In this document: positions 1-64,000 of the stretch, piece after piece
Numbering within the stretch: the first letter of the stretch is position 1
Layout: each line of letters opens with the position of its first letter
Assembly: GCA_019308995.1 (NCBI GenBank)
Contig: JAFDHD010000009.1
Span: 4,524 to 68,523 of the forward strand
Direction: 5' to 3'
Length of the DNA: 64,000 nucleotides
From: Deltaproteobacteria bacterium
GTDB taxonomy: Bacteria; Desulfobacterota; Desulfarculia; Adiutricales; JAFDHD01
Notes under the pieces: generated by a model
What the model was told of the DNA's origin: nothing
The model's database searches: none
The model's input: the letters and a program-made list of their open reading frames with translations, nothing else
Translations under genes and position numbers: made by a program

Positions 1-1
1 T

Positions 2-418
2 CTGCGCCAGCTTCACCGGGAGTGGGGTGACCGGCTGGACCCCTATTTTATTATGGGCCAGGAGGCCTTCATGGAAATAACCATCTGGAGGGAGTACCAA
101 AGGCTCTTTGACCTGGCTCATATGGTCGTTATCAGCCGACCTGAATACGCTCCCGATGAGGTCGGCCGGTTACTCAAGGAGAAGGTCTCCCCGCATTTTA
201 TCTGGAATCCCGAACTTAAAGCTTTTGCCTGCCTTGAGAAACGGCACGTCTATTATCGGGACGTCACCCGGCTTGATATTTCTTCGACCGATATTCGGGC
301 GCGGCTGGCCCGGGGGGAATCCATCCGCTACCTGGTTCCAGACCAGGTACGGGAATATATTGAAACCAACGGACTCTACCAGGAGGAGGCGACAGCCAGA
401 ACAGGACAAACGACGTGA
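2..418 (+). CDS. nadD: nicotinate-nucleotide adenylyltransferase, C-terminal part (5' end lies outside the window)
   Basis: The frame is open from position 2. It shows YFIMGQEAF and [21 protein letters not shown], typical of NadD, and rsfS follows immediately as in many bacteria. Confidence 0.85.
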
Positions 419-819
419 ATGACTCCACCCGTAACAAGGCCGAGCTTATCATTGCCGCGGCCAGGGAGACCAAGGCCTTTGATCCGGTTTTACTGAAAGT
501 TGATCAAATTTCCTCGATCGCCGATTACTTCTTCATCTGCTCCGGCCGCTCCAGCCGTCAGGTCCAGGCCATTGCGGGTCATATCCTCGAAGAGGTCAAA
601 AAAAAAGGCGGCCATGTTCCGCTCGGCGCAGAAGGCAAGTCAGAAGGCCGCTGGGTCCTGATTGACTTTGGAGAGGTCATCGTTCATGTCTTCTACCACT
701 CAGTTCGTGAATTCTATGACCTGGAAGGACTGTGGGTCGAGGCTGAATCCATAGAGCTGAACCAGGAAAAAAGGAATGAGCGCCAGTCCGCTTCATCCCT
801 GGCTGACCAGGATGATTGA
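415..819 (+). CDS. rsfS: ribosomal silencing factor RsfS (iojap-like)
   Basis: GTG start overlaps the nadD stop (GTGA). [19 protein letters not shown] and [14 protein letters not shown] are RsfS hallmarks. Confidence 0.85.
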
Positions 820-822
820 GCC

Positions 823-2280
823 ATGCCTTCTCGGGCCAGAAAATTTCAGCCGACAATAGTCCTCCTCATCCTGACCTGCCTGATCCTTCTCTTTCTACCT
901 CACCCGGCATCCGGCCTTACCTATGATGAAGAACGGGAACTAGGCCAGAAGTTTTTTGATTACATAAGAAAAAATATGAAGCTCATTAACGACCCGGACA
1001 TTGTAAGCTACATCAATGGATTGGGTCGCAAGATACTGAAAGGAGCCGGGCCTCAACCTTTTGAGTATCGGTTTTTCGTCATTGATCAGGAGGCTGTCAA
1101 TGCCTTTGCCGCCCCGGCCGGATACGTCTTCATCAATACCGGTCTAATTATGGCCTTTAAATCCGAGGGAGAGCTGGCCGCCACCCTGGCCCACGAAATC
1201 GCCCATGTGACCAGCCGCCACATAGCCGAACGCCTGCTGCAATCCCAGAAGCTTACCCTGGCCACCTTAGGCGCAATCATGGCCGGTATATTCATCGGCG
1301 GTCAGGTCGGCCCGGCCATAGTCATCGGTTCGACTGCCGCGAGCATGCAGATGGCATTGAAATACAGCCGGGCGGATGAGGCCGAAGCAGACCATAAGGC
1401 CCTGGAATACCTGATTCAGGCCGGGTATAACCCCAAGTTCCTGCCTGAATCCTTTCACGCCCTGCTGCGCACCCAGTGGCAGGCGCCTTCGGACATCCCG
1501 ACGTACCTCAGCACCCACCCCTCGCTGGCCGAACGCATATCATCTGTGGAAATAATGGTGGCCTCTCACCGTGAATACGGAAAGGTCAAAGGCCGGGGAG
1601 ACGAGCGAGCCTTTGAGGCGGCCAAGGCTAAAATCATGGCCCGGTACGGCGATCAGCTCCGCGCTTACAACTACTTCCAGGACCTGCTCAAGCAAGACCT
1701 GACCACCGGCCTGGCGCATTATGGCCTGGCACTGCTTTATCAGAAACAGCAAAAAATTGATCTGGCTGTCCGTGAATTTAAGCTGGCCTTGAAGGAAGAA
1801 CCGGCCAATGCGGAGATTCTGACGGACCTTGGGGCCCTGCTTTTCCAAAACGGAGACTACCAGGGCGCCCTGGATGCTCTAGGCCAGGCCATCATCCTGA
1901 AGCCTCAATCCATCCGTCCCCTTTTTTTTCTGGCGCGTACCTATCAGGAACAGGGACGCCTTGAGCAGTCCAAGGAACTCTTCCTCAGGTTGCTGGTCCA
2001 GGAGCCCAATCATGCGCAGGGCTTTTATAACCTTGGCTTGGTATACGGCCGCCTCAATGATTTCGCCAAGGCACATTTGAATACCGGCCTTTATTTCAAG
2101 GTCACAGACAAACCCTCCAAGGCCCTTTATCATCTCAATAAAGCCCGGGAATACGCCTCAGCAGAGTCACCGCAGCTCAAGCAGCGCATCGAGCAGGCCA
2201 TTGAAGAAATCAAAGGTGAAAAAAAAAGAAGGGCTAAACATCCAAACAATTCTTCACAAACTGGTCGGAAGAGATTTTAG
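823..2280 (+). CDS. M48 family zinc metallopeptidase with C-terminal TPR repeats (BepA/YfgC-like), with an N-terminal signal or TM segment
   Basis: HEIAHV (HExxH) motif, a hydrophobic N-terminus, and a TPR-like C-terminal half. Confidence 0.75.
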   Translation: MPSRARKFQPTIVLLILTCLILLFLPHPASGLTYDEERELGQKFFDYIRKNMKLINDPDIVSYINGLGRKILKGAGPQPFEYRFFVIDQEAVNAFAAPAGYVFINTGLIMAFKSEGELAATLAHEIAHVTSRHIAERLLQSQKLTLATLGAIMAGIFIGGQVGPAIVIGSTAASMQMALKYSRADEAEADHKALEYLIQAGYNPKFLPESFHALLRTQWQAPSDIPTYLSTHPSLAERISSVEIMVASHREYGKVKGRGDERAFEAAKAKIMARYGDQLRAYNYFQDLLKQDLTTGLAHYGLALLYQKQQKIDLAVREFKLALKEEPANAEILTDLGALLFQNGDYQGALDALGQAIILKPQSIRPLFFLARTYQEQGRLEQSKELFLRLLVQEPNHAQGFYNLGLVYGRLNDFAKAHLNTGLYFKVTDKPSKALYHLNKAREYASAESPQLKQRIEQAIEEIKGEKKRRAKHPNNSSQTGRKRF

Positions 2281-2282
2281 AG

Positions 2283-2448
2283 CGAATGGCAAAAATACGC
2301 TTCGATTAAAAAGGGCTGAGGTTGCTTTGTCACTTCGCTCCTCGCAATGACATTTTATAATAATATCAATAGGATGTCATTGCGAGGAGCGAAGTAATCT
2401 CGATCTTGATACTCTTGTATTCATTCAAACGGAACATAATTTTGACAA
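2283..2448. repeat. MITE-like palindromic intergenic element, copy A (imperfect terminal inverted repeats plus a central perfect hairpin)
   Basis: The left end CGAATGGCAAAAATACGCTTCG matches the reverse complement of the right end TTGTCAAAATTATGTTCCGTT at about 16 of 23 positions. The terminal motif recurs at 15126-15146 and 60865-60876. Confidence 0.35.
2332..2395. repeat. perfect 22-bp inverted repeat (hairpin with a 20-nt AT-rich loop)
   Basis: ACTTCGCTCCTCGCAATGACAT (2332-2353) is the exact reverse complement of ATGTCATTGCGAGGAGCGAAGT (2374-2395). Confidence 0.9.
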
Positions 2449-2463
2449 CCACTATAAACCGGG

Positions 2464-2502
2464 AAAAAGCCGGAGGCGCAAGTAAACCGCTTCCGGCTTT
2501 TT
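2464..2502. terminator. bidirectional intrinsic terminator between convergent genes
   Basis: AAAAAGCCGGAGG...CTTCCGGCTTTTT is a GC stem with one bulge, flanked by an A-run on the left and a T-run on the right. Confidence 0.6.
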
Positions 2503-2521
2503 CGCTGGGGAGCATCAATTC

Positions 2522-3634
2522 CTATCCAAGAAATTTCTTGGGTAGGTTTGCCAGAACTTCTTCCGCTTCTTTCATGATGCTCTGAACCATGTCCTCTACC
2601 GTCGGCATGTTGTTGATTCGTTGAGCAACCTCGCCGCCGGCCATGAGGGCCTTTTCCTTGTTGCCCTCATATGTAGCTTTGATCGACTCGATCTCGAAAT
2701 CGATCAGCGACATATCAACATTACTGTAATCATCGGGTGTGCCCAGGAAAACGCCGGGCGACTTTTGAAGGGTATTCTTGGCGTGCTCCTCGCTCCGGGA
2801 GTTTCTCAACCATCGGGCCGGTCCGACAAAACCACGGGCTACAAGGGTTCCCCGGTCTCCGGCCTCCACAACCGCCTCCTTCCAAATCGGGTGGAAATCA
2901 CTTTCCTGTGTTGCGAGGAAGCGTGTTCCCATCAGCACCCCATCGGCGCCCAAAGCCAGGGCGGCAACCAGGGTCTTGCCATCGGAAAATCCTCCTCCGC
3001 CCAGCACGAGGGTTTTCTCATCGGATACAGCTTCGACCACGGCGGGAAGGAGCACCATGGAGTGGAGCGGTTCCCAGTGCGTATGGAAGCCGCCTTCATG
3101 GCCTGAGGCCACGACCACATCTACGCCCGCCTTCTTGCAGCGCAAAGCGGTTTTGGCGGAAGGAACTATGTGAATCCAGGTGAACCCGGCCCCTTTGATC
3201 TTGTCTCCCCAACCCATCGGATCGCCGGCAGAGGTATACATCACCTTGAGGTTGTTTTTCATGTCAGGATTTTCCTCCCGCACCTTTATGGCTGTTTCAA
3301 TCATGACATTTGCCTGCATTTTGAGTTCCGCCGACACCATGACGTTAGGACCGAAGACGCCACCCTTGTCCTTGACCAGACGATAGGTGCGCTTCAGGAC
3401 CTTTCCGAGCGCCGTACCCATATCGTCGTCCCGGTCCGCCTCGCCGCTGTCGCAAAACGCGTTATAGACCCAAGGCTGGTCTTTTTTGTTGAAAAGACCG
3501 CTGGTGGAAAGCAGTCCAAGCACGCCTGCATTGGCTGCGGCAACACAAAGATTGTTATTGCTAAAAGGGCCCATGCCCGCTTGGATGATGGGATATTTGA
3601 TCCCGATCAGATCACACAGTCTTGATTTAATCAT
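2522..3634 (-). CDS. nitronate monooxygenase / FabK-like FMN-dependent oxidoreductase (NMO family)
   Basis: IKYPIIQAGMGPFS at the N-terminus, and GGGGFSDG...GADGVLMGTRF as an FMN/TIM-barrel signature. Confidence 0.7.
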   Translation of the reverse strand: MIKSRLCDLIGIKYPIIQAGMGPFSNNNLCVAAANAGVLGLLSTSGLFNKKDQPWVYNAFCDSGEADRDDDMGTALGKVLKRTYRLVKDKGGVFGPNVMVSAELKMQANVMIETAIKVREENPDMKNNLKVMYTSAGDPMGWGDKIKGAGFTWIHIVPSAKTALRCKKAGVDVVVASGHEGGFHTHWEPLHSMVLLPAVVEAVSDEKTLVLGGGGFSDGKTLVAALALGADGVLMGTRFLATQESDFHPIWKEAVVEAGDRGTLVARGFVGPARWLRNSRSEEHAKNTLQKSPGVFLGTPDDYSNVDMSLIDFEIESIKATYEGNKEKALMAGGEVAQRINNMPTVEDMVQSIMKEAEEVLANLPKKFLG

Positions 3635-3659
3635 TCAAAAACCTCCAGTTGGTATAGTA

Positions 3660-4305
3660 ACTCAAATTATGCGGCAATGGCCGCAATTTCCGTTTTTCAA
3701 GCCCTCTGACTCCATTTTTTCCTGTTGAACAGGTCCTGTTCTGGGCCGGAAGGCCTGTGACTCATCCACAAAAGACGATTTCTTGCCAATTTCTCTGAAA
3801 ATCTTATGTTTCCCCAATTTGCGGACATAGTAATCCCTCGGTTTCCCCCGGTCAAGAAAAAAACCAGTCAACCATAATCCAGCACCGCTTGGTAGTGGTA
3901 GCGAAGCGGGAAGGCTGAGGCGACATGCACCCACCAGTAGTGGCAACTGGTCTTGTCCCAACGCAGGGTGTTCTTGCCTTCCTTGATTCTGTTCTCCACG
4001 TTCGCCCTACCATGGTAACCGGCCAATGCGTCGCACTCACCCGTGAAAGCAAAGATGGGGTGAAAAAACTCTTCCCTGAAATGGCCGTTATACTCGCAGC
4101 CCTCCTGTTTCCCATAAGTCTGATCATCCGTGGAATCCACGTCCAGAATAAAACGGTATTTCCATTTCTTCTTAATCAAAGCGTCGGCGGACCGCAAAAT
4201 GGCTTCATCCAAGGCTTTCAGGCCTTCGGCATTACCCAGGACGTCATTCTCCAAGCGGGAGAGCACGGACTGGCTGGCTGACATAAGGATCGGGGCTTGT
4301 TCCAA
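3660..4305 (-). pseudogene. IS1380-family (DDE) transposase remnant, internally deleted and frame-broken
   Basis: The ORF 3868..4305 reads FILDVDSTDDQTYGKQEGCEYNGHF..HPIFAF, then jumps directly to ENRIKEGKNTLRWDKTSCH. These segments lie hundreds of residues apart in intact IS1380 transposases. Downstream pieces fall in other frames. Confidence 0.6.
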
Positions 4306-4600
4306 GTACAGATTGGTTATCAGAGACCCACGGCCCTATCGTTTTAGTGTAAAAACTTCTTGGGTCCCATAAACGACTATCCGAGCCTTCACCTTTTTGA
4401 AGACAAAGAGCGTCTAAAGAATGATCAGTCAATTTCCCCAGAAGTTGGGTGGGTAAACAGTAACGAATCGAAACGTAACTGCTATTTACGAGGGTAACAA
4501 TATCTTCACAAGCTGAAGGCGAAGGAGATTCGTCTAGAACTTGCTTCCATAATTTATCAAACAGTATTCGGGCCTTGCCTGGGTTGGGTGAAATAGTATG
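4244..4600 (-). pseudogene. start-less open frame (118 codons) fused upstream of the IS remnant; origin unknown, possibly restriction-endonuclease-like
   Basis: The frame opens right after a TAA at 4601-4603 with no start codon or SD at its 5' end, and the first ATG is at 4432. The sequence ...LLGKLTDHSLDALCLQKGEGSDSRLWDPRSFYTKTIGPWV...LGTSPDPYVSQP reminds me of type II restriction enzyme families, but this is unverified. Confidence 0.3.
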
Positions 4601-5216
4601 TTAAACCATTTATAAAACTTGAGTTTTATTGGTTTAAAATTCATCCAAAGACACTCCTGTTTGATGCCTTTCGAAGAATTGCAGATTTTTAAGGGACCAC
4701 CTTATATTCTGTTCCAATCAAAATAAAGTTCATCTTGAATTAACCATCATTGATTTGCAACTCCGTTTATTTCTGTTTCAAGTAATTATATTTCATTTAA
4801 GTGATACAATCCCTTATTTAATTGCCAAGCATAGTGTTCAGTGCCTACACTAAGTTAACCCCCCCTTACTCCTCCACCTTCACCAACTCCCTGGGACGAA
4901 CCAAATGACCTAACCGATGATGCGAATCTCACTGATATGGGTTTCTTCGGGCGAGTACGGCCCGGTTGTCACTGATTTCCTTTCCGCATTCTTTGCGGTT
5001 TATCAAGGTCATAGTTCACCAGGGAAGTGAAAAAGGCTAATTATTACGTTAATATAATTTTCATAGCTGATACAAGGGAAAAGGTATCCAGGCAACACCC
5101 TGAATACCTTCAACCCTGTTAAATAAGGCTGACTACAGAAGTAAAGTTGTCAGGGCCAATGCCTTATAAACCCTGGCCGAGCTGGCCGGGAAGGATGATT
5201 CTCTTCCCCAGGCCCC

Positions 5217-5843
5217 CTACTCCTTCTTTTTAACGACTACGGTGATTTCATCCTTCAGGGCGTTGGCAAACTTCTCAGCGTCCGCTTCGGAACCGACAAT
5301 GGCCCCATAGTGCATCGGCACGGCGATCTTGGGCTTGATGGTCCGCGCCGCCTCAACACCCTGGTCGGCGTCCATGACATACGTCCCGGACACGGGGATC
5401 AGGGCGATGTCCACCTCGAGGCCCTGCATCTCCGGGATCAAGTCCGCGTCACCGGTGTGGTAAATCTTGACCCCGTCCAGCTCGACGATAAAGCCCAGCC
5501 AGTTATTGGCCTGAGGATGAAAATCTTTATCAACATTGTAAGAAGGCAGCGCCTGGACCTTGACTCCGGCCACCTCGGTGCTCTCCCCGGGTTTTAAGAC
5601 CTTGACATTTCCGGACAGCTTTTTGGCTGAATCCGGCTCCGTAATGACCACCGTGTCGTCCTTGGTTATCTTGGCGACATCTTCCGGCGAACAGTGGTCG
5701 AAGTGCTCATGGGTGATGAAAATCAGATCGGCTTTAGGGCCGCCGCTGATCTGAAAAGGATCGAAATAGACGACCTTGGAGCCAGCCACGTAAAAGCCGT
5801 CGTGTCCCAGCCAGTGGATGTTTTCAATCATTTTTTCTGGCAT
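5217..5843 (-). CDS. MBL-fold metallo-hydrolase
   Basis: HEHFDH (HxHxDH) motif and a beta-lactamase-fold length of about 208 aa. Confidence 0.75.
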   Translation of the reverse strand: MPEKMIENIHWLGHDGFYVAGSKVVYFDPFQISGGPKADLIFITHEHFDHCSPEDVAKITKDDTVVITEPDSAKKLSGNVKVLKPGESTEVAGVKVQALPSYNVDKDFHPQANNWLGFIVELDGVKIYHTGDADLIPEMQGLEVDIALIPVSGTYVMDADQGVEAARTIKPKIAVPMHYGAIVGSEADAEKFANALKDEITVVVKKKE

Positions 5844-6008
5844 CTTACCCTCCTGTCTGTGGTTACCTCCGAACTGCTCGTGAGGCCTCGGTTGGGTGAC
5901 GAAAAGACGCGCCTCAGTCCCGATTTCAGCCTCGGTTTCTTAACCGCACAAAATGCTTCTGCTTAAGATTTTAGCTCCTGACAACCCTTTTTATCAAGCC
6001 AGGCCAAC

Positions 6009-6539
6009 TCAATCGGAAAAGAGCCGCCTGAACTCCGCCGCAAAGACATCAAAGCTCTCCTGACCATAAAGGCAAAACACGACTTTGTCCAAAGTGGTCT
6101 GCCTTTCCAGGTATCCCTTGACCGCACCGAGCATGATCTTGGCGGCGCGGTCCACGGGAAAGCCGAAGATGCCGGTGCTAATAGCCGGGAAAGCAATGCT
6201 CTTCATGCCTTTTTCATCCGCACGTTTTAGACTGTTCAGCGTGGCCTGTTCCAGTTTATGATCTTCATCACCTTCGCCCATGCGCGGACCAACGGCGTGA
6301 ATGACGTACTTGGCCTTGAGGTCGCCTCCCCCAGTGACAACCGCGCCCCCGACATATGTGCCGCCAATCTTGTCGCACTCTTCCTGGATGGACGGCCCGC
6401 CCTTGGTGCGGACGGCTCCGGCAACTCCGCCTCCCAGGATTAGGCTGGCATTGGCCGCGTTGACAATCGCCTCGGTGTCCATTTCAGTGATATCGTCTTG
6501 AGTAAGCTCCAGCTCGGTTTGGTTGACTTTAGCCTTCAT
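6009..6539 (-). CDS. macro domain protein (O-acetyl-ADP-ribose deacetylase / ADP-ribose binding, YmdB-like)
   Basis: AIVNAANASLILGGGVAGAV and AFPAISTGIFGFP motifs. The ATG at 6539 has the SD GAGGGTGA upstream, and the alternative GTG at 6548 overlaps the upstream stop. Confidence 0.8.
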   Translation of the reverse strand: MKAKVNQTELELTQDDITEMDTEAIVNAANASLILGGGVAGAVRTKGGPSIQEECDKIGGTYVGGAVVTGGGDLKAKYVIHAVGPRMGEGDEDHKLEQATLNSLKRADEKGMKSIAFPAISTGIFGFPVDRAAKIMLGAVKGYLERQTTLDKVVFCLYGQESFDVFAAEFRRLFSD

Positions 6540-6544
6540 GGCTT

Positions 6545-7921
6545 TCACCCTCTTTTTGTCTTGAACTTTTTATCGGGCCTTATCCGCGGACTAAAATACT
6601 GGATCATACAATCACGGACAAGGGCGTACGCCCTGACACCCAGCTTATCGCGGTAATGAACCACCAGGACCGCCAGGGCAATCCTGTCGGTCGTTCCTTT
6701 TCTCCGGGCAAAGGAGACGAACCAATCCACCTTCCGGTCCAGGTCGTCGTTGATGCTCCCGGATTTACCTCCGATTTCCAGCCTGGACAGTACCGGGTGA
6801 TAATTTACATCTTTAAATGATTGGTGAGCCGTGCCTTTGGTGATGGTGGCCTGCATCATTTTCCTCATTTCCCGAACGGTCTGACTAGAGATGACCCGCT
6901 TCATGAGTACAGGCTGGTGGCGGTAGTAGATGTTATTATCCTGGTCAAAGACCTCCCTGACTATGGTTGGCTCCATAATAAGACCGTTATTGACGATGGC
7001 GGCGGCGAGCATGGCCCCGTGAAGAGGCGAAAGCATGGTGGTGCGGTTAAAACCTGAAGCAATCTCAGCCAGCCGGAAGTAGTCCTCATCAGGCAGACTG
7101 AACCGGCTCGGTTCAACCGGCATCTCGAAATGAATGGGCTGGTTGAAATAAAACCGCCGGGCGAACTCCTCCAGGGTTTCGGGCCCAAGGGTAAAAGCCC
7201 CCAGCTTTCCGAAAACGATGTTGATGCTTTGGGCAAAGCTTTCCTTGAGTGTGACCTGATGCCGCCCGCTTCGAACGTCGGGTTTGAGGTTCTGACGGTA
7301 CAGGGTGTGCTTGCGGCCGTCATAAGCCAAGGTAGAACCGGAGGTCAGACTCCTCGCCTCCACCGCGGCGGCCGCGGTGATGATCTTGAACAGACTCGCC
7401 GCCGGAAAGGAACTCTGGAGGTTCAGGTTGACCGGTCGGTGGTCGGCATTATAGCTGGCCATGGTCAGAACATCCCCGTTGGCAGGGTTGAGGACCACCA
7501 GGGCCACCGAGTTGGCCCGGGCCCGGGGAATCGTGGACATGGCCCACCTCTGCAGCTCAGGAGCGAGCGTGGTGTGGACAAATAATTCACGGCCAGCCTC
7601 GTTCCTAATCCGAAAGGAGCGCAGTTCGTCAGGCCTGAAGGAATGAGGGCCGATCAGCTTGGCGAGGCGGTCCTTTGTCAGTTCCCCCTCCGGGACGGAA
7701 CTGGGGTCAATCTCCTGAAGGATAAGGACTTGCGGCGGGCTCTTCGATCTTTCAAAGCAGGTCAAAGAAAAGCGGCCGGTAAAGACGGCGCCGGCCGTAA
7801 AAATCGCTAAGCCTAAAATGGCGCAAAGGATTACAGCCCTGTATAAACCTTTACGAGGCTGAGGCCTTTTCAGAGTGCGTAAGGGTCGGTGCTGATTTAC
7901 ACGCCGGCTTTGCAAGTCCAT
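6545..7921 (-). CDS. penicillin-binding protein (class B-like transpeptidase) with an N-terminal membrane anchor
   Basis: SxxK (ASLFK), SxN (SIN) and KSG motifs occur in the correct order, and there is an N-terminal TM helix. Confidence 0.75.
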   Translation of the reverse strand: MDLQSRRVNQHRPLRTLKRPQPRKGLYRAVILCAILGLAIFTAGAVFTGRFSLTCFERSKSPPQVLILQEIDPSSVPEGELTKDRLAKLIGPHSFRPDELRSFRIRNEAGRELFVHTTLAPELQRWAMSTIPRARANSVALVVLNPANGDVLTMASYNADHRPVNLNLQSSFPAASLFKIITAAAAVEARSLTSGSTLAYDGRKHTLYRQNLKPDVRSGRHQVTLKESFAQSINIVFGKLGAFTLGPETLEEFARRFYFNQPIHFEMPVEPSRFSLPDEDYFRLAEIASGFNRTTMLSPLHGAMLAAAIVNNGLIMEPTIVREVFDQDNNIYYRHQPVLMKRVISSQTVREMRKMMQATITKGTAHQSFKDVNYHPVLSRLEIGGKSGSINDDLDRKVDWFVSFARRKGTTDRIALAVLVVHYRDKLGVRAYALVRDCMIQYFSPRIRPDKKFKTKRG

Positions 7922-7947
7922 GGTCTGATGGGTTTCGAGCGTTCTTT

Positions 7948-9228
<1,281 letters not shown>

Positions 9229-9434
9229 AGCCCCTCCACTTCGAAGGTAACTTTATGTAATTTGTCATTAAATATCACGATCCTGCCTGCCGGTCAATGA
9301 ATATATCCGCTCTCCCCGTTTCTGAAAACAATGCAGCCTCGGACTGAACCGCACCAGGCAGACCCGAAGGTTTGAATGCGGAGGAAAGGTTTTAACATGA
9401 GAAAACGGGAGTTGCCTTTGCTTTTCAGGCAGGT

Positions 9435-11840
9435 TTAGGATTCAGCCGCGGGCTCTGTTTTATAATCGCAGTTTCTATTGGGGCACCGCAAGGCGGGGGC
9501 GGAAGAACCTTCTACTACATCCCTTTTCGGGACTTCAATTAGATATGGAAACCCGCAAACCGGGCACGACCTGTTCACCGGCCGGCTGCGAAGCGTGAAA
9601 CGGCATTTGGGAAATTCACTGCACCCGAAAAAGACCCCTTTCTTAGACGGGCGTTCCACCAGCTCCCCTTGACAGCCCTTTTTGGGGCACTTGACTCCGG
9701 TTGGAAATGGCCGAGCCCTCTTACATCTGGGATAGTTGGCGCAGGCGATAAAAAGATTGCCCATCCTGCTTCGCTTGACGATTAGGGGCGATCCGCATTT
9801 ATCGCAGACCTTTTCCATTCCAGAAGGCAAGGGGGGAAGGTCTTCCTGTTTCCTGTCAATCGGCCGGGTATTCTTGCACTCCGGGTAACCCGAGCAGGCC
9901 AGGAAGGGGCCGTAGCGGCCCTTTTTGATAACCATGGGCCGGCCGCACTTTTCACAAACCTCTTCCGTCTCGACGGCTTGAGGCTTTACCGCCTCGATCC
10001 GGCCGCGTTCGTCTCGGATGTAGTCCTTCGCATTACTGCACTCGGGATATCTGCTGCAAGATAGAAAAGGCCCGTTCCGACCCCACTTCAGGACCATATC
10101 AGAGCCGCAAAGATCGCATTTGATATCCGTTTTGAGGCCTTCCCTCTTAAGGTCAAGCATCTTCTTTTCGGCTTGATGAAGCTCAGCCTCAAAAGGCCTG
10201 TAAAACCGCTTCAGGACTTCGCTCCATTCGGCCCGGCCCTCCTCAACCTCATCCAGATCGTTCTCCATGCCCGCTGTGAAATCAACGTTCATGATTCCGG
10301 GGAAATTATCAACCAGCAGATCGTTAATCAGGAAACCAAGCTCGGTTGGCGCCAACTGCCCTTTCGCCTGCTGCATGTACTCCTTGTCGCGGAGGGTGGA
10401 TATAATGGCCGCGTAGGTGCTGGGCCGACCGATCCCGTTATCTTCAAGCTCTTTGACCAGGGTGGCCTCGGTGAAACGAGGAGGCGGCTGGGTGAAATGC
10501 TGCTTGGGCAGAAGCTCCTTAAGGTCCAGAACCGCCTCTTCCTGAAGGGGAGGCAGGACTTCTTTCCCCTCCTTTTCCACCGCGCCGTATACCTCTAAGA
10601 ATCCCTTGAACTTTATAACCGAACCCGTAGCGCGAAAGATAAACCGGTCGGCCTTGATGTCAACCGAGGTCTGATCAATTACAGCCGCTTTCATCTGGCT
10701 GGCCACGAACCTTTTCCAGATCAGTTCGTAAAGGGCCAAAAGCTCCGGGGAAAGATGCGGCTTAACCTGCTCGGGCGTGCGAAGCGCCGATGTCGGACGG
10801 ACGGCTTCATGGGCGTCCTGAGAGCCTTTCCTGTTGCGATAAATATTCGGATCCTGCGGCAGGTAAGACTGGCCAAAGCGGTCTTTTATCAAACCCCGGA
10901 CCTCGGTTAAGGCCTCCTTGGCTATGCGGACCGAGTCGGTCCTCATGTAGGTGATAAGTCCCACCGCTCCTTCTGGGCCCAGCTCCACGCCTTCATAAAG
11001 CCTTTGAGCCAAAGACATGGTGCGACGGGTTGGAAATCGCAGCCGGCTGAAAGCCTCCTGCTGGAGCTGGCTGGTGGTAAAGGGCGGCAGAGGATTCCGC
11101 TTCCTTTCCTTGGAAACGACTTCATGCACTATAAAGGGGGCGTCCTTAACGAGATCAATAATTTTCTGAGTTATATCTCCGGTCTTCAGCTCGATCTTTT
11201 TCTGTCCCTCCCTGATAAGGCGAGCTGTAAACTCACGGCTTTCAGCCTCGAGCCGTGCTATCAGGCTCCAGTATTCCTCGGCCTCAAAGGCAAAAATCTC
11301 CCGCTCCCGCTCAATGATAATCTTCAAGGCCACAGATTGAACCCGGCCGGCTGAGAGTCCCCGCTTGACCTTGTCCCAGAGCAAGGGCGAAATCTGATAC
11401 CCCACCAAACGGTCCAGGATCCGGCGGGCCTGCTGGGATTCAAAGCGTTGAATGGATAACTCTTCCGGATGACTGATGGCGTGGCGGATGGCCTTTGGGG
11501 TTAGTTCATGAAATAGCACCCGCTTGAACTCCCGGCCCTTGGCTTTGAGGGCGTCGGCAATGTGCCAGGCAATGGCCTCACCCTCGCGGTCAGGGTCTGG
11601 GCCGAGGTAAATGACCTCTTTGCCTTGCGCCGCCTTCTTCAACGCTGAGATGACTTTCTGTTTATCTTTGATGCTCACATACTCCGGGGTAAATTCATGT
11701 TCTATATCCACGCCGAGCCGATTGACCGGCAGGTCCCGGATGTGGCCCACGGAGGCCTTCACCTCGAATTCCGGACCGAGATATTTTCTGATAGTCCGGG
11801 CTTTAGCCGGAGACTCGACGATCAAAAGGGCCTTTTTCAT
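9435..11840 (-). CDS. topA: DNA topoisomerase I with C-terminal tandem zinc ribbons
   Basis: MKKALLIVESPAKARTI (TOPRIM), YMRTDS active-site region, and four CxxC...CxxC zinc fingers. I chose the ATG at 11840, 2 nt after the dprA stop, rather than the 51-codon upstream extension in the ORF track. Confidence 0.95.
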   Translation of the reverse strand: MKKALLIVESPAKARTIRKYLGPEFEVKASVGHIRDLPVNRLGVDIEHEFTPEYVSIKDKQKVISALKKAAQGKEVIYLGPDPDREGEAIAWHIADALKAKGREFKRVLFHELTPKAIRHAISHPEELSIQRFESQQARRILDRLVGYQISPLLWDKVKRGLSAGRVQSVALKIIIEREREIFAFEAEEYWSLIARLEAESREFTARLIREGQKKIELKTGDITQKIIDLVKDAPFIVHEVVSKERKRNPLPPFTTSQLQQEAFSRLRFPTRRTMSLAQRLYEGVELGPEGAVGLITYMRTDSVRIAKEALTEVRGLIKDRFGQSYLPQDPNIYRNRKGSQDAHEAVRPTSALRTPEQVKPHLSPELLALYELIWKRFVASQMKAAVIDQTSVDIKADRFIFRATGSVIKFKGFLEVYGAVEKEGKEVLPPLQEEAVLDLKELLPKQHFTQPPPRFTEATLVKELEDNGIGRPSTYAAIISTLRDKEYMQQAKGQLAPTELGFLINDLLVDNFPGIMNVDFTAGMENDLDEVEEGRAEWSEVLKRFYRPFEAELHQAEKKMLDLKREGLKTDIKCDLCGSDMVLKWGRNGPFLSCSRYPECSNAKDYIRDERGRIEAVKPQAVETEEVCEKCGRPMVIKKGRYGPFLACSGYPECKNTRPIDRKQEDLPPLPSGMEKVCDKCGSPLIVKRSRMGNLFIACANYPRCKRARPFPTGVKCPKKGCQGELVERPSKKGVFFGCSEFPKCRFTLRSRPVNRSCPVCGFPYLIEVPKRDVVEGSSAPALRCPNRNCDYKTEPAAES

Positions 11841-11842
11841 CT

Positions 11843-12964
11843 TCAAATCCTGGTGTATCTCATACCTGGCAGTTGCCGAATCAAACCGTTCAGTTCCATA
11901 TCCAGGAGCAGGGACGCCAACCGGGGCGGTGTGAGTCCGGTCATACGGCCGAGTTTGTCCACGTGTAAGGGGTCTCCGCTCAGGGCTTCCCAAACCCTGC
12001 CAGCCTCACCTTCCAGTTTAGGCTCTGAAGCCATGGGCTTGGGTTTGGGAGATATCCTCCCAATCTGAGGAGCGATTTCATCCAGAACGTCCTGAGCTGT
12101 TTCCACCAGATGAGCTCCCTGTTTGAGCAGGGCGTGAGCGCCTTGACTCTTGGCTGAAGCAACCCGGCCCGGAACGGCAAAGACCTCCCTGTTTTGTTCA
12201 AGGGCCAAACGAGCCGTGATCAAGGCGCCGCTTCGAGACCCGGCCTCCACCACGACCACCCCTAAAGATAACCCGGAGATAACCCGGTTGCGCAGCGGGA
12301 AAAAACCCGGCTCCGGCTCAGTCCCCAAACGAAATTCACTAATGAGCGCCCCCTGTTTAGGTATCTGCTTGAAAAGATGACCATTGCCTTTGGGGTAGAT
12401 TACGTCAACGCCGCAACCCAGGATGGCCAAGGTTCGCCCTCCCGCTTTTAGAGCGCCCTGATGGGCCGCAGAGTCAATACCCAGGGCCATCCCGCTTACC
12501 ACACTCACCCCGGCCGAAGCCAGTTCACCGGCCAACCGGGCTGAGGCCTCCCGGCCATAGGCAGTCGCACCTCGGGAACCCACGATAGCCACGGCCGCAT
12601 AGTCTGCCTCTGAGATTTCTCCGTCAACCCAAAGTAAAGGCGGCGGGTTATATATCTCTTTCAACCGGGGTGGATAGACAGGATCTTCCAGGGTCATCAG
12701 CTTAATGCCCAGGCTCTGAACCCGGCGAAGCTCCTTCTTCACCTCTTCAGCCCAATCGAACCGGGCTAAAGCAGTGGCGACCTTTAGAGGCAAGCGGGGA
12801 ACCCGAACCAGTTCGGCCACAGAAGCTTGAAAAACCGCGCGGGGAGCTTTAAAGTGTTCGAGAAGCCTGACAAAACGGACCGCCCCCACCCCCGGAGCCA
12901 GGTAAAGGGCCAACCAGTAAAATAAGTCGCTTTCCGACAGCGTGTCTTGCCTGCCCATACCCAC
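11843..12964 (-). CDS. dprA: DNA processing protein DprA (Smf)
   Basis: DprA Rossmann-like core (VVSGMALGIDSAAH, GRVASAKSQGAHALLKQGA), in the conserved dprA-topA arrangement. Confidence 0.85.
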   Translation of the reverse strand: MGMGRQDTLSESDLFYWLALYLAPGVGAVRFVRLLEHFKAPRAVFQASVAELVRVPRLPLKVATALARFDWAEEVKKELRRVQSLGIKLMTLEDPVYPPRLKEIYNPPPLLWVDGEISEADYAAVAIVGSRGATAYGREASARLAGELASAGVSVVSGMALGIDSAAHQGALKAGGRTLAILGCGVDVIYPKGNGHLFKQIPKQGALISEFRLGTEPEPGFFPLRNRVISGLSLGVVVVEAGSRSGALITARLALEQNREVFAVPGRVASAKSQGAHALLKQGAHLVETAQDVLDEIAPQIGRISPKPKPMASEPKLEGEAGRVWEALSGDPLHVDKLGRMTGLTPPRLASLLLDMELNGLIRQLPGMRYTRI

Positions 12965-13239
12965 CCGTGGCAGTTAATCAAACCTCGAACCTCTGAGGCA
13001 AGTGACTTTTACCACAGTCCTGCTCAGAGTCAAGCCATTTTTACAATAAAAAAAGGACATGCCCATGGCCAGGATCACAAGTTCTGGGCATCGCTCGCCT
13101 GCCTCCCTGCACGGCCGGACCGGTTCGGAATAAAGGGAAGAAAAACAAGGAGCAGCATAAAAAAGTAATTATTTTTCAAATAGTTATCCCCTTTGCCAAC
13201 ACCCTCTTTCTTCTCACCCCGGGGCTGCCTCGATATATC

Positions 13240-14793
13240 TCAGTCCCGCTCCTGAACGAAACCAATGGAGGTGTGCAACTCCTGCCTCATGTTCCAAAGA
13301 GTTTCGATCATCCTTTTAAGCGATGCGATGGCCAGATCACGGTTTTCGCTTGATCGGATATCTTCAAGGGCCACGGCTGCGACCGATCCTTTCCTGACAG
13401 AGGAACGTGCGGCCGCCAGGTCCTCCTGCTCCAGCCGCTCCAAGGCGGCCTGGAGTTCGAAACGAGCCTGGGCCATACGCTGAATCAGGAAAGAGGCCGT
13501 CGGACGCGGCAGCCGACTGACCCCCTCGACCACCACTTTCAAGTCCTCACTAAAAGGAGGCAGATCTTCCAGAACCTCCTGAAGCGGTTTGTGTTCGAAG
13601 CCTGGCAGGTATGCCCCGGCGGCGGTGGCATTGATAATTCGACGTTGGGATTTCCTCAAGGTGCTGGCCGCCTCCTCGTACCAGAGGATATAACTGAGCA
13701 TAACCGGAGAGGTCTGTGCCACACCTCCATCTAACGCTGGCACCTCTATAATCTCCGGCCGTACCTCATCCTCTCCGCCAGGTCGCCCGGCGGCGTGAAT
13801 CCGGCCATGGGTGTACGCCAGATCCTGACCGACCAGGATGATGGGGTCACAGCCCCACAGGACGGCCAGAGAAAAAGCGGCGCTGGTTACATGTCCGCCG
13901 CAAGGCAGCGCCTTGCCCAGCCCGGACAGCGCCGCTGGCCAGGGCCAGAGATGAAAGAGGCTCCTGGGACCGGTCCAGTTGAGGAAATGGTTGGGATGGC
14001 TGGTCGAGGCCGTGGCCAGCAAGGTTTGGGAATGATCCACGTCTGTAAATTGGCGTGACTCATCCCCGGCTTCCAAGGCAAAGGCGATGTGTGGAGACGT
14101 GCCGACTTTGGCTAATGGATTTAAGGCCGAGGCGGCCGCCAGAACCAGGGCCCGAGCGGTGATCCCGGCCAGGTCGCTCAGGCTCTGGTCGAGGGATGGA
14201 CCGGCCCCGATCACGATGGCCGGTATGCCTCTTAATATATCATCCATGAGGGCCACGTCTGGCAATATGGGCCACCACTTTATATTTTTTTCCAGGTGCT
14301 CAAGCCACAGACCGGTTTTAAGGCTTCGGGTAAGGGCATCCGCCTTGCTCCTGGCCACGGTGTGGTCTACCAGGGTCCTGGCCGCCTGCACCATCTCGGG
14401 TAAAGCCTGCCGGTAAGCCGGAGGTGAAAACAGGGCCACCCGCTTTATCTGACCGTAAACCAGGTGTCGGCCCAGGGCCTCGGCCAGGCCCTCTTCGTCG
14501 GTGGCAAGTTCCAGGTCCGGGAGCCAAGGCCCATGTTTATGCATGTCCGCAATCCGGGCGGCGTCAGGTTCGTAAACAATCAGGTGAGGCGAATGCGGAG
14601 CATCCAGGACCGCCTGAATATGCCACCCCAGGCCGCATCCGGCCAGCACCAGAAGATCCTCGGGCTGAGCCTCGTCCAAAAGATCACCTAACTCGCCGGC
14701 TCGAGCCGCGCTTAGGGGGTCTTTTGAGGGGTGGAGGAGGTGACCGCCCAGCAGCCAGGCTCCATCCTCATTCAAAGAAAATTGAAGGCTCAA
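13240..14793 (-). CDS. DUF115 / MptE-like (motility-accessory-factor-type) domain protein
   Basis: IPAIVIGAGPSLDQSL...LVLAAASALNPL...PHIAFALEAGDE resembles the Maf/DUF115 core. The TTG start has a strong SD, GGAGGAG, 7 nt upstream. Confidence 0.5.
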   Translation of the reverse strand: MSLQFSLNEDGAWLLGGHLLHPSKDPLSAARAGELGDLLDEAQPEDLLVLAGCGLGWHIQAVLDAPHSPHLIVYEPDAARIADMHKHGPWLPDLELATDEEGLAEALGRHLVYGQIKRVALFSPPAYRQALPEMVQAARTLVDHTVARSKADALTRSLKTGLWLEHLEKNIKWWPILPDVALMDDILRGIPAIVIGAGPSLDQSLSDLAGITARALVLAAASALNPLAKVGTSPHIAFALEAGDESRQFTDVDHSQTLLATASTSHPNHFLNWTGPRSLFHLWPWPAALSGLGKALPCGGHVTSAAFSLAVLWGCDPIILVGQDLAYTHGRIHAAGRPGGEDEVRPEIIEVPALDGGVAQTSPVMLSYILWYEEAASTLRKSQRRIINATAAGAYLPGFEHKPLQEVLEDLPPFSEDLKVVVEGVSRLPRPTASFLIQRMAQARFELQAALERLEQEDLAAARSSVRKGSVAAVALEDIRSSENRDLAIASLKRMIETLWNMRQELHTSIGFVQERD

Positions 14794-15125
14794 TACTTAA
14801 CTCCTCCAGGATGGCTGCAGGTTCGGAGCCGCCCACATGCGCCCTGGCTGTAAAGATGATTGAGATCAATTCGTTTCCGGGATTATCTCCTGTTCCTCCG
14901 GCCCGGTCAAGTCTCAGTTTTTTTCTCACCCCAAACATTATAACCTTTCACTGCTGAATGCGCAGAAAACGAAGGAAAACATCCTGCCCGTTATAAGCCA
15001 TGCCCGGAAATTTAACGATTAAATATAACGGCTCTTTGAAAAAATCTGTGGGTTGTCAAACCATATTTTTATCTCCGGAGCGCCGGCCGGTCTGCGGCGG
15101 CGCAATTCCGACGAGCTTTTTAAAA

Positions 15126-15214
15126 CGAATGGCAAAATTATGTTCCTTTTGGCTTCCTGGTTTCAGAACCTGGATTCCTGCGAAAGCAGGAATCCAGAAA
15201 GGAATATATTTATG
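15126..15214. repeat. MITE-like palindromic intergenic element, copy B
   Basis: The left end CGAATGGCAAAATTATGTTCC (15126-15146) and the right end GGAATATATTTATG (15201-15214) match at 11 of 14 positions as an inverted repeat. A GC hairpin sits in the centre. Confidence 0.35.
15170..15197. repeat. perfect 12-bp stem hairpin with a GAAA tetraloop
   Basis: CTGGATTCCTGC-GAAA-GCAGGAATCCAG. No T-run follows, so it is not a canonical terminator. Confidence 0.85.
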
Positions 15215-15393
15215 AGAACTACTCTAATAAAACTTTAATGATGCCAGGGTGTTAAGTGAGTTCCTTCAATAATTTCATATTTAATCTGAGCAGGAATTGT
15301 CTTTTTTCAAGGCATTTGATACATTTACTCATAAGTTGAACTCAGGGGCTCTTTGGCCTCCAGGTATTTTTAAAATAAAGTAAAAGCGGCAGA

Positions 15394-16299
15394 ATGATGA
15401 ACAGAGTAAACACAATGACCATACTTGGCCCGATGCGGATACCCTTTTTAATTCTAACCCCGGCATGCGTTCTGCTCGGAGCAGGCACCGCCGCCTGGTC
15501 TGGCACTCCGTTGAACCTGACTTATCTCGTCCTGGCCTTCATTGGCGCCCTCGCAGCCCATATCAGCGTTAACGCCCTCAACGAATATCATGACTTCAAA
15601 AGCGGTTTGGATTTCAGAACGCAGCGAACCCCGTTCAGCGGCGGCAGCGGAACCCTGCCTCGCAACCCTGAAAAGGCTCATTATGCGTTGATTATAGGTC
15701 TAGTCACCCTGGCGGTTATAATCATTATCGGGATATACTTCCTGTACATTCAGGGGCTGTGGCTTTTGCCTCTGGGAATCTTCGGCCTGATTCTCGTGGC
15801 CGCTTATACTAGGCTGCTTACTCGAAACCCCTTTTTCTGCCTGATCGCCCCTGGGCTGGGGTTTGGCGTTCTAATGGTCATGGGCACTCATTTTGCCCTC
15901 ACTGGCTCCTACTCTTGGACGTCGTTTATCGCTTCCCTTGTCCCGTTTTTCCTGGTGAGTGACCTCTTACTTTTAAATCAGTTCCCAGATGTTGAAGCGG
16001 ATAGGGAAGCCGGGCGAAGGCATATATTGATTACCATGGGCACAAAGGCTGGGGTGAGAGTTTATGGATCGTTCCTGGCCGGGGCCTATGCCGTGGTCAT
16101 ACTGGGGTATTTCACCGGCGCCCTTCCCTTGGCGGGGTTTTTGGCCCTGGCGACGCTTGTCCTTGCCATTCCTGTGATCAGGGGCGCCGCCCGGTATGCC
16201 GATGATATTCCGAAACTAATACCGTACCTGAGCATGAATGTTATCATCATTATTGTAACCCCTGTCTTGCTCGCCATCGGCCTGTTCATTGGTCGGTGA
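15394..16299 (+). CDS. UbiA-family aromatic prenyltransferase (MenA-like), polytopic membrane protein
   Basis: NALNEYHDFKSGLD and DVEADREAGRRH Asp-rich motifs, with about 8-9 hydrophobic helices. Confidence 0.75.
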   Translation: MMNRVNTMTILGPMRIPFLILTPACVLLGAGTAAWSGTPLNLTYLVLAFIGALAAHISVNALNEYHDFKSGLDFRTQRTPFSGGSGTLPRNPEKAHYALIIGLVTLAVIIIIGIYFLYIQGLWLLPLGIFGLILVAAYTRLLTRNPFFCLIAPGLGFGVLMVMGTHFALTGSYSWTSFIASLVPFFLVSDLLLLNQFPDVEADREAGRRHILITMGTKAGVRVYGSFLAGAYAVVILGYFTGALPLAGFLALATLVLAIPVIRGAARYADDIPKLIPYLSMNVIIIIVTPVLLAIGLFIGR

Positions 16300-16431
16300 A
16301 TAACATTTCCCCGGGGTTGCCAGATTGAGCCTTCAGTCTTTCGTTTCCAAACGTGTTGAAAGCCCTCCTCAAGCTGAAACGCTATCAAGGCCGAAAAGGC
16401 CTTTGGTCTGAGGGGTATCGTTATTAAAAAG

Positions 16432-16689
16432 GTGGCCCTAAAATACTGCGGCGGTTGTGACCCGACTTATGATCGTGTAGAATACTGGGAAATGGTAAAA
16501 GCTCGGGCCGGGAGCCGTATCGCATGGGTCAGCTTGGACACGCCTGATTTTGAGGCCGTGCTCCTGATCAATGGGTGTCAAAGGGCCTGTGCAGGGACGA
16601 GCCTTGAGCCTGGACTGAGGCAGCCGGTTCTTTCGATTACCAGTGACGCCCTCTGTCCGAGGCAGGTGGTGGAAACCTTACTGAAATGA
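16432..16689 (+). CDS. small four-cysteine protein (CGGC-motif-like), hypothetical
   Basis: GTG start. YCGGCDP and NGCQRAC motifs. The gene ends 10 nt before the abfD-like gene. Confidence 0.45.
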   Translation: MALKYCGGCDPTYDRVEYWEMVKARAGSRIAWVSLDTPDFEAVLLINGCQRACAGTSLEPGLRQPVLSITSDALCPRQVVETLLK

Positions 16690-16699
16690 GGAAAGAATT

Positions 16700-18139
16700 A
16701 TGATCAAGAGTGGAGAAGATTACATCAACAGTCTGAAGAACTGGGGAAACGTAATATACTATAACGGGAAACGGGTCGAGGATATTACCGCCCACCCCGG
16801 CTTCCTCCCGCATATAAATTCAGCCGCCCAAACATATGACATGGCCCTTCAGCCTGAACACGAGGACCTGCTGACGGCCACGAGCCATCTGACAGGCCGC
16901 AAAATCAGCCGCTTTACGCATATTCATCAGTCAGTGGACGACCTGATCAAGAAGGTCCAGATGCTCCGGCTGATCGCACACCAGACCGGGAGCTGCTTCC
17001 AACGCTGCGTGGGCTTTGACGGGCTCAACGCCACCTACATGACAACCTATGACATTGATCAAAAACATGGCACCGAATACCACGCTCGTTTCATCGAATA
17101 CCTCCAGATGGTCCAGGAAGAGAACCTCATGATCGTGGGCGGGATGACCGACCCCAAGGGAGACCGGTCCAAGCCTCCCAGCCAGCAGGCGGACCCGGAC
17201 GTCTTCGTGCATGTGGTCGAAAGGAAGAAAGACGGGATCGTCATCCGGGGCGCCAAGGCCCACCAGACCGGAGGCGCCAACAGTCACGAGATACTGATTA
17301 TGCCAACCCAGACCATGCGCGGCGGGGATGAAGATTTTTCCTTAACCTGTGCCGTCTCGCTCAATGCCCCTGGTATTTTTCAAATCTTCGGAAGGCAAAC
17401 CAATGAAGAACGGAAGTTCGAATCGGGCCTGGACGTTGGCAACGCTGAGTATGGTCTGGTTGGAGGTGAGACCCTGATCGTCTTTGAAGACGTCTTTGTG
17501 CCTTGGGAGCGGGTCTTCATGTGCGGGGAGATTGGTTTTTCCGGGCTGCTGGTCGAACGGTTCGCCACCATGCACCGCCAGAATTACGGTGGGTGCAAGG
17601 GGGGTGTTTCTGACGTTATGATTGGCGCTTCAGCCCTGGCTTCCGAATACCAAGGCACGGACCGGGCCTCTCATATCCGGGACAAGATCGCCGAAATGAT
17701 GCACCTGGCCGAGACTATTTACTGCTGCTCCGTGGCCTGCTCAGCCATGGGCTTCAAGACCCCCAGCGGGGCATTCTACCCCGATCCTCTTCTGGCCAAC
17801 TGCTGCAAACAAAACGTCTCCCGTCACATTTACGAGATCGCTCGCCTGGCGCACGACGTGGCCGGCGGTATCGTGGCCACCATGCCTTTTGAAGCGGATC
17901 TGATGAGTCCGGAAATCGGCTCATACGTAAAAAAGTTCCTGGTCGGGGTAGAAGGCGTTTCAACCGAGAACCGGCTCAAGGTCTTGCGGCTTATCGAAAA
18001 CATGTCGGGCGGAACGGCCCTGGTCGAATCCATGCACGGCGCCGGCTCACCTCAGTCCCAGAAAATCATGTACCAGAGACTGGGCAAGATAGATATGAAA
18101 AAGAAGCTGGCCAGGAGACTGGCTGGAATTTCTGACTGA
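16700..18139 (+). CDS. abfD: 4-hydroxybutyryl-CoA dehydratase / vinylacetyl-CoA isomerase family protein
   Basis: HpaB/AbfD-family N-terminus (GEDYINSL). By my count, C99, C103, H292 and C299 sit exactly at the [4Fe-4S] ligand positions I recall for Clostridium aminobutyricum AbfD. Confidence 0.8.
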   Translation: MIKSGEDYINSLKNWGNVIYYNGKRVEDITAHPGFLPHINSAAQTYDMALQPEHEDLLTATSHLTGRKISRFTHIHQSVDDLIKKVQMLRLIAHQTGSCFQRCVGFDGLNATYMTTYDIDQKHGTEYHARFIEYLQMVQEENLMIVGGMTDPKGDRSKPPSQQADPDVFVHVVERKKDGIVIRGAKAHQTGGANSHEILIMPTQTMRGGDEDFSLTCAVSLNAPGIFQIFGRQTNEERKFESGLDVGNAEYGLVGGETLIVFEDVFVPWERVFMCGEIGFSGLLVERFATMHRQNYGGCKGGVSDVMIGASALASEYQGTDRASHIRDKIAEMMHLAETIYCCSVACSAMGFKTPSGAFYPDPLLANCCKQNVSRHIYEIARLAHDVAGGIVATMPFEADLMSPEIGSYVKKFLVGVEGVSTENRLKVLRLIENMSGGTALVESMHGAGSPQSQKIMYQRLGKIDMKKKLARRLAGISD

Positions 18140-18249
18140 AGAACTTTGATGATAGGGATGCTTACTAGGATACAATAAAATTAGTGCCGTGCTGTCGCGA
18201 ATATATTGAAATCAATGATGAAGTATCGGAATTTCGAAAAAATATGGGA

Positions 18250-18726
18250 TCAATCTATTGGGCCGAAATAAATTATTTGATTTCCAGGAGCCACACCAGG
18301 GTCAAGTCCAAAACGTAACTGTTCGAGAAAGCCACAATAACCGAGTACAACTGGTCCTGGCCACTCATGGGAGATAAATACACGACCTTCTACCTCAAGA
18401 TCACATCCCCAGTCCGGTTTCGCCAATAACGAAATATTTAGCGTGTACAAATCCCCCTTAAGCAATCCATGCCGCGTAGTCATTTCTAAAGACCCAACCG
18501 CAGACCCAAGTTGATCTTCGAGAAGCTCTGCTATTTCACCACCAATCACTGACCATTCTGCGCCTGTATCCAAGAGCGCCAGTTCTCTCTCAGGTAAATT
18601 GCCTAACCTGCATTGGACGGCAACTAAAAGCCGTGAAGGTCCATGCTTGTAATTAAAAAAGTATTGAGCAGCCCCTGTATTCCATAGTGTTAAACCATCA
18701 ATTGTCTGCTTAAAAAGCTGACCCAT
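18250..18726 (-). CDS. retropepsin-like (clan AA) aspartic protease, cassette gene 3
   Basis: ALLDTGAEWSVIG (hydrophobic-hydrophobic-DTGA) plus the C-terminal VVLGYCGFLEQLRFGLD, which resembles the LGxDfL element of bacterial Asp_protease_2-type proteins. The size of 158 aa fits a homodimeric retropepsin. Confidence 0.6.
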   Translation of the reverse strand: MGQLFKQTIDGLTLWNTGAAQYFFNYKHGPSRLLVAVQCRLGNLPERELALLDTGAEWSVIGGEIAELLEDQLGSAVGSLEMTTRHGLLKGDLYTLNISLLAKPDWGCDLEVEGRVFISHEWPGPVVLGYCGFLEQLRFGLDPGVAPGNQIIYFGPID

Positions 18727-18732
18727 GCCGTT

Positions 18733-19554
18733 CTACTCCTCAATAAGAACAAATAAGGCTCCATTGAGACAACCTTCATCTTTCAGGGCATGGTGTAATT
18801 TAACTCTACTTGTATCATTACCAAGTAAAGCACCATCTTTGAGAGCTACCCATTGCCCTTTATACTTAGAGGCATTTTTGCGTAACCATAAAGCATCTTT
18901 TTTAAGGTCGCCGCCAGTTGCAATTTCTCGTGGCTTCGTCCTTGGTTCGGCTAATACTTTACGCCATGTATCTAGTTTAGTGGACAGGCCCGGTGGAACT
19001 TGAATTGAAGATAATAAGTGTCGGGCATCAACGACTCGCCCATCCTCAACAAGATCCTTCACAATTGCTAATTCACGCTCTACGCTCACAAGCACAGAAG
19101 TAGAGCTTTCCGCTATTGCTGCTTCGTATTCTCCCCAAAGGTTAAATTGAATAAATCCCAAAGGTTCCAAATAGGCTAAGATTTGTTTAAACCTCTCGGA
19201 AATAGAATAAATACAACTTTGCTTCCAATCTTCTAGAACTTCGGTTTCGGTTTTGTACCATTCAACAAGGCTCCTCGACCGCATCATCGGAAAAGAAAAA
19301 TTTTTAAAGACGATTGTTCCCGCTTCTTGTAAATTGACAACTTTATATTGAGATGTTGCTGCGGTAGAGCATACAGTCCAAAAATCACTAAAGCAACTCT
19401 TCCCATACTCTTGCAGCACAGAATAGTCTGTAGAAGCACCCGTCTTTACCGCATCTAATATAACAGCCGCATCCTGTCCCATAACGCCAGTGCTTGCCGT
19501 CAATAATTTAGCCCGTGGCGTTAGTGACATATTATTTGCAGTAAATTGAGTCAT
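18733..19554 (-). CDS. hypothetical protein with a C-terminal DUF5678-like domain, cassette gene 2
   Basis: The C-terminal KYKGQWVALKDGALLGNDTSRVKLHHALKDEG..ALFVLIEE matches my recollection of the DUF5678 pattern (kGkWVAi.dg.vv..g.d...l). I do not recognise the roughly 200-aa N-terminal region. Confidence 0.45.
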   Translation of the reverse strand: MTQFTANNMSLTPRAKLLTASTGVMGQDAAVILDAVKTGASTDYSVLQEYGKSCFSDFWTVCSTAATSQYKVVNLQEAGTIVFKNFSFPMMRSRSLVEWYKTETEVLEDWKQSCIYSISERFKQILAYLEPLGFIQFNLWGEYEAAIAESSTSVLVSVERELAIVKDLVEDGRVVDARHLLSSIQVPPGLSTKLDTWRKVLAEPRTKPREIATGGDLKKDALWLRKNASKYKGQWVALKDGALLGNDTSRVKLHHALKDEGCLNGALFVLIEE

Positions 19555-20348
19555 TTTATGTCACCTTTATCGGCAATTTCCTTTGCTAAGATTACTAACT
19601 CATCGAACAAATCCGAAAGTACGTTCTTAGGTAATTCACCGGAAAATTCCTGAGAGGTATTCACGTCCAACGCCAAACGACACGCACTTATAGTATCACG
19701 AGGATGTGTTGGAGTCACTGGTTCTCTGTTGCTAAACTCCACATTAAGGCCTTGTCTCCATATGCTGGATACTGACCATGTTGAAAGGCGGTTAATCTGA
19801 AGGTTTTCCGACCATGATTTGGACAAGCGGGGGCGGTTAATCTGATAGAGAAAGTCGGACGGACCTATTGGATCTAAATCAACATCAACTGTTGGGAGAT
19901 ATTCCGATATTTGCCTGTATCCTTCCTCTCGATCCTCTACTCGTTGAAGCAAAATGGCTCCAAAAGCTAAGCGTTTAATCGGCGGGCAAATCTTTAACCA
20001 TTGATGCATTAATTTGCAGAAATTTTCCGCTGCGCCGGGAAACAACCCTATTATTGGCAAGCCCTCCTCGATCTTATCCGTATCAGCAGCATAGAGCCAA
20101 TCAATTCTGTTTGGATGGGTCTCCACAATCAACTTACCATTTTCAAATGCACCTTCATCTCGATGAAACCCCTGTTTTGGATAAGAAGTCCTTGTTTCTG
20201 GCGACTCCTTTATTAATTCATCCCATACCGTAAGCTCTCTTTCAACCATGGACACATGAAAAACTGTAACTCTTAGGGATTCAATCTGCCAAACCTTCAG
20301 TTCCGATTTACTGTTTTCATGCAAATCAGATTTTGTACCTTTATTCAT
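19551..20348 (-). CDS. hypothetical protein, cassette gene 1 (possibly distant TIGR04255-like)
   Basis: Its stop overlaps the start of gene 2 by 4 nt. No catalytic motif is recognised. The layout (N-terminal beta-like IESLRVTVFH, mid RLAFGAILLQRV, C-terminal LALDVNT...LFDELV) only loosely resembles TIGR04255. Confidence 0.4.
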   Translation of the reverse strand: MNKGTKSDLHENSKSELKVWQIESLRVTVFHVSMVERELTVWDELIKESPETRTSYPKQGFHRDEGAFENGKLIVETHPNRIDWLYAADTDKIEEGLPIIGLFPGAAENFCKLMHQWLKICPPIKRLAFGAILLQRVEDREEGYRQISEYLPTVDVDLDPIGPSDFLYQINRPRLSKSWSENLQINRLSTWSVSSIWRQGLNVEFSNREPVTPTHPRDTISACRLALDVNTSQEFSGELPKNVLSDLFDELVILAKEIADKGDIK

Positions 20349-20391
20349 GACCGAACCTTAGCCTTCTTTTTTGTAGAAAGATTTTTATTTA

Positions 20392-20420
20392 AGAATATCA
20401 CATTAATAGGAAAAACTCAA
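20392..20420 (-). promoter_or_regulatory. candidate sigma70-type promoter for the three-gene cassette
   Basis: TTGAGT-N17-TATTCT lies on the minus strand, about 45 nt upstream of the 20348 start. Each hexamer matches only 4 of 6 positions. Confidence 0.3.
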
Positions 20421-20524
20421 AATTACCTTAGAAGGTTGTTCCTAGAATCTAGTATTTATATTTTCGTTTAAATCTGAGAATAATTATATTTGAACATTAA
20501 TCCTTTAACTAACAGTTTGATCTC

Positions 20525-21226
20525 TCAATTTTTTTTATAATCAGAAAGCCGCTTCTCGGCCATGGCCAGCTCTTCCAGACCCTCCCGGTCCAGTATCTCA
20601 ATGTGGGGACCGTCCGCCTGAATCAACCCCTGTTTCACCAGCTTGGCCAGCATCCGGGACAGCGTCTCCGGGATGGTTCCCAAAAGGCTGGCCAGCTGGC
20701 CTTTGGCCACATCCAGGGTAACCTTGTCAGACCGCTGCTGCTGCTGGCTCAAGGAGAGGAGGTGCGCGGCCAGCCTTCCTGATACTTCCTTGAGGGAAAG
20801 GTCTTCGATCAGGTTGGCGAACTGGTGCAGGCGCATGGACAGGGTGGCCAGCATATTCAAGGCCAGGGATGGATTGGCCCTGATGAGTTCAGCAAAGGCG
20901 CTCCGCGGGAAGAAGAAGACACGGCTCTTTTCATAAGCCTCAGCATAAGCCGGATAACTCTGGCCGGTAAAAAGAGCTACCTCGCCAAACGGCTCGCCTG
21001 GACCCCAGAGGTGCAGGATCTGTTCTTTCCCTTCAGGAGAGAGCTTATAAACCTTGACCCGTCCTTCTACAACCACGTAAAAACCAACCCCTTCATCGCC
21101 TTCTGAAAAGATGATCTCGCCGCGCTCGAATTTCTGATCCTTCACGATGGACGCCAGGTCTTGATACTGCTCATGAGGCAGACCGGAAAAAAGAGGTATG
21201 TTAGCGATACGCTCGGAAATATTCAT
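20525..21226 (-). CDS. Crp/Fnr family transcriptional regulator
   Basis: N-terminal cNMP-binding beta-roll (FSEGDEGVGFYVVVEGRVKVY) and a C-terminal HTH (TIPETLSRMLAKLVKQGLI). Confidence 0.85.
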   Translation of the reverse strand: MNISERIANIPLFSGLPHEQYQDLASIVKDQKFERGEIIFSEGDEGVGFYVVVEGRVKVYKLSPEGKEQILHLWGPGEPFGEVALFTGQSYPAYAEAYEKSRVFFFPRSAFAELIRANPSLALNMLATLSMRLHQFANLIEDLSLKEVSGRLAAHLLSLSQQQQRSDKVTLDVAKGQLASLLGTIPETLSRMLAKLVKQGLIQADGPHIEILDREGLEELAMAEKRLSDYKKN

Positions 21227-21264
21227 AATAATGTTCCCTTTGGAACTGGAATTAACACCGGCCC

Positions 21265-21278
21265 TTGACTTAAGTTAA
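21265..21278. promoter_or_regulatory. FNR/CRP-box-like imperfect palindrome upstream of the crp/fnr gene
   Basis: TTGAC-TTAA-GTTAA, against the FNR-type consensus TTGAT-N4-ATCAA. Its near edge lies about 40 nt upstream of the 21226 start codon. Confidence 0.3.
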
Positions 21279-21328
21279 GGTTTGTTGCCTTTTAAAAGAT
21301 AATATTAACAAGCTCGGCGGATTGCGAA

Positions 21329-21358
21329 GCGTCTTTAAAACAGGCGTCTTTAAAACAG
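21329..21358. repeat. perfect 15-nt tandem duplication
   Basis: GCGTCTTTAAAACAG occurs twice in direct succession (21329-21343 and 21344-21358). Confidence 0.9.
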
Positions 21359-21552
21359 GTAGCTGGGAGCCGCCAATTAATGATATCCTCTTTTAGCCGA
21401 GCAGCGCCTCGGCGACCTGCCGCCGGACAAATCAAAGCTGACCGCCCTTATTGACTCCAACGCCTTCCTGACGGCCAGCGGCCGCAAGCTGGCCCGGACC
21501 ATCCTTCTCGGCTGACTATTCGCGGTTACCCGTATTTACTTGAGTTAAGGCC

Positions 21553-22740
21553 TCACTCCTCCAGGAGCGTCCCGGGAAGGACGGCGTCCCGGCCGTACTT
21601 TTCGGTGATGGTGTCCAGGGCGGTGTGGAGCTTTTTTTCTTTCTCCAAGGCTGTCTGCTGGTTAAAGAGGGATAATTGCTTCTCATCGTCAGGGCTGACC
21701 AGACGGGAAAGATATATTCCAAGCAGTCTGATCGGTCTTTGACCCGCTTCAGTTTCTTCGAGAAGCTGACAGCTTTTTTGAAAAATCTCACCCTGGTCAT
21801 CCGTCGGCTCAGGTAAGGTCACGGCCCGGGTGATCTGAACAAAGTCCTTGTATTTCACCTTGAGCGTGACGGTTCTGCCAGTAAACCCTTTGCGCCGCAT
21901 GCGCCGCGCCACCTGCGTCGCCAGGGAAAGGAGCTTTTTTCTAACTGTTTCCAGGTCCATGATGTCTTGGGCAAAGGTTTCCTCCCGGCCCATGGATTTA
22001 ACCTCCCGCTCCGTTTCGACCTCCCTTTGGTCCATGTCCCTGGCCATGTGATACAAATGGACACCATGCTGGCCGAACTTTCTTTCCAGGACTTCAAGTG
22101 GCAGGCGGCTCAGATCGCCGATCGTCTTAACACCCAGGAAGGCCAAGCCTTTCTGAGTGGCCTTGCCCGCCCCCCAGAGCTTTTCAATGGGCAGTGGATC
22201 AAGAAACTCCCTGACCTTTCCATAAGGCACCACGGTCAGGCCGTCCGGCTTTTCAAGGTCAGAGGCGATCTTAGCCACCAGCTTGGAAGGCGCCACTCCG
22301 GCTGACACGGTCAGGCCAAGCTCCGCCTTGACCTGCCTTCTGATTTTTTTAGCGATTTCTTCAGGAGAGCCAAAGAGGCGCTGGCTGCCGGTTACGTCGA
22401 GAAAGGCTTCATCAATGGAAAGCGGTTCCACCAGCGGCGTGAAACGTTGAAATATCTCAAAGACCTTCTTCGAAACCTCCTGGTATCTTTCCATTCTGAC
22501 CGGCAGGAATATGCCATCCGGGCAAAGTCGCCGGGCGGTGGCAATGGGTTGAGCCGAATGAACGCCGTATTTTCGAGCCTCGTAGGAAGCTGACGACACC
22601 ACGCCCCTTTCGTCCCGGCCCCCGACGATAACGGGCTTCCCTTTGAGTTCGGGATTGTCCAGAACCTCGACCGCCGGGTAGAAGGCGTCCATGTCGAGGT
22701 GAATGATATCCTTTGGCTTCATTCGTTTCAATCTCATCAC
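21553..22740 (-). CDS. dinB: DNA polymerase IV (Y-family)
   Basis: IIHLDMDAFYPAVE and SIDEAFLDVT motifs. The start is ambiguous between GTG 22740, ATG 22737 and ATG 22722. Confidence 0.9.
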   Translation of the reverse strand: MMRLKRMKPKDIIHLDMDAFYPAVEVLDNPELKGKPVIVGGRDERGVVSSASYEARKYGVHSAQPIATARRLCPDGIFLPVRMERYQEVSKKVFEIFQRFTPLVEPLSIDEAFLDVTGSQRLFGSPEEIAKKIRRQVKAELGLTVSAGVAPSKLVAKIASDLEKPDGLTVVPYGKVREFLDPLPIEKLWGAGKATQKGLAFLGVKTIGDLSRLPLEVLERKFGQHGVHLYHMARDMDQREVETEREVKSMGREETFAQDIMDLETVRKKLLSLATQVARRMRRKGFTGRTVTLKVKYKDFVQITRAVTLPEPTDDQGEIFQKSCQLLEETEAGQRPIRLLGIYLSRLVSPDDEKQLSLFNQQTALEKEKKLHTALDTITEKYGRDAVLPGTLLEE

Positions 22741-22943
22741 GTTACATTGGACCTCAATAAACCAAAAACAAACCGCTGGGCTGGCAACCGCCTCGGTTAA
22801 GCTGATGAAACATTATATAGCATTGGTGAAAATCTTTCTTGTGAAATTTGTAAGGAAGTCAAATAGCAGTAAAATTGACATCTGAACGCAGGCCATGCTT
22901 TAATAAGTGACTTTTTATCCCGATCCCAAAAGGAGATGCATTC

Positions 22944-23501
22944 ATGAGCAAAGCCAAGCTTGGACCTCAAACGTGGATTTTCCCCATGCCCGCCGTCCTG
23001 GTGGGCGCCATGAAGGATCAAAAACCGAACTTTATGACCGCGGCCTGGTGTCAGATTGCAGGGCAACAGCCGCCCGCAGTGGCAGCGGCCATCAGAAAGC
23101 AGCGTCACACCTTGAAAGGCATTGAAGAGAACCACACGTTTTCCATCAATGTCCCGTCAACCGATCTGGTAAAAAAGGTGGATTACTGCGGAATCTACTC
23201 AGGTAAACACAAAGATAAGTCCCAAGTCTTTAAAGTTTTTTACGGAGCCCTGGAAACAGCGCCGCTTGTCGAAGAATGCCCGGTCAACCTTGAATGCAAG
23301 CTCATCCAACGCCTGGACCTAGGCAGCCATGTTCTTGTTGTCGGCGAGATTATCGAAACCTATGTCAACGACGACTGTCTGGCCGGTAATGCAGTGGATA
23401 TTAAAAAGGTTGATCCGCTGATCTACATCCCGGGAACGCAGAACTATCACCGTCTCGGGGACGCCATCGCCCGGGCCTTTCAAGTTGGAAAGGAGGAATA
23501 A
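22944..23501 (+). CDS. flavin reductase-like FMN-binding (split-barrel) protein
   Basis: The length and the pattern PMPAVLVGA...NFMTAAW...HTLKGIEENHTFSINV are typical of the flavin reductase domain family. Confidence 0.65.
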   Translation: MSKAKLGPQTWIFPMPAVLVGAMKDQKPNFMTAAWCQIAGQQPPAVAAAIRKQRHTLKGIEENHTFSINVPSTDLVKKVDYCGIYSGKHKDKSQVFKVFYGALETAPLVEECPVNLECKLIQRLDLGSHVLVVGEIIETYVNDDCLAGNAVDIKKVDPLIYIPGTQNYHRLGDAIARAFQVGKEE

Positions 23502-23548
23502 AGCCGAGGCTGGAAAATTTCGAGAAGAAAGACTGCGGGGGCGGTCGC

Positions 23549-24571
23549 CTAAACGTTAAAGCGGATATAGAGCACATCGTGGTCTTCAACGACTTGATCA
23601 CGGCCGACCAGCCTCATCAGACCGGCCTTTTTCACGGCTGCTTCAGACCCCTGGGCGTACAGGTCTTCTGAACGCATGACCTCAGCCCGGATAAAACCCC
23701 TGACCATATCACTGTGGACTGCGCCGGCAGCCTCGATGGCCGTGGCGCCCCGCTTAACGGTCCAGGCCCGGACCTCGTTCTGGTTGGCAGTATAAAAAGT
23801 GATCATGTCCAGGGAACGGAAGCTGGCTGTTATCAACCTGTCGAGGGCGTTTCCTTCAATACCCAGCTCAGCAGCGAACTCATCACGCTCCTCCGCGTCC
23901 AACTCTGCCAATTCAGCCTCAATTCGCGCCCGGATCACCACCGGTGTTTCCTCACCTTTCAGGGGCGGCGGGTCAGGATCGTCGTCCTCGTTATTAGCTA
24001 TCAGAACCACTGGCTTGGCCGTAAGGAACCCGAATCCCCGGAGCTTGACATGGCTGGCAAGTTCGGGACTTGCCTTTAAGGGACGCTCCTGAGAGAGCAG
24101 GGTTCTAATCTCCTCAAGGAGTCCGGCCTCTTCCGGGTCCTCCTTGCGGCCGCGCTTCTTTTCGTGGGTCATGCGTTCCAGACGATTCTCCACGGCCAAC
24201 AGATCGTTTAGAATCAGTTCGTCGCTAAAGGCCTGACGGTCAGCCTCGGGCTGCGGCGCACCCATGCCGCCGTCAAAGTTGCGAATGACCTCGACCAGAC
24301 CGTCAACCTGCCTGAGTTCTGGAGAAAGCCGGGTGGCCGGATCGTCGGGCTTGACCATTGGCGGGGCCGGGTCCAGATAAGTAATCACGGCGTAGGTGGC
24401 CTTTTTAGGCTTGTAAATAGCCGCCAGACGGTCCACCCGCTCGTCAGGCGCGGGCAGAAACGCCAGATTGCTTTCCTCGCGCTTACGGCCGGTGGCCTGA
24501 TGGCGGCTGCTGAGCGCTGCAAAAAGGGTTGTCTTGCCAGACCTGGCTAGGCCTGTGAGCGCCAGTTTCAT
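23549..24571 (-). CDS. YchF-like P-loop NTPase with a C-terminal TGS/DUF933-like domain
   Basis: GLARSGKTT P-loop and a C-terminus (RAWTVKRGATAIEAAGAVHSDMVRGFIRAEV) like the YchF C-terminal domain. Confidence 0.6.
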   Translation of the reverse strand: MKLALTGLARSGKTTLFAALSSRHQATGRKREESNLAFLPAPDERVDRLAAIYKPKKATYAVITYLDPAPPMVKPDDPATRLSPELRQVDGLVEVIRNFDGGMGAPQPEADRQAFSDELILNDLLAVENRLERMTHEKKRGRKEDPEEAGLLEEIRTLLSQERPLKASPELASHVKLRGFGFLTAKPVVLIANNEDDDPDPPPLKGEETPVVIRARIEAELAELDAEERDEFAAELGIEGNALDRLITASFRSLDMITFYTANQNEVRAWTVKRGATAIEAAGAVHSDMVRGFIRAEVMRSEDLYAQGSEAAVKKAGLMRLVGRDQVVEDHDVLYIRFNV

Positions 24572-25064
24572 GGTCTGCTCCCGTTTTATTTCTTGACCAA
24601 TATTTCTACCACATTTTACCTCTATTTAACAGCACCGGCCAAATTCAAAGGCCGCTTATTTTTCACATGCCAGGCCCATGGATTTCAAATCGCCCTGCTC
24701 TATAAAACCATGACCCTGAAGGCAGCTTGACGTATGGCTTTTGTTTTTTGTATGATTGCCTGATCAAATAAGGAAAAACCAAGCTTGGCGACCTGGCAGA
24801 GGCCGGAAGTACCAGCAGCTTGGCAGGCTTATACGTTCGATTTGAGCAAATTCGTTAACTGAAGCCGTCTGAAGCAGAGGGGAAACGCTTCTATAAACCT
24901 GACAAGAGCTGCCTGGCCAAGGGGTGTGATGGATAAGGCATGTTTCTGATTATCCTAGTATGCGGCTCAGCTTTGGCTTTAAACAATCATGCCTTAACAA
25001 AGGCTTTCTCCAGATATGTTTGACCGCTTAAGACAAAGAGACTTAATCCGGAGATGAATCGTAT

Positions 25065-25706
25065 ATGAAGCCCGACTCCTTAATCTTCGATCTGGACGGA
25101 ACACTCTGGGACACGACCGAACCTTGCGCCCGGGCCTGGAACCTTGGGCTGGAGCGCTTTGGAATCAGCTCTCGGAAGATCACCTCAGCCGACATTGCCT
25201 CAGTGACCGGCCTGCCTTACGACAAATGTGTGGCCGTAATTTTTCCTGATATTTCACAACATGATCTTCTCAGGCTGGTGGATCAGCTAAACGCAGCAGA
25301 CAAGGAGATCATCCTGGCCGAAGGCGGACGCCTTTATGACGGCGTGGCGAAAGGCTTAGTAGAGCTTGGCCAGCGTTTCCCCCTGTTTTTAGTCAGTAAC
25401 TGCCAGGCCTGGTATCTGGATTGGTTTCTATCCTGGTCCAAGCTCAAATCCGTCTTTCAAGACTACGAATCATACGGGAATACCGGAAAACCCAAGGCAG
25501 ACAATATCACCGCCATAAAAAAACGTAACCGGCTCTTTTGCCCGGTTTACATCGGTGACACAGTCAATGACTACGAGGCGGCATTGAAGGCGGAGGTCGC
25601 CTTTATTCATCTGGACCACGGTTTTGGCAGTCCGGTGGACGCCGTTTTAAGTCTAAGCGACTTTGAAGGTCTGGTCCGTTATCTCCTTTCCCCATCCCTT
25701 GCCTAG
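25065..25706 (+). CDS. HAD-superfamily hydrolase (phosphatase-like)
   Basis: LIFDLDGTLWDT (DxDGT motif I) and a later GDTVNDYEAA (motif IV). Confidence 0.75.
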   Translation: MKPDSLIFDLDGTLWDTTEPCARAWNLGLERFGISSRKITSADIASVTGLPYDKCVAVIFPDISQHDLLRLVDQLNAADKEIILAEGGRLYDGVAKGLVELGQRFPLFLVSNCQAWYLDWFLSWSKLKSVFQDYESYGNTGKPKADNITAIKKRNRLFCPVYIGDTVNDYEAALKAEVAFIHLDHGFGSPVDAVLSLSDFEGLVRYLLSPSLA

Positions 25707-25919
25707 ATTTTTGATCTCGCCTTTTAAGCCAGCTCGATTTTTCAGTGGAATAAGGAAAAAGAATTGCATAATTGGGGGCAGATTTACCCGTGTCTGATCA
25801 GATAATATCCTGGGGTAAACAAGAGGCTCTGGGGTGGAAGAGCTTGGGGGGATAGGTCAAGTACTAAGAAAAAAGCTCAGGGGATATGGCTGTTTTTGCG
25901 ATCTTGAGGTCCTTATAAT

Positions 25920-27923
25920 CTAATGCCTTCGCCTGCGTCCCCCGGTGGCGGAACTCAGCACCGTCAGCGGGGTCAGCAGCACGACAATTAATACGATGGT
26001 CCATACATTCAGGTTGAAGGTCAGCAGCGCATCATTGAGCTTATCCATCTGGAAGATGAAATCAATATACATCCTGGTCAGCGGCACCAGCTGATCACGT
26101 GCCACGCGGTCCAGGGTATCTTGCTTATCAAAAAGCCATGACGGACCGCTGATATAACTAACGATGCGGTAACCGGCCTGATGCCAGGGTCCGGCGTCCG
26201 TGGGCACACCCAGGGGGGTATCTGTGGGAAAGAGAAGGGCGCGGTAAATGTTGTAGCGGACTATTACCTTGGCATACTGGCTGACCAGAATCGGGTTTTC
26301 TGTAAGGAATATGCCTCGCGGTTCGGCCAGACCGGTTGGGGCGGCAGGTGGATTATAGTCGTCGGCGATATGTTCAATGGCAATGTCATAAAGCATCCGG
26401 GCCATGATATCATCACGGTGGTTCGCCATGAAGGCCTTGTTGCTTGGAGCACCGACCATGTGCGAACCGGTGAACATGAAAATCAGCGTCCGCTTCCGTT
26501 TCTCCAGGGGCACCTGGGCGAAATACTTGGCTAGGCTCAAGACCATACCCACCCCGCTGCTGTCCTCGACCCCGCTTTGCCAGGGAGCGTCGTGGTGGGA
26601 GTGGATAATCAAATTGGTCTGGCTGCGCCCCGGTAAGACCCCATAAACCGTGGCCGTCCTGCCACCGCCTCTGGCAACTCTGGCCTGAAGCTGCATATGC
26701 GCTTTGACTTTTCCCTTGCTGAGCAGGGACTTCAACCACTTTCCATCATTTTCTCGAATATACAGACCTGGGATGGAACGAATTTTTCCGTCATAAGGGG
26801 CGTAATAGGTGAACTCCCCCATGTCGGGATAACCTTTAAGGACGCTTACGATGCCCGCGACATTCCGCTTCACGGCTTGTTTGTAAATGGCAACGTACTT
26901 CTGCATCCAGCCCACAGGATAAGGGTGACTCCAGCCCTTGGCCGTCCCTTCCGGATCGTAAGCCATGAAGGTGAAGAGTTTCATCTGGTCCCAGCTGATT
27001 GTTACCGGCGGGATTTCGACCAGAATCACCTTACCCGCTACATTCACAGCCGTGAGTTCTTCCTCCGAACCCTGGCCGGCATAGACCATCTCTGCTGAAA
27101 GGCCGTTCGGGCCGGTTGGACCGCTATACGGGACATAGAAACAGGCCAGCGGTCCTAGCTTCTTATTTTGAGTTTGGACCGTCAGGCTCCAGGATTCAGG
27201 TTCCCAGTAGTCGAAAGTATAAGGCTCGACCTTTATTTCTGAAAACCCGAACTCACTTAATTTATTTTTCAGGTATTCTATGGCCTTCAGGTCGGCCGGC
27301 GAGCCTGGCCTGCGAGGGCCAAGGTTATAGACGTCTTCGATCCAGCTAAAAATTTCGTCTTCGCTGGGAATCCCAGCTCCGCTGACCGGATTGACAGAAA
27401 GGTGTGAAACCAAGAGGACAAACGAAGGCAGAACCACCAATATCAGGATCAGGAAGATGATACTGGACCACCAGAAAAGAATCCTCCGGCGCGTATCAAT
27501 GGCGGTATCGGCTATCGAACTGCCCAGAAAGCTGAGCACGATCCCGCCCACCAGGAAGATGACGATGCCACTAACAACGCCTTCATGGTTCACTAAAATC
27601 GAGGGGATCGTAAGAGGTATCACCACCGGCGAAAGTTCTAGGGCCAGCCTCAGGAGGTACTGAACGAGAAACCACAGACCGACGCCGATCCAAGCCCGAC
27701 CGACGAATAAAAGCCAGTGAGCTTCCTGCCGATAAAGAAGCCAGCCTAAAAGCAGGAAAAAAATCGGGGGGATGAGCGCGTACCAGGTGGTAAAAAGGGC
27801 CAGGCCCACGCTGGATTTATCCAGCAGCAGGCCCAAAACAAATGGCAGTAGCGAAAAGATGAAGGCCAGGATTAGGAAAAATAAAATTTGACCGATCCAG
27901 GACTGTCTGCTTCTGGCCGCCAT
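25920..27923 (-). CDS. membrane-anchored M28-family aminopeptidase-like protein
   Basis: Multi-TM N-terminus, a central PA/M28-like region (IIHSHHDAPWQSGVEDSSGVGMVLSLAKYF), and a C-terminal TM. Confidence 0.55.
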   Translation of the reverse strand: MAARSRQSWIGQILFFLILAFIFSLLPFVLGLLLDKSSVGLALFTTWYALIPPIFFLLLGWLLYRQEAHWLLFVGRAWIGVGLWFLVQYLLRLALELSPVVIPLTIPSILVNHEGVVSGIVIFLVGGIVLSFLGSSIADTAIDTRRRILFWWSSIIFLILILVVLPSFVLLVSHLSVNPVSGAGIPSEDEIFSWIEDVYNLGPRRPGSPADLKAIEYLKNKLSEFGFSEIKVEPYTFDYWEPESWSLTVQTQNKKLGPLACFYVPYSGPTGPNGLSAEMVYAGQGSEEELTAVNVAGKVILVEIPPVTISWDQMKLFTFMAYDPEGTAKGWSHPYPVGWMQKYVAIYKQAVKRNVAGIVSVLKGYPDMGEFTYYAPYDGKIRSIPGLYIRENDGKWLKSLLSKGKVKAHMQLQARVARGGGRTATVYGVLPGRSQTNLIIHSHHDAPWQSGVEDSSGVGMVLSLAKYFAQVPLEKRKRTLIFMFTGSHMVGAPSNKAFMANHRDDIMARMLYDIAIEHIADDYNPPAAPTGLAEPRGIFLTENPILVSQYAKVIVRYNIYRALLFPTDTPLGVPTDAGPWHQAGYRIVSYISGPSWLFDKQDTLDRVARDQLVPLTRMYIDFIFQMDKLNDALLTFNLNVWTIVLIVVLLTPLTVLSSATGGRRRRH

Positions 27924-28071
27924 TGAATCACCCTCTAATCAGTGGTGATTGGAAAATCTAACTCATTCTACAAAAAGACCCCTTTTTGTCAAGAATTACA
28001 CCTAAATAAAATCAAGGCAGACTAAGTCTTATGAACAAGGAAGCCCGAAAAGCATACAGTACCGCAGCGTC

Positions 28072-28416
28072 CTATTCATCCTGGAGAATATTCTTTATTT
28101 CAGCAAGGGTGTTCTTAAGGTAAAGAAGGAACTCCTTCCGTTCCTCAGGGCTTAATGATGCCTGCTCTCCGGCCTTGGCGGCGATCCTTTTTTTTGCCCC
28201 GGCAATGGTGAATTTATCCTCGTACAGAAGACGTTTGACCGCCAAAAAAGTTTCAAGGTCCTGGCGGCGGTAAAGACGCTGTTTCGAGGCGGCTCGGACA
28301 GGTTTAATCTGGGGAAACTCAGACTCCCAATAACGTAAAACAAAGGGCTCGACCCCGATCAGCTCGGCCGCCTCCCCGATCCTGAAGTAAATTTTGTCGG
28401 GAACCTCAGGAGACAT
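28072..28416 (-). CDS. MerR-family transcriptional regulator
   Basis: YFRIGEAAELIGVEPFVLRYWESEF is a MerR-type HTH. I chose the ATG at 28416 (GGGGAGA SD 10 nt upstream) rather than 28446. Confidence 0.75.
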   Translation of the reverse strand: MSPEVPDKIYFRIGEAAELIGVEPFVLRYWESEFPQIKPVRAASKQRLYRRQDLETFLAVKRLLYEDKFTIAGAKKRIAAKAGEQASLSPEERKEFLLYLKNTLAEIKNILQDE

Positions 28417-28456
28417 CGTTATCCGGTCTCCCCACACGGTCCTCATGAAAACGGAC

Positions 28457-28738
28457 TCAGGATTGGTTGTTAATCGCCTTGCGCAAGACCTGGCTGGGCT
28501 TGAACTTCAGGACCCGGCGCGCCGATATGGTAATTTCCTCCCCGGTGCGAGGGTTGCGTCCGCGGCGCGCTTTCTTCTCCCGGACCTCAAAATTCCCAAA
28601 ACCAGAAACCTTGACACTCTCACCCTTGACAAGGGTCTCTTTGATAATCTCAAAGAGATCATCAACCACCGAACTTGTCACACGCCGGGGGAAGCCCATC
28701 TTGGCTTGCACAGCGCTGACGATATCCGCCTTGGTCAT
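28457..28738 (-). CDS. ihfA: integration host factor subunit alpha
   Basis: HU/IHF fold sequence (GFGNFEVREKKARRGRNPRTGEEI), located downstream of pheT. Confidence 0.9.
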   Translation of the reverse strand: MTKADIVSAVQAKMGFPRRVTSSVVDDLFEIIKETLVKGESVKVSGFGNFEVREKKARRGRNPRTGEEITISARRVLKFKPSQVLRKAINNQS

Positions 28739-28751
28739 GTCATCCTCACCA

Positions 28752-31157
28752 TCAGGTCCTTATTCCAGCGTTAAAGGCAGCCAGCACCTTGTTAATCACT
28801 CTTTGATGAATGGTGTTGACTTCCTCGTCGGTTAGAGTCCTTTCCGGCGAACGATACAAGAACCGGAAGGCCAGGCTCTTGAGGTTCTCTTTAAGCTGGC
28901 GCCCCTCGTAGGCGTCAAACAGGGTCACATCGGTTAGGAACTCCTCTCCAAGCCCCTTGATAAACTCAAGAATTTGACCCGCTTCCACACCGCGGTCCAG
29001 AATCAGGGCCTGGTCACGGCTGATGATCGGAAAGCGCGGCAGGGCGATGAAGGTCCTGGTTCCCGCCTGAACGGCCCTGATTGCTGGCAGGTTCAGTTCA
29101 AATAAATAAGGCGCCTCCTTGAGATCGAAGGTTTTAGCGACCTGGGCAGTGATTCTTCCGAGGTGACCCAGGGTTTGCCCGCCGGCCGAAACCCGGGCGG
29201 CAGCCCCTCGGTCATAGTAAACAGGCAGCCCCTCGGAGGTAAAAACCGGATCAGGGACGTTCAAACCTTCCATCAGCTCCTCGACCATACCCTTGAGATC
29301 GTAAAAATCCACCGGCCCGGTCTTTTGACGCCAGGACAGGTCGCCTCGCCGCCCGGCGAGCAAACCACTGACAACGACCCTTTCCTCAGGCAGCTCCTGT
29401 TCATCAAGAGTAAAGAAGACGCGGCCCATTTCAAATACCGCCAGGTCCATTACCTGAAAGGCTTGATTGCGGTGCAAGGTTTCGAGCAGACCCGGTACAA
29501 GGGTGGTCCTGAGCAGCACCTGCTCCTCAGAGAGCGGGTTGAGAATATGAACGCAGTGACGGCGGGGATCATTTTCAGGCAGGTGCAGTTTATCACAGAA
29601 ATCGTGAGAAATGAAGCTATAGCTAATGACCTCGGACAAACCCAGCCCTTCCAGGATCTCACTGATTTCGGCCCGGAGGAGGCGTGAAGCGTCAGGTGGC
29701 GACGCCCCGCCCTTGTATGATGGCAGGGTGACCGGAACCTCATCATACCCGATCAGCCGCGCCACCTCTTCGTAAAGGTCAACCTCCCTCGTCAGATCAA
29801 CCCGAAAGGACGGCGCTTCAACTTTCATGTCTTCGTCCGCGGCCTTTGGAGCAAGTTCGATACCGCCTAGTGCGTCCATCATCCGCTGCGGCTCGATCTC
29901 GGTTCCCAGGAAGCGGTTGCAGCGGGAGGGAGCGAATGGGATGGTTACTTTTTTATACGGCCGAGGGTGCTCGTCAATAATGCCGGAGGCCACCCGGCCG
30001 CCAGCCAGGTCAGCCATGAGGGCCGAGGCCCGTGAGGCAGCGAAGACACAGCCCTCAGGGTCAATGCCTCGTTCGAAGCGAAAGCTGGCTTCCGTGGACA
30101 GGCCCAGGGCCTTTGAGGTGCGGCGGATACTGACCGGGTTAAAATAGGCGCTTTCCAGAAGCACATCAGTGGTAGCGGGAATAATCTCTGAATTCAGTCC
30201 TCCCATGAGGCCAGCCAGGGCGACCGGCTTCTCCCCGTCGCAGATCATGAGCATCTCCGGACCCATGATTCTCTCTTCTCCGTCTAAGGTCGTGAACCGC
30301 TCCCCTTCCCCAGCGGTCTTGACCACAATGCGGTGTTCCGCAAGCCGGTCCAGGTCAAAGGCGTGAAGAGGCTGGCCGGTCTCCATAAGGACGAAATTGG
30401 TGATATCCACCACGTTGTTGATAGTTCGAACACCCACCCCAGCCAGGCGTTCAACCATCCAAAACGGTGAAGGGCCGACCTTGACATCGTTGATAACCCG
30501 CCCCACATAACGAAGGCAGCGTTCAGGGTCCAGGATCCGAACAGAAGTCTGGTCCTCGATGCGCCTCGGGGCTTCCTCGATTTTAACCTCAGGATACCTG
30601 AGCCGTTGGCCCAGGATCCCAGCCACCTCTCGCGCCACGCCAAGCAAACACAAACAATCCGGCCGGTTGGGAGTCACCTCCAACTCAAAAAGCCAATCGG
30701 AAAGTCCAAGGGCCTTCTTGACCCCGCTGCCAGGAGTTAAGTCCTCGGGAAAAGACATGATCCCTGAGGCATCCGGCCCCACGACCAGTTCGGCCTCGGA
30801 ACAGAGGTTGGCAAACGAACGCACCCCGCGCAATTCCACTTCCTGAACCACCTCGCCGTCAGGCAGTTTTGTTCCAGCCAGGGCCAGGGCCGAGAGCATG
30901 CCTTCAGCTACATTGGGCGCCGCGCAGACGACCTGAAAGGCGGCGTCTGAAGTTTCGACCTGACAAACCTTGAGCCTTTCCGCGCGCGGGTGGTCTTCCA
31001 CCTTGGTCACTCGCGCCACCACAACCGTATCCAGATAGGAGTAGCGATCATGGAAATTTTCCACCTCCAGTCCGCGCATGGTCAGTTTATCAGCCAATTC
31101 TTGAGGCTCAATATCCAGGTCCACGTAATCCTTGAGCCAGTTGTATGTGACTAGCAT
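28752..31157 (-). CDS. pheT: phenylalanyl-tRNA synthetase beta subunit
   Basis: 801 aa with MLVTYNWLKDYV at the N-terminus, following pheS. Confidence 0.95.
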   Translation of the reverse strand: MLVTYNWLKDYVDLDIEPQELADKLTMRGLEVENFHDRYSYLDTVVVARVTKVEDHPRAERLKVCQVETSDAAFQVVCAAPNVAEGMLSALALAGTKLPDGEVVQEVELRGVRSFANLCSEAELVVGPDASGIMSFPEDLTPGSGVKKALGLSDWLFELEVTPNRPDCLCLLGVAREVAGILGQRLRYPEVKIEEAPRRIEDQTSVRILDPERCLRYVGRVINDVKVGPSPFWMVERLAGVGVRTINNVVDITNFVLMETGQPLHAFDLDRLAEHRIVVKTAGEGERFTTLDGEERIMGPEMLMICDGEKPVALAGLMGGLNSEIIPATTDVLLESAYFNPVSIRRTSKALGLSTEASFRFERGIDPEGCVFAASRASALMADLAGGRVASGIIDEHPRPYKKVTIPFAPSRCNRFLGTEIEPQRMMDALGGIELAPKAADEDMKVEAPSFRVDLTREVDLYEEVARLIGYDEVPVTLPSYKGGASPPDASRLLRAEISEILEGLGLSEVISYSFISHDFCDKLHLPENDPRRHCVHILNPLSEEQVLLRTTLVPGLLETLHRNQAFQVMDLAVFEMGRVFFTLDEQELPEERVVVSGLLAGRRGDLSWRQKTGPVDFYDLKGMVEELMEGLNVPDPVFTSEGLPVYYDRGAAARVSAGGQTLGHLGRITAQVAKTFDLKEAPYLFELNLPAIRAVQAGTRTFIALPRFPIISRDQALILDRGVEAGQILEFIKGLGEEFLTDVTLFDAYEGRQLKENLKSLAFRFLYRSPERTLTDEEVNTIHQRVINKVLAAFNAGIRT

Positions 31158-31175
31158 GGCAGAAGCCTTAATGAA

Positions 31176-32195
31176 CTAAAACTGTTTCAGAAAACGAAAA
31201 TCGTTCTCAAAGAAGAGGCGGATGTCGTCAATATCATATTTAAGCATGGCCACGCGTTCGATTCCAATGCCAAAAGCAAAGCCGGTCACTTCCTGTGGAT
31301 CATAGCCCACAAATTTGTAGACTTCTGGATCAACCATGCCTGAGCCTAAAATCTCCAACCATCCAGTCGAGCCACAAGTCGGGCATCCAGCTCCGTGGCA
31401 GATGACACACCCAATGGAAACCTCGGCGCTGGGCTCCGTAAAAGGAAAGAAACTGGGTTGAAAGCGCAGAGGCGTGTCAGGGGAAAAGAACTGGTGAACA
31501 AAGGCGGTCAAGACCCCTTTGAGATCACCAAAGGTGATGCCTCGATCCACGACCAGGCCCTCGATCTGATGAAACATGGGGGTGTGAGACATGTCTGCCG
31601 AGTCCCGGCGGTAGCATTTACCTGGAATGACCACCCAGACAGGAGGCCTCTGTTTTTCCATGATCCTGACCTGCATGGGTGAGGTGTGCGTCCTCAGAAC
31701 CACGGTGTCGGAAACATACAGGGTATCCTGCATGTCCCGGGCAGGGTGGTCTTTGGGGAAATTCAGGGCTTCAAAGTTATAGTAGTCCAACTCCACTTCA
31801 GGACCCTCAGCGATATCAAAACCCATCCGTGTAAATATATCGCAGATTTCGTTCATAGTCCGGGTAATGAGGTGTTGGTGACCCCGGCGATGACGGCGAC
31901 CTGGCAGGGTGACATCCAGGCTGATCGTCTCTCCCCTGGTCACAGCCACGGTTTCAATCCTGGCCTTGAAAGCGGCGCTAAGATCGGCCTTGATGCGATT
32001 GGCCACCTGGCCCACGGCAGGCCGCTCCTCAGCAGGCAGGCTGCCCATCTGCCGCATCAACCCGGTAACCAGGCCTTTTTTGCCAAGATATTTAATCCTG
32101 AGGGTCTCGACCTCTGCCGGTGTATCGGCCTTGTCGAGCAGCTCTTGCGCCTCCCGGCCCAAGGCTTTTAATTTGGCTTTGATGTCTCCTGGCAT
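31176..32195 (-). CDS. pheS: phenylalanyl-tRNA synthetase alpha subunit
   Basis: Class II motifs (HPARDMQDT, FRPSFFPFTEPSAEV, GFAFGIGIERVAM). Confidence 0.95.
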   Translation of the reverse strand: MPGDIKAKLKALGREAQELLDKADTPAEVETLRIKYLGKKGLVTGLMRQMGSLPAEERPAVGQVANRIKADLSAAFKARIETVAVTRGETISLDVTLPGRRHRRGHQHLITRTMNEICDIFTRMGFDIAEGPEVELDYYNFEALNFPKDHPARDMQDTLYVSDTVVLRTHTSPMQVRIMEKQRPPVWVVIPGKCYRRDSADMSHTPMFHQIEGLVVDRGITFGDLKGVLTAFVHQFFSPDTPLRFQPSFFPFTEPSAEVSIGCVICHGAGCPTCGSTGWLEILGSGMVDPEVYKFVGYDPQEVTGFAFGIGIERVAMLKYDIDDIRLFFENDFRFLKQF

Positions 32196-32213
32196 AACCT
32201 CTACCCGGATTTA

Positions 32214-32567
32214 TTAAGATGCGCTCCTGGCGACTTCGGCCAGCTCGGCGAAACCGGCCGCGTCATGAACCGCCATGTCGGCCAGGATTTTACGATCAAT
32301 ATCCACCTGGGCCTTTTTAAGACCATCCATGAGCCGGGAATAGGACAACCCATGCTCCCGGGCCGCGGCATTGATCCGAATAATCCACAGCCGCCTCAAT
32401 TGCCTCTTTCGCTGTTTACGATCCCGGTAAGCGTAAGCCCAGCCTCGCTCGGCTGCCTCCCGGGCCGAACGGTACAGGCGGCTCCGACCGCCACGATAAC
32501 CTTTGGCCGCTTTTAAATATTTTTTATGGCGTTGCCTTGTCTTGACCCCGCCTTTGACTCTGGGCAT
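32214..32567 (-). CDS. rplT: 50S ribosomal protein L20
   Basis: [17 protein letters not shown]-terminus. Confidence 0.95.
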
Positions 32568-32601
32568 CTTCTAATTCCTCTCTTTTATCCTCGATCAATC
32601 A

Positions 32602-32799
32602 TTAAAGATAAGGCAGAAGCCTCCTGATGGCCTGCCTGTCGCTCTGGCGAACTAGGCCGCTCTTTCGCAAGGCCCTCTTACGCTTGGATGTTTTTGAGGT
32701 AAGATTGTGACTGGCGTAAGCCTTGGACCGGCTGATCTTTCCCCGGGCCGTGGCCTTGAATCTTTTTGCTGCACCACGGTTTGTTTTTATTTTCGGCAT
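32602..32799 (-). CDS. rpmI: 50S ribosomal protein L35
   Basis: [16 protein letters not shown]-terminus, 65 aa. Confidence 0.95.
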
Positions 32800-32885
32800 A
32801 CTCTCTCCATCTGAACCGTCCCGCCGCCTTCCCTTGAGTGCCAGAGATGAGCGGGATGTTTTTAATTTTTTAAAATAACTGAAGG

Positions 32886-33413
32886 CTACTTCGGGGTCAG
32901 CATCATGGTCATGTTCCGCCCTTCCAGCTTAGGCATCTGCTCTACCACCCCAATGTCAGACACATCCTGAACAATCCGTTCCAGTAACCCTCGAGCCAAG
33001 TTGGCATGGACGATCTCACGCCCGCGAAACATAAGGGAAATTTTTGTCTTGTTCTTCTGCCCCAAGAATTTCCTGATATTGCGGAGCTTGAACTGATAAT
33101 CATGCTCCTCGGTCTTGGGCCGGATCTTGACTTCCTTGACGAGGATGACGGTCGCCTTCTTTTTAGATTCCTGGAGTTTCTTGCTTTGCTGATACTTATA
33201 CTTTCCATAATCCATGATCCGACAGACCGGCGGGTCCGAGTCCGGGGCCACTTCAACCAGGTCCAGCCCGACTTCTTCAGCCGCGGCCACGGCCTCCGAG
33301 GTCGGCATAATACCGGCTTGCTTGCCATCCGGATCTATAAGCCGCACCTTCTCCGCCTTAATGGCCTTGTTGATGTTGACCTTCTTCCCCATGTCCTGAC
33401 GCTTTTTAACGAT
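32886..33413 (-). CDS. infC: translation initiation factor IF-3, probably initiating at a rare ATC codon
   Basis: IF-3 sequence ([17 protein letters not shown]...). An in-frame ATC at 33411-33413 lies 6 nt after the strong SD GGGAGGTGA and 2 codons after an in-frame TGA. The annotated ATG at 33392 has no SD. Confidence 0.85.
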
Positions 33414-33463
33414 AACCTCTCACCTCCCTGAAAATTTAACCTTGCCCGGTTATAACAAAGACA

Positions 33464-35374
33464 TTATTGAAAGGTCGGCGGCTGAGCTTCGGGCCGCACC
33501 CGGGCCAGAAATTCCTCCACGGTCATGAATTTGAGGTCTTCCCCGGCCCTGGTCCGCGGCGAGACCCCGCCGCGCGCGACCTCCCGGTCGCCTATGACCA
33601 GCATATAGGGAATCTTCATGAGCTGGGCTTCTCGAATCTTGAGGCCCAGTTTCTCATTCCGAAGGTCTGGTTCGACGCGCAGGCCTTCGCTCTTTAATTT
33701 ATCACAAACCTGCCTGGCATACTCGTCCCCACGGTCTGTTACCGTCAGGACGATAGCCTGCACCGGGGCCAGCCAGACCGGAAAGGCGCCGGCGTAATGT
33801 TCGATCAAGACCCCGATGAACCGTTCGATCGAGCCGAGGATGGTGCGGTGGATCATGACCGGTCGGTGTTTTTCCCCGTCAGGACCCACAAAGGTCAAGT
33901 CGAAACGTTCGGGCAGGGTTAAATCGCACTGAATCGTGGCGCACTGCCATCGCCGGCCCAGGGCGTCCTTCAGGTTCACGTCAATCTTGGGTCCGTAAAA
34001 GGCCCCTTCCCCAGCATTGATCTCGTAGTCCTGGCCCAAATCCGTCATGGCCTTCTCCAGGGCCTGAGTGGCCAGCTCCCAGTCCTCATCAGTTCCAATG
34101 CTCTTTTGCGGCCGGGTGCTGATCTCGGACTCGAACTCAAAACCGAAGACGCCCATGATGTCAATCACGAATTCGATGACCCCTTTGATTTCATGATTGA
34201 GCTGCTCCGGGGTGCAGAGGATATGGGCGTCATCCTGCGTGAACTGCCGCACGCGAATCAAGCCGTGGAGCACCCCTGACTTCTCATGACGGAACACGGT
34301 GCCCAACTCGAAATACCTGAGCGGCAGATCGCGGTAACTCCTCAACCTGGATTTATAAATAAGCATGTGGGCGAGGCAGTTCATGGGCTTGATTCCATAA
34401 CTGACCCCGTCCACTTCGGTGAAATACATGTGTTCACGGTAATTGTCAAAATGCCCGGAGGCCTGCCACAGGTCCGTCTTGAGAATTTGAGGGCCGATTA
34501 CGATCTGATATCCCCGCCTGAGGTGTTCGGTCTGCTCGAAATCCTCGATCAATGTTCTCAGTAAAGCGCCGCGTGGATGCCAGATCACCAGTCCGGCGCC
34601 GGCTTCCTCGTGGATGGAAAACAGGTCCAGGTCCCGGCCCAGACGGCGGTGGTCCCGTTTTCTGGCTTCTTCCAAAAGCTGAAGGTGCTGTTTGAGTTCC
34701 TTTCTGGAGAAGAAGGCGGTGCCATAAATCCGCTGGAGCCTTTGCCCGTGTTCATCTCCGCGCCAGTAAGCCCCCGAAACCCCGCGGAGTTTGAAAGCGG
34801 GGATTTTATCCGCGGAGGCCAGATGAGGCCCGCGGCAGAGGTCCATAAAATCACCGACCTCATAAAGCGAAACCGTGTCATCACTTATCTCTTGAAGGAT
34901 TTCCACCTTGTAAGGCTCCCCGAGCTCCTCAAACAGCTTAATCGCCTCGGCCCGGGTTATTTCCCGCCGAACGAAGGCCGGCCCCTGGGCCATAATCTCT
35001 CCCATGCGGGCCTCAATCCGGGGAAGATCCTCAGGGGTAAAGGTCGAATCGTAATCAAAATCATAATAGAAGCCGTTTTCAATGGCCGGTCCGATGGCGA
35101 CTTTAACGCCCGGGAAAAGCTGGCGCACGGCCTGGGCCATGATATGAGAGGTCGAGTGCCTGAGTATTTCCAGGGCCTCAGCCTCAGTCCGCCTCACGGG
35201 TGCGAGCTCTCCATCGCCCTGTAACGGGGTGGTTAAATCAACCAATCGCCCGTCAAGGCGAGCGGCGACCGCATCCTGACCCACGCCGACGGAGTCAAAA
35301 AATTCCTTCACGGTTGTGCCTGCGGGCGCAGTGACTTCTTCAGCGTTTGCGAGTTTGAGTTTAACGTCTTCCAT
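33464..35374 (-). CDS. thrS: threonyl-tRNA synthetase
   Basis: 636 aa with a TGS N-terminus, editing domain and class II core ([24 protein letters not shown]). Confidence 0.95.
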
Positions 35375-35519
35375 GGCCTGCCTGACAGCTCCGGCTCATC
35401 AGAGCTTGACACCCGAAGAGCACCGATAAAGTTAAAGGCATCTCAGGAGCCGCCCCAAGATGCCTTTCATGCAGTAAAATCTAATAGGTCAGGGCCCCTT
35501 CCTTTCTTCCGAAACTATT

Positions 35520-35594
35520 TGGTGGGCGCGAAGAGATTTGAACTCTTGACTTCTACCGTGTCAGGATAGCGCTCTCCCCCTGAGCTACGCGCCC
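35520..35594 (-). tRNA. tRNA-Val (anticodon GAC), with encoded CCA
   Basis: The manual cloverleaf is consistent: acceptor GGGCGCG/CGCGCCC, D arm GCTC/GAGC, anticodon stem CTATC/GGTAG with loop CT-GAC-AC, T arm AAGAG-TTCAAAT-CTCTT, and a 3' ACCA. Confidence 0.9.
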
Positions 35595-35641
35595 AGAATA
35601 AATAAGGCTCATACACCCTCAAGTGCTGATACCAAGTGACA

Positions 35642-35669
35642 ATTATCAGGAAGTCCGAGAAATTGTCAA
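35642..35669 (-). promoter_or_regulatory. candidate sigma70 promoter upstream of tRNA-Val
   Basis: TTGACA-N16-GATAAT on the minus strand, with the -10 hexamer about 47 nt upstream of the tRNA 5' end. Confidence 0.45.
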
Positions 35670-35749
35670 GGGAAAAAGCCTTTAATAATAGAGTCATAAT
35701 CCACTTTCCCACGACCATGAACCCTGAATGAAGCCGCCAGGGCCGAATT

Positions 35750-36688
35750 TTATCTTGCCCAGAAACCAGCCAAGGCCTTGTGTAAGGCATCGGTCAAACC
35801 GCTTGAAAGCCATGTCAGGCGCGGCTGGGACCTGAGCCAGGTCAGCTGACGTTTGGCATAGCGTTTGGTCTGTTTTATCACCTCGGCCTCGGCCTCGGTC
35901 CGATCTATCTTCCCGGTCAGGTACTGTACCACCTGCCTGTAACCAATGGCCTGTAATGGTTTGAGCTGGGTGGAGTAGCCGCGGGCCAGAAGCCCTTCCA
36001 CCTCTTGGATCAGGCCCGAGGCGAACATCTCCCTAGTCCGAGTCTCGATGCGCGCGTAAAGCTCCTGCCGAGGCAGGGTCAGGCCGAAAAGAAAATACTC
36101 ATAAGGTTCTTCAGCCAACCCGTGCTCGGCCTGGAAGCTGGAAATAGGCCGGCCGGTTAGTTCAAAGACTTCCAAGGCCCTAATGATGCGAAAAAGATCA
36201 TGGGGATGGATTCTGGCTGCGGACGTCGGGTCTAGTCCGGCCAGTCGCGCATGAAGCCGCTCCAGACCTTTTGACCGGGCTTCTTCTGTCAACCGCGCCC
36301 GGATGTCCGGGTCCTGTCCCGGTCCCTTGAAAAGTCCCCTGAGCAGGCTGCGCAGATAAAAGCCTGTTCCGCCCACGACCAGCACGGGGGTTTGGGAAAG
36401 GTCTAGCTTAGCGATCAGAGGGCGCGCCAGTTTAAGGTAGGCGGCTACGTCAAAATCCTGGTCCGGATTAACCAGGTCAATCAGATGATGAGGCGCCTTT
36501 GACCGCTGATCAGGGTCAGGCTTGGCCGTACCGATGTCCAAATACCGATAAACCTGCATGGAGTCGGCGCTGACGATCTCCGCGCCAAACCTCGCGGCCA
36601 AATCCAGGGCCAGCTCTGTTTTGCCCACACCGGTTGGCCCTGCCAAGGCCACCAACTTGGGACGATGAGCCACGGAAGGGGTCACCAC
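35750..36688 (-). CDS. miaA: tRNA dimethylallyltransferase
   Basis: GPTGVGKT P-loop and MiaA core. The GTG start directly abuts the mutL stop. Confidence 0.9.
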   Translation of the reverse strand: MVTPSVAHRPKLVALAGPTGVGKTELALDLAARFGAEIVSADSMQVYRYLDIGTAKPDPDQRSKAPHHLIDLVNPDQDFDVAAYLKLARPLIAKLDLSQTPVLVVGGTGFYLRSLLRGLFKGPGQDPDIRARLTEEARSKGLERLHARLAGLDPTSAARIHPHDLFRIIRALEVFELTGRPISSFQAEHGLAEEPYEYFLFGLTLPRQELYARIETRTREMFASGLIQEVEGLLARGYSTQLKPLQAIGYRQVVQYLTGKIDRTEAEAEVIKQTKRYAKRQLTWLRSQPRLTWLSSGLTDALHKALAGFWAR

Positions 36689-38443
36689 TCAGGTTCGCCT
36701 GAACTTTTTCTCAAGTTCCTTAAGCTCAACAAGATAAATGAGGGGCCGTCCATGGGGGCAGTGCGTGCGAACTTTTGTCCGGCCCAAATCGGCCAGAAGC
36801 TGATCCATTTCCTCAAGCGTCAGATCGTCACCGGCCTTGACGGCGCTGTGACAGGTAACGGTCTGCATCAAGGCCTCTTCGATCCGGGCCAGGCCCGCCT
36901 CGGGGCGCAAGCTGTCCACCTCATCAATGATCTCACCCATGACTTTATTCGGGTCCTTACCCGCCAATACCGCTGGCACGGCCCTGAGGACAAAGGTTTG
37001 GCCGCCAAAAGGTTCGATATCAAAACCAAAGCGGGCCAGATCCTGAAGCAAGCCTTGAAGCCCCACGGCCTGGGTCGGCGAAACCTCGAAGGTGACGGGC
37101 ATGAGCAGCTGTTGGCTCGCCAGATCACCGCCGGCTATTTCAGCTTCCAGACGTTCAAAAAGAACGCGCTCATGGGCTGCATGTTGATCAATAATGTATA
37201 GCCCGTCCGGTCCCTGCGCCAGGATATAGGTGTTGTGAAGCACGCCTATGGCCCGCAGCCCCTGTCTTTCCGCTTCCATGGTCAGGTCCTGGTCCAGGGC
37301 CGGCTGCGGAGGCCTTGGAAGTCCTGTCTGCCAGGTCTTCCGGTCAGCGCCTTCCTTCCAGGCCAAGGCTTCGGCCACGGCTGGCTGAACAAACGATGAG
37401 CCCGCCTTTGCATAATCCAGAGGCAGGGAGGCTGCTGGAGCCGACAGCGGACGATGATCTTTACCCAGGGCCTGCGACATGATGTCCACGGCCGCCTTCA
37501 TGACCTCTCCCGGCTGGCGGAAGCGCACTTGAGCCTTGGCCGGATGAACATTGATATCCACGGCCTCAGGGTCGAGCTTCAGGAAGATAATGGCCACGGG
37601 ATATCGGCCGCTCATGAGCCGGCCGTGATAGGCTTCCATGATGGCCCTCATCAGGAGACGATCCATGACCGGACGGCCGTTGACATAGATATAGATAGCG
37701 CTGGCCCGGCTGCGGTCCATCTCGGGCCGGCCGAGGAACCCGGAAAGGGTAATGTCGGTCATCACGCCTTTAAAGGGGAAAAGCTTTTTAGCCACCTCCC
37801 GGCCCAAGACACGGGCCACCCTGGCCAAGGGCTCCTCACTCGGGCTGGTGGCCACCACCTCCTGCGAGTTGTGCCTGTATATGAGCCGGAGCTCCGGGCG
37901 GCCAAGGGCGTAACGCTGGACCATTTCGGCCAGGTGAGCGGCCTCGGTCTGAGCGCTCTTTAAAAATTTTCGCCTGGCCGGGACGTTGAAGAACAAATCC
38001 CGCACTTCGACCGTGGTTCCCCGGCTCCGGGAGGCCTCCTCAACCGCAAGCACCTTTCCCCCGGAGAGGCGGATACGTCGGCCAGCTCCATTAGTATTGG
38101 CGGCCGAAGTCAGAGTCAGACGGGAAACAGCGCCGATACTAGGCAGCGCCTCGCCGCGAAAACCCAGGGTCTTAATGCGGAGCAGATCGGAGTCTTCGGA
38201 AAGCTTGCTGGTAGCGTGCCTTTCCACGGCCAACAGCAAATCATCCGGGGCCATGCCAGCACCGTCATCCAAGACCATGATTAGGCGGCGACCGCCAGCC
38301 TGGGCCTCTATCTCGATGCGCCCTGCCTCCGCGTCCAGGCTGTTCTCAAGCAGCTCCTTCAGCACCGAGGCCGGCCGCTCGATCACCTCGCCCGCAGCGA
38401 TACGGTTGATAAGCTGTTCAGACAGCAGTCTTACGGAGGCCAA
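36689..38443 (-). CDS. mutL: DNA mismatch repair protein MutL
   Basis: LINRIAAGEVIERPASVLKELLENSLDA (GHKL ATPase) with a TTG start, in the conserved mutL-miaA order. Confidence 0.9.
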   Translation of the reverse strand: MASVRLLSEQLINRIAAGEVIERPASVLKELLENSLDAEAGRIEIEAQAGGRRLIMVLDDGAGMAPDDLLLAVERHATSKLSEDSDLLRIKTLGFRGEALPSIGAVSRLTLTSAANTNGAGRRIRLSGGKVLAVEEASRSRGTTVEVRDLFFNVPARRKFLKSAQTEAAHLAEMVQRYALGRPELRLIYRHNSQEVVATSPSEEPLARVARVLGREVAKKLFPFKGVMTDITLSGFLGRPEMDRSRASAIYIYVNGRPVMDRLLMRAIMEAYHGRLMSGRYPVAIIFLKLDPEAVDINVHPAKAQVRFRQPGEVMKAAVDIMSQALGKDHRPLSAPAASLPLDYAKAGSSFVQPAVAEALAWKEGADRKTWQTGLPRPPQPALDQDLTMEAERQGLRAIGVLHNTYILAQGPDGLYIIDQHAAHERVLFERLEAEIAGGDLASQQLLMPVTFEVSPTQAVGLQGLLQDLARFGFDIEPFGGQTFVLRAVPAVLAGKDPNKVMGEIIDEVDSLRPEAGLARIEEALMQTVTCHSAVKAGDDLTLEEMDQLLADLGRTKVRTHCPHGRPLIYLVELKELEKKFRRT

Positions 38444-38789
38444 GACCCAGCACCTGTTTAAAGAATTCTCTGACTAAATGAACCGTTGCCTCGTGTCCGG
38501 CTATGTCTGAGCCTGAAAGGGACAGATGGCCAGCCATCTAGCTGCCATCATTACTGATTCAACGAAAGCCGGACAGGTTTCAGATTGAGTATACCACAGG
38601 TGGCAAAAGCTTGCCAAGATCGGGAGGAGACAATATAATGAGGCCGCAAGAAGTGCCTTAACGGGTTCTTTTTGGCCGGAGGAGGAGGCCGGCGGCGGGT
38701 CTGAAGTGGTTTTTTGCCTTCTTCCACTTGACCCTGACCTGGCCTCTTTTCCGGCGGACGCTCATCAAGAAGGTTCAGGAGGGACATCC

Positions 38790-38951
38790 GTGACTAAGAA
38801 GGAGGAGTTGATCCTCAAGGCTACCAAGGAAATCGTTGTTAAATTCATCGAGACCGGCCGCATCTATCCCAGTTCATTTGAAGAACACTACGACCTGGTT
38901 AATCGGGTCGTCCGGAATTCCATCAAGGTTGGGGAGCCGGAGCAGGGCTAG
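38790..38951 (+). CDS. small hypothetical protein (53 aa)
   Basis: GTG start with the SD CAGGAGGGA about 5 nt upstream. No family is recognised. The longer ORF-track version (38706) has no SD. Confidence 0.35.
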   Translation: MTKKEELILKATKEIVVKFIETGRIYPSSFEEHYDLVNRVVRNSIKVGEPEQG

Positions 38952-38958
38952 GTCTTTC

Positions 38959-39723
38959 CTAATATCTCACTTCACGCAAACAAAGCCCGTGGGCCGGGGC
39001 GGTCATTCCAGCCAGGGAGCGGTCTTTGGCCTTGAGGATCCTCTCGAACCCTTCCGGGCTGACCTGACCTCGACCGACTTCCACCAAGGTTCCGACAATG
39101 GCCCTGACCATATGACGCAAAAATCCGTCTCCTTCCAATGTAATCCGCACCAAACCGTCCGGTCTTGAAGAAAGACCGGCCGTAAATATTCGGCGCTTGG
39201 CAGACCCGGTTGAACTGCCTGTGGATTGAAAACTGGTAAAGTCATGCTCCCCTCGCAGGGACTCGAGGGCCTGAGACATGGCCCCAAGGTCAAGTCCTGA
39301 AGGGATGTGCCAGCTATAGAGCCGGTTCAGTGTTGAACGAACCGGGGCGATATAGAGATCATAGTCGTAAATCTTGCTTCGGGCTTGATAGCGGGCGTGA
39401 AAATCAGGCGGCGCTTCTTCCAGGGAAAGCACGGCGATCTGGCGCGGCAGCAAGGCATTGGCGCCCCGGAGGAGTTCCCTCCGGCCTAAACGGGATCTTG
39501 TTTTGAAGTGAGCCACCTGGCCTCGAGCGTGCACACCGGCGTCCGTCCGTCCGGCGCCGATTACAGCCGCCTTTTCATTGGTCAGCCTGGAAAAGGCGAG
39601 CTCGATATAACCCTGGATGCTGGGCTGGTCCTTCTGGCGCTGCCACCCGGCCAGGCCGGTCCCATCATACTCCATTACCAGTTTATAACTGCGTTCCGAA
39701 CCGGCCTTAAGCTCAGCGCCCAT
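38959..39723 (-). CDS. truA: tRNA pseudouridine(38-40) synthase
   Basis: YDGTGLAGWQRQ and GAGRTDAGVHA catalytic Asp motif. Confidence 0.9.
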   Translation of the reverse strand: MGAELKAGSERSYKLVMEYDGTGLAGWQRQKDQPSIQGYIELAFSRLTNEKAAVIGAGRTDAGVHARGQVAHFKTRSRLGRRELLRGANALLPRQIAVLSLEEAPPDFHARYQARSKIYDYDLYIAPVRSTLNRLYSWHIPSGLDLGAMSQALESLRGEHDFTSFQSTGSSTGSAKRRIFTAGLSSRPDGLVRITLEGDGFLRHMVRAIVGTLVEVGRGQVSPEGFERILKAKDRSLAGMTAPAHGLCLREVRY

Positions 39724-39739
39724 AACCTCACCCGCTTTG

Positions 39740-40789
39740 TTAAGGTCTGAGGCCTAGCTCCAACAAGCCTGTTTCCTCAGCCAGACCCAGCATCAGGTTC
39801 ATGTTGCAGACTGCCTGACCCGAGGCGCCTCGCGTCAGGTTGTCAATGACTGAAACCACCTTGACCCGCCCGGTTCTCTGGTCAACAAAAGCGCTCAGGT
39901 CGCAGAAATTGGTGCCACGAACATCCAGGGTGTGCGGCAGGTCCCCGGCTTTCCGAACCCGAACAAAGATCTCATCCCTGTAGTACTCGGTTATGACAGC
40001 CGAAAGCTCTTCATCGGTCTGGTCTTTGGTCAAGGCAGCATAAACCGTGCTCAGGATTCCCCGCGACAGAGGCACCAGGTGAGGGGTGAAACTGACGATC
40101 AGGGGACGCCCGGCCAGCAGGCCAAGCTCCTGTTCAATCTCCGGAGTGTGACGATGCCCCGTGACCTTATAGGCCATTAATCCGTCATCAATCTCACAAT
40201 ACTGGGTCGTCATGTTCAGCCCCCGCCCGGCCCCGCTGACACCGGACTTTGAGTCGGCGATGATCCCCTCCGCTTCGATGAGGCCGTTCTTCAAAAGCGG
40301 CGCCAGGGCCAGGATGACGCCGGTGGGATAACACCCGGGATTCCCCACCAGACGGGCGGTTCTGATCCGGTCCCGGTGAAGCTCTGGCAGCCCGTAAACC
40401 GATTCGGACAGGAGCTCCGGGGCCAGATGCCGCTCATACCATTCCTCATAAACCGAGGCGTCCTTGAAGCGAAAGTCGGCCGAAAGGTCCACCACCTTCC
40501 CGCCCCCTTGCAGCAAGGACGGCACAATCTCCATGGCGGTTCGGTGCGGAACGGCGGTAAAGAAAAAGTCGGCCCGGGCCTTCAGAGCCTGAGCTTCCGG
40601 GGGTTCAAAAATTAAATTGTCCAGCCCCCCGAGGCGCCCGGCCAGGGAGGGGAAGACGTCTGAAACCCTTTGGCCGGTCAGCTTTCGAGAGGTGACGGCC
40701 ACGATTTCGGCTTCAGGGTGGACGGCCAGAAGCCTGAGCAGTTCAAGGCCGGTGTAGCCGCTGGCTCCAACAAGTGCCACCTTTACCAT
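39740..40789 (-). CDS. argC: N-acetyl-gamma-glutamyl-phosphate reductase
   Basis: [12 protein letters not shown]-terminus and GNPGCYPT active-site Cys motif. Confidence 0.9.
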
Positions 40790-40800
40790 GATGCACCTCT

Positions 40801-40830
40801 AAAAAAAAGGAAGGTCGGCAGCGACCTTCC
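40801..40830 (-). terminator. canonical intrinsic terminator after rpsI
   Basis: On the minus strand: GGAAGGTCG-CTGC-CGACCTTCC (a perfect 9-bp stem) followed by TTTTTTTT. Confidence 0.8.
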
Positions 40831-40855
40831 CTCAAGATGTTTCAACTTCCGACGC

Positions 40856-41251
40856 TTAGCGTTTCGAATACTGGTACCGGGCGCGCGCACCTCGCTGACC
40901 ATACTTTTTTCGTTCCTTCTTCCTGGCGTCCCGGGTCAAGAATCCAGCCTTTTTAAGGATCGTTCTGAATTCCGGATTGTACTCCAAAAGGGCCTTGGTA
41001 ATGCCATGCTTGATGGCGCCGGCCTGCCCGGAGATTCCCCCACCATGGGTAAGGATATAAAAATCAAACTGACCCCTGGTCCTGGTCAGGGCGAGGGGCT
41101 GGTTGATAATGGCCTTGAGCGTTTCCCGGGGAAGGTAGTCATCTAGGTCCCGCTTGTTTATCTGAAACTTTCCCTCGCCCGGCGACATCCAAACGCGGGC
41201 CACCGAGGTTTTGCGCTTGCCAGTAGCATAGTAACGGTCCTGGGCCGTCAT
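40856..41251 (-). CDS. rpsI: 30S ribosomal protein S9
   Basis: [15 protein letters not shown]-terminal region and a C-terminal ...QYSKR. Confidence 0.95.
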
Positions 41252-41263
41252 AGACTCGTTCTC

Positions 41264-41695
41264 CTAAATCTCCAGAGACTCAGGCTGTTGGGCCTGATGC
41301 GGGTGATCCGGCCCGGCGTAAACCTTTAGTTTCTTGAACTGACGCCGGCCCAGACTGTTCTTAGGCAGCATGCCCTTGATCGCATGCCGCAGGAGTTCCT
41401 CTGGTTTTTTTTCCAACTGTTTACGGGCCGATATTTGCTTCAGGCCGCCTATATAGCCGGAGTAACGGTAATACATTTTCTGGTCCAGCTTACCCCCGGT
41501 CAGACGAACCTTTTCTGCATTGACAACGATAACGAAGTCACCGGTGTCCGCATGGGGAGTAAAGACAGGTTTGTGTTTACCTCGAAGGCGTTTGGCAATT
41601 TCGGCGGCCAGGCGGCCAAGGACTTTGCCATCAGCATCAACCACGTACCATTTCTTTTCTGTTTCCGTTTCCTTAGCCACAAAAGTACGGCTCAT
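41264..41695 (-). CDS. rplM: 50S ribosomal protein L13
   Basis: [17 protein letters not shown] motif, upstream of rpsI. Confidence 0.95.
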
Positions 41696-41735
41696 GACAG
41701 GGGTTCATCCCTTCCAAGACAAAATCAAAAAAGTA

Positions 41736-41764
41736 TATATATCCTTTTCCGGATGTTTTGTCAA
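41736..41764 (-). promoter_or_regulatory. candidate sigma70 promoter of rplM-rpsI
   Basis: TTGACA-N17-TATATA on the minus strand, about 40 nt upstream of the rplM start. Confidence 0.5.
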
Positions 41765-42009
41765 AATTTTTTTATCAGGTGTGTTAGCAATATTAAAATG
41801 TCCCCTTTATGGGAGACAGGATAATCATGAGTCAGAAGGAGCTTCAGCCGTCTTACTCTGTTTCAGTCTTGTAGTCACTTAAAATTTTTTGTACCTTATT
41901 CATGTCGGTGAAGCATTTAACATGGGAAGAAGACGCCAGGAAAGAGGAACCTGAAAGCAGGCGCCTTTGAAACATAAAAAGGACACGGTCAAACCACGAG
42001 GAGGCCAGT

Positions 42010-43272
42010 ATGAGAGGCTTTATCAACCCCCGCTATCCCATGAGCAATCGAAACATGAAGTGCGATCAGACCTGGGGAGGGGCCAGCCCGCGCCTCCGGC
42101 CGGGGGCCTGGTACCCCTATGCCCTGCTGCCGCGGGTGCTTCCGGAACGATCAGGTTACGTGGGGACCAGCAGGGTGGATGACAGCATCGTAAAAATAGA
42201 CCGGGTGGAGGCGGCCCGGGCCACAGGCTCTCCCCTTGGCTTTCTGCTTGACCCGCCTGAGTACCGGTGTTTAGCAGGGGACTGGCGAAAAAGGGTGGCC
42301 GAGATACTTGAGGCCATGACTTCCGATGACCCGCATCCCCTGCACCGGGGCATGAAAAACATCGCGCCCGGAGACGGCTTTAAAAGACATATGGCCGCCG
42401 CCGGTGACGGCGAGGTCAGTCAAAAAAAAATCGAGATGGACCCAATCGTTTTTTCGAGGGCGGTCAAGCAGTTTGCCTATGATTTGGGCGCGGAGGCGGT
42501 GGGGATTACCAGGCTGAACCGAAACTGGGTTTACCAGGAGGACGGGAAAGACCCGCTTCCAGGGGAGTATACCCATGTGATCGTCTTCGGACTCCGGCAT
42601 CCTCACTGGCGCATCAGCCATTCCCCTTCTTACACCTCGGACCTGGGAAGCTGGGTGGCGTATCACCGCGCTTCCTTTATCGCGGTCGAGATGGCCGACT
42701 GGATCAGGGGACTGGGTTATCCGGCCAGAGCGAATTCCATGCTTACGGGTTACGACGTCATGCTGCCGCCGCATGAGATTGAGGCTGGTCTGGGGGAACA
42801 ATGCCGCATTGGCGTGACCCTTCACCCGGTCCTCGGGCCGGCCTTTAAGTCAGGGGCGGTGGTCACCGCCCTGCCGCTTCAGACGGACAGGCCGATTGAA
42901 TTCAATCTGGAGTCTTTTTGTGAGAAGTGCCAGAAGTGCGCCCGGGAATGTCCGCCTCATGCCATCGCGGAAGGTCGAAGGGAAAAGATCAATACCCGGG
43001 GTGCGGTCAAATGGCAGCCGGATACATTAAAATGTATCTCTTACTGGCATTTAAGCAACCGCTATCATTTCCCCGGGGCGCACGATGCCTGCGCCCGGTG
43101 CATCTATGTCTGTCCCTGGACCAAGCACAACTCGGAGAAATGGAATCACAGGCTGGTGGTGGCCGCGTTCACTCTTTTCCCCTGGCTGCAAAAATTCGCC
43201 ATCAGGATGGATGACGCGGCCGGTTATGGCAAAAAGGCCGCGCCTGACCCGTCCTGGGAAAGGTGGTTTTAG
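42010..43272 (+). CDS. reductive-dehalogenase-like / QueG-like 4Fe-4S protein (start uncertain)
   Basis: Two ferredoxin-type cluster motifs near the C-terminus (FCEKCQKCARECPPHAI and ACARCIYVCPW), preceded by ...FAYDLGAEAVGITRLNRNWVY, which is typical of RdhA/QueG-family proteins. No twin-arginine signal is visible. Confidence 0.55.
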   Translation: MRGFINPRYPMSNRNMKCDQTWGGASPRLRPGAWYPYALLPRVLPERSGYVGTSRVDDSIVKIDRVEAARATGSPLGFLLDPPEYRCLAGDWRKRVAEILEAMTSDDPHPLHRGMKNIAPGDGFKRHMAAAGDGEVSQKKIEMDPIVFSRAVKQFAYDLGAEAVGITRLNRNWVYQEDGKDPLPGEYTHVIVFGLRHPHWRISHSPSYTSDLGSWVAYHRASFIAVEMADWIRGLGYPARANSMLTGYDVMLPPHEIEAGLGEQCRIGVTLHPVLGPAFKSGAVVTALPLQTDRPIEFNLESFCEKCQKCARECPPHAIAEGRREKINTRGAVKWQPDTLKCISYWHLSNRYHFPGAHDACARCIYVCPWTKHNSEKWNHRLVVAAFTLFPWLQKFAIRMDDAAGYGKKAAPDPSWERWF

Positions 43273-43309
43273 CAGCGATCAGGTGATCGTATTAGCGCTG
43301 TCAACCTTT

Positions 43310-44080
43310 TTAGGACAGCCTGAGAGGCATGCTTTTTTTATGAATTTGTATGCCGATGAAATAGAAGCCCACGGTGAAGGCCAGCAAAACGGACAGACCA
43401 AATGGAACCGGAAAATATCCATCCCCCAGAAGCGCATGCCGCGCCAGATCGCAGGAGTAGGTCAGCGGGGAGAAGGCCGAGATCGCCTTGCCCCAGGATG
43501 GCAGGCGTTCAATAGGAATGAAGACCCCGCTGATGAACAGGAGAGGCAGCCTGACCAGATTTGAGACCAGCATGATGTTGGAAGGGTTATCCGTGGGCAA
43601 GGTGGAGAGCAGGCTGCCCAGGGCCGCGAAGCAAAAAGCAGAAATAATAATATCGGCCGCCAGGATGAGCGGGCTGATTATGCTCGCGCCCAGGATGAGG
43701 ACGCCGATAAACAGCGCCACCAGGGTAATAAACAGCCCGTATAAAAACCCGGCCAAGATGTCTCCCGAGATAATGGCTGCGATGGAGGCCGGGGTTGAGA
43801 TCAAGCGTTCCAGTGTCATGCGGGCGGTTTCCCAGGGGGCGATACCAGGGGTGGAGGACGAGGCGGTGAAAATGAGGGTCATACCGATGAGACCGGGCAG
43901 AAGGATGTCCGCGGAAATATTTCTTCCGATGATAAACGCACTGAAGATGAAGATAGGGAAAACGATACCGAAAATCAGAACAGGCGGTTTGAGGTAATAG
44001 ATTCGCGCGTCTTTGGCGGCAATGGCCAAGGCAGAATTTAGCTGCCACCTTATCCGGGTCCCAAAACCAACAGCCTGCAT
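43310..44080 (-). CDS. ABC-2 type exporter permease
   Basis: About six hydrophobic helices, 256 aa, directly downstream of the ATPase. Confidence 0.7.
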   Translation of the reverse strand: MQAVGFGTRIRWQLNSALAIAAKDARIYYLKPPVLIFGIVFPIFIFSAFIIGRNISADILLPGLIGMTLIFTASSSTPGIAPWETARMTLERLISTPASIAAIISGDILAGFLYGLFITLVALFIGVLILGASIISPLILAADIIISAFCFAALGSLLSTLPTDNPSNIMLVSNLVRLPLLFISGVFIPIERLPSWGKAISAFSPLTYSCDLARHALLGDGYFPVPFGLSVLLAFTVGFYFIGIQIHKKSMPLRLS

Positions 44081-44092
44081 GCCCCCCCTCCT

Positions 44093-45016
44093 TTAGCTAT
44101 CCGTAAGATAGACGAAAACGTCCTCCAGGCTCGGCCCCCGGGTGTTCAAAGCCAGGACCTTGAGCTGATTCATCTCCGCGTATTTGGCGAGCTGACAGGC
44201 TACATCGCCCGGTCTGTTCGTATAAAGCCTGATCTTATCCCCTTCTTTTCTAACCTCGCTGATGTCACCCAGGGCCTTTAGAGGCTTAAGATCGTCTATG
44301 ACGTTGTTAAAAGCGATCTCCACGGACTGGGCGCTGTCTATGGCGTTTCTGAGGTTGGAGGGCCGATCAATGGCAACGATTTCACCGTTATTGATGATGG
44401 CCACCCGCTCGCACATAAGGTTGGCCTCCTCAATGTTGTGTGTCGTTAAAAAGACAGTGGCGCCGTTTTGGTTCAATTCCATGATAAGGTTTCTAATGAG
44501 CCGCGTGCTCTGGACGTCAAGGCCGGCCGTGGGTTCGTCCAGAAAGAGAAGCTGCGGCTCGTTCATCAGGGCCGCGGCCAGGGTGAGCCGTTGTTTCATG
44601 CCCTTGGAAAAGACCTTTGTCTTGAGGTCTTTTTTATCCAGCAGTCCGAAGAGGTCGAGCAGCTCACGGGCTTTTTGCTTTCTCTTCCTTTTTTTCACCT
44701 GATAGAGCCGCCCCATGAGCATCAGGTTTTCCCAGGCCGACAGGTCAATATAGGTGTTTGACATCTCCGGGACGACACCCATTATCATTTTGGCCGCGGT
44801 GGGATGCTTTGACAAATTGTAGCCCATGATTTCAATCGTGCCGCCGCTTGGTCGTAAAATACCGGTCAGCATCCTCTGCGTGGTTGTCTTCCCGGCGCCG
44901 TTCGGCCCGAGGAACCCGAAGATTTCACCCTCTTTGACTTCAAAGCTGATGCTGTTTACGGCCACAAAATTACCAAAGGATTTGCTTAAAGAGGAGACCT
45001 TGATCGCAGCTTCCAT
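44093..45016 (-). CDS. ABC transporter ATP-binding protein (DrrA/CcmA-like)
   Basis: Walker A GPNGAGKTT, signature FSKGMKQRL, Walker B LLFLDEPT. Confidence 0.85.
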   Translation of the reverse strand: MEAAIKVSSLSKSFGNFVAVNSISFEVKEGEIFGFLGPNGAGKTTTQRMLTGILRPSGGTIEIMGYNLSKHPTAAKMIMGVVPEMSNTYIDLSAWENLMLMGRLYQVKKRKRKQKARELLDLFGLLDKKDLKTKVFSKGMKQRLTLAAALMNEPQLLFLDEPTAGLDVQSTRLIRNLIMELNQNGATVFLTTHNIEEANLMCERVAIINNGEIVAIDRPSNLRNAIDSAQSVEIAFNNVIDDLKPLKALGDISEVRKEGDKIRLYTNRPGDVACQLAKYAEMNQLKVLALNTRGPSLEDVFVYLTDS

Positions 45017-45024
45017 AAGAACAC

Positions 45025-45435
45025 CTAAACCTGTTTATTGCTCGGATCTGGACACACCTCAGGCTTGATATCCAGAATGGGCGTTTTATCCAGCATGTCC
45101 AGCCCCTTGACGTGGATGACATTACCGTTAGTTTTAAGAACTTCCAGAAGCGACAGCCCGATAGGGTTGGGCCGGAACGGCGAATGGGTGCTGAAAACTC
45201 CCATCTCCCTGTCACGGATCGGGGGCCTGATCCTCATGAACCGTGAAGTGAACTTGGGGCTTTGATGGAAATGGAAAATAACATAGATGCGCTGACCGGC
45301 CTCGATTTCTCTGAGTCCGTCCAGAAAGGCTTCATCAATGACTAATTTCCCCTCCACATCCGATACGTTGTAGTTACGGGGCATATTTTTTGCGTCAGTG
45401 GATACGAAACCGATCGGTTCCATTTCGATGCCCAT
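45025..45435 (-). CDS. TsaA/TrmO (YaeB)-like domain protein
   Basis: PIGFVST...FSTHSPFRPNPIGLSLLEV...GLDMLDKTPILDIKP matches the TrmO/YaeB beta-barrel family. An alternative start lies at 45423. Confidence 0.7.
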   Translation of the reverse strand: MGIEMEPIGFVSTDAKNMPRNYNVSDVEGKLVIDEAFLDGLREIEAGQRIYVIFHFHQSPKFTSRFMRIRPPIRDREMGVFSTHSPFRPNPIGLSLLEVLKTNGNVIHVKGLDMLDKTPILDIKPEVCPDPSNKQV

Positions 45436-45530
45436 GTCTCTTCCTTTTTTTCCACCCTGCTTTCCAGGCTTAACTTGCTGGAATGAAAGGGATTTTTATG
45501 AATGGCAAGTATTAGCGCCTGATTTAGGAC

Positions 45531-45674
45531 TTAAGGTTCTTTCGGCGTTTCTTCCTTCAGACAGGGATGGTCTTTTACATCTATGTCTCCATGACACTCC
45601 CTGATCTGCTCCGGAGTACAATCTTCCGGCTTTCCTTCCAGCTTATCCGGATGTTCACAGTTACCCTGGCACAT
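45531..45674 (-). CDS. unannotated 47-aa Cys/His-rich micro-protein (putative metal-binding)
   Basis: MCQGNCEHPDKLEGKPEDCTPEQIRECHGDIDVKDHPCLKEETPKEP has 5 Cys and 3 His. The SD AAGGAGGA lies 8 nt upstream of the ATG. The start overlaps the arsR 3' end by 14 nt. It is absent from the ORF track, where the shortest listed ORF is 60 aa. Confidence 0.55.
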   Translation of the reverse strand: MCQGNCEHPDKLEGKPEDCTPEQIRECHGDIDVKDHPCLKEETPKEP

Positions 45675-46059
45675 CTGTCCGTTCCTCCTTTTTCTCAAGT
45701 TTGTTTTCTATGGAAACCACCTTGAATTCCTGGCATTCAGAGCAAGGCGCCTCCTTTGAAGAAGCGATAAAGCAGCAGCCTTGAGCAGATGGCTCCTGCT
45801 CGGACATCTTCATGATATCATTAGCGATTTGATGCAGGACGGCCCTATCAACAGCATAATGGGTCCAGTATCCCCGTTTTTCTCCCTTAACCAGGCCCGC
45901 CTTCCTCAACACCTGTAAGTGCTGTGAAACCGCGGCCTTGGAAATTCCGAGTTGGCCGGCCAGAGCGCCCACGCACAGATCGTGGGTCAGGAGCAGATTG
46001 AGCATCTTGAATCGGGTCCCATCTGCCAATCCCTTTATTATTTTTACAAAATCGTTCAC
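45661..46059 (-). CDS. ArsR/SmtB-family metal-responsive transcriptional repressor
   Basis: Winged HTH (LCVGALAGQLGISKAAVSQHLQVLRKAGLV) with a Cys-rich C-terminal tail (QGCCF...PCSECQ). I chose the GTG at 46059 (AGGA SD) because the ORF-track extension to 46122 overlaps the entire promoter. Confidence 0.8.
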   Translation of the reverse strand: MNDFVKIIKGLADGTRFKMLNLLLTHDLCVGALAGQLGISKAAVSQHLQVLRKAGLVKGEKRGYWTHYAVDRAVLHQIANDIMKMSEQEPSAQGCCFIASSKEAPCSECQEFKVVSIENKLEKKEERTDVPG

Positions 46060-46093
46060 GTCAGTCCTGTTGTTTAAGCCTTGGCTAAAACAA

Positions 46094-46122
46094 ATTATAA
46101 ATGCCTTAATTAATTTTGTCAA
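46094..46122 (-). promoter_or_regulatory. perfect consensus sigma70 promoter with an overlapping AT-rich imperfect inverted repeat (candidate ArsR operator)
   Basis: On the minus strand: TTGACA (46122-46117), a 17-nt spacer, then TATAAT (46099-94). Read on the plus strand, the promoter region is CAAATTATAA-N5-TTAATTAATTTG, an imperfect palindrome. Confidence 0.75.
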
Positions 46123-46264
46123 TACTTAAATGAAAAAATTTTTCAGGTTTTGAAACATTGGTAACATCAATAATCCCCCAGGGCTTAGATGGCTCCTTTT
46201 CTCAAACAGGTTTTATTTCGTTGAATCTCCTGCTAAAATACGGCTCAAGGATACTGAACTGCCC

Positions 46265-47074
46265 ATGGAAGAGATTGACTACCTGTGCATCGGACATGTC
46301 TCGCAGGACCTTTCTCCTGACGGCCCTTCGGCTGGAGGCACCGCGACCTACAGCTCGCTCACGGCCCAGACCCTGGGGCAGCGGGCGGCTATCGTAACCA
46401 GCGCCGGGCCGGATTTTGATCCGGGTCAATTCCTTCCCGGCATCAAAACTGTATCGCTCCCAACAGCCCATACCACCGTCTTTGAGAATATTTACACCCC
46501 GGCCGGCCGCTGCCAGTATATTCACAGTGTCGCCGCGCCTCTGGGACCAGAGGCCGTGCCGCCTGACTGGCGGTCGCCCGGGATTGTCCACCTCGGGCCG
46601 ATTGCCAATGAGGTTGACCCGGCGTTGATTTACCTCTTTGACAGCGCCGTGGTCGGGCTCACGCCCCAGGGCTGGCATCGAGGCTGGGACGCTCAAGGGA
46701 GGGTGAGGTTCATTCCGTGGCCGGCCGCCTTTGATATTCTTCCCCTGGCCACGGCCGTGGTTGTCAGCCAGGAAGATATCAGGGGTCAAGAAACATGGGA
46801 TATCTACCGGCGGCGATGCCGCCTGCTCGTCATCACGCAGGGGGCGGCCGGTTGTATCGTCTGCCATAAAAGCAGGGTGCGTCATTTCCCTGCGCCCAAG
46901 GCGCCTGAGATTGACCCGACCGGTGTGGGGGACATCTTTGCCGCCGCATTTTTCGTCCGTCTTCATGAAACTGATGGCGACCCGTGGGAAGCGGCCCGTT
47001 TTGCGACGCAGGTCGCCGCGCCGAGCGTGGCCCGGCCGGGCCTGGCAGGCGTCCCGGGCCCGGAGTCGGAATGA
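46265..47074 (+). CDS. PfkB-family carbohydrate/nucleoside kinase
   Basis: IDPTGVGDIFAAAF (DxxGxGD) C-terminal motif and a ribokinase-like N-terminus. Confidence 0.75.
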   Translation: MEEIDYLCIGHVSQDLSPDGPSAGGTATYSSLTAQTLGQRAAIVTSAGPDFDPGQFLPGIKTVSLPTAHTTVFENIYTPAGRCQYIHSVAAPLGPEAVPPDWRSPGIVHLGPIANEVDPALIYLFDSAVVGLTPQGWHRGWDAQGRVRFIPWPAAFDILPLATAVVVSQEDIRGQETWDIYRRRCRLLVITQGAAGCIVCHKSRVRHFPAPKAPEIDPTGVGDIFAAAFFVRLHETDGDPWEAARFATQVAAPSVARPGLAGVPGPESE

Positions 47075-47266
47075 TCTTGACAGCAGATGGCAATGGCACT
47101 AATTTTCCCTTTAATCGTTGCTTGAACCGGATTTTTTATGTTATTCATGTTCGTGTTCCTTGGAGGCAGGGCGGTCAGGGGCGATCCGCCTCCCGTAGCT
47201 GACGACCTGAAGAAGCTGCTGTATGGTTTTAGGATTTGATTCATTGAAAGGTGAAAGGATTGGGAG

Positions 47267-48973
47267 ATGAAGATTTTAAGAGTCAACATGAGTGATTTGA
47301 AGACGGTTTTGGAAGAACTGCCCGAAGAGTGGAAGATACTCGGCGGTCGAGGCTTATCGGCCAAAATATTAAAGGCAGAGATGCCGCCTGAGGCGGACCC
47401 GCTGGGGGAGCAGGCCAGGCTCATCATCGCCGGCGGGCCTCTGGCCGGGACCCTGGCCCCGTCCTGCGGCCGTGTTTCCGTGGGGGCCAAGAGTCCTCTG
47501 ACCCTGGGAATCAAGGAGTCCAACTCCGGGGGGCCGGCCGCCCAGAAGCTGGACAGGCTGGGGATCAGAGCCATCATTGTCGAGGGCGCGCCCAAGGAGG
47601 ACGAGTTTTTTCTTCTTCACATCACCAAGGACGGCGTTACTCTTGAGAGCGCGGGTCAGTATAAGGGGCTCAAGAATTACGCCTTGGTCGGGGAGCTTTA
47701 TCAGGCGTATGATAAAGGGTCGGCCATCATCTCAATCGGCATTGCCGGGGAAAGGAGATGGAAGGGGTCCAGCGTGGCCTTCACCGACATGGACGGCCAC
47801 CCTTCCAGGCATGCCGGACGCGGCGGCCTGGGCGCGGTCATGGGCGTCAAGGGACTCAAGGCCATCGTAATTGACGACCACGGCTCTTCTCCCATCGAGC
47901 TGGCTGACAGGGAAGCCTTCCGGGAAGCAATAAAGGGTTGGCCTGAGGTGATCAAGGCTGACGCGAGGGTGCAGATCATGAGTCGGTATGGCACGACCGA
48001 CGCTATCGCCGCCATGAGGTCCATCGGAACCGCACCCTCTAAGAATTACAGCAGCGAGCAGACCGAGGATTACGAAAATCTGGCCGGGTCAACCTGGGAG
48101 AAAACCAACCAGGACAGAGGCGGCCGCATCACCGGCTGTATGCCCGGCTGCATCGTCAGGTGCTCTGTGGTCTACCACGACAGCGATAGCAAACACCTGA
48201 CCACCGCCCTGGAATATGAGACCATCGCCCTCCTGGGCACCAACCTAGGTATAAACGATCCCGATGTCGTGGCCGCGTTTGACCGAATGTGTGACGACAT
48301 GGGCCTGGATACAATCGAGCTGGGCAGCGCCATGGGCGTGGCCGCCAGCGCCGGAAAGATGGAAATGGGTGACGCCGAGTCTGCCTTGGCCCTGTTTAAC
48401 GAGGTTGAAAAAGGCACCGCCTTGGGGGCAATCCTGGGTAATGGCGTCGTTTCCACGGCCAAGGCCCTGGGGGTGACCAGAATCCCGGCCTTTAAAGGAC
48501 AGGCCATTCCGGCTCATGACCCCAGGGTTACCAAGGCCACCGGCGTGACCTACCACACCAGTCCCATGGGCGCGGACCATACGGCCGGTGTGTCTTATGA
48601 GAACTTTAAATCAAAGGAGGGCCAGGTCGAAAGGTCCCTCAAGGTCCAGATCCGCAACGCCACCATGGATTCCCTGGGCTACTGCCTCCTGGCCGTGCCT
48701 GAAGACCACAAGGCGCTCCTGATTTTTCTCACAGACCTGGTCAAGGCGCGCTACGGACTCAGCCTAAAGGTCGGCGATTTGATTGACATTGGCAGAGAGA
48801 CGCTCAGGACCGAGCTTGAATTTAACCAGGGAACCGAGTTTCATACGGCCCACGGCCCGGACCCCGAATTTGTACGGACCGAACCTCTGGCCCCGATTGG
48901 AAACGTGTTTGACGTTGACCCCGATGAAATCGCAGCCATCTGGGACAGGCTGGACACCATCCAGCTCTTTTAG
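47267..48973 (+). CDS. aor: aldehyde:ferredoxin oxidoreductase family (tungstopterin) enzyme
   Basis: MKILRVNMSDL...GGRGLSAKIL...GPLAGT...GRVSVGAKSPLT is an AOR N-terminal domain, and the C-terminal domains have typical length. Confidence 0.8.
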   Translation: MKILRVNMSDLKTVLEELPEEWKILGGRGLSAKILKAEMPPEADPLGEQARLIIAGGPLAGTLAPSCGRVSVGAKSPLTLGIKESNSGGPAAQKLDRLGIRAIIVEGAPKEDEFFLLHITKDGVTLESAGQYKGLKNYALVGELYQAYDKGSAIISIGIAGERRWKGSSVAFTDMDGHPSRHAGRGGLGAVMGVKGLKAIVIDDHGSSPIELADREAFREAIKGWPEVIKADARVQIMSRYGTTDAIAAMRSIGTAPSKNYSSEQTEDYENLAGSTWEKTNQDRGGRITGCMPGCIVRCSVVYHDSDSKHLTTALEYETIALLGTNLGINDPDVVAAFDRMCDDMGLDTIELGSAMGVAASAGKMEMGDAESALALFNEVEKGTALGAILGNGVVSTAKALGVTRIPAFKGQAIPAHDPRVTKATGVTYHTSPMGADHTAGVSYENFKSKEGQVERSLKVQIRNATMDSLGYCLLAVPEDHKALLIFLTDLVKARYGLSLKVGDLIDIGRETLRTELEFNQGTEFHTAHGPDPEFVRTEPLAPIGNVFDVDPDEIAAIWDRLDTIQLF

Positions 48974-48993
48974 ACAGACAGAGGCATCCTGTT

Positions 48994-49016
48994 CGGGCGG
49001 GGAGCTTCCCCGCCCG
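48994..49016 (+). terminator. GC-rich hairpin after aor (non-canonical, no U-tract)
   Basis: CGGGCGGGG-AGCTT-CCCCGCCCG is a perfect 9-bp stem. It is followed by GCAGG... rather than a T-run. Confidence 0.35.
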
Positions 49017-49095
49017 GCAGGTGGGAAAAAATCGAAGGCCCTGACCGTATAACCCGAGTCGCCTCATCATCAACAGCCAACCATAACCGGATCTG

Positions 49096-49977
49096 ATGAA
49101 AAAAATACTCTTTCCCCTTTTACTCGCCGTTTCTCTCGTCCTTTTTGTCGTTCTGGCTAATGTATATTTTCAGTACGCCAAATACAGGCCCATAAAGGCT
49201 CTGCCTTCGCCGATCCCGGCTCTTGACGCTTCAAAGACGGAGGTCATGTCGTGGCAGCCTTTTACCAACGCCATCGGCATGAAATTCGTCTATATGCCGC
49301 TGGGCAGATTCATCATGGGCAGCCCGCCGACTGAAATCGGGCGGTCAGATGGGGAGTACCAGCATGAGGTCATCCTCATCAAAGGATTCTTTATACAGAC
49401 GACCGAGGTGACTCAAAAGCAGTGGAACACCTTGATGGCAAAAAACCCCTCCAGGTTCACGGGAGACGACCGGCCCGTGGAACAGGTCGCCTGGCTCGAT
49501 TGCCAGGCCTTTATCAAGGCCCTCAATCGTATCGAGGGTCATGACAGGTACCGCCTGCCCACCGAGGCGGAGTGGGAGTATGCCTGCCGCGCCGGCACCA
49601 CCACGGCCTTTGCTTTCGGTGATTTGACCACCACAGGCAGAGGGTATGATCTGAACCTTGATCGGATAGGATGGTACGCGGGAAACTCGAGCGCCTCGAC
49701 ACACCCGGTCGCCCAGAAGGAGCCTAACGCCTGGGGGTTGTATGACATGCATGGCAATGTCTGGGAATGGTGCCAGGACAGGTATGAGAGATGGTACGGG
49801 AAATTTACCACCGGCGCGGTCACTGATCCCGCGGGCGGGCGGTGGGGCCGGAGGAGGGTCTTTCGCGGGGGAAGCTGGTTTGCGCCTGCCGAGTATTGCC
49901 GCTCGGCCGACCGCCTTCGGGCTCCGCCGGATTTCAAGAGCTCCGGTCTGGGATTTCGCGTGGTCAGGTCGGAGTAG
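49096..49977 (+). CDS. formylglycine-generating-enzyme (SUMF1/EgtB-like) family protein with an N-terminal TM
   Basis: YRLPTEAEWEYACRAGT, MHGNVWEWCQD and RVFRGGSW motifs. Confidence 0.8.
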   Translation: MKKILFPLLLAVSLVLFVVLANVYFQYAKYRPIKALPSPIPALDASKTEVMSWQPFTNAIGMKFVYMPLGRFIMGSPPTEIGRSDGEYQHEVILIKGFFIQTTEVTQKQWNTLMAKNPSRFTGDDRPVEQVAWLDCQAFIKALNRIEGHDRYRLPTEAEWEYACRAGTTTAFAFGDLTTTGRGYDLNLDRIGWYAGNSSASTHPVAQKEPNAWGLYDMHGNVWEWCQDRYERWYGKFTTGAVTDPAGGRWGRRRVFRGGSWFAPAEYCRSADRLRAPPDFKSSGLGFRVVRSE

Positions 49978-50315
49978 TTATGCTTTGAACACGGATTTTT
50001 ACAGCTTGCATTTAGGACCGATGTCTCCAGGCTTTAAACCATATCGGTACTTGAGGTGAAGATGTTTTTCAAATTGTTATCGTTATCAATAAGGTTTGAT
50101 CACTGCACTCATCTTCTTTACCGTTTTCATTGGGGGTGATGTTATGCCAGGAACCACGCTGCTGGCACCCGGCCAGAAGGTGACGTTAAGAACCAACTGC
50201 GCCGGGTCACCAACCGGGCTCGTGTGCGCGTAGTGGTGAGAAGCTAGCCGTCCGGCCATAATTGACACCGGGAAATCATTTCACTAAACTCTTCCTCGGT
50301 GAAACGGAGGAACAG

Positions 50316-51281
50316 ATGAATCCGACCCTGGTAGTTCTGGCGGCCGGAATTGGCAGCCGGTATAAAGGCCTGAAGCAAATTGACCCTCTGGGTCCGTGCG
50401 GCGAGACGATCATTGATTATTCTGTATTTGATGCGGTCCGGTCCGGGTTTAACAAGACGGTTTTTGTCATCCGGCGTGACATCGAGGAGTCCTTTAAGGA
50501 AGCGATAAGCAAAAAATTCGAGAACAGGGTTCAGGTGGAATATGCGTATCAGGAACTGGACATGCTTCCGGAAGGGTATCAAGCGTCTCCGGGCCGCAGC
50601 AAGCCCTGGGGCACGGCTCACGCCGTCCTGGTGACGGAAGACCTGATCAGCACACCCTTTGCGGTGATCAATGCCGACGATTTTTACGGACTTAAAGGCT
50701 TTCAATTATTAGGCGAGTACCTGGAAGCAGTCCAGGACAACGCCTCGACCGACTATGCCATGGTGGGCTATGTGTTGAGAAACACGCTTTCGGAATTCGG
50801 CACGGTTTCCAGAGGGGTTTGCCAGTGCGACCATCAGGGTTTTATGCAGGGTATCACCGAAATCATCAGTATTGAAAAAGACGGTCATGGGGCCAGGTAT
50901 GTTGACCCTGAAGGGAAAAAACGGCTGCTCTCAGGCGATGAGGTGGTCTCCATGAATATGTGGGGATTCACACCCTCCCTGTTTGGCCATCTGCGCGGGC
51001 AGTTTTCGCGGTTCCTGGAGGAATGGGGCGGCAATGAAAAGGCCGAGTTCCTGCTACCTGACACCGTCCACGCTCTGGTCAAGGAAGGCCAGGCCAGAGT
51101 CAAGGTCCTGCACACCCAGAAGCGGCCGCTTGGGGCTGCATCCGGTGAAAGCGAGACAGAAGCGCTTGAGGCCCAGAAACAATGGTTTGGCCTGACCCAT
51201 CAAAAGGATAGATCGGCGGCAGTGAAGAAGATACAAGCCCTGATCAGGCTGGGGGTGTACCCGGAAAAACTCTGGAGCTAG
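50316..51281 (+). CDS. sugar-phosphate nucleotidyltransferase-fold protein
   Basis: LVVLAAGIGSRYKGLKQ (GxGxR NTP-transferase loop). I chose the ATG at 50316 with a GGAGG SD 5 nt upstream. Confidence 0.65.
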   Translation: MNPTLVVLAAGIGSRYKGLKQIDPLGPCGETIIDYSVFDAVRSGFNKTVFVIRRDIEESFKEAISKKFENRVQVEYAYQELDMLPEGYQASPGRSKPWGTAHAVLVTEDLISTPFAVINADDFYGLKGFQLLGEYLEAVQDNASTDYAMVGYVLRNTLSEFGTVSRGVCQCDHQGFMQGITEIISIEKDGHGARYVDPEGKKRLLSGDEVVSMNMWGFTPSLFGHLRGQFSRFLEEWGGNEKAEFLLPDTVHALVKEGQARVKVLHTQKRPLGAASGESETEALEAQKQWFGLTHQKDRSAAVKKIQALIRLGVYPEKLWS

Positions 51282-51539
51282 GCTTGCCTCTTGATTGAGC
51301 CATTTTTGACGAGGGCCGGGCTGATGATCCAGGGCCATTGTCAACAGGTCGTTCACAGCCGGTTTTCCCCCGGCTGAGGGCGTCCTTGCCATGAGGGCCG
51401 AACCCTGGAATGAGCCATGGGTAATGGCGTTCTGACCGGGGATGTGTTATAGATAAAATTTAAGGCCTGACAGCCCGCGGCCGTATCAAGGGCTTTTAAA
51501 TAAACCGACAATAACTATTTCCAAATCGAGGAGACAACG

Positions 51540-52337
51540 ATGAAGGGTCATGGGCGACTGCAGGGAAAGGTGGCCATCATTACCGGCGCTGCCAGCGGGA
51601 TTGGCAGGGCGGCCGCGTTCCTCTTTGCCAGGGAAGGAGCCAGGCTGGCCCTGGCTGATATAAACGAGGAAGCATTAAAGGAGATCGTGTCTCAAATCGT
51701 AGATGAGGGCGGTGAAGCCGTCATGAGGAAGACCGACATCTCGCAGGAGGAGGAGGTCAAGGCCCTCATCAACCTGACCCTTAAGACATACTCCCAGGTG
51801 GATATCCTGTGCAACAACGCCGGGACTATAGGCGGTGCTCCCAGTCTTGAAGAGGAAGACGGCGACGACTGGCACAGGGTTTTCGGGGTCAACGTCATGG
51901 GGGCGGTTTTTGGCACCAAGCACATCGCCAAACACATGCAGGCCAGGAAATGCGGCGCCATTGTCAATACGGCTTCTGTGGCCGGGATCCGCGCCGGCGC
52001 GGGCACCAATGCCTACTCGGCCAGCAAGGCCGCGCTCATCAACTTCAGCCAGACGGCCGCCTGTGACCTGGGCGGGTTCAATGTGCGGGTCAATGCCGTC
52101 TGTCCGGGCCTGATTGAGACGGGCATGACCAAGGTTGTTTTTGATTATGCCCGGGAGACAGGCAAGGAATCAAAACTGGGCTACCGCTGCGAACTCAAAC
52201 GATACGGCCGACCCGAAGAGGTCGCGGCAGCCATCCTCTTTTTGGCCAGCGATGAAGCCAGCTACATCACCGGCCAGGCCCTGGCCGTGGATGGAGGCAA
52301 CACCGCCTCCCTGAACCTGCCCGGCATGAAGTATTGA
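51540..52337 (+). CDS. SDR-family oxidoreductase (FabG-like)
   Basis: TGAASGIGRA (TGxxxGxG), NNAG, and YSASKAA (YxxxK). Confidence 0.85.
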   Translation: MKGHGRLQGKVAIITGAASGIGRAAAFLFAREGARLALADINEEALKEIVSQIVDEGGEAVMRKTDISQEEEVKALINLTLKTYSQVDILCNNAGTIGGAPSLEEEDGDDWHRVFGVNVMGAVFGTKHIAKHMQARKCGAIVNTASVAGIRAGAGTNAYSASKAALINFSQTAACDLGGFNVRVNAVCPGLIETGMTKVVFDYARETGKESKLGYRCELKRYGRPEEVAAAILFLASDEASYITGQALAVDGGNTASLNLPGMKY

Positions 52338-52385
52338 TCCATGAGAGGGGGGGGACGTTCTTTACTTTAAAGTAACCGGCATGTC

Positions 52386-52414
52386 TTGACAGGCATCAGG
52401 ACCTGTGTTTTAAT
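52386..52414 (+). promoter_or_regulatory. sigma70 promoter of the cobalamin-uptake operon
   Basis: TTGACA-N17-TTTAAT. The predicted start near 52421 coincides with the 5' end of riboswitch 1. Confidence 0.6.
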
Positions 52415-52420
52415 TTCATT

Positions 52421-52577
52421 GTGGGTAGCCCTTGAGGGCTTTAATAGGGAAGACGGTGCGAATCCGTCGTGGACCCGCCGCTGTAACCGGGGACGAAGGC
52501 CGCAGAGCGCCACTGTTCTTTTAAGGATGGGAAGGCGCGGTCGGTAGGATGATCCGGAAACCAGAAGACCTGCCCAT
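52421..52577 (+). promoter_or_regulatory. cobalamin riboswitch, copy 1
   Basis: AATAGGGAA..GGTGCGAATCC..CCCGCCGCTGTAA..GCCACTG..GGGAAGGC..., with the B12 box ACCAGAAGACCTGCCC at 52560-52575. Confidence 0.8.
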
Positions 52578-52652
52578 AAAGGCGTGGCGAGCCTCGACTC
52601 TCGCGGACCGGGGTGAAGAGGTTCTTAATTAATCGAGGATGAAAAACGGCAT

Positions 52653-52690
52653 CCCCGGGCTGATTTTAAATGGCCCGGGGTTTTTGTTTT
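52653..52690 (+). terminator. intrinsic terminator (expression platform of riboswitch 1)
   Basis: CCCCGGGC-N12-GCCCGGGG followed by TTTTTGTTTT. Confidence 0.75.
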
Positions 52691-52744
52691 CTGGCATTCA
52701 GTGAGGGGGTGATTGAGAAATAATTACAGGAAAAAAGTCAGGTC

Positions 52745-52895
52745 CAGGTAGTTTGAGGGTACTCCGAATCAAGGGAAGGAAGTGAAAGGCTTCCGCCGCC
52801 CCGCGACTGTGATCGGGACGAAAGCCGCAGCATGCCACTGTCTTTGAGGACGGGAAGGCGCGGCCGGTAGGATGAACGAGAGCCAGGAAACCTTT
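52745..52895 (+). promoter_or_regulatory. cobalamin riboswitch, copy 2 (more divergent)
   Basis: AATCAAGGGAAGGAAGTGAAAGGC..CCCGCGACTGTGA..GCCACTG..GGGAAGGC... The B12-box-like AGCCAGGAAACCT lies at 52881-52893. The core is nearly identical to copy 1 (GGGACGAA.GCCGCAG...GCCACTGT...GGGAAGGCGCGG.CGGTAGGATGA). Confidence 0.6.
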
Positions 52896-52949
52896 TTCGG
52901 AAGTATTAAGTTATCTAATTTCCCCGAGGGGGGAGAAGGGAATGTTAAG

Positions 52950-54896
52950 ATGAAAAAGATCATCGCCACCCTGTTAGTGGCCTCATTGTTGGCCTTGCCT
53001 CGCGTCGCAGGCGCTAAAGAAGTTGAAACAAGCCAGACCGAAACGACTGACACGTTTGTCATCACCGCCATCCGTATCGAAATCCCGACTAAAGAAGTCG
53101 CCAGCTCCCTGACTGTAATCAGCTCTCAAGACATTGAGAACCAGCAAAAGGCGACCGTGCTCGAGGTGTTGCGCGGCCTTCCAGGCCTGGACGTCGTTCA
53201 GGCCGGCGGGCCGGGAGGGCAGACCGCCATATTCCTCCGGGGCGCAAAATCGGAACACACCCTGGTCTTGATAGATGGCATGGAGATGAACAACCCCATC
53301 ACCCCTGGCCGGTCTTTTGATTTCGCCCATCTGACCGCCGACAATATTGAGCGCATCGAGATCATCCGCGGACCGCAAAGCACCTTGTACGGCTCCGACG
53401 CCATTGGCGGTGTTATAAATATCATCACTAAAAAAGGTAAAGGGAAGCCCAGGCTTTCCTTTTCCGCTGAAGCAGGCACGTATAACACCTTTGAAGAAAA
53501 GCTGGGGTTCAGCTTTGGCAATAAATTAGCAAACTGCTCCCTGTCCGTTTCCAGACTGGATACCGATGGCATCTCCGCTGCCAGTAAAGACCTGGCCGGG
53601 AACGATGAGAAGGACGGCTATCAAAACACCTCGATCTCCGCCAGGCTGGGATTAACACCCGCCGAGAGCTTCGAGTTTGATCTCTTTTTAAGAACTTTCG
53701 ATGCCAGAGCCGATCTTGATAATTTTGGCGGCGCTTCCGGAGATGATCCCAACTACATCGAGAAAGTCAAGCAGCTGTTTGTAAAGGCCCAGGCCCGGGT
53801 TACATTATTTAATGACCTCTGGGAGCAGCGCATGGGTTTTTCCTTGAGCCGTCACGAGACCAGAGACGACAATCCCATTGATGCCGATCATCCGGCTGAC
53901 CTGGTGCAGAGCACTTACATTGGAGACATCGTGAAGTGGGACTGGCAGCACAATATATATCTTCATGACACCAATACCTTCACCTTCGGCGTGGAACTGG
54001 AGGAGGAAAAAGGGAAATTCGAGTTTTATTCGGAAAGCATCTTCGGACCGTTCACGACCGTGTTTAACACTAGAAAGGCCCAGACCAACGGCTTTTATCT
54101 CCAGGATCATATTAAGCTCTGGAACCGGTGGATCACCACGCTGGGAGTTCGTCAGGATAAACACAGTACCTTCGGATCAAAAACGACCTTTCGCCTGGCT
54201 TCCGCCTGTCTTTTCCCAGAGGCGGGCACAAAGCTTAAAGCCACTTATGGCACCGGGTTCAAGGCCCCTACGCTTTATCAGCTTTTTTCTCAATTCGGAA
54301 ATGAAAATCTAGCCGCTGAAAAGAGCGTCGGATGGGACGTCGGGTTCGAGCAATCATTTTTTAAAAATACAATTAATTTTGGAATCACCTACTTCCAGAA
54401 CGTTATTAAAAATCTTATCGAGTTTGACGGCGCTTCGTTTTCTTATAAAAACATCTCTGAAGCCGAGACCAAGGGGCTCGAAGTCAACGCCTCCGTCCGG
54501 CCGACGAAAAGTCTGACCATTACCGCCAACTATACAAACACCGACGCCAGGGATAAAACCAATAATGAGGCGCTCATCAGAAGGCCGAAAAACAAATATT
54601 CCCTCGGTGTAAACTACAACTTCCTGAGAAAGGGAAATGTCAACCTCGGTGTCGTTCACGTGGGCGACCGGCCGGATAAATTTTTCGATCCTGTAACTTA
54701 TGTCACGACCGATGTCACCCTGGATGCATACACGCTGCTCAACCTGGCGATGTCCTATAACATCTGTAAGCATTTTCAGGTCTTTGGCCGTGTGGAAAAC
54801 CTTTTGAGTGAAAAATACGAAGAGGTGAAGGGGTATGGTTCCCCGGGAACCACTATCATGGTGGGCGTGAAAGCCTTACTTGGAGGCACGAGGTGA
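52950..54896 (+). CDS. btuB: TonB-dependent outer-membrane receptor (BtuB-like)
   Basis: Signal peptide MKKIIATLLVASLLALPRVAGA, a TonB box-like DTFVITA, a plug domain (IEIIRGPQSTLYGSDAIGGVINIITK), and a beta-barrel ending in an aromatic-rich C-terminus. It lies behind cobalamin riboswitches. The ATG at 52950 is preferred over 52872, which falls inside riboswitch 2. Confidence 0.85.
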   Translation: MKKIIATLLVASLLALPRVAGAKEVETSQTETTDTFVITAIRIEIPTKEVASSLTVISSQDIENQQKATVLEVLRGLPGLDVVQAGGPGGQTAIFLRGAKSEHTLVLIDGMEMNNPITPGRSFDFAHLTADNIERIEIIRGPQSTLYGSDAIGGVINIITKKGKGKPRLSFSAEAGTYNTFEEKLGFSFGNKLANCSLSVSRLDTDGISAASKDLAGNDEKDGYQNTSISARLGLTPAESFEFDLFLRTFDARADLDNFGGASGDDPNYIEKVKQLFVKAQARVTLFNDLWEQRMGFSLSRHETRDDNPIDADHPADLVQSTYIGDIVKWDWQHNIYLHDTNTFTFGVELEEEKGKFEFYSESIFGPFTTVFNTRKAQTNGFYLQDHIKLWNRWITTLGVRQDKHSTFGSKTTFRLASACLFPEAGTKLKATYGTGFKAPTLYQLFSQFGNENLAAEKSVGWDVGFEQSFFKNTINFGITYFQNVIKNLIEFDGASFSYKNISEAETKGLEVNASVRPTKSLTITANYTNTDARDKTNNEALIRRPKNKYSLGVNYNFLRKGNVNLGVVHVGDRPDKFFDPVTYVTTDVTLDAYTLLNLAMSYNICKHFQVFGRVENLLSEKYEEVKGYGSPGTTIMVGVKALLGGTR

Positions 54897-54928
54897 CCCT
54901 CCCGACCTCCCTCTTCAAGGACTAACTT

Positions 54929-55546
54929 ATGATCTACAACCTGTTCGCAAGGGGCGGGCCTCTCATGTGGCCCCTCCTCCTCTGTTCCTTGATCTCTCTG
55001 ACCATCACTATTGAGAGAGTAATTTTCTGGTGGAAAGGGAGAAATCATCGGGATGAGAACCTGGTTAAAACCCTCTTTCGCCAGACCGAACAGGGGGAGT
55101 TTGAGGCCGCCCTTTCTAGCGGCCAGGAAACGCTTGACCTGACGGCCCTGGTTCTTCTGGCCGGGCTTGCCCAGCGGCAGTTCGGGCTCAGGCAAAACAT
55201 GGAAGTCGAGGCAGAGGATCAAATCAGAGTCATGAAACGAGGTTTGAGCACCCTGGACACCATTATCACCATGGCCCCTTTACTGGGAATCCTGGGCACA
55301 GTGCTGGGGATTATCGAATCCTTTGAATTTTTAAGTCTCAGTGGCGTTCAAGACCCGAAGGCCGTCATGGGCGGGATTGCCCAGGCCTTGATTACAACCG
55401 CGGCCGGACTGACCGTGGCGCTTCTGACCTTGATCCCTTACAACTACTTCATGGCCAGGACAGAGAAAGCGATCAAAGATTTCGAAAAACTTGGCACCAG
55501 ATTCGAGATGGCTTTTCAGAAGGGGCTTCAGAAAAATGCGGCTTAG
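54929..55546 (+). CDS. exbB: MotA/TolQ/ExbB proton-channel protein
   Basis: Three TM helices and the conserved ...APLLGILGTVLGII... motif. Confidence 0.85.
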   Translation: MIYNLFARGGPLMWPLLLCSLISLTITIERVIFWWKGRNHRDENLVKTLFRQTEQGEFEAALSSGQETLDLTALVLLAGLAQRQFGLRQNMEVEAEDQIRVMKRGLSTLDTIITMAPLLGILGTVLGIIESFEFLSLSGVQDPKAVMGGIAQALITTAAGLTVALLTLIPYNYFMARTEKAIKDFEKLGTRFEMAFQKGLQKNAA

Positions 55547-55940
55547 CAACGGACACGAAAATAAAAAAGCCCGCATCGAAATGCTTCCGCTCATTGACAT
55601 CGTTTTTCTGCTCCTGGTCTTCTTCATCTTTGCCATGCTTTCCATGACCGTCCACCGTGGACTTCGGGTGGAGCTGCCAGAGGCTTCGACAGCGCAAATG
55701 GACGAACGGAGGCATGTGGACATCACCATCACCAAGGACAACGAGGTGCTGGTGGGGGAGGTTCGCGTCTCCCTGGACGGCCTGATCAATGAGGTCCTCC
55801 GGCATGGAGGCCGGAACGCCCCCATTTTCATCAACGGAGATCGCCGGGCCGATCTGGGCCTGGCTATCCAGATTCTGGACCGCCTCAGAAGAGCTGGCAG
55901 ACACGACGTGACTTTCCAGACCAGGGAAGAGACAAAATGA
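55536..55940 (+). CDS. exbD: ExbD/TolR biopolymer transport protein
   Basis: IEMLPLIDIVFLLLVFF single TM. The start at 55536 overlaps the exbB end. Confidence 0.8.
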   Translation: MRLSNGHENKKARIEMLPLIDIVFLLLVFFIFAMLSMTVHRGLRVELPEASTAQMDERRHVDITITKDNEVLVGEVRVSLDGLINEVLRHGGRNAPIFINGDRRADLGLAIQILDRLRRAGRHDVTFQTREETK

Positions 55941-56746
55941 AACGGTCGGACTTTATCCTCCCCTTGTTTCTTTCGGCTGCTGTTCACCTGGTGGTTTTTG
56001 TGTCAGGCCCCACGTCCAATTCCGCCCGCGTTCCGCCCGAAAAAGAGGTGTCATCTATCTCCCTGAAAATCGTCTCACCTGTGGCAAAACCGACTCCAAA
56101 AACAGCTCTCTCCTTTGATGCGCTTCCTAACCTGGGGCCACAGCTTCCGCCTCTAAAAGTTCGCCAGCCGGCCCGGGAAGAGACAAACCGCAAACCAAAG
56201 GCACCCCAAAAGAAGGTCGTAAAGCAGGCTCCGCTGAAATTAGCTCAGGAGAGGCCCCTGGTCAAAAGTCCGATCACAAACCGGCATAACCCTGGAGCCG
56301 ATAATTCAGCCTCTGAAAAAATACCTGTGGAAACATCGCCTGAGATCGAGGTTCAATCATCCGCGCCAGCGGCCAGAATGCCGCCCCTCGAAAAAGCTCC
56401 CCTGACTGTCTTGCGTCTTGGGACGCCGGGGAATTTTAAAAACGAATCCAAAGAAAGCGAGGCGCGTATTCTGGCGAAAATCGTGGGCCTGGTTAAACCA
56501 AAATATCCCCGTTACTGCCGGAGGCACGATCAGGAAGGAACCGTGGTGCTGGCCGTGAAGCTCGACTCCCTCGGGTGCCAGAGAAGTATCGTGGTCGTGA
56601 GTTCCAGCGGGTACTCGCGCCTCGATAAAGCGGCCATCCAGGCGCTCGAAAAGGCCAGTTTTACCCCGGCCAGGATCGGCGGCCAGGCAGTACCGACCAC
56701 GAAACGCATTGCCTTTAGGTTCAGGCTCAAGGATGCCGAAAAATAA
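55937..56746 (+). CDS. tonB: TonB-family energy transducer
   Basis: N-terminal TM, a Pro/Lys-rich spacer, and a C-terminal TonB domain (PKYPRYCRRHDQEGTVVLAV...). ATGA overlap with exbD. Confidence 0.8.
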   Translation: MKRSDFILPLFLSAAVHLVVFVSGPTSNSARVPPEKEVSSISLKIVSPVAKPTPKTALSFDALPNLGPQLPPLKVRQPAREETNRKPKAPQKKVVKQAPLKLAQERPLVKSPITNRHNPGADNSASEKIPVETSPEIEVQSSAPAARMPPLEKAPLTVLRLGTPGNFKNESKESEARILAKIVGLVKPKYPRYCRRHDQEGTVVLAVKLDSLGCQRSIVVVSSSGYSRLDKAAIQALEKASFTPARIGGQAVPTTKRIAFRFRLKDAEK

Positions 56747-56810
56747 GCCTTATACAGAAATATCTGCTCAAGGCATAATCTCAAGGAATAAATGAGAAAG
56801 AAGCAGCTTA

Positions 56811-57731
56811 ATGCGAAGGTCCAGTATCCTGACAGTGATCATCGTTCTGGTCTTAATCGGGAGTTATTTGGGGCAAAAGTATTTTCCCGAGTTCCGCGTC
56901 ATTACCACCGCTCCTGACACTGACCGTGAATATAACCGCATTGTCTCGCTGGCGCCCAGTATCACGGAGATGCTTTTCGTGCTGAGTCTGGGGGACAGGG
57001 TCGTTGGTGTTACACGTTTTTGCAAGTATCCGCCTGAGGCTTTAAGTATTGCAAAGATGGGAGGGTTTTACGACCCTAACTATGAGGCCGTTATCGCCTC
57101 CAAACCGGACCTGGTCATCCTTTCGGTTGAGCATCAAAACCCCAGGAGACACCTGACCAGCCTCGGACTGAACGTACTGGTGGTCAATTACAGCACCCTT
57201 TCCGGGATACTGGATTCCTTGAGTCTCATTGGCCGGGCCTGCGGGGTTCAGGAGAAGGCAAAGGCGGAGATTGCGACCCTTAAAAAGAGGATGGACCTTA
57301 TTAGTAATAAGACCGAAGGCTTGCCTCGTCTGAGCGTTCTGGTTTCCATATCCCGAAGCATGGGGTCGGATACCTTGACAGAGATCTACATCGCCGGCCG
57401 GGATGAATTTTACGATGAAATGATTACTCTTGCCGGTGGCAGGAATGCTTATGGCGGCAAGATAAAGTATCCCACGGTTTCAGGCGAAGGCATTATCAGC
57501 CTTAACCCGGAGGTGATTATTGACCTGGCGCCCGAGACCGGTGAGCAGGATTTGAAAGAGGCAGTGATTCTGAAGGAGTGGCAGCGTTTTTCAAACGTGG
57601 ATGCAGTGAAAAACGGCCGCGTTCATGTGTTCCGGCAGGGTTTTATGGTTATACCCGGCCCCAGGTTTATCCTCACCCTTGAGGCGCTGGCCAGGGCCTT
57701 ACATCCTGAAGTGAAATGGGACGAGGGATGA
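56811..57731 (+). CDS. btuF: periplasmic binding protein of a cobalamin/iron-chelate ABC importer (BtuF-like)
   Basis: RIVSLAPSITEMLF..LGDRVVGVT is a PBP type 2 / BtuF-like signature. Confidence 0.75.
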   Translation: MRRSSILTVIIVLVLIGSYLGQKYFPEFRVITTAPDTDREYNRIVSLAPSITEMLFVLSLGDRVVGVTRFCKYPPEALSIAKMGGFYDPNYEAVIASKPDLVILSVEHQNPRRHLTSLGLNVLVVNYSTLSGILDSLSLIGRACGVQEKAKAEIATLKKRMDLISNKTEGLPRLSVLVSISRSMGSDTLTEIYIAGRDEFYDEMITLAGGRNAYGGKIKYPTVSGEGIISLNPEVIIDLAPETGEQDLKEAVILKEWQRFSNVDAVKNGRVHVFRQGFMVIPGPRFILTLEALARALHPEVKWDEG

Positions 57732-58516
57732 AAAAGACCGCCATTGAGATGAGGGATTACTCTTTCCGCATCGGAAGGCAGGAGATCCTGAAAGGCGTCT
57801 CTCTTACCGTTTATAAAGGGGAATACCTTTCTGTGGTCGGACCTAACGGTGCAGGCAAAACCACTCTCCTCAAGTGCTTAAACAGAATATACACCGGCGG
57901 AAAAGGAAGCGTCGCTGTCAATGATCGCCCTCTGCGTCACTACTCCCAAAGAGAACTGGCGAAAATAATGAGTTATGTGCCTCAGGCCGATGGAGGCCTC
58001 CTCCCCTTTACCGTTCGTGAGTTTGTCATGATGGGCCGGTATCCTTACCTGAGTCCTTTTTCGACTGTCAAGCCGGAAGATGAAAGAGCTGTCAGGCGCG
58101 CTCTTGAATTGACCGGGATCGAAGCGTATGCCGAACGCGTCCTCAACTCCTTAAGCGGCGGGGAACGCCAAAAGGTCTTCATCGCCGCGGCCTTGGCTCA
58201 GGAGGCCGGGATTCTCCTCCTTGATGAGCCGGTTACTTTTCTGGATCCCCGGCATCAGATTGATGTCCACCAGATCTTAAAAAGAGTCAATCAGGAATCC
58301 GACTTTACAATCATTACGGTGACCCATGACATCAACAACGCCCTTTTTTGGAGCGAGCGGATTGTGGTCTTGAAAGATGGTAAAGTCGCGTTTGACGGTC
58401 CAGCCGAAAAGATTATCGAACACAATCTCCTTGAAGATGTTTATGGTATCGCTTTCCATCTGGTGAAAAATCCTGGCTCGGACAAGCCGATCGTCATGCC
58501 GGAGGTGTCGGAGTGA
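57728..58516 (+). CDS. btuD: ABC importer ATP-binding protein (BtuD/FecE-like)
   Basis: GPNGAGKTT, LSGGERQKV, LLLDEP. The ATG at 57728 forms an ATGA overlap with the btuF stop. The alternative start is 57716. Confidence 0.85.
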   Translation: MKKTAIEMRDYSFRIGRQEILKGVSLTVYKGEYLSVVGPNGAGKTTLLKCLNRIYTGGKGSVAVNDRPLRHYSQRELAKIMSYVPQADGGLLPFTVREFVMMGRYPYLSPFSTVKPEDERAVRRALELTGIEAYAERVLNSLSGGERQKVFIAAALAQEAGILLLDEPVTFLDPRHQIDVHQILKRVNQESDFTIITVTHDINNALFWSERIVVLKDGKVAFDGPAEKIIEHNLLEDVYGIAFHLVKNPGSDKPIVMPEVSE

Positions 58517-59523
58517 AGAAGCGCCAAAGGCGCAAGAAGCTGTTTCTGCTTGTCTTTTTATTATTTGCCATTGTAGTTCTGGCTGTTGCGCCGTTTATCG
58601 GTATGACGCATGTTTCCCTTGGAGTCATTTTCAATCCAGGCTCTTCCAGCTTGGAGTCGGGAATCTTCTGGGGGATCAGGGTCCCGCGCATCTTGGTTTC
58701 TTTTCTGGCCGGCGCCGCCCTGGCTGTGAGCGGCATGGCCTTCCAGGCCATGTTTCGCAATCCTCTGGCCACCCCCTTTACTCTGGGTGTATCCAGCGGG
58801 GCCTCTTTGGGCGCGGCCATTTATGTTCACTCCGGGGTCGCCTTTGCTATTCTGGGTATCTCCGGGGTTTCCTGTTCCGCCTTTTTGGGTTCGATCCTGG
58901 CTATCCTTCTAGTCTACGGACTCACACAATTCAGGAAGGGTTTTTCAACCGCCACCATGCTCCTGGCCGGTGTGGCCGTCAATTTTTTCTGCTCCAGCGT
59001 CATGCTTTTTATTCAGTACATGAGCGACCTTATCCACTCATTCCGGATTCTCAGGTGGCTCATGGGCGGGCTGGAAGTCGCGGCGTTTGATTCCGTCTTT
59101 AACATGCTTCCCTTTGTCGTGATCGGTAGCGTTATCGTTCTTTTCCTGACTCAGGAATTGAACTTGATGACTGTAGGAGAGGATATCGCTGTCAGTCGCG
59201 GCGTTGATGTCAAGAAAATAAAGCCGATTCTGTTTATCGCCACCTCCCTCATGATCGGCGGTGTGGTGGCGGTGTGCGGTCCCATTGCCTTTATAGGAAT
59301 GATGGTCCCGCACATCTGTCGCTTGATCATGGGGCCGGAGCATGTCTATTTGATGCCAGCCACCTTTCTGTTTGGCGGGGCCTTTCTAACCATATGCGAT
59401 ACCGTTTCGCGCACTCTGATCGCCCCGGCTGAAATCCCGGTTGGGGTTATTACCTCCCTTCTCGGCGCGCCGTTTTTTATGTGGCTGCTCCTGGGCCGGG
59501 CCTCCAGGGCGAGCATCTGGTAA
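58513..59523 (+). CDS. btuC: FecCD-family ABC importer permease (BtuC-like)
   Basis: GTGA overlap with btuD, about 9 TM helices, and conserved GAALAVSGMAFQAMFRNPLATPFTLGVSSGA. Confidence 0.85.
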   Translation: MKKRQRRKKLFLLVFLLFAIVVLAVAPFIGMTHVSLGVIFNPGSSSLESGIFWGIRVPRILVSFLAGAALAVSGMAFQAMFRNPLATPFTLGVSSGASLGAAIYVHSGVAFAILGISGVSCSAFLGSILAILLVYGLTQFRKGFSTATMLLAGVAVNFFCSSVMLFIQYMSDLIHSFRILRWLMGGLEVAAFDSVFNMLPFVVIGSVIVLFLTQELNLMTVGEDIAVSRGVDVKKIKPILFIATSLMIGGVVAVCGPIAFIGMMVPHICRLIMGPEHVYLMPATFLFGGAFLTICDTVSRTLIAPAEIPVGVITSLLGAPFFMWLLLGRASRASIW

Positions 59524-59889
59524 AGTAGTCAAGGCGGTCAGGAAGGGCTCCGCTTCAGCAAGGTCGTCAGCTATGGAAACGCCAGCGATCTGCAATGTCA
59601 TGACTTTCTGAACTACCTTGCTCAGGATGAAAAGACTGAGATCATTGGCTCGTACATAGAGGGCCTGAAAGACGGAAGGGAGTTTTTTGATTTCGCCAGA
59701 GATATAACCCGGAGAAAGCCTTTTGTGGTCTGGAAAGGCGGCCAGACAGAGGGCGGGGCCCTGCGCGAGGAAGCGCAGGAAAAATTTCGCGATGCTGATG
59801 TAGCCACCTTTCCAACCTTCTCCCTGGCTGCCCGCGTGCTTTTTAACCTGAACCAGTATTATGATTATCTGAGCACCCACGGCTACTGA
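59524..59889 (+). pseudogene. remnant of an ADP-forming acyl-CoA synthetase / CoA-binding gene (5'-truncated and internally deleted)
   Basis: It reads through directly after the btuC TAA with no start codon: ...GLRFSKVVSYGNASDLQCHDFLNYLAQDEKTEIIGSYIEGLKDGREFFDFARDITRRKPFVVWKGGQTEGGA, then jumps to ...ATFPTFSLAARVLFNLNQYYDYL. It aligns with two separated parts of the intact paralogue at 61962..63440, with about 230 aa missing between them. Confidence 0.7.
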
Positions 59890-60253
59890 AATCCTTGCCG
59901 CTCCGCTCCTAAGGGTTCGCCCTGATTGTTCAGATGAACCCGCCGGGCGAACGTCAAACATCCAGATAGAATAGCCCATGATTTAAAGTATTTAGGTATA
60001 TTGGCCGATAAGAGTTTAGAAGACAAGAAAGGTTATCATGTAAAGATATGTCTCTCTTTTCCGATACCGCAGTGATGAACGACTCCGTCATGCCTCTGGT
60101 TGGCGAGATCACGCCCAATCCCCGGCCCAAAGACCGCAACCGGCCAGGGGATTGGACTCGCCAGAAAAAAGAGGAAAAGGAAAAGAGTCAGGCTGAGAAA
60201 GAGACCGGCGATCTTCCCCGGAAACAATCGGGCGAGGATATTGATCGTTACGT

Positions 60254-60766
60254 TTAATGCTTCAGGACAATCCTACGAGCGGTATAGTACTTAGCCTTGT
60301 AATAACCCCGATCCAGCCTTTGCACCTCGACCGTTCTGCCCGTCTTGGGCGCATGAACGAACCGCCCCTGCCCTAAAAAGATACCGCTATGCAGCGAGCC
60401 CTTCCAGTCGGTTTTGAAGAAGACCAGGTCTCCAGGGCTCAGGTCCCTGCGTGAAACCCAGCGCCCAGCCTTGATCATGTCCTTTGTTTTGCGAGGCAGC
60501 CTGTAGCCGAACTGCCCGTAAACATAATAAATCAGGCCGCTGCAGTCAAAGCCGTTAGGGGACTGACCGCCGTAGCGATAAGGTGTTCCCACATACTGCA
60601 GTGCCCTTTGGGCGATTTTTTGGCCTAAACGAGTATCCGGTCTGGCCGGTGTTGCGCGCGGCAAAGAGACGCAGGCGGTGATCAGACAGGCGGTCAGGCC
60701 AAAACTTAAAGCCAAAATCACGTATCTGGAAATGCCTTTTTGTGTGAAACCAGAGGTCAAAGGCAT
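60254..60766 (-). CDS. NlpC/P60 (C40) peptidoglycan endopeptidase lipoprotein
   Basis: Lipobox-like LTAC, and GTPYRYGGQSPNGFDCSGLIYYVY with the catalytic Cys motif. Confidence 0.85.
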   Translation of the reverse strand: MPLTSGFTQKGISRYVILALSFGLTACLITACVSLPRATPARPDTRLGQKIAQRALQYVGTPYRYGGQSPNGFDCSGLIYYVYGQFGYRLPRKTKDMIKAGRWVSRRDLSPGDLVFFKTDWKGSLHSGIFLGQGRFVHAPKTGRTVEVQRLDRGYYKAKYYTARRIVLKH

Positions 60767-60951
60767 GAATACCTTTCAGCAAAGGTTGACCGGACGATTC
60801 AAGTTCTATTTTATACCATAAATCAAAGGAGTTAGCAAGGGTGCTTCGGATTTGCCTAGGAAAGGGAACATAATTTCGGCTGCCTGAATGTGGTGGCCTA
60901 CTTTGCGGATGATTCCGCCATTGTCAGGTTAGTGAACCGCGCCAGCAGGAC

Positions 60952-61320
60952 TTAAGGGATATAGGTGGCGCAGGAGGTTTCTGATTCCCAGGCCGAGACC
61001 CTGGCGAGTTTGACCGGTCCGTGGTTGATTTTAGGAGCCAGGCCTTGATAGATGAAACGGGCGATGTTTTCGGAGGAGGGGTTGTTGATCTGGAAAAATT
61101 TGAGGTCATTCAGGTACTTATGGTCCAGCTCAGCCAGGACCTCGGTCGTATGCTTTTTAATCTCGCCAAAATCCATGACCAGTTCCGCTTGATCCAGTTT
61201 GGAGGCAGTAACGTAGATCTCGACCTTCCAGTTATGGCCATGCAGGGACTCACACTTCCCATGAAAGTTCCTCAGGCTATGCGCTGCCGAAAACTGGCTG
61301 ATAACCTTCAGTTCATACAT
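60952..61320 (-). CDS. queD: 6-carboxy-5,6,7,8-tetrahydropterin synthase (PTPS family)
   Basis: FSAAHSL...GKCESLHGHNWKVE (CxxxHGH) and DHKYLND motifs. The ATG at 61320 is preferred. Confidence 0.85.
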   Translation of the reverse strand: MYELKVISQFSAAHSLRNFHGKCESLHGHNWKVEIYVTASKLDQAELVMDFGEIKKHTTEVLAELDHKYLNDLKFFQINNPSSENIARFIYQGLAPKINHGPVKLARVSAWESETSCATYIP

Positions 61321-61540
61321 CTCTTTCCGCGGTTTCAAGTTTTTTGAGGCGGTTGTTCATCTTGGCAAGAATTCTTTTAAGGTCGCTTTCGAGACCGGCT
61401 AGGTCCTGGTGATGGCGCTTCAGGACTTTTTCCAGATCCGCCTGCCAATATTCGACACACTCACGCTCTTTTTCGGCCAGTTCTTGCCTGACCTTGGCCT
61501 GCATCTGTCTGATGAATTTCTGATCCACGCTTGAAGACAC
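61313..61540 (-). CDS. small coiled-coil hypothetical protein (75 aa)
   Basis: GTG start and a heptad-rich charged sequence. Its stop overlaps the queD start. Confidence 0.4.
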   Translation of the reverse strand: MSSSVDQKFIRQMQAKVRQELAEKERECVEYWQADLEKVLKRHHQDLAGLESDLKRILAKMNNRLKKLETAERDV

Positions 61541-61579
61541 GATTGGGCCTTTTAGGTGACTTTGCTTCTTTGAACCGGT

Positions 61580-61837
61580 TTATTCTTTAAAATTGTGTGG
61601 TCGGCCGCACTCGGTACAGACGCCATGTTCGTTGATAATGCCGATGCAGTTTTCATCACTGCACAGGATGCGGCTGTCAAGGTCATAGGGATCATCACCT
61701 GCTTTCACTGCGGACGGTTCCTTTAGAGCTTTCCCGCAGTAACAGCAAAAGCGAGCGTCAGGCAGGTTTTCGCCATGACAGGACGAACAGGTCCTGCTTT
61801 CCATCTCATTTCCACAGGCCGTGCATTTAAGCATCAT
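61580..61837 (-). CDS. double zinc-ribbon protein (85 aa)
   Basis: CxxC pairs: CTAC...CSSC, CCYC, and C..C...CTEC. Confidence 0.55.
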   Translation of the reverse strand: MMLKCTACGNEMESRTCSSCHGENLPDARFCCYCGKALKEPSAVKAGDDPYDLDSRILCSDENCIGIINEHGVCTECGRPHNFKE

Positions 61838-61961
61838 TTTTCTCCTTGATACGCCCTGGGCAGAACTATTATCGCTAAATTTATGCGCCTGTCAACAAGT
61901 CGCGGGGAAAAAACCTAGACCAGGGGAGAGCTTTCTGCAAAAAGTTACCTTAAAAATGCGA

Positions 61962-63440
61962 TCAATGGCCGCGGGCTCTACTCTTTAGATACTGGTTATA
62001 ACGAGCCATGCGAGCCAGAACCCGCGCCGGCCGACGTGACGAAGGATAGATGACCACATTTTCCCGGCGCAAGGCCAGGACGGCCTCGTTCTGGTCGCGA
62101 TCCGCCCCCACGATGAACTCTGAAGAAAGCAGGACCGGCTTCTGATGCTGCGCAATAATGTCAAGGATGAAATTCATGCCTCTGGTATCGGAATAGAGGG
62201 CCCCCTTCACGTATTCGGAGATGTTCTGTTCCTGCGTATCGGGAACGGTGCCAAAAACACCGGCTTGAGCGTTGGCATAGCCGAACCCGAGGACGATCAG
62301 GCCGTCAATGACCTCGGTTTTAGCCAGGGTTTCAATGGCCTTGAAAAAGGCCCCGCGGCTCATCCCGGCCACCATATCAACCGGGTTCTGCCTGTTCCAC
62401 CAGGGAGGCAGCCTCTTGTCAAGGGCCTCAAGCGCTTCTTCTGGAAGCTCCACCACATCCAGCCCGGCTTCGATGCAGGCGTCAGCGGTCAGCACGCCCC
62501 AGCCGCCGCCGTTGGCTACGATACCGACGCGGTTTCCTTCCGGGAGAGGCTGGGAAATAACGGCCACCGCCGTATCAAACATGTCTTCCACGTCGTTGAC
62601 CCGAATGATCCCGCACTGCTGGCACATCCCCTCAAAGACAGCGTCTGAACCGGCAATGGCGCCGGTGTGAGATTTCGCGGCCCGGACCCCGGTTGCGGTC
62701 TGGCCTCCCTTGATGAGGATAAGCGGCTTGACGCTAGTGAGCCTGCGGGCGACGTCCATAAAGCGCTTCCCGTCTGAGACGCTCTCAAGATAGGCGATGA
62801 CCACCTTGGTCTGTTCGTCGGTAATAAAGTATTCCAGGAAATCTTCAGTCTTCAAAAGGGCCTGGTTTCCCACGCTGACGCATCGGCTGATGCCGATGTC
62901 CTGCTTCCAGCAGATGTGCTGGATGGACCCGGCTATGTTTCCGCTCTGGGAGACCAGGGCGATGTTTCCGGGTGGAGGAAAATTTGGCTGCATCATGCAG
63001 TAAAGCTTCATGGGATAGGGGCTGGAAATTCCGGCGCAATTCGGACCGACCATGGCTATTTGCGTCGCCCGGGCCGCGGCCGCGACTTCCTCTTCCAGAA
63101 TTCGGCCGACCGAACCCAATTCTTGAAAGCCGGCCGTGATAACGACGATGGCCGGGACACCGATTTCCCCGCATTGAGCAATGGCTTCGGCCACCTTTTC
63201 CGGTGGTAAAAGAATAAAGGCCAGGTCCACCGGTCCGGGAATCTCCTTCAAACTCCTGTAAAGCTTGTGCCCCAGCAGGTTTCCTCCGGCCGGATTAATC
63301 GGGTAGACGGCCCCCTTGTACTGGCCTTGAGTCAGGTGCAGTGTGAAGGTAAACCCCCATTTGCCAATGGTCCTGGATGCGCCAATGATGGCCACAGACT
63401 TGGGATTAAAGAGAATATCTATTTTTTCATGAAGGTCCAT
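61962..63440 (-). CDS. CoA-binding / ADP-forming acyl-CoA synthetase family protein (alpha-type, succinyl-CoA-ligase-like flavodoxin domains)
   Basis: FNPKSVAIIGAS...GYKGAVYPINP (CoA-binding), and GVRAAKSHTGAIAGS with the phosphohistidine loop. Confidence 0.75.
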   Translation of the reverse strand: MDLHEKIDILFNPKSVAIIGASRTIGKWGFTFTLHLTQGQYKGAVYPINPAGGNLLGHKLYRSLKEIPGPVDLAFILLPPEKVAEAIAQCGEIGVPAIVVITAGFQELGSVGRILEEEVAAAARATQIAMVGPNCAGISSPYPMKLYCMMQPNFPPPGNIALVSQSGNIAGSIQHICWKQDIGISRCVSVGNQALLKTEDFLEYFITDEQTKVVIAYLESVSDGKRFMDVARRLTSVKPLILIKGGQTATGVRAAKSHTGAIAGSDAVFEGMCQQCGIIRVNDVEDMFDTAVAVISQPLPEGNRVGIVANGGGWGVLTADACIEAGLDVVELPEEALEALDKRLPPWWNRQNPVDMVAGMSRGAFFKAIETLAKTEVIDGLIVLGFGYANAQAGVFGTVPDTQEQNISEYVKGALYSDTRGMNFILDIIAQHQKPVLLSSEFIVGADRDQNEAVLALRRENVVIYPSSRRPARVLARMARYNQYLKSRARGH

Positions 63441-63670
63441 AATTATGCCTCAAGGGAAGATGACGAATCAAACCTTATTAAAAATTACAGGGTCTTTCAA
63501 GTTAATTTTGATGTTGTTGTTGAATCCGGGAGACACTTCTCTGACAGCTTCCGGTTATACCGGCTAGACCCCTTTCCAATCCTTGACACTTATTATGGAA
63601 AAGGATATGACAAATAATCAAATAACGGCGCGACTTTGTTTCATCCACTCTTGATTGAAAGGAGAATCCA

Positions 63671-64000
63671 ATGATCATTGATGTTCATTATCATTTTATG
63701 CCCAGGGTCAATGAACAGGGCGTGGCGCACACCGTCAAACACGCCCTGCGGGCGGCCGAAATGATGGGGATAAAGGTAGACCCAGACGAACTCAGTAAAA
63801 AGGCGGTAGAAACCTGGGGCGACCCGGACGGTGAACGCCTCCTGGCCCTCATGGACGAGGCCGGTATTGACCTGACGCTGATCTGCATGGTGGATAATAT
63901 GAACAACCCGCTGCTGACGCCGGAAATGATGCAGCGAGGCAACAAAAGAATCGGGGAGGTCGCTCAGAGATACCCCGAGCGGGTCATGGCCCTGGCCGGG
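63671..64000 (+). CDS. amidohydrolase-2 (ACMSD-like) family protein, N-terminal part (3' end lies outside the window)
   Basis: MIIDVHYHFMP (HxH metal motif) with an AAAGGAGAA SD. The frame is open to the window end. Confidence 0.7.
   Translation, partial: MIIDVHYHFMPRVNEQGVAHTVKHALRAAEMMGIKVDPDELSKKAVETWGDPDGERLLALMDEAGIDLTLICMVDNMNNPLLTPEMMQRGNKRIGEVAQRYPERVMALAG

Follow-up and report, generated by a model that had tools for sequence, protein, structure and literature searches.

In the omega-epsilon-zeta and PaaR-PaaA-ParE systems the first gene is separate from both the antitoxin and the toxin. Panacea (DUF4065) is a hyperpromiscuous antitoxin domain which is combined with many unrelated toxins. 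The accessory protein of toxin-antitoxin-chaperone (TAC) systems has been shown to be a phage sensor that can be recombined with other warheads. To our knowledge, the retropepsin-like enzymes known so far from bacteria, for example Rickettsia APRc, are processing enzymes and not toxins of toxin-antitoxin (TA) systems. In TAC a SecB-like chaperone accompanies HigBA, MqsRA, HicAB or CmdTA pairs, and the antitoxins of these pairs carry a chaperone-addiction extension (10.1101/2024.02.24.581848).

The window analyzed here, i.e. the whole stretch of DNA under study, comprises 64,000 nt from a Deltaproteobacteria bacterium (GCA_019308995.1, contig JAFDHD010000009.1, positions 4,524-68,523 of the forward strand). 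It contains a cassette of three genes, A, B and C. The cassette resembles TAC in its three genes, in a conserved accessory protein attached to several unrelated TA or TA-like pairs, and in the existence of the same pairs as two-gene versions without the accessory gene. As in TAC, the accessory-linked proteins in the antitoxin slot may possess an extra, poorly conserved region (10.1101/2024.02.24.581848). This region is N-terminal in the middle protein of the cassette, whereas the ChAD of TAC antitoxins is C-terminal. Furthermore, A resembles SecB in neither sequence nor fold and is encoded first, whereas the TAC chaperone is encoded last. The toxin candidate of the cassette is an aspartic protease. 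With omega-epsilon-zeta and PaaR-PaaA-ParE the cassette shares a first gene distinct from antitoxin and toxin. However, the first genes of those systems encode small RHH/HTH regulators of one TA family, whereas A has about 255-265 aa, occurs with many pair types and carries no known DNA-binding domain. The combination of one conserved element with many unrelated toxins is also found for Panacea. In contrast to A, which is a separate third protein, Panacea itself is the antitoxin in two-gene systems, and the middle proteins of the cassettes differ with each toxin.

The first-pass annotation had described three co-directional, tightly packed ORFs on the minus strand, and their coordinates were reproduced (Table 1). 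The 4-nt overlap read between A and B is an ATGA, and the gap between B and C indeed amounts to 6 nt. The GAGGAG Shine-Dalgarno sequence for C sits inside the 3' end of B. A block of AT-rich DNA had been proposed from hand counts. The GC content of positions 18140-20524 is 0.410 compared with 0.536 for the whole window, the lowest value among windows of the same size in the 64 kb (z = -5.4 versus windows outside the block). GC3 values are 0.39 for A, 0.33 for B and 0.35 for C versus 0.60-0.70 in five neighbouring genes. By window-wide GC and by GC3 the block is thus distinct from its surroundings. Its non-coding flanks, which had also been called AT-rich, have GC contents of 0.26 on the upstream side and 0.35 on the downstream side. 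As first supposed, a core metabolic gene and a regulator flank the block: an AbfD-like 4-hydroxybutyryl-CoA dehydratase (PDB 1u8v, E = 8e-167) and a Crp/Fnr regulator (E = 2e-34). A sigma-70 consensus scan upstream of A gave sites no commoner than in shuffled sequence, so the promoter is placed there presumptively. No terminator-like hairpin was found in the 3' non-coding flank; the nearest one (18110-18123) lies inside abfD, at its 3' end, and the terminator scan as a whole did not exceed the shuffled background. No tRNA gene lies within 10 kb of the cassette, and the flanking direct repeats found are only pairs of 11-18 nt at chance level, which gives no convincing insertion scar. The islet is foreign in composition and was probably acquired horizontally.

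Table 1: Features of the three-gene cassette and its flanks, given as positions of the window.
Feature	Position	Strand	Description
Gene A	19551-20348	minus	265 aa, first gene of the cassette
Gene B	18733-19554	minus	273 aa, middle gene
Gene C	18250-18726	minus	158 aa, last gene; retropepsin-fold aspartic protease (by model), putative effector/toxin
ATGA overlap	19551..19554	minus	A stop and B start, read from sequence; translational coupling
B N-terminal region	19078..19554	minus	aa 1-159; variable, homologues not found
E150-S-S-T-S154 of B	19096..19110	minus	one copy of E-[SN]-S-[ST], recurrent motif of middle proteins
B C-terminal module	18733..19077	minus	aa 160-273 (about 115 aa); helical segment, ATG motif, divergent DUF5678-like domain
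Catalytic D53-T54-G55 of C	18562..18570	minus	codons GAT ACA GGC, read from sequence
Upstream intergenic region	20349..20524	minus	176 nt, GC 0.261; between Crp/Fnr stop and A start; presumed promoter
3' non-coding flank	18140..18249	minus	GC 0.345; between C and convergent abfD

The two motifs reported for C, ALLDTGAEW and VVLGYCGFLEQL, are both present in the protein. Across 30 homologues, residues D53, T54, G55 and G129 do not vary. The retropepsin fold expected from the first inspection was recovered in a structural model of C (pLDDT 81.2), for which Foldseek returned the FIV and HIV-1 proteases and APRc with a probability of 1.00. The TM score was 0.69 for FIV protease and up to 0.73 for HIV-1 protease (rmsd 1.9 Å); Rickettsia APRc (5c9f) was also matched, and the scores over the retropepsins ranged from 0.59 to 0.73. 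The C family profile matches HTLV-1 protease (E = 7.6e-4), and it covers the DTG region of the HTLV-1 and HIV-1 proteases. Among 30 members of the C family, 13 match PF13975 (best E 7e-6) and 12 match PF13650 (best E 2.5e-7). The window protein itself scores 13.5 bits against PF13975, below the cut-off of 28.2, while part of its relatives match; it thus belongs to a divergent subfamily. About 45 extra residues at its N-terminus are modelled with low confidence. According to its model, C is a single-lobe retropepsin-fold aspartic protease and a putative effector. Like the enzymes of Pfam clan AA, to which PF13975, PF13650 and PF00077 belong (HIV-1, FIV, HTLV-1, APRc, Ddi1), it combines a single-lobe fold with a DTGA and a later hydrophobic-hydrophobic-Gly element. 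In contrast to these enzymes it is a free-standing, cytoplasmic-looking protein of 158 aa which is part of neither a polyprotein nor a membrane protein, and its gene always has a DUF5678-type partner.

The suggestion that B ends in a DUF5678-like module held for its relatives and more weakly for the window protein. Window B scores 16.8 bits against DUF5678 (PF18929), below the Pfam cut-off of 23.2 bits, and the match spans only 17 residues. Two relatives lie above the cut-off (L119, 27.1 bits; L118, 25.3 bits), and six others reach 15-23 bits. A whole-protein word-indexed search with B found B itself as the sole match. That B is an orphan was ruled out by direct alignment, in which its conserved C-terminal module is 40-57% identical to the products of genes immediately 5' of C homologues. 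In a comparison of ten members of the B family, on the other hand, the N-terminal region does not align. Between the helical segment and the DUF5678 domain of the module lies a linker with a near-invariant ATG motif (consensus SATGGD, I-A-T-G-G-D in window B). No solved-structure relatives of the module were found. Homology of its helical segment to the HEAT repeats of the main cluster of middle proteins was rejected (hhalign probability 0.17).

In 40 of 54 instances the B module is followed by a C homologue, mostly without A. Consequently, B and C constitute an autonomous two-gene module. Their adjacency persists in distant pairs (E about 1e-10 for B and about 1e-20 for C), the gap between them is -4 to +10 nt in close homologues, and A is present in only one of the 45 metagenome loci. 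The A-linked B proteins have 176-273 aa, while their close homologues without A have 118-198 aa (Mann-Whitney p = 0.0012). The longer N-terminal region recalls the extension by which TAC antitoxins are addicted to their chaperone, but B proteins that are more distant and lack A reach the same length.

No recognisable catalytic motif had been seen in A, and the protein has no match in Pfam, NCBIfam, PHROGs or PADLOC. A search of 5.8 billion proteins yielded 283 homologues. The family is large and unnamed, with 3,681 clusters at 50% identity (E <= 0.001) from many phyla. N-terminal extensions in a few long homologues look like mis-called starts. The AlphaFold model of A (pLDDT 86.8, pTM 0.84) shows two halves, each composed of a beta-sheet and a long helix, with the order beta-alpha-beta4-alpha occurring twice. 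Alignment of the two halves by hhalign gave a probability of 0.4; only the topology therefore repeats, and an internal sequence duplication was rejected. Foldseek revealed no convincing structural relatives of A. A SecB-like nature was likewise rejected: the family profile gave no SecB at E <= 10 among the PDB sequences, and SecB is absent from the top 50 Foldseek matches in the PDB.

The surroundings of A were surveyed in 80 genome loci from more than 10 phyla. The A stop overlaps the start of the middle gene in 72 of them (4 nt in 65 and 1 nt in 7), and a third gene follows the middle gene in 68 of the 80. The genes downstream of A fall into 21 BLAST clusters of middle genes and 17 of third genes, which co-vary and are exchanged together as pairs. 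The third gene encodes MazF in three loci (L055, L056 and L059; E = 8e-17), and in L068 it encodes a RES protein which clears the cut-off with 33.9 bits. PIN-like proteins in L025, L033 and L038 reach 22 bits, below the Pfam cut-off of 23.6, and HEPN and Fic/DOC gave weak matches in single loci each. With MazF, RES and the weaker PIN, HEPN and Fic proteins as third genes, C occupies a known TA toxin position. Since the A family elsewhere precedes interchangeable TA-like pairs, the islet looks like an undescribed three-part TA module. The commonest third gene, however, encodes an unknown protein of about 170 aa which follows a HEAT-repeat middle protein; no known toxin was found in this pair, which counts against the TA-like reading, and the main third-gene family has no solved-structure relatives that we could find.

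The middle proteins linked to MazF, RES and PIN contain no recognisable canonical antitoxin domain, and RHH, HTH and AbrB domains are not recognisable in the middle proteins either; for this reason the antitoxin slot is defined by position. Of 79 middle proteins, 16 carry a short motif E-[SN]-S-[ST], versus 1 of 148 flanking proteins and a mean of 2.6 and a maximum of 8 middle proteins in 500 shuffles; the motif is spread over three unrelated types of middle protein. The putative docking region for A lies at the N-terminus of the middle protein and is unconserved, and no A-binding motif common to the middle proteins could be established, which counts against an action of A on this protein. With type II TA systems (MazEF, VapBC, Xre-RES) the cassettes share small, adjacent, co-directional and overlapping genes with the inhibitor 5' of the effector, a patchy distribution with foreign composition, and MazF, RES and sub-threshold PIN proteins in the slot that C fills here. 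They differ from these systems in middle proteins without canonical antitoxin or DNA-binding domains and in an extra conserved first gene. Moreover, C is a predicted protease and not a nuclease, NADase or kinase.

Apart from the window, the trio was found in six loci from genomes or metagenomes, among them the complete genome of Desulfonema magnum 4be13. It is thus conserved elsewhere as the annotation implied, but not as a strict unit, for B-C stands alone and A precedes many other pairs. Embedding in an ordinary metabolic or prophage operon was not observed: the 148 nearest neighbours of 75 cassettes represent 143 Pfam families, the commonest of which, phage integrase, accounts for 4 proteins. 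The absence of conserved neighbours, together with the deviant GC and GC3, fits a small mobile selfish module. The trio had not been recognised as any named system, and indeed no PADLOC model matched; A, B and C had no match in PADLOC-DB v2 at E <= 1. Seventy third-gene proteins gave scattered single matches only to this database (HEPN_IX, PDC-M05B, PDC-S04, SoFic). Neither A nor C had a tblastn match among 50,697 records of phages and 72,556 of plasmids, and 2.9 million viral contigs contained one weak match to A and none to C. No clear defence-island context was seen around the cassettes. Of the conflict or defence role first proposed, a TA-like function is retained by slot analogy with MazF, RES and the sub-threshold PIN, HEPN and Fic proteins, while an anti-phage function found no direct support.

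We favour the explanation that the islet arrived by horizontal transfer and is a self-contained, tripartite TA-like cassette. In it, C would act as effector, B would be the inhibitor specific to C, and A would be a promiscuous accessory protein working like SecB of TAC. This explanation has in our judgement about even chances of being correct. C would homodimerize, as other retropepsins do, to form one active site, and would fill the toxin slot. The conserved DUF5678-type module of B may bind C and keep it inactive, with the near-invariant ATG-containing linker as a possible pseudo-substrate or cleavage site. A would be made first, translationally coupled to the middle gene, and may act on the variable N-terminal part of the middle protein, where it would serve as a stabilizer or chaperone or else as a sensor of the trigger. 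A would in this way add a layer of control over the antitoxin. Its function would be similar to that of SecB, although its fold is unrelated and the order of the genes is reversed. Upon loss or titration of A or B, we infer, C would be released and become toxic by cleaving cellular (or invader) proteins. The searchable literature contained no aspartic protease TA toxin, so this TA-like reading is without precedent, and no paper was found which ties a retropepsin or DUF5678 to toxin-antitoxin function.

A different role for A is conceivable while B and C remain a TA-like pair: A might be the DNA-binding transcriptional regulator of the operon, like omega or PaaR. Such a regulator would compensate for the middle proteins being devoid of recognisable DNA-binding domains, and A is invariably the first gene. 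In our own reading its topology recalls the TATA-box-binding-protein (TBP) fold, giant-virus TBPs stand at ranks 8 and 15 of the weak Foldseek matches, and conservation in A is highest at Arg, Asn, Gln and Tyr residues located on beta strands. However, the matches to TBPs, with a probability of 0.33-0.44 and a TM score of about 0.2, are weak, as are unnamed matches in the BFVD, and the best PDB match belongs to another fold class. This match, AdoMetDC/prozyme, was itself rejected as a relative of A, because a Foldseek probability of 0.98 is accompanied by a TM score of 0.28 and an rmsd of about 19 Å. A conserved operator-like repeat was looked for upstream of the cassette and was not found. 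Moreover, A with its 255-265 aa is far bigger than typical TA regulators, and translational coupling through an overlap of 4 nt would rather suit proteins that work as stoichiometric partners. We consider a regulatory function of A unlikely.

C might alternatively be a dedicated processing protease with B (or A) as its substrate, for example freeing the DUF5678 domain or a peptide, and no toxin system would then be present. The strict coupling of B and C and the near-invariant, exposed ATG-containing linker of B are consistent with such a function, and processing is what the known bacterial retropepsin-like enzymes, such as APRc, do. Against this, the slot of C is elsewhere occupied by growth-arresting toxins (MazF and RES, and with weaker matches PIN, HEPN and Fic) and not by maturases. 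A selfish module is also suggested by the patchy occurrence, the changing neighbours and the foreign composition. Some relatives carry DPG instead of DTG, yet the pairing is kept, which argues that binding outweighs catalysis on B. A pure processing role is rather improbable.

Still less credit is due to the idea of polymorphic toxin-immunity loci that serve competition between bacteria, in which A would be a secretion adaptor or chaperone of the effector. Swappable effector/partner pairs would be expected of such loci, A weakly matches the EspG chaperones of type VII secretion (Foldseek E 0.04-0.24), and one middle protein weakly matches a CdiI immunity family. But the EspG matches have a probability of at most 0.15, the third genes encode small stand-alone domains without trafficking or secretion domains, secretion-system genes are absent among the 148 neighbours, and the overlapping order of inhibitor first and toxin second is the type II TA pattern; we regard this idea as very improbable. 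A decaying, non-functional leftover of horizontally transferred DNA, as might be read from the strongly foreign composition, the N-terminal half of B without homologue and the degenerate cassettes that occur elsewhere (e.g. L021), is scarcely credible in view of three intact ORFs with coupled starts and Shine-Dalgarno sequences and of window A and C proteins that keep every invariant residue of their families.

If the tripartite TA-like explanation is true, retroviral-type aspartic proteases would enter the toxin and effector repertoire of bacteria, and DUF5678 would be a dedicated inhibitor family for retropepsin-type effectors. The cassettes would represent a natural plug-and-play architecture comparable to TAC, and the pair of HEAT-repeat protein and 170-aa protein, the commonest partner of A, might then represent a new family of toxins. 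More tentatively, A may stand for a new and widespread class of third components which serve interchangeable antitoxin-toxin pairs in more than 10 phyla as stabilizer or trigger-sensor, a TAC-like principle unrelated to SecB and invented independently, with DUF5678/retropepsin as the first aspartic-protease TA module; we think this wider claim possible but doubtful. The presence of the trio in the cultured D. magnum 4be13 makes experiments feasible. The unannotated A family with its thousands of sequence clusters would gain a testable role as a modular TA-like partner.

The three open reading frames A, B and C, which the first-pass annotation had placed on the minus strand, were found where it had claimed them. 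The stop codon of A and the start codon of B share the sequence ATGA; the ATG of C lies 6 nt past the B stop, with GAGGAG just 5' of it. The 2,385-nt block has a GC content of 0.410 compared with 0.536 for the window, which is the minimum among same-size windows of the 64 kb (z = -5.4). GC3 values of 0.39 for A, 0.33 for B and 0.35 for C versus 0.60-0.70 for five neighbouring genes likewise bear out a compositionally distinct, AT-rich block. Its non-coding flanks have GC contents of 0.26 and 0.35. Beyond them lie, as previously named, an AbfD-type 4-hydroxybutyryl-CoA dehydratase (PDB 1u8v, E = 8e-167) and a Crp/Fnr regulator (E = 2e-34). The MAG annotation lists the three genes as hypothetical proteins JRI95_03235, 03240 and 03245. 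Around the islet neither a tRNA gene nor an integrase nor a convincing flanking repeat was found. A second, shorter GC dip (0.39) at window positions 15000-15400, close to where a UbiA-like prenyltransferase gene (15394-16299) starts, has no relation to the A-B-C cassette.

Coordinates of the cassette genes in the window and in Desulfonema magnum 4be13 (locus L009)
Feature	Coordinates	Strand	Description
A	window 19551-20348	minus	ORF, 265 aa
B	window 18733-19554	minus	ORF, 273 aa
C	window 18250-18726	minus	ORF, 158 aa
E-[SN]-S-[ST] copy in B	window 19096-19110		B aa 150-154
L009 A	locus 4986-5738		complete genome
L009 B	locus 5735-6433		complete genome
L009 C	locus 6437-6916		complete genome

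For A no match was obtained in Pfam, NCBIfam, PHROGs or PADLOC. An indexed search yielded 283 homologues, and an exhaustive profile search gave 3,681 clusters (50% identity), with E below 1e-30 for 2,009. Scanning species-representative genomes revealed 80 loci from Desulfobacterota, Chloroflexota, Cyanobacteria, Nitrospirota, Acidobacteriota, Planctomycetota, Acidithiobacillus, Alpha-, Beta- and Gammaproteobacteria and others. At 65 of these loci the end of A and the following start codon share 4 nt, and at 7 more they share 1 nt. The full layout of A, a middle gene (120-345 aa) and a third gene (100-250 aa) was present in 68 of the 80. BLAST clusters of middle and third genes match each other; thus, the two are exchanged as pairs. 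A is the common mark of a far larger family of modular cassettes.

The largest pair cluster (42-48 loci) combines a HEAT-repeat protein with a protein of ~170 aa, and HEAT_2 was matched by 41 of 78 middle proteins. The B and C pair follows A at seven loci including the window, among them Desulfonema magnum 4be13, a D. limicola MAG, a Syntrophales MAG and a Gammaproteobacteria MAG, so that the trio is conserved as neighbours elsewhere. Other third genes encode MazF/PemK (E = 8e-17) and RES (33.9 bits, over the cut-off) proteins; PIN matches stayed just under the cut-off (22 versus 23.6 bits), and HEPN and Fic/DOC were matched weakly. The middle proteins beside MazF, RES and PIN contained no recognisable canonical antitoxin domain, and no known toxin was found in the dominant HEAT-type pair. 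In a rough neighbour-joining tree of A, HEAT-linked forms occur throughout and protease-linked forms mostly in one clade, a distribution that would fit the replacement of an ancestral pair by others.

The ~170-aa family, the commonest third gene after A (42 loci within L007-L084; e.g. L007:6400-6933, L012:6399-6914), always stands behind a HEAT-repeat protein. The consensus contains ...NxLSVWxIxDD...WHxDLxEL..., and S43 and H106 do not vary. Pfam, NCBIfam, PADLOC and the PDB sequences gave no match to the family, and it is a candidate for a new group of effectors. In a Chloroflexota MAG (L021:5764-6069) a 101-aa C-like fragment directly follows an A homologue without a B gene; this appears to be a cassette in decay.

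The genes closest to 75 cassettes fall into 143 different Pfam families, most often phage integrase (4), restriction-endonuclease domain (3), HNH (2) and AAA_21 (2). The cassette is therefore not embedded in an ordinary metabolic or prophage operon; it is autonomous and occurs in arbitrary contexts.

The structural model of A (pLDDT 86.8, pTM 0.84) is built of two halves, in each of which a long helix comes after a sheet of 4-5 strands; no sequence similarity between the halves was found. The best-conserved residues (R26, R81, D83, W84, R126, Y168, Q169, N171, R172, N186, R187, R224, E226, D228 and N230) lie on the beta strands of this model, which suggests a conserved polar sheet surface. Foldseek revealed no convincing relative: an unnamed viral protein reached TM 0.52, and Bet v1/START proteins and EspG chaperones had low probability. 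A relationship to AdoMetDC/prozyme (probability 0.98 but TM 0.28) was rejected. Giant-virus TATA-binding proteins were matched weakly, and a role of A as a DNA-binding regulator appears unlikely. A is optional for the pair, combines promiscuously with different pair types and is coupled in translation to the middle gene; most likely, it would act on the middle protein.

A word-indexed search with B returned B alone. Its last ~115 residues align with genes directly upstream of C homologues on other contigs (identity 32-42% in the first alignment, 40-57% over the module alone), which ruled out B as an orphan. Three parts make up this module: a helical stretch, an ATG motif that hardly varies (SATGGD as consensus, I-A-T-G-G-D in window B) and an end rich in beta structure. 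As to the DUF5678-like end noted previously, two relatives passed the cut-off of 23.2 bits (27.1 and 25.3 bits); the window protein itself, at 16.8 bits, stayed under it. Judged from these scores, the module is probably a divergent DUF5678.

In all data a C homologue directly follows B in 40 of 54 instances, the remainder being mostly contig-end cuts or divergent protease-like genes. A metagenome scan with the B module returned 45 loci, of which just one had A upstream. Consequently, B-C is a self-standing two-gene module. One metagenome contig carries two tandem B-C pairs (L102:3767-6054), hence a duplicated module. Downstream of distant DUF5678-type genes, ~140-aa protease-like proteins were observed in which D-P-G-A replaces D-T-G-A (L115:1512-1937, L118:4224-4691, L125:4197-4610, L128:630-902); that of L118 weakly matches Asp_protease_2. 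These proteins may be relatives without activity or with a changed chemistry that keep the DUF5678-type pairing. At L088:1076-1246 a close B homologue is followed by a non-protease gene whose first eight residues, MRQLFKQT, equal the C N-terminus; a minimal-nucleotidyltransferase-like motif (GSHARGDYKDSSDYDIL) and then the contig end follow. This may be a recombinant third-gene slot. At L004:6797-8766 and L005:6797-8005 an A-less B-C pair adjoins AAA_21/SMC_N ATPase, TumE, HVO_A0114 family and Y1 transposase-like genes, together a small group of the mobile or defence type.

Window C matched the family libraries weakly (PF13975, E = 0.11). Its 93 homologues are very constant in length (~158 aa), and among 30 aligned members 13 matched PF13975 and 12 PF13650. 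The family profile matches HTLV-1 protease (E = 7.6e-4) and HIV-1 protease in their DTG region, and L51, D53, T54, G55, G87, G91, G129 and D142 are invariant. The AlphaFold model from the 30-member alignment (pLDDT 81.2; low confidence in the first ~30 residues) gave Foldseek probabilities of 1.00 to FIV protease, HIV-1 protease and the Rickettsia conorii retropepsin-like protease APRc (TM 0.59-0.73 on the target, rmsd ~2-2.7 Å, ~95-100 residues). With these matches the objection that the 158-aa protein might lack the proposed fold falls away, and C is, as modelled, a retropepsin-fold protein.

The N-terminal regions of the middle proteins are Ser/Thr-rich and unalignable. A motif, E-[SN]-S-[ST], recurs across them (L007-L086; e.g. 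L012:5771-6430, L019:5738-6175). It was present in 16 of 79 middle proteins, compared with a mean of 2.6 and a maximum of 8 in shuffles and with 1 of 148 flanking proteins. It occurs in three unrelated types (HEAT-type, DUF5678-type and PIN-partner type); A-less B homologues do not have it at the aligned position. The motif could be a docking site, a cleavage site or merely a helix cap.

The best-supported reading of the islet is a tripartite toxin-antitoxin-like cassette. C would most likely be a proteolytic effector needing dimerisation, because bona fide toxins fill its slot in sister cassettes and its catalytic residues are conserved. That C is rather a protease dedicated to processing B or A seems somewhat less probable still than a regulatory A. 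B, which is tied strictly to C whether A is present or not, most likely inhibits C, and the linker with its ATG motif is a candidate for a pseudo-substrate. What we infer for this toxin-antitoxin-like cassette is the toxicity, the neutralisation, an interaction between A and B and any trigger. A secreted toxin-immunity system, in which A would be the adaptor, is very improbable, and a dead remnant is the least credible reading.

In toxin-antitoxin-chaperone (TAC) systems a SecB-like chaperone recognises an antitoxin extension, is combined with different toxin-antitoxin pairs and serves as phage sensor (10.1101/2024.02.24.581848). Similarly, A is joined to different pairs, and A-linked B proteins are longer than close A-less homologues (176-273 versus 118-198 aa, p = 0.0012), distant A-less B proteins being as long as A-linked ones. 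In contrast to the TAC chaperone, A lies outside the SecB family, which was missing from its profile and Foldseek matches; A is encoded first and the TAC chaperone last, and the extension of the A-linked middle protein B is N-terminal. The parallel would be functional only.

As to the proposed conflict or defence module, the toxin-antitoxin-like part was partly supported. The anti-phage part is possible but unsupported: PADLOC models gave no match for the A, B, C cassette, no clear defence-island context was seen among the flanking genes of the 75 cassettes, and the cassette genes were not found in phage, plasmid or viral-contig collections, apart from one weak match of A among the viral contigs. 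The libraries and literature searched contained no description of the A family, and in them neither DUF5678 nor any retropepsin-like protease was connected with a toxin-antitoxin role, in agreement with the earlier statement that the trio was not recognised as a named system. Toxin-antitoxin modules with an accessory third component are a known kind; the components and their arrangement here had no counterpart in what was searched. The trio also stands on the chromosome of Desulfonema magnum 4be13 (NZ_CP061800.1, 1693956-1704690). This strain is in culture and its genome is complete, which offers a practical handle for experiments. The finding is of value chiefly for the A family and the modular way in which it is arranged, more than for one islet.
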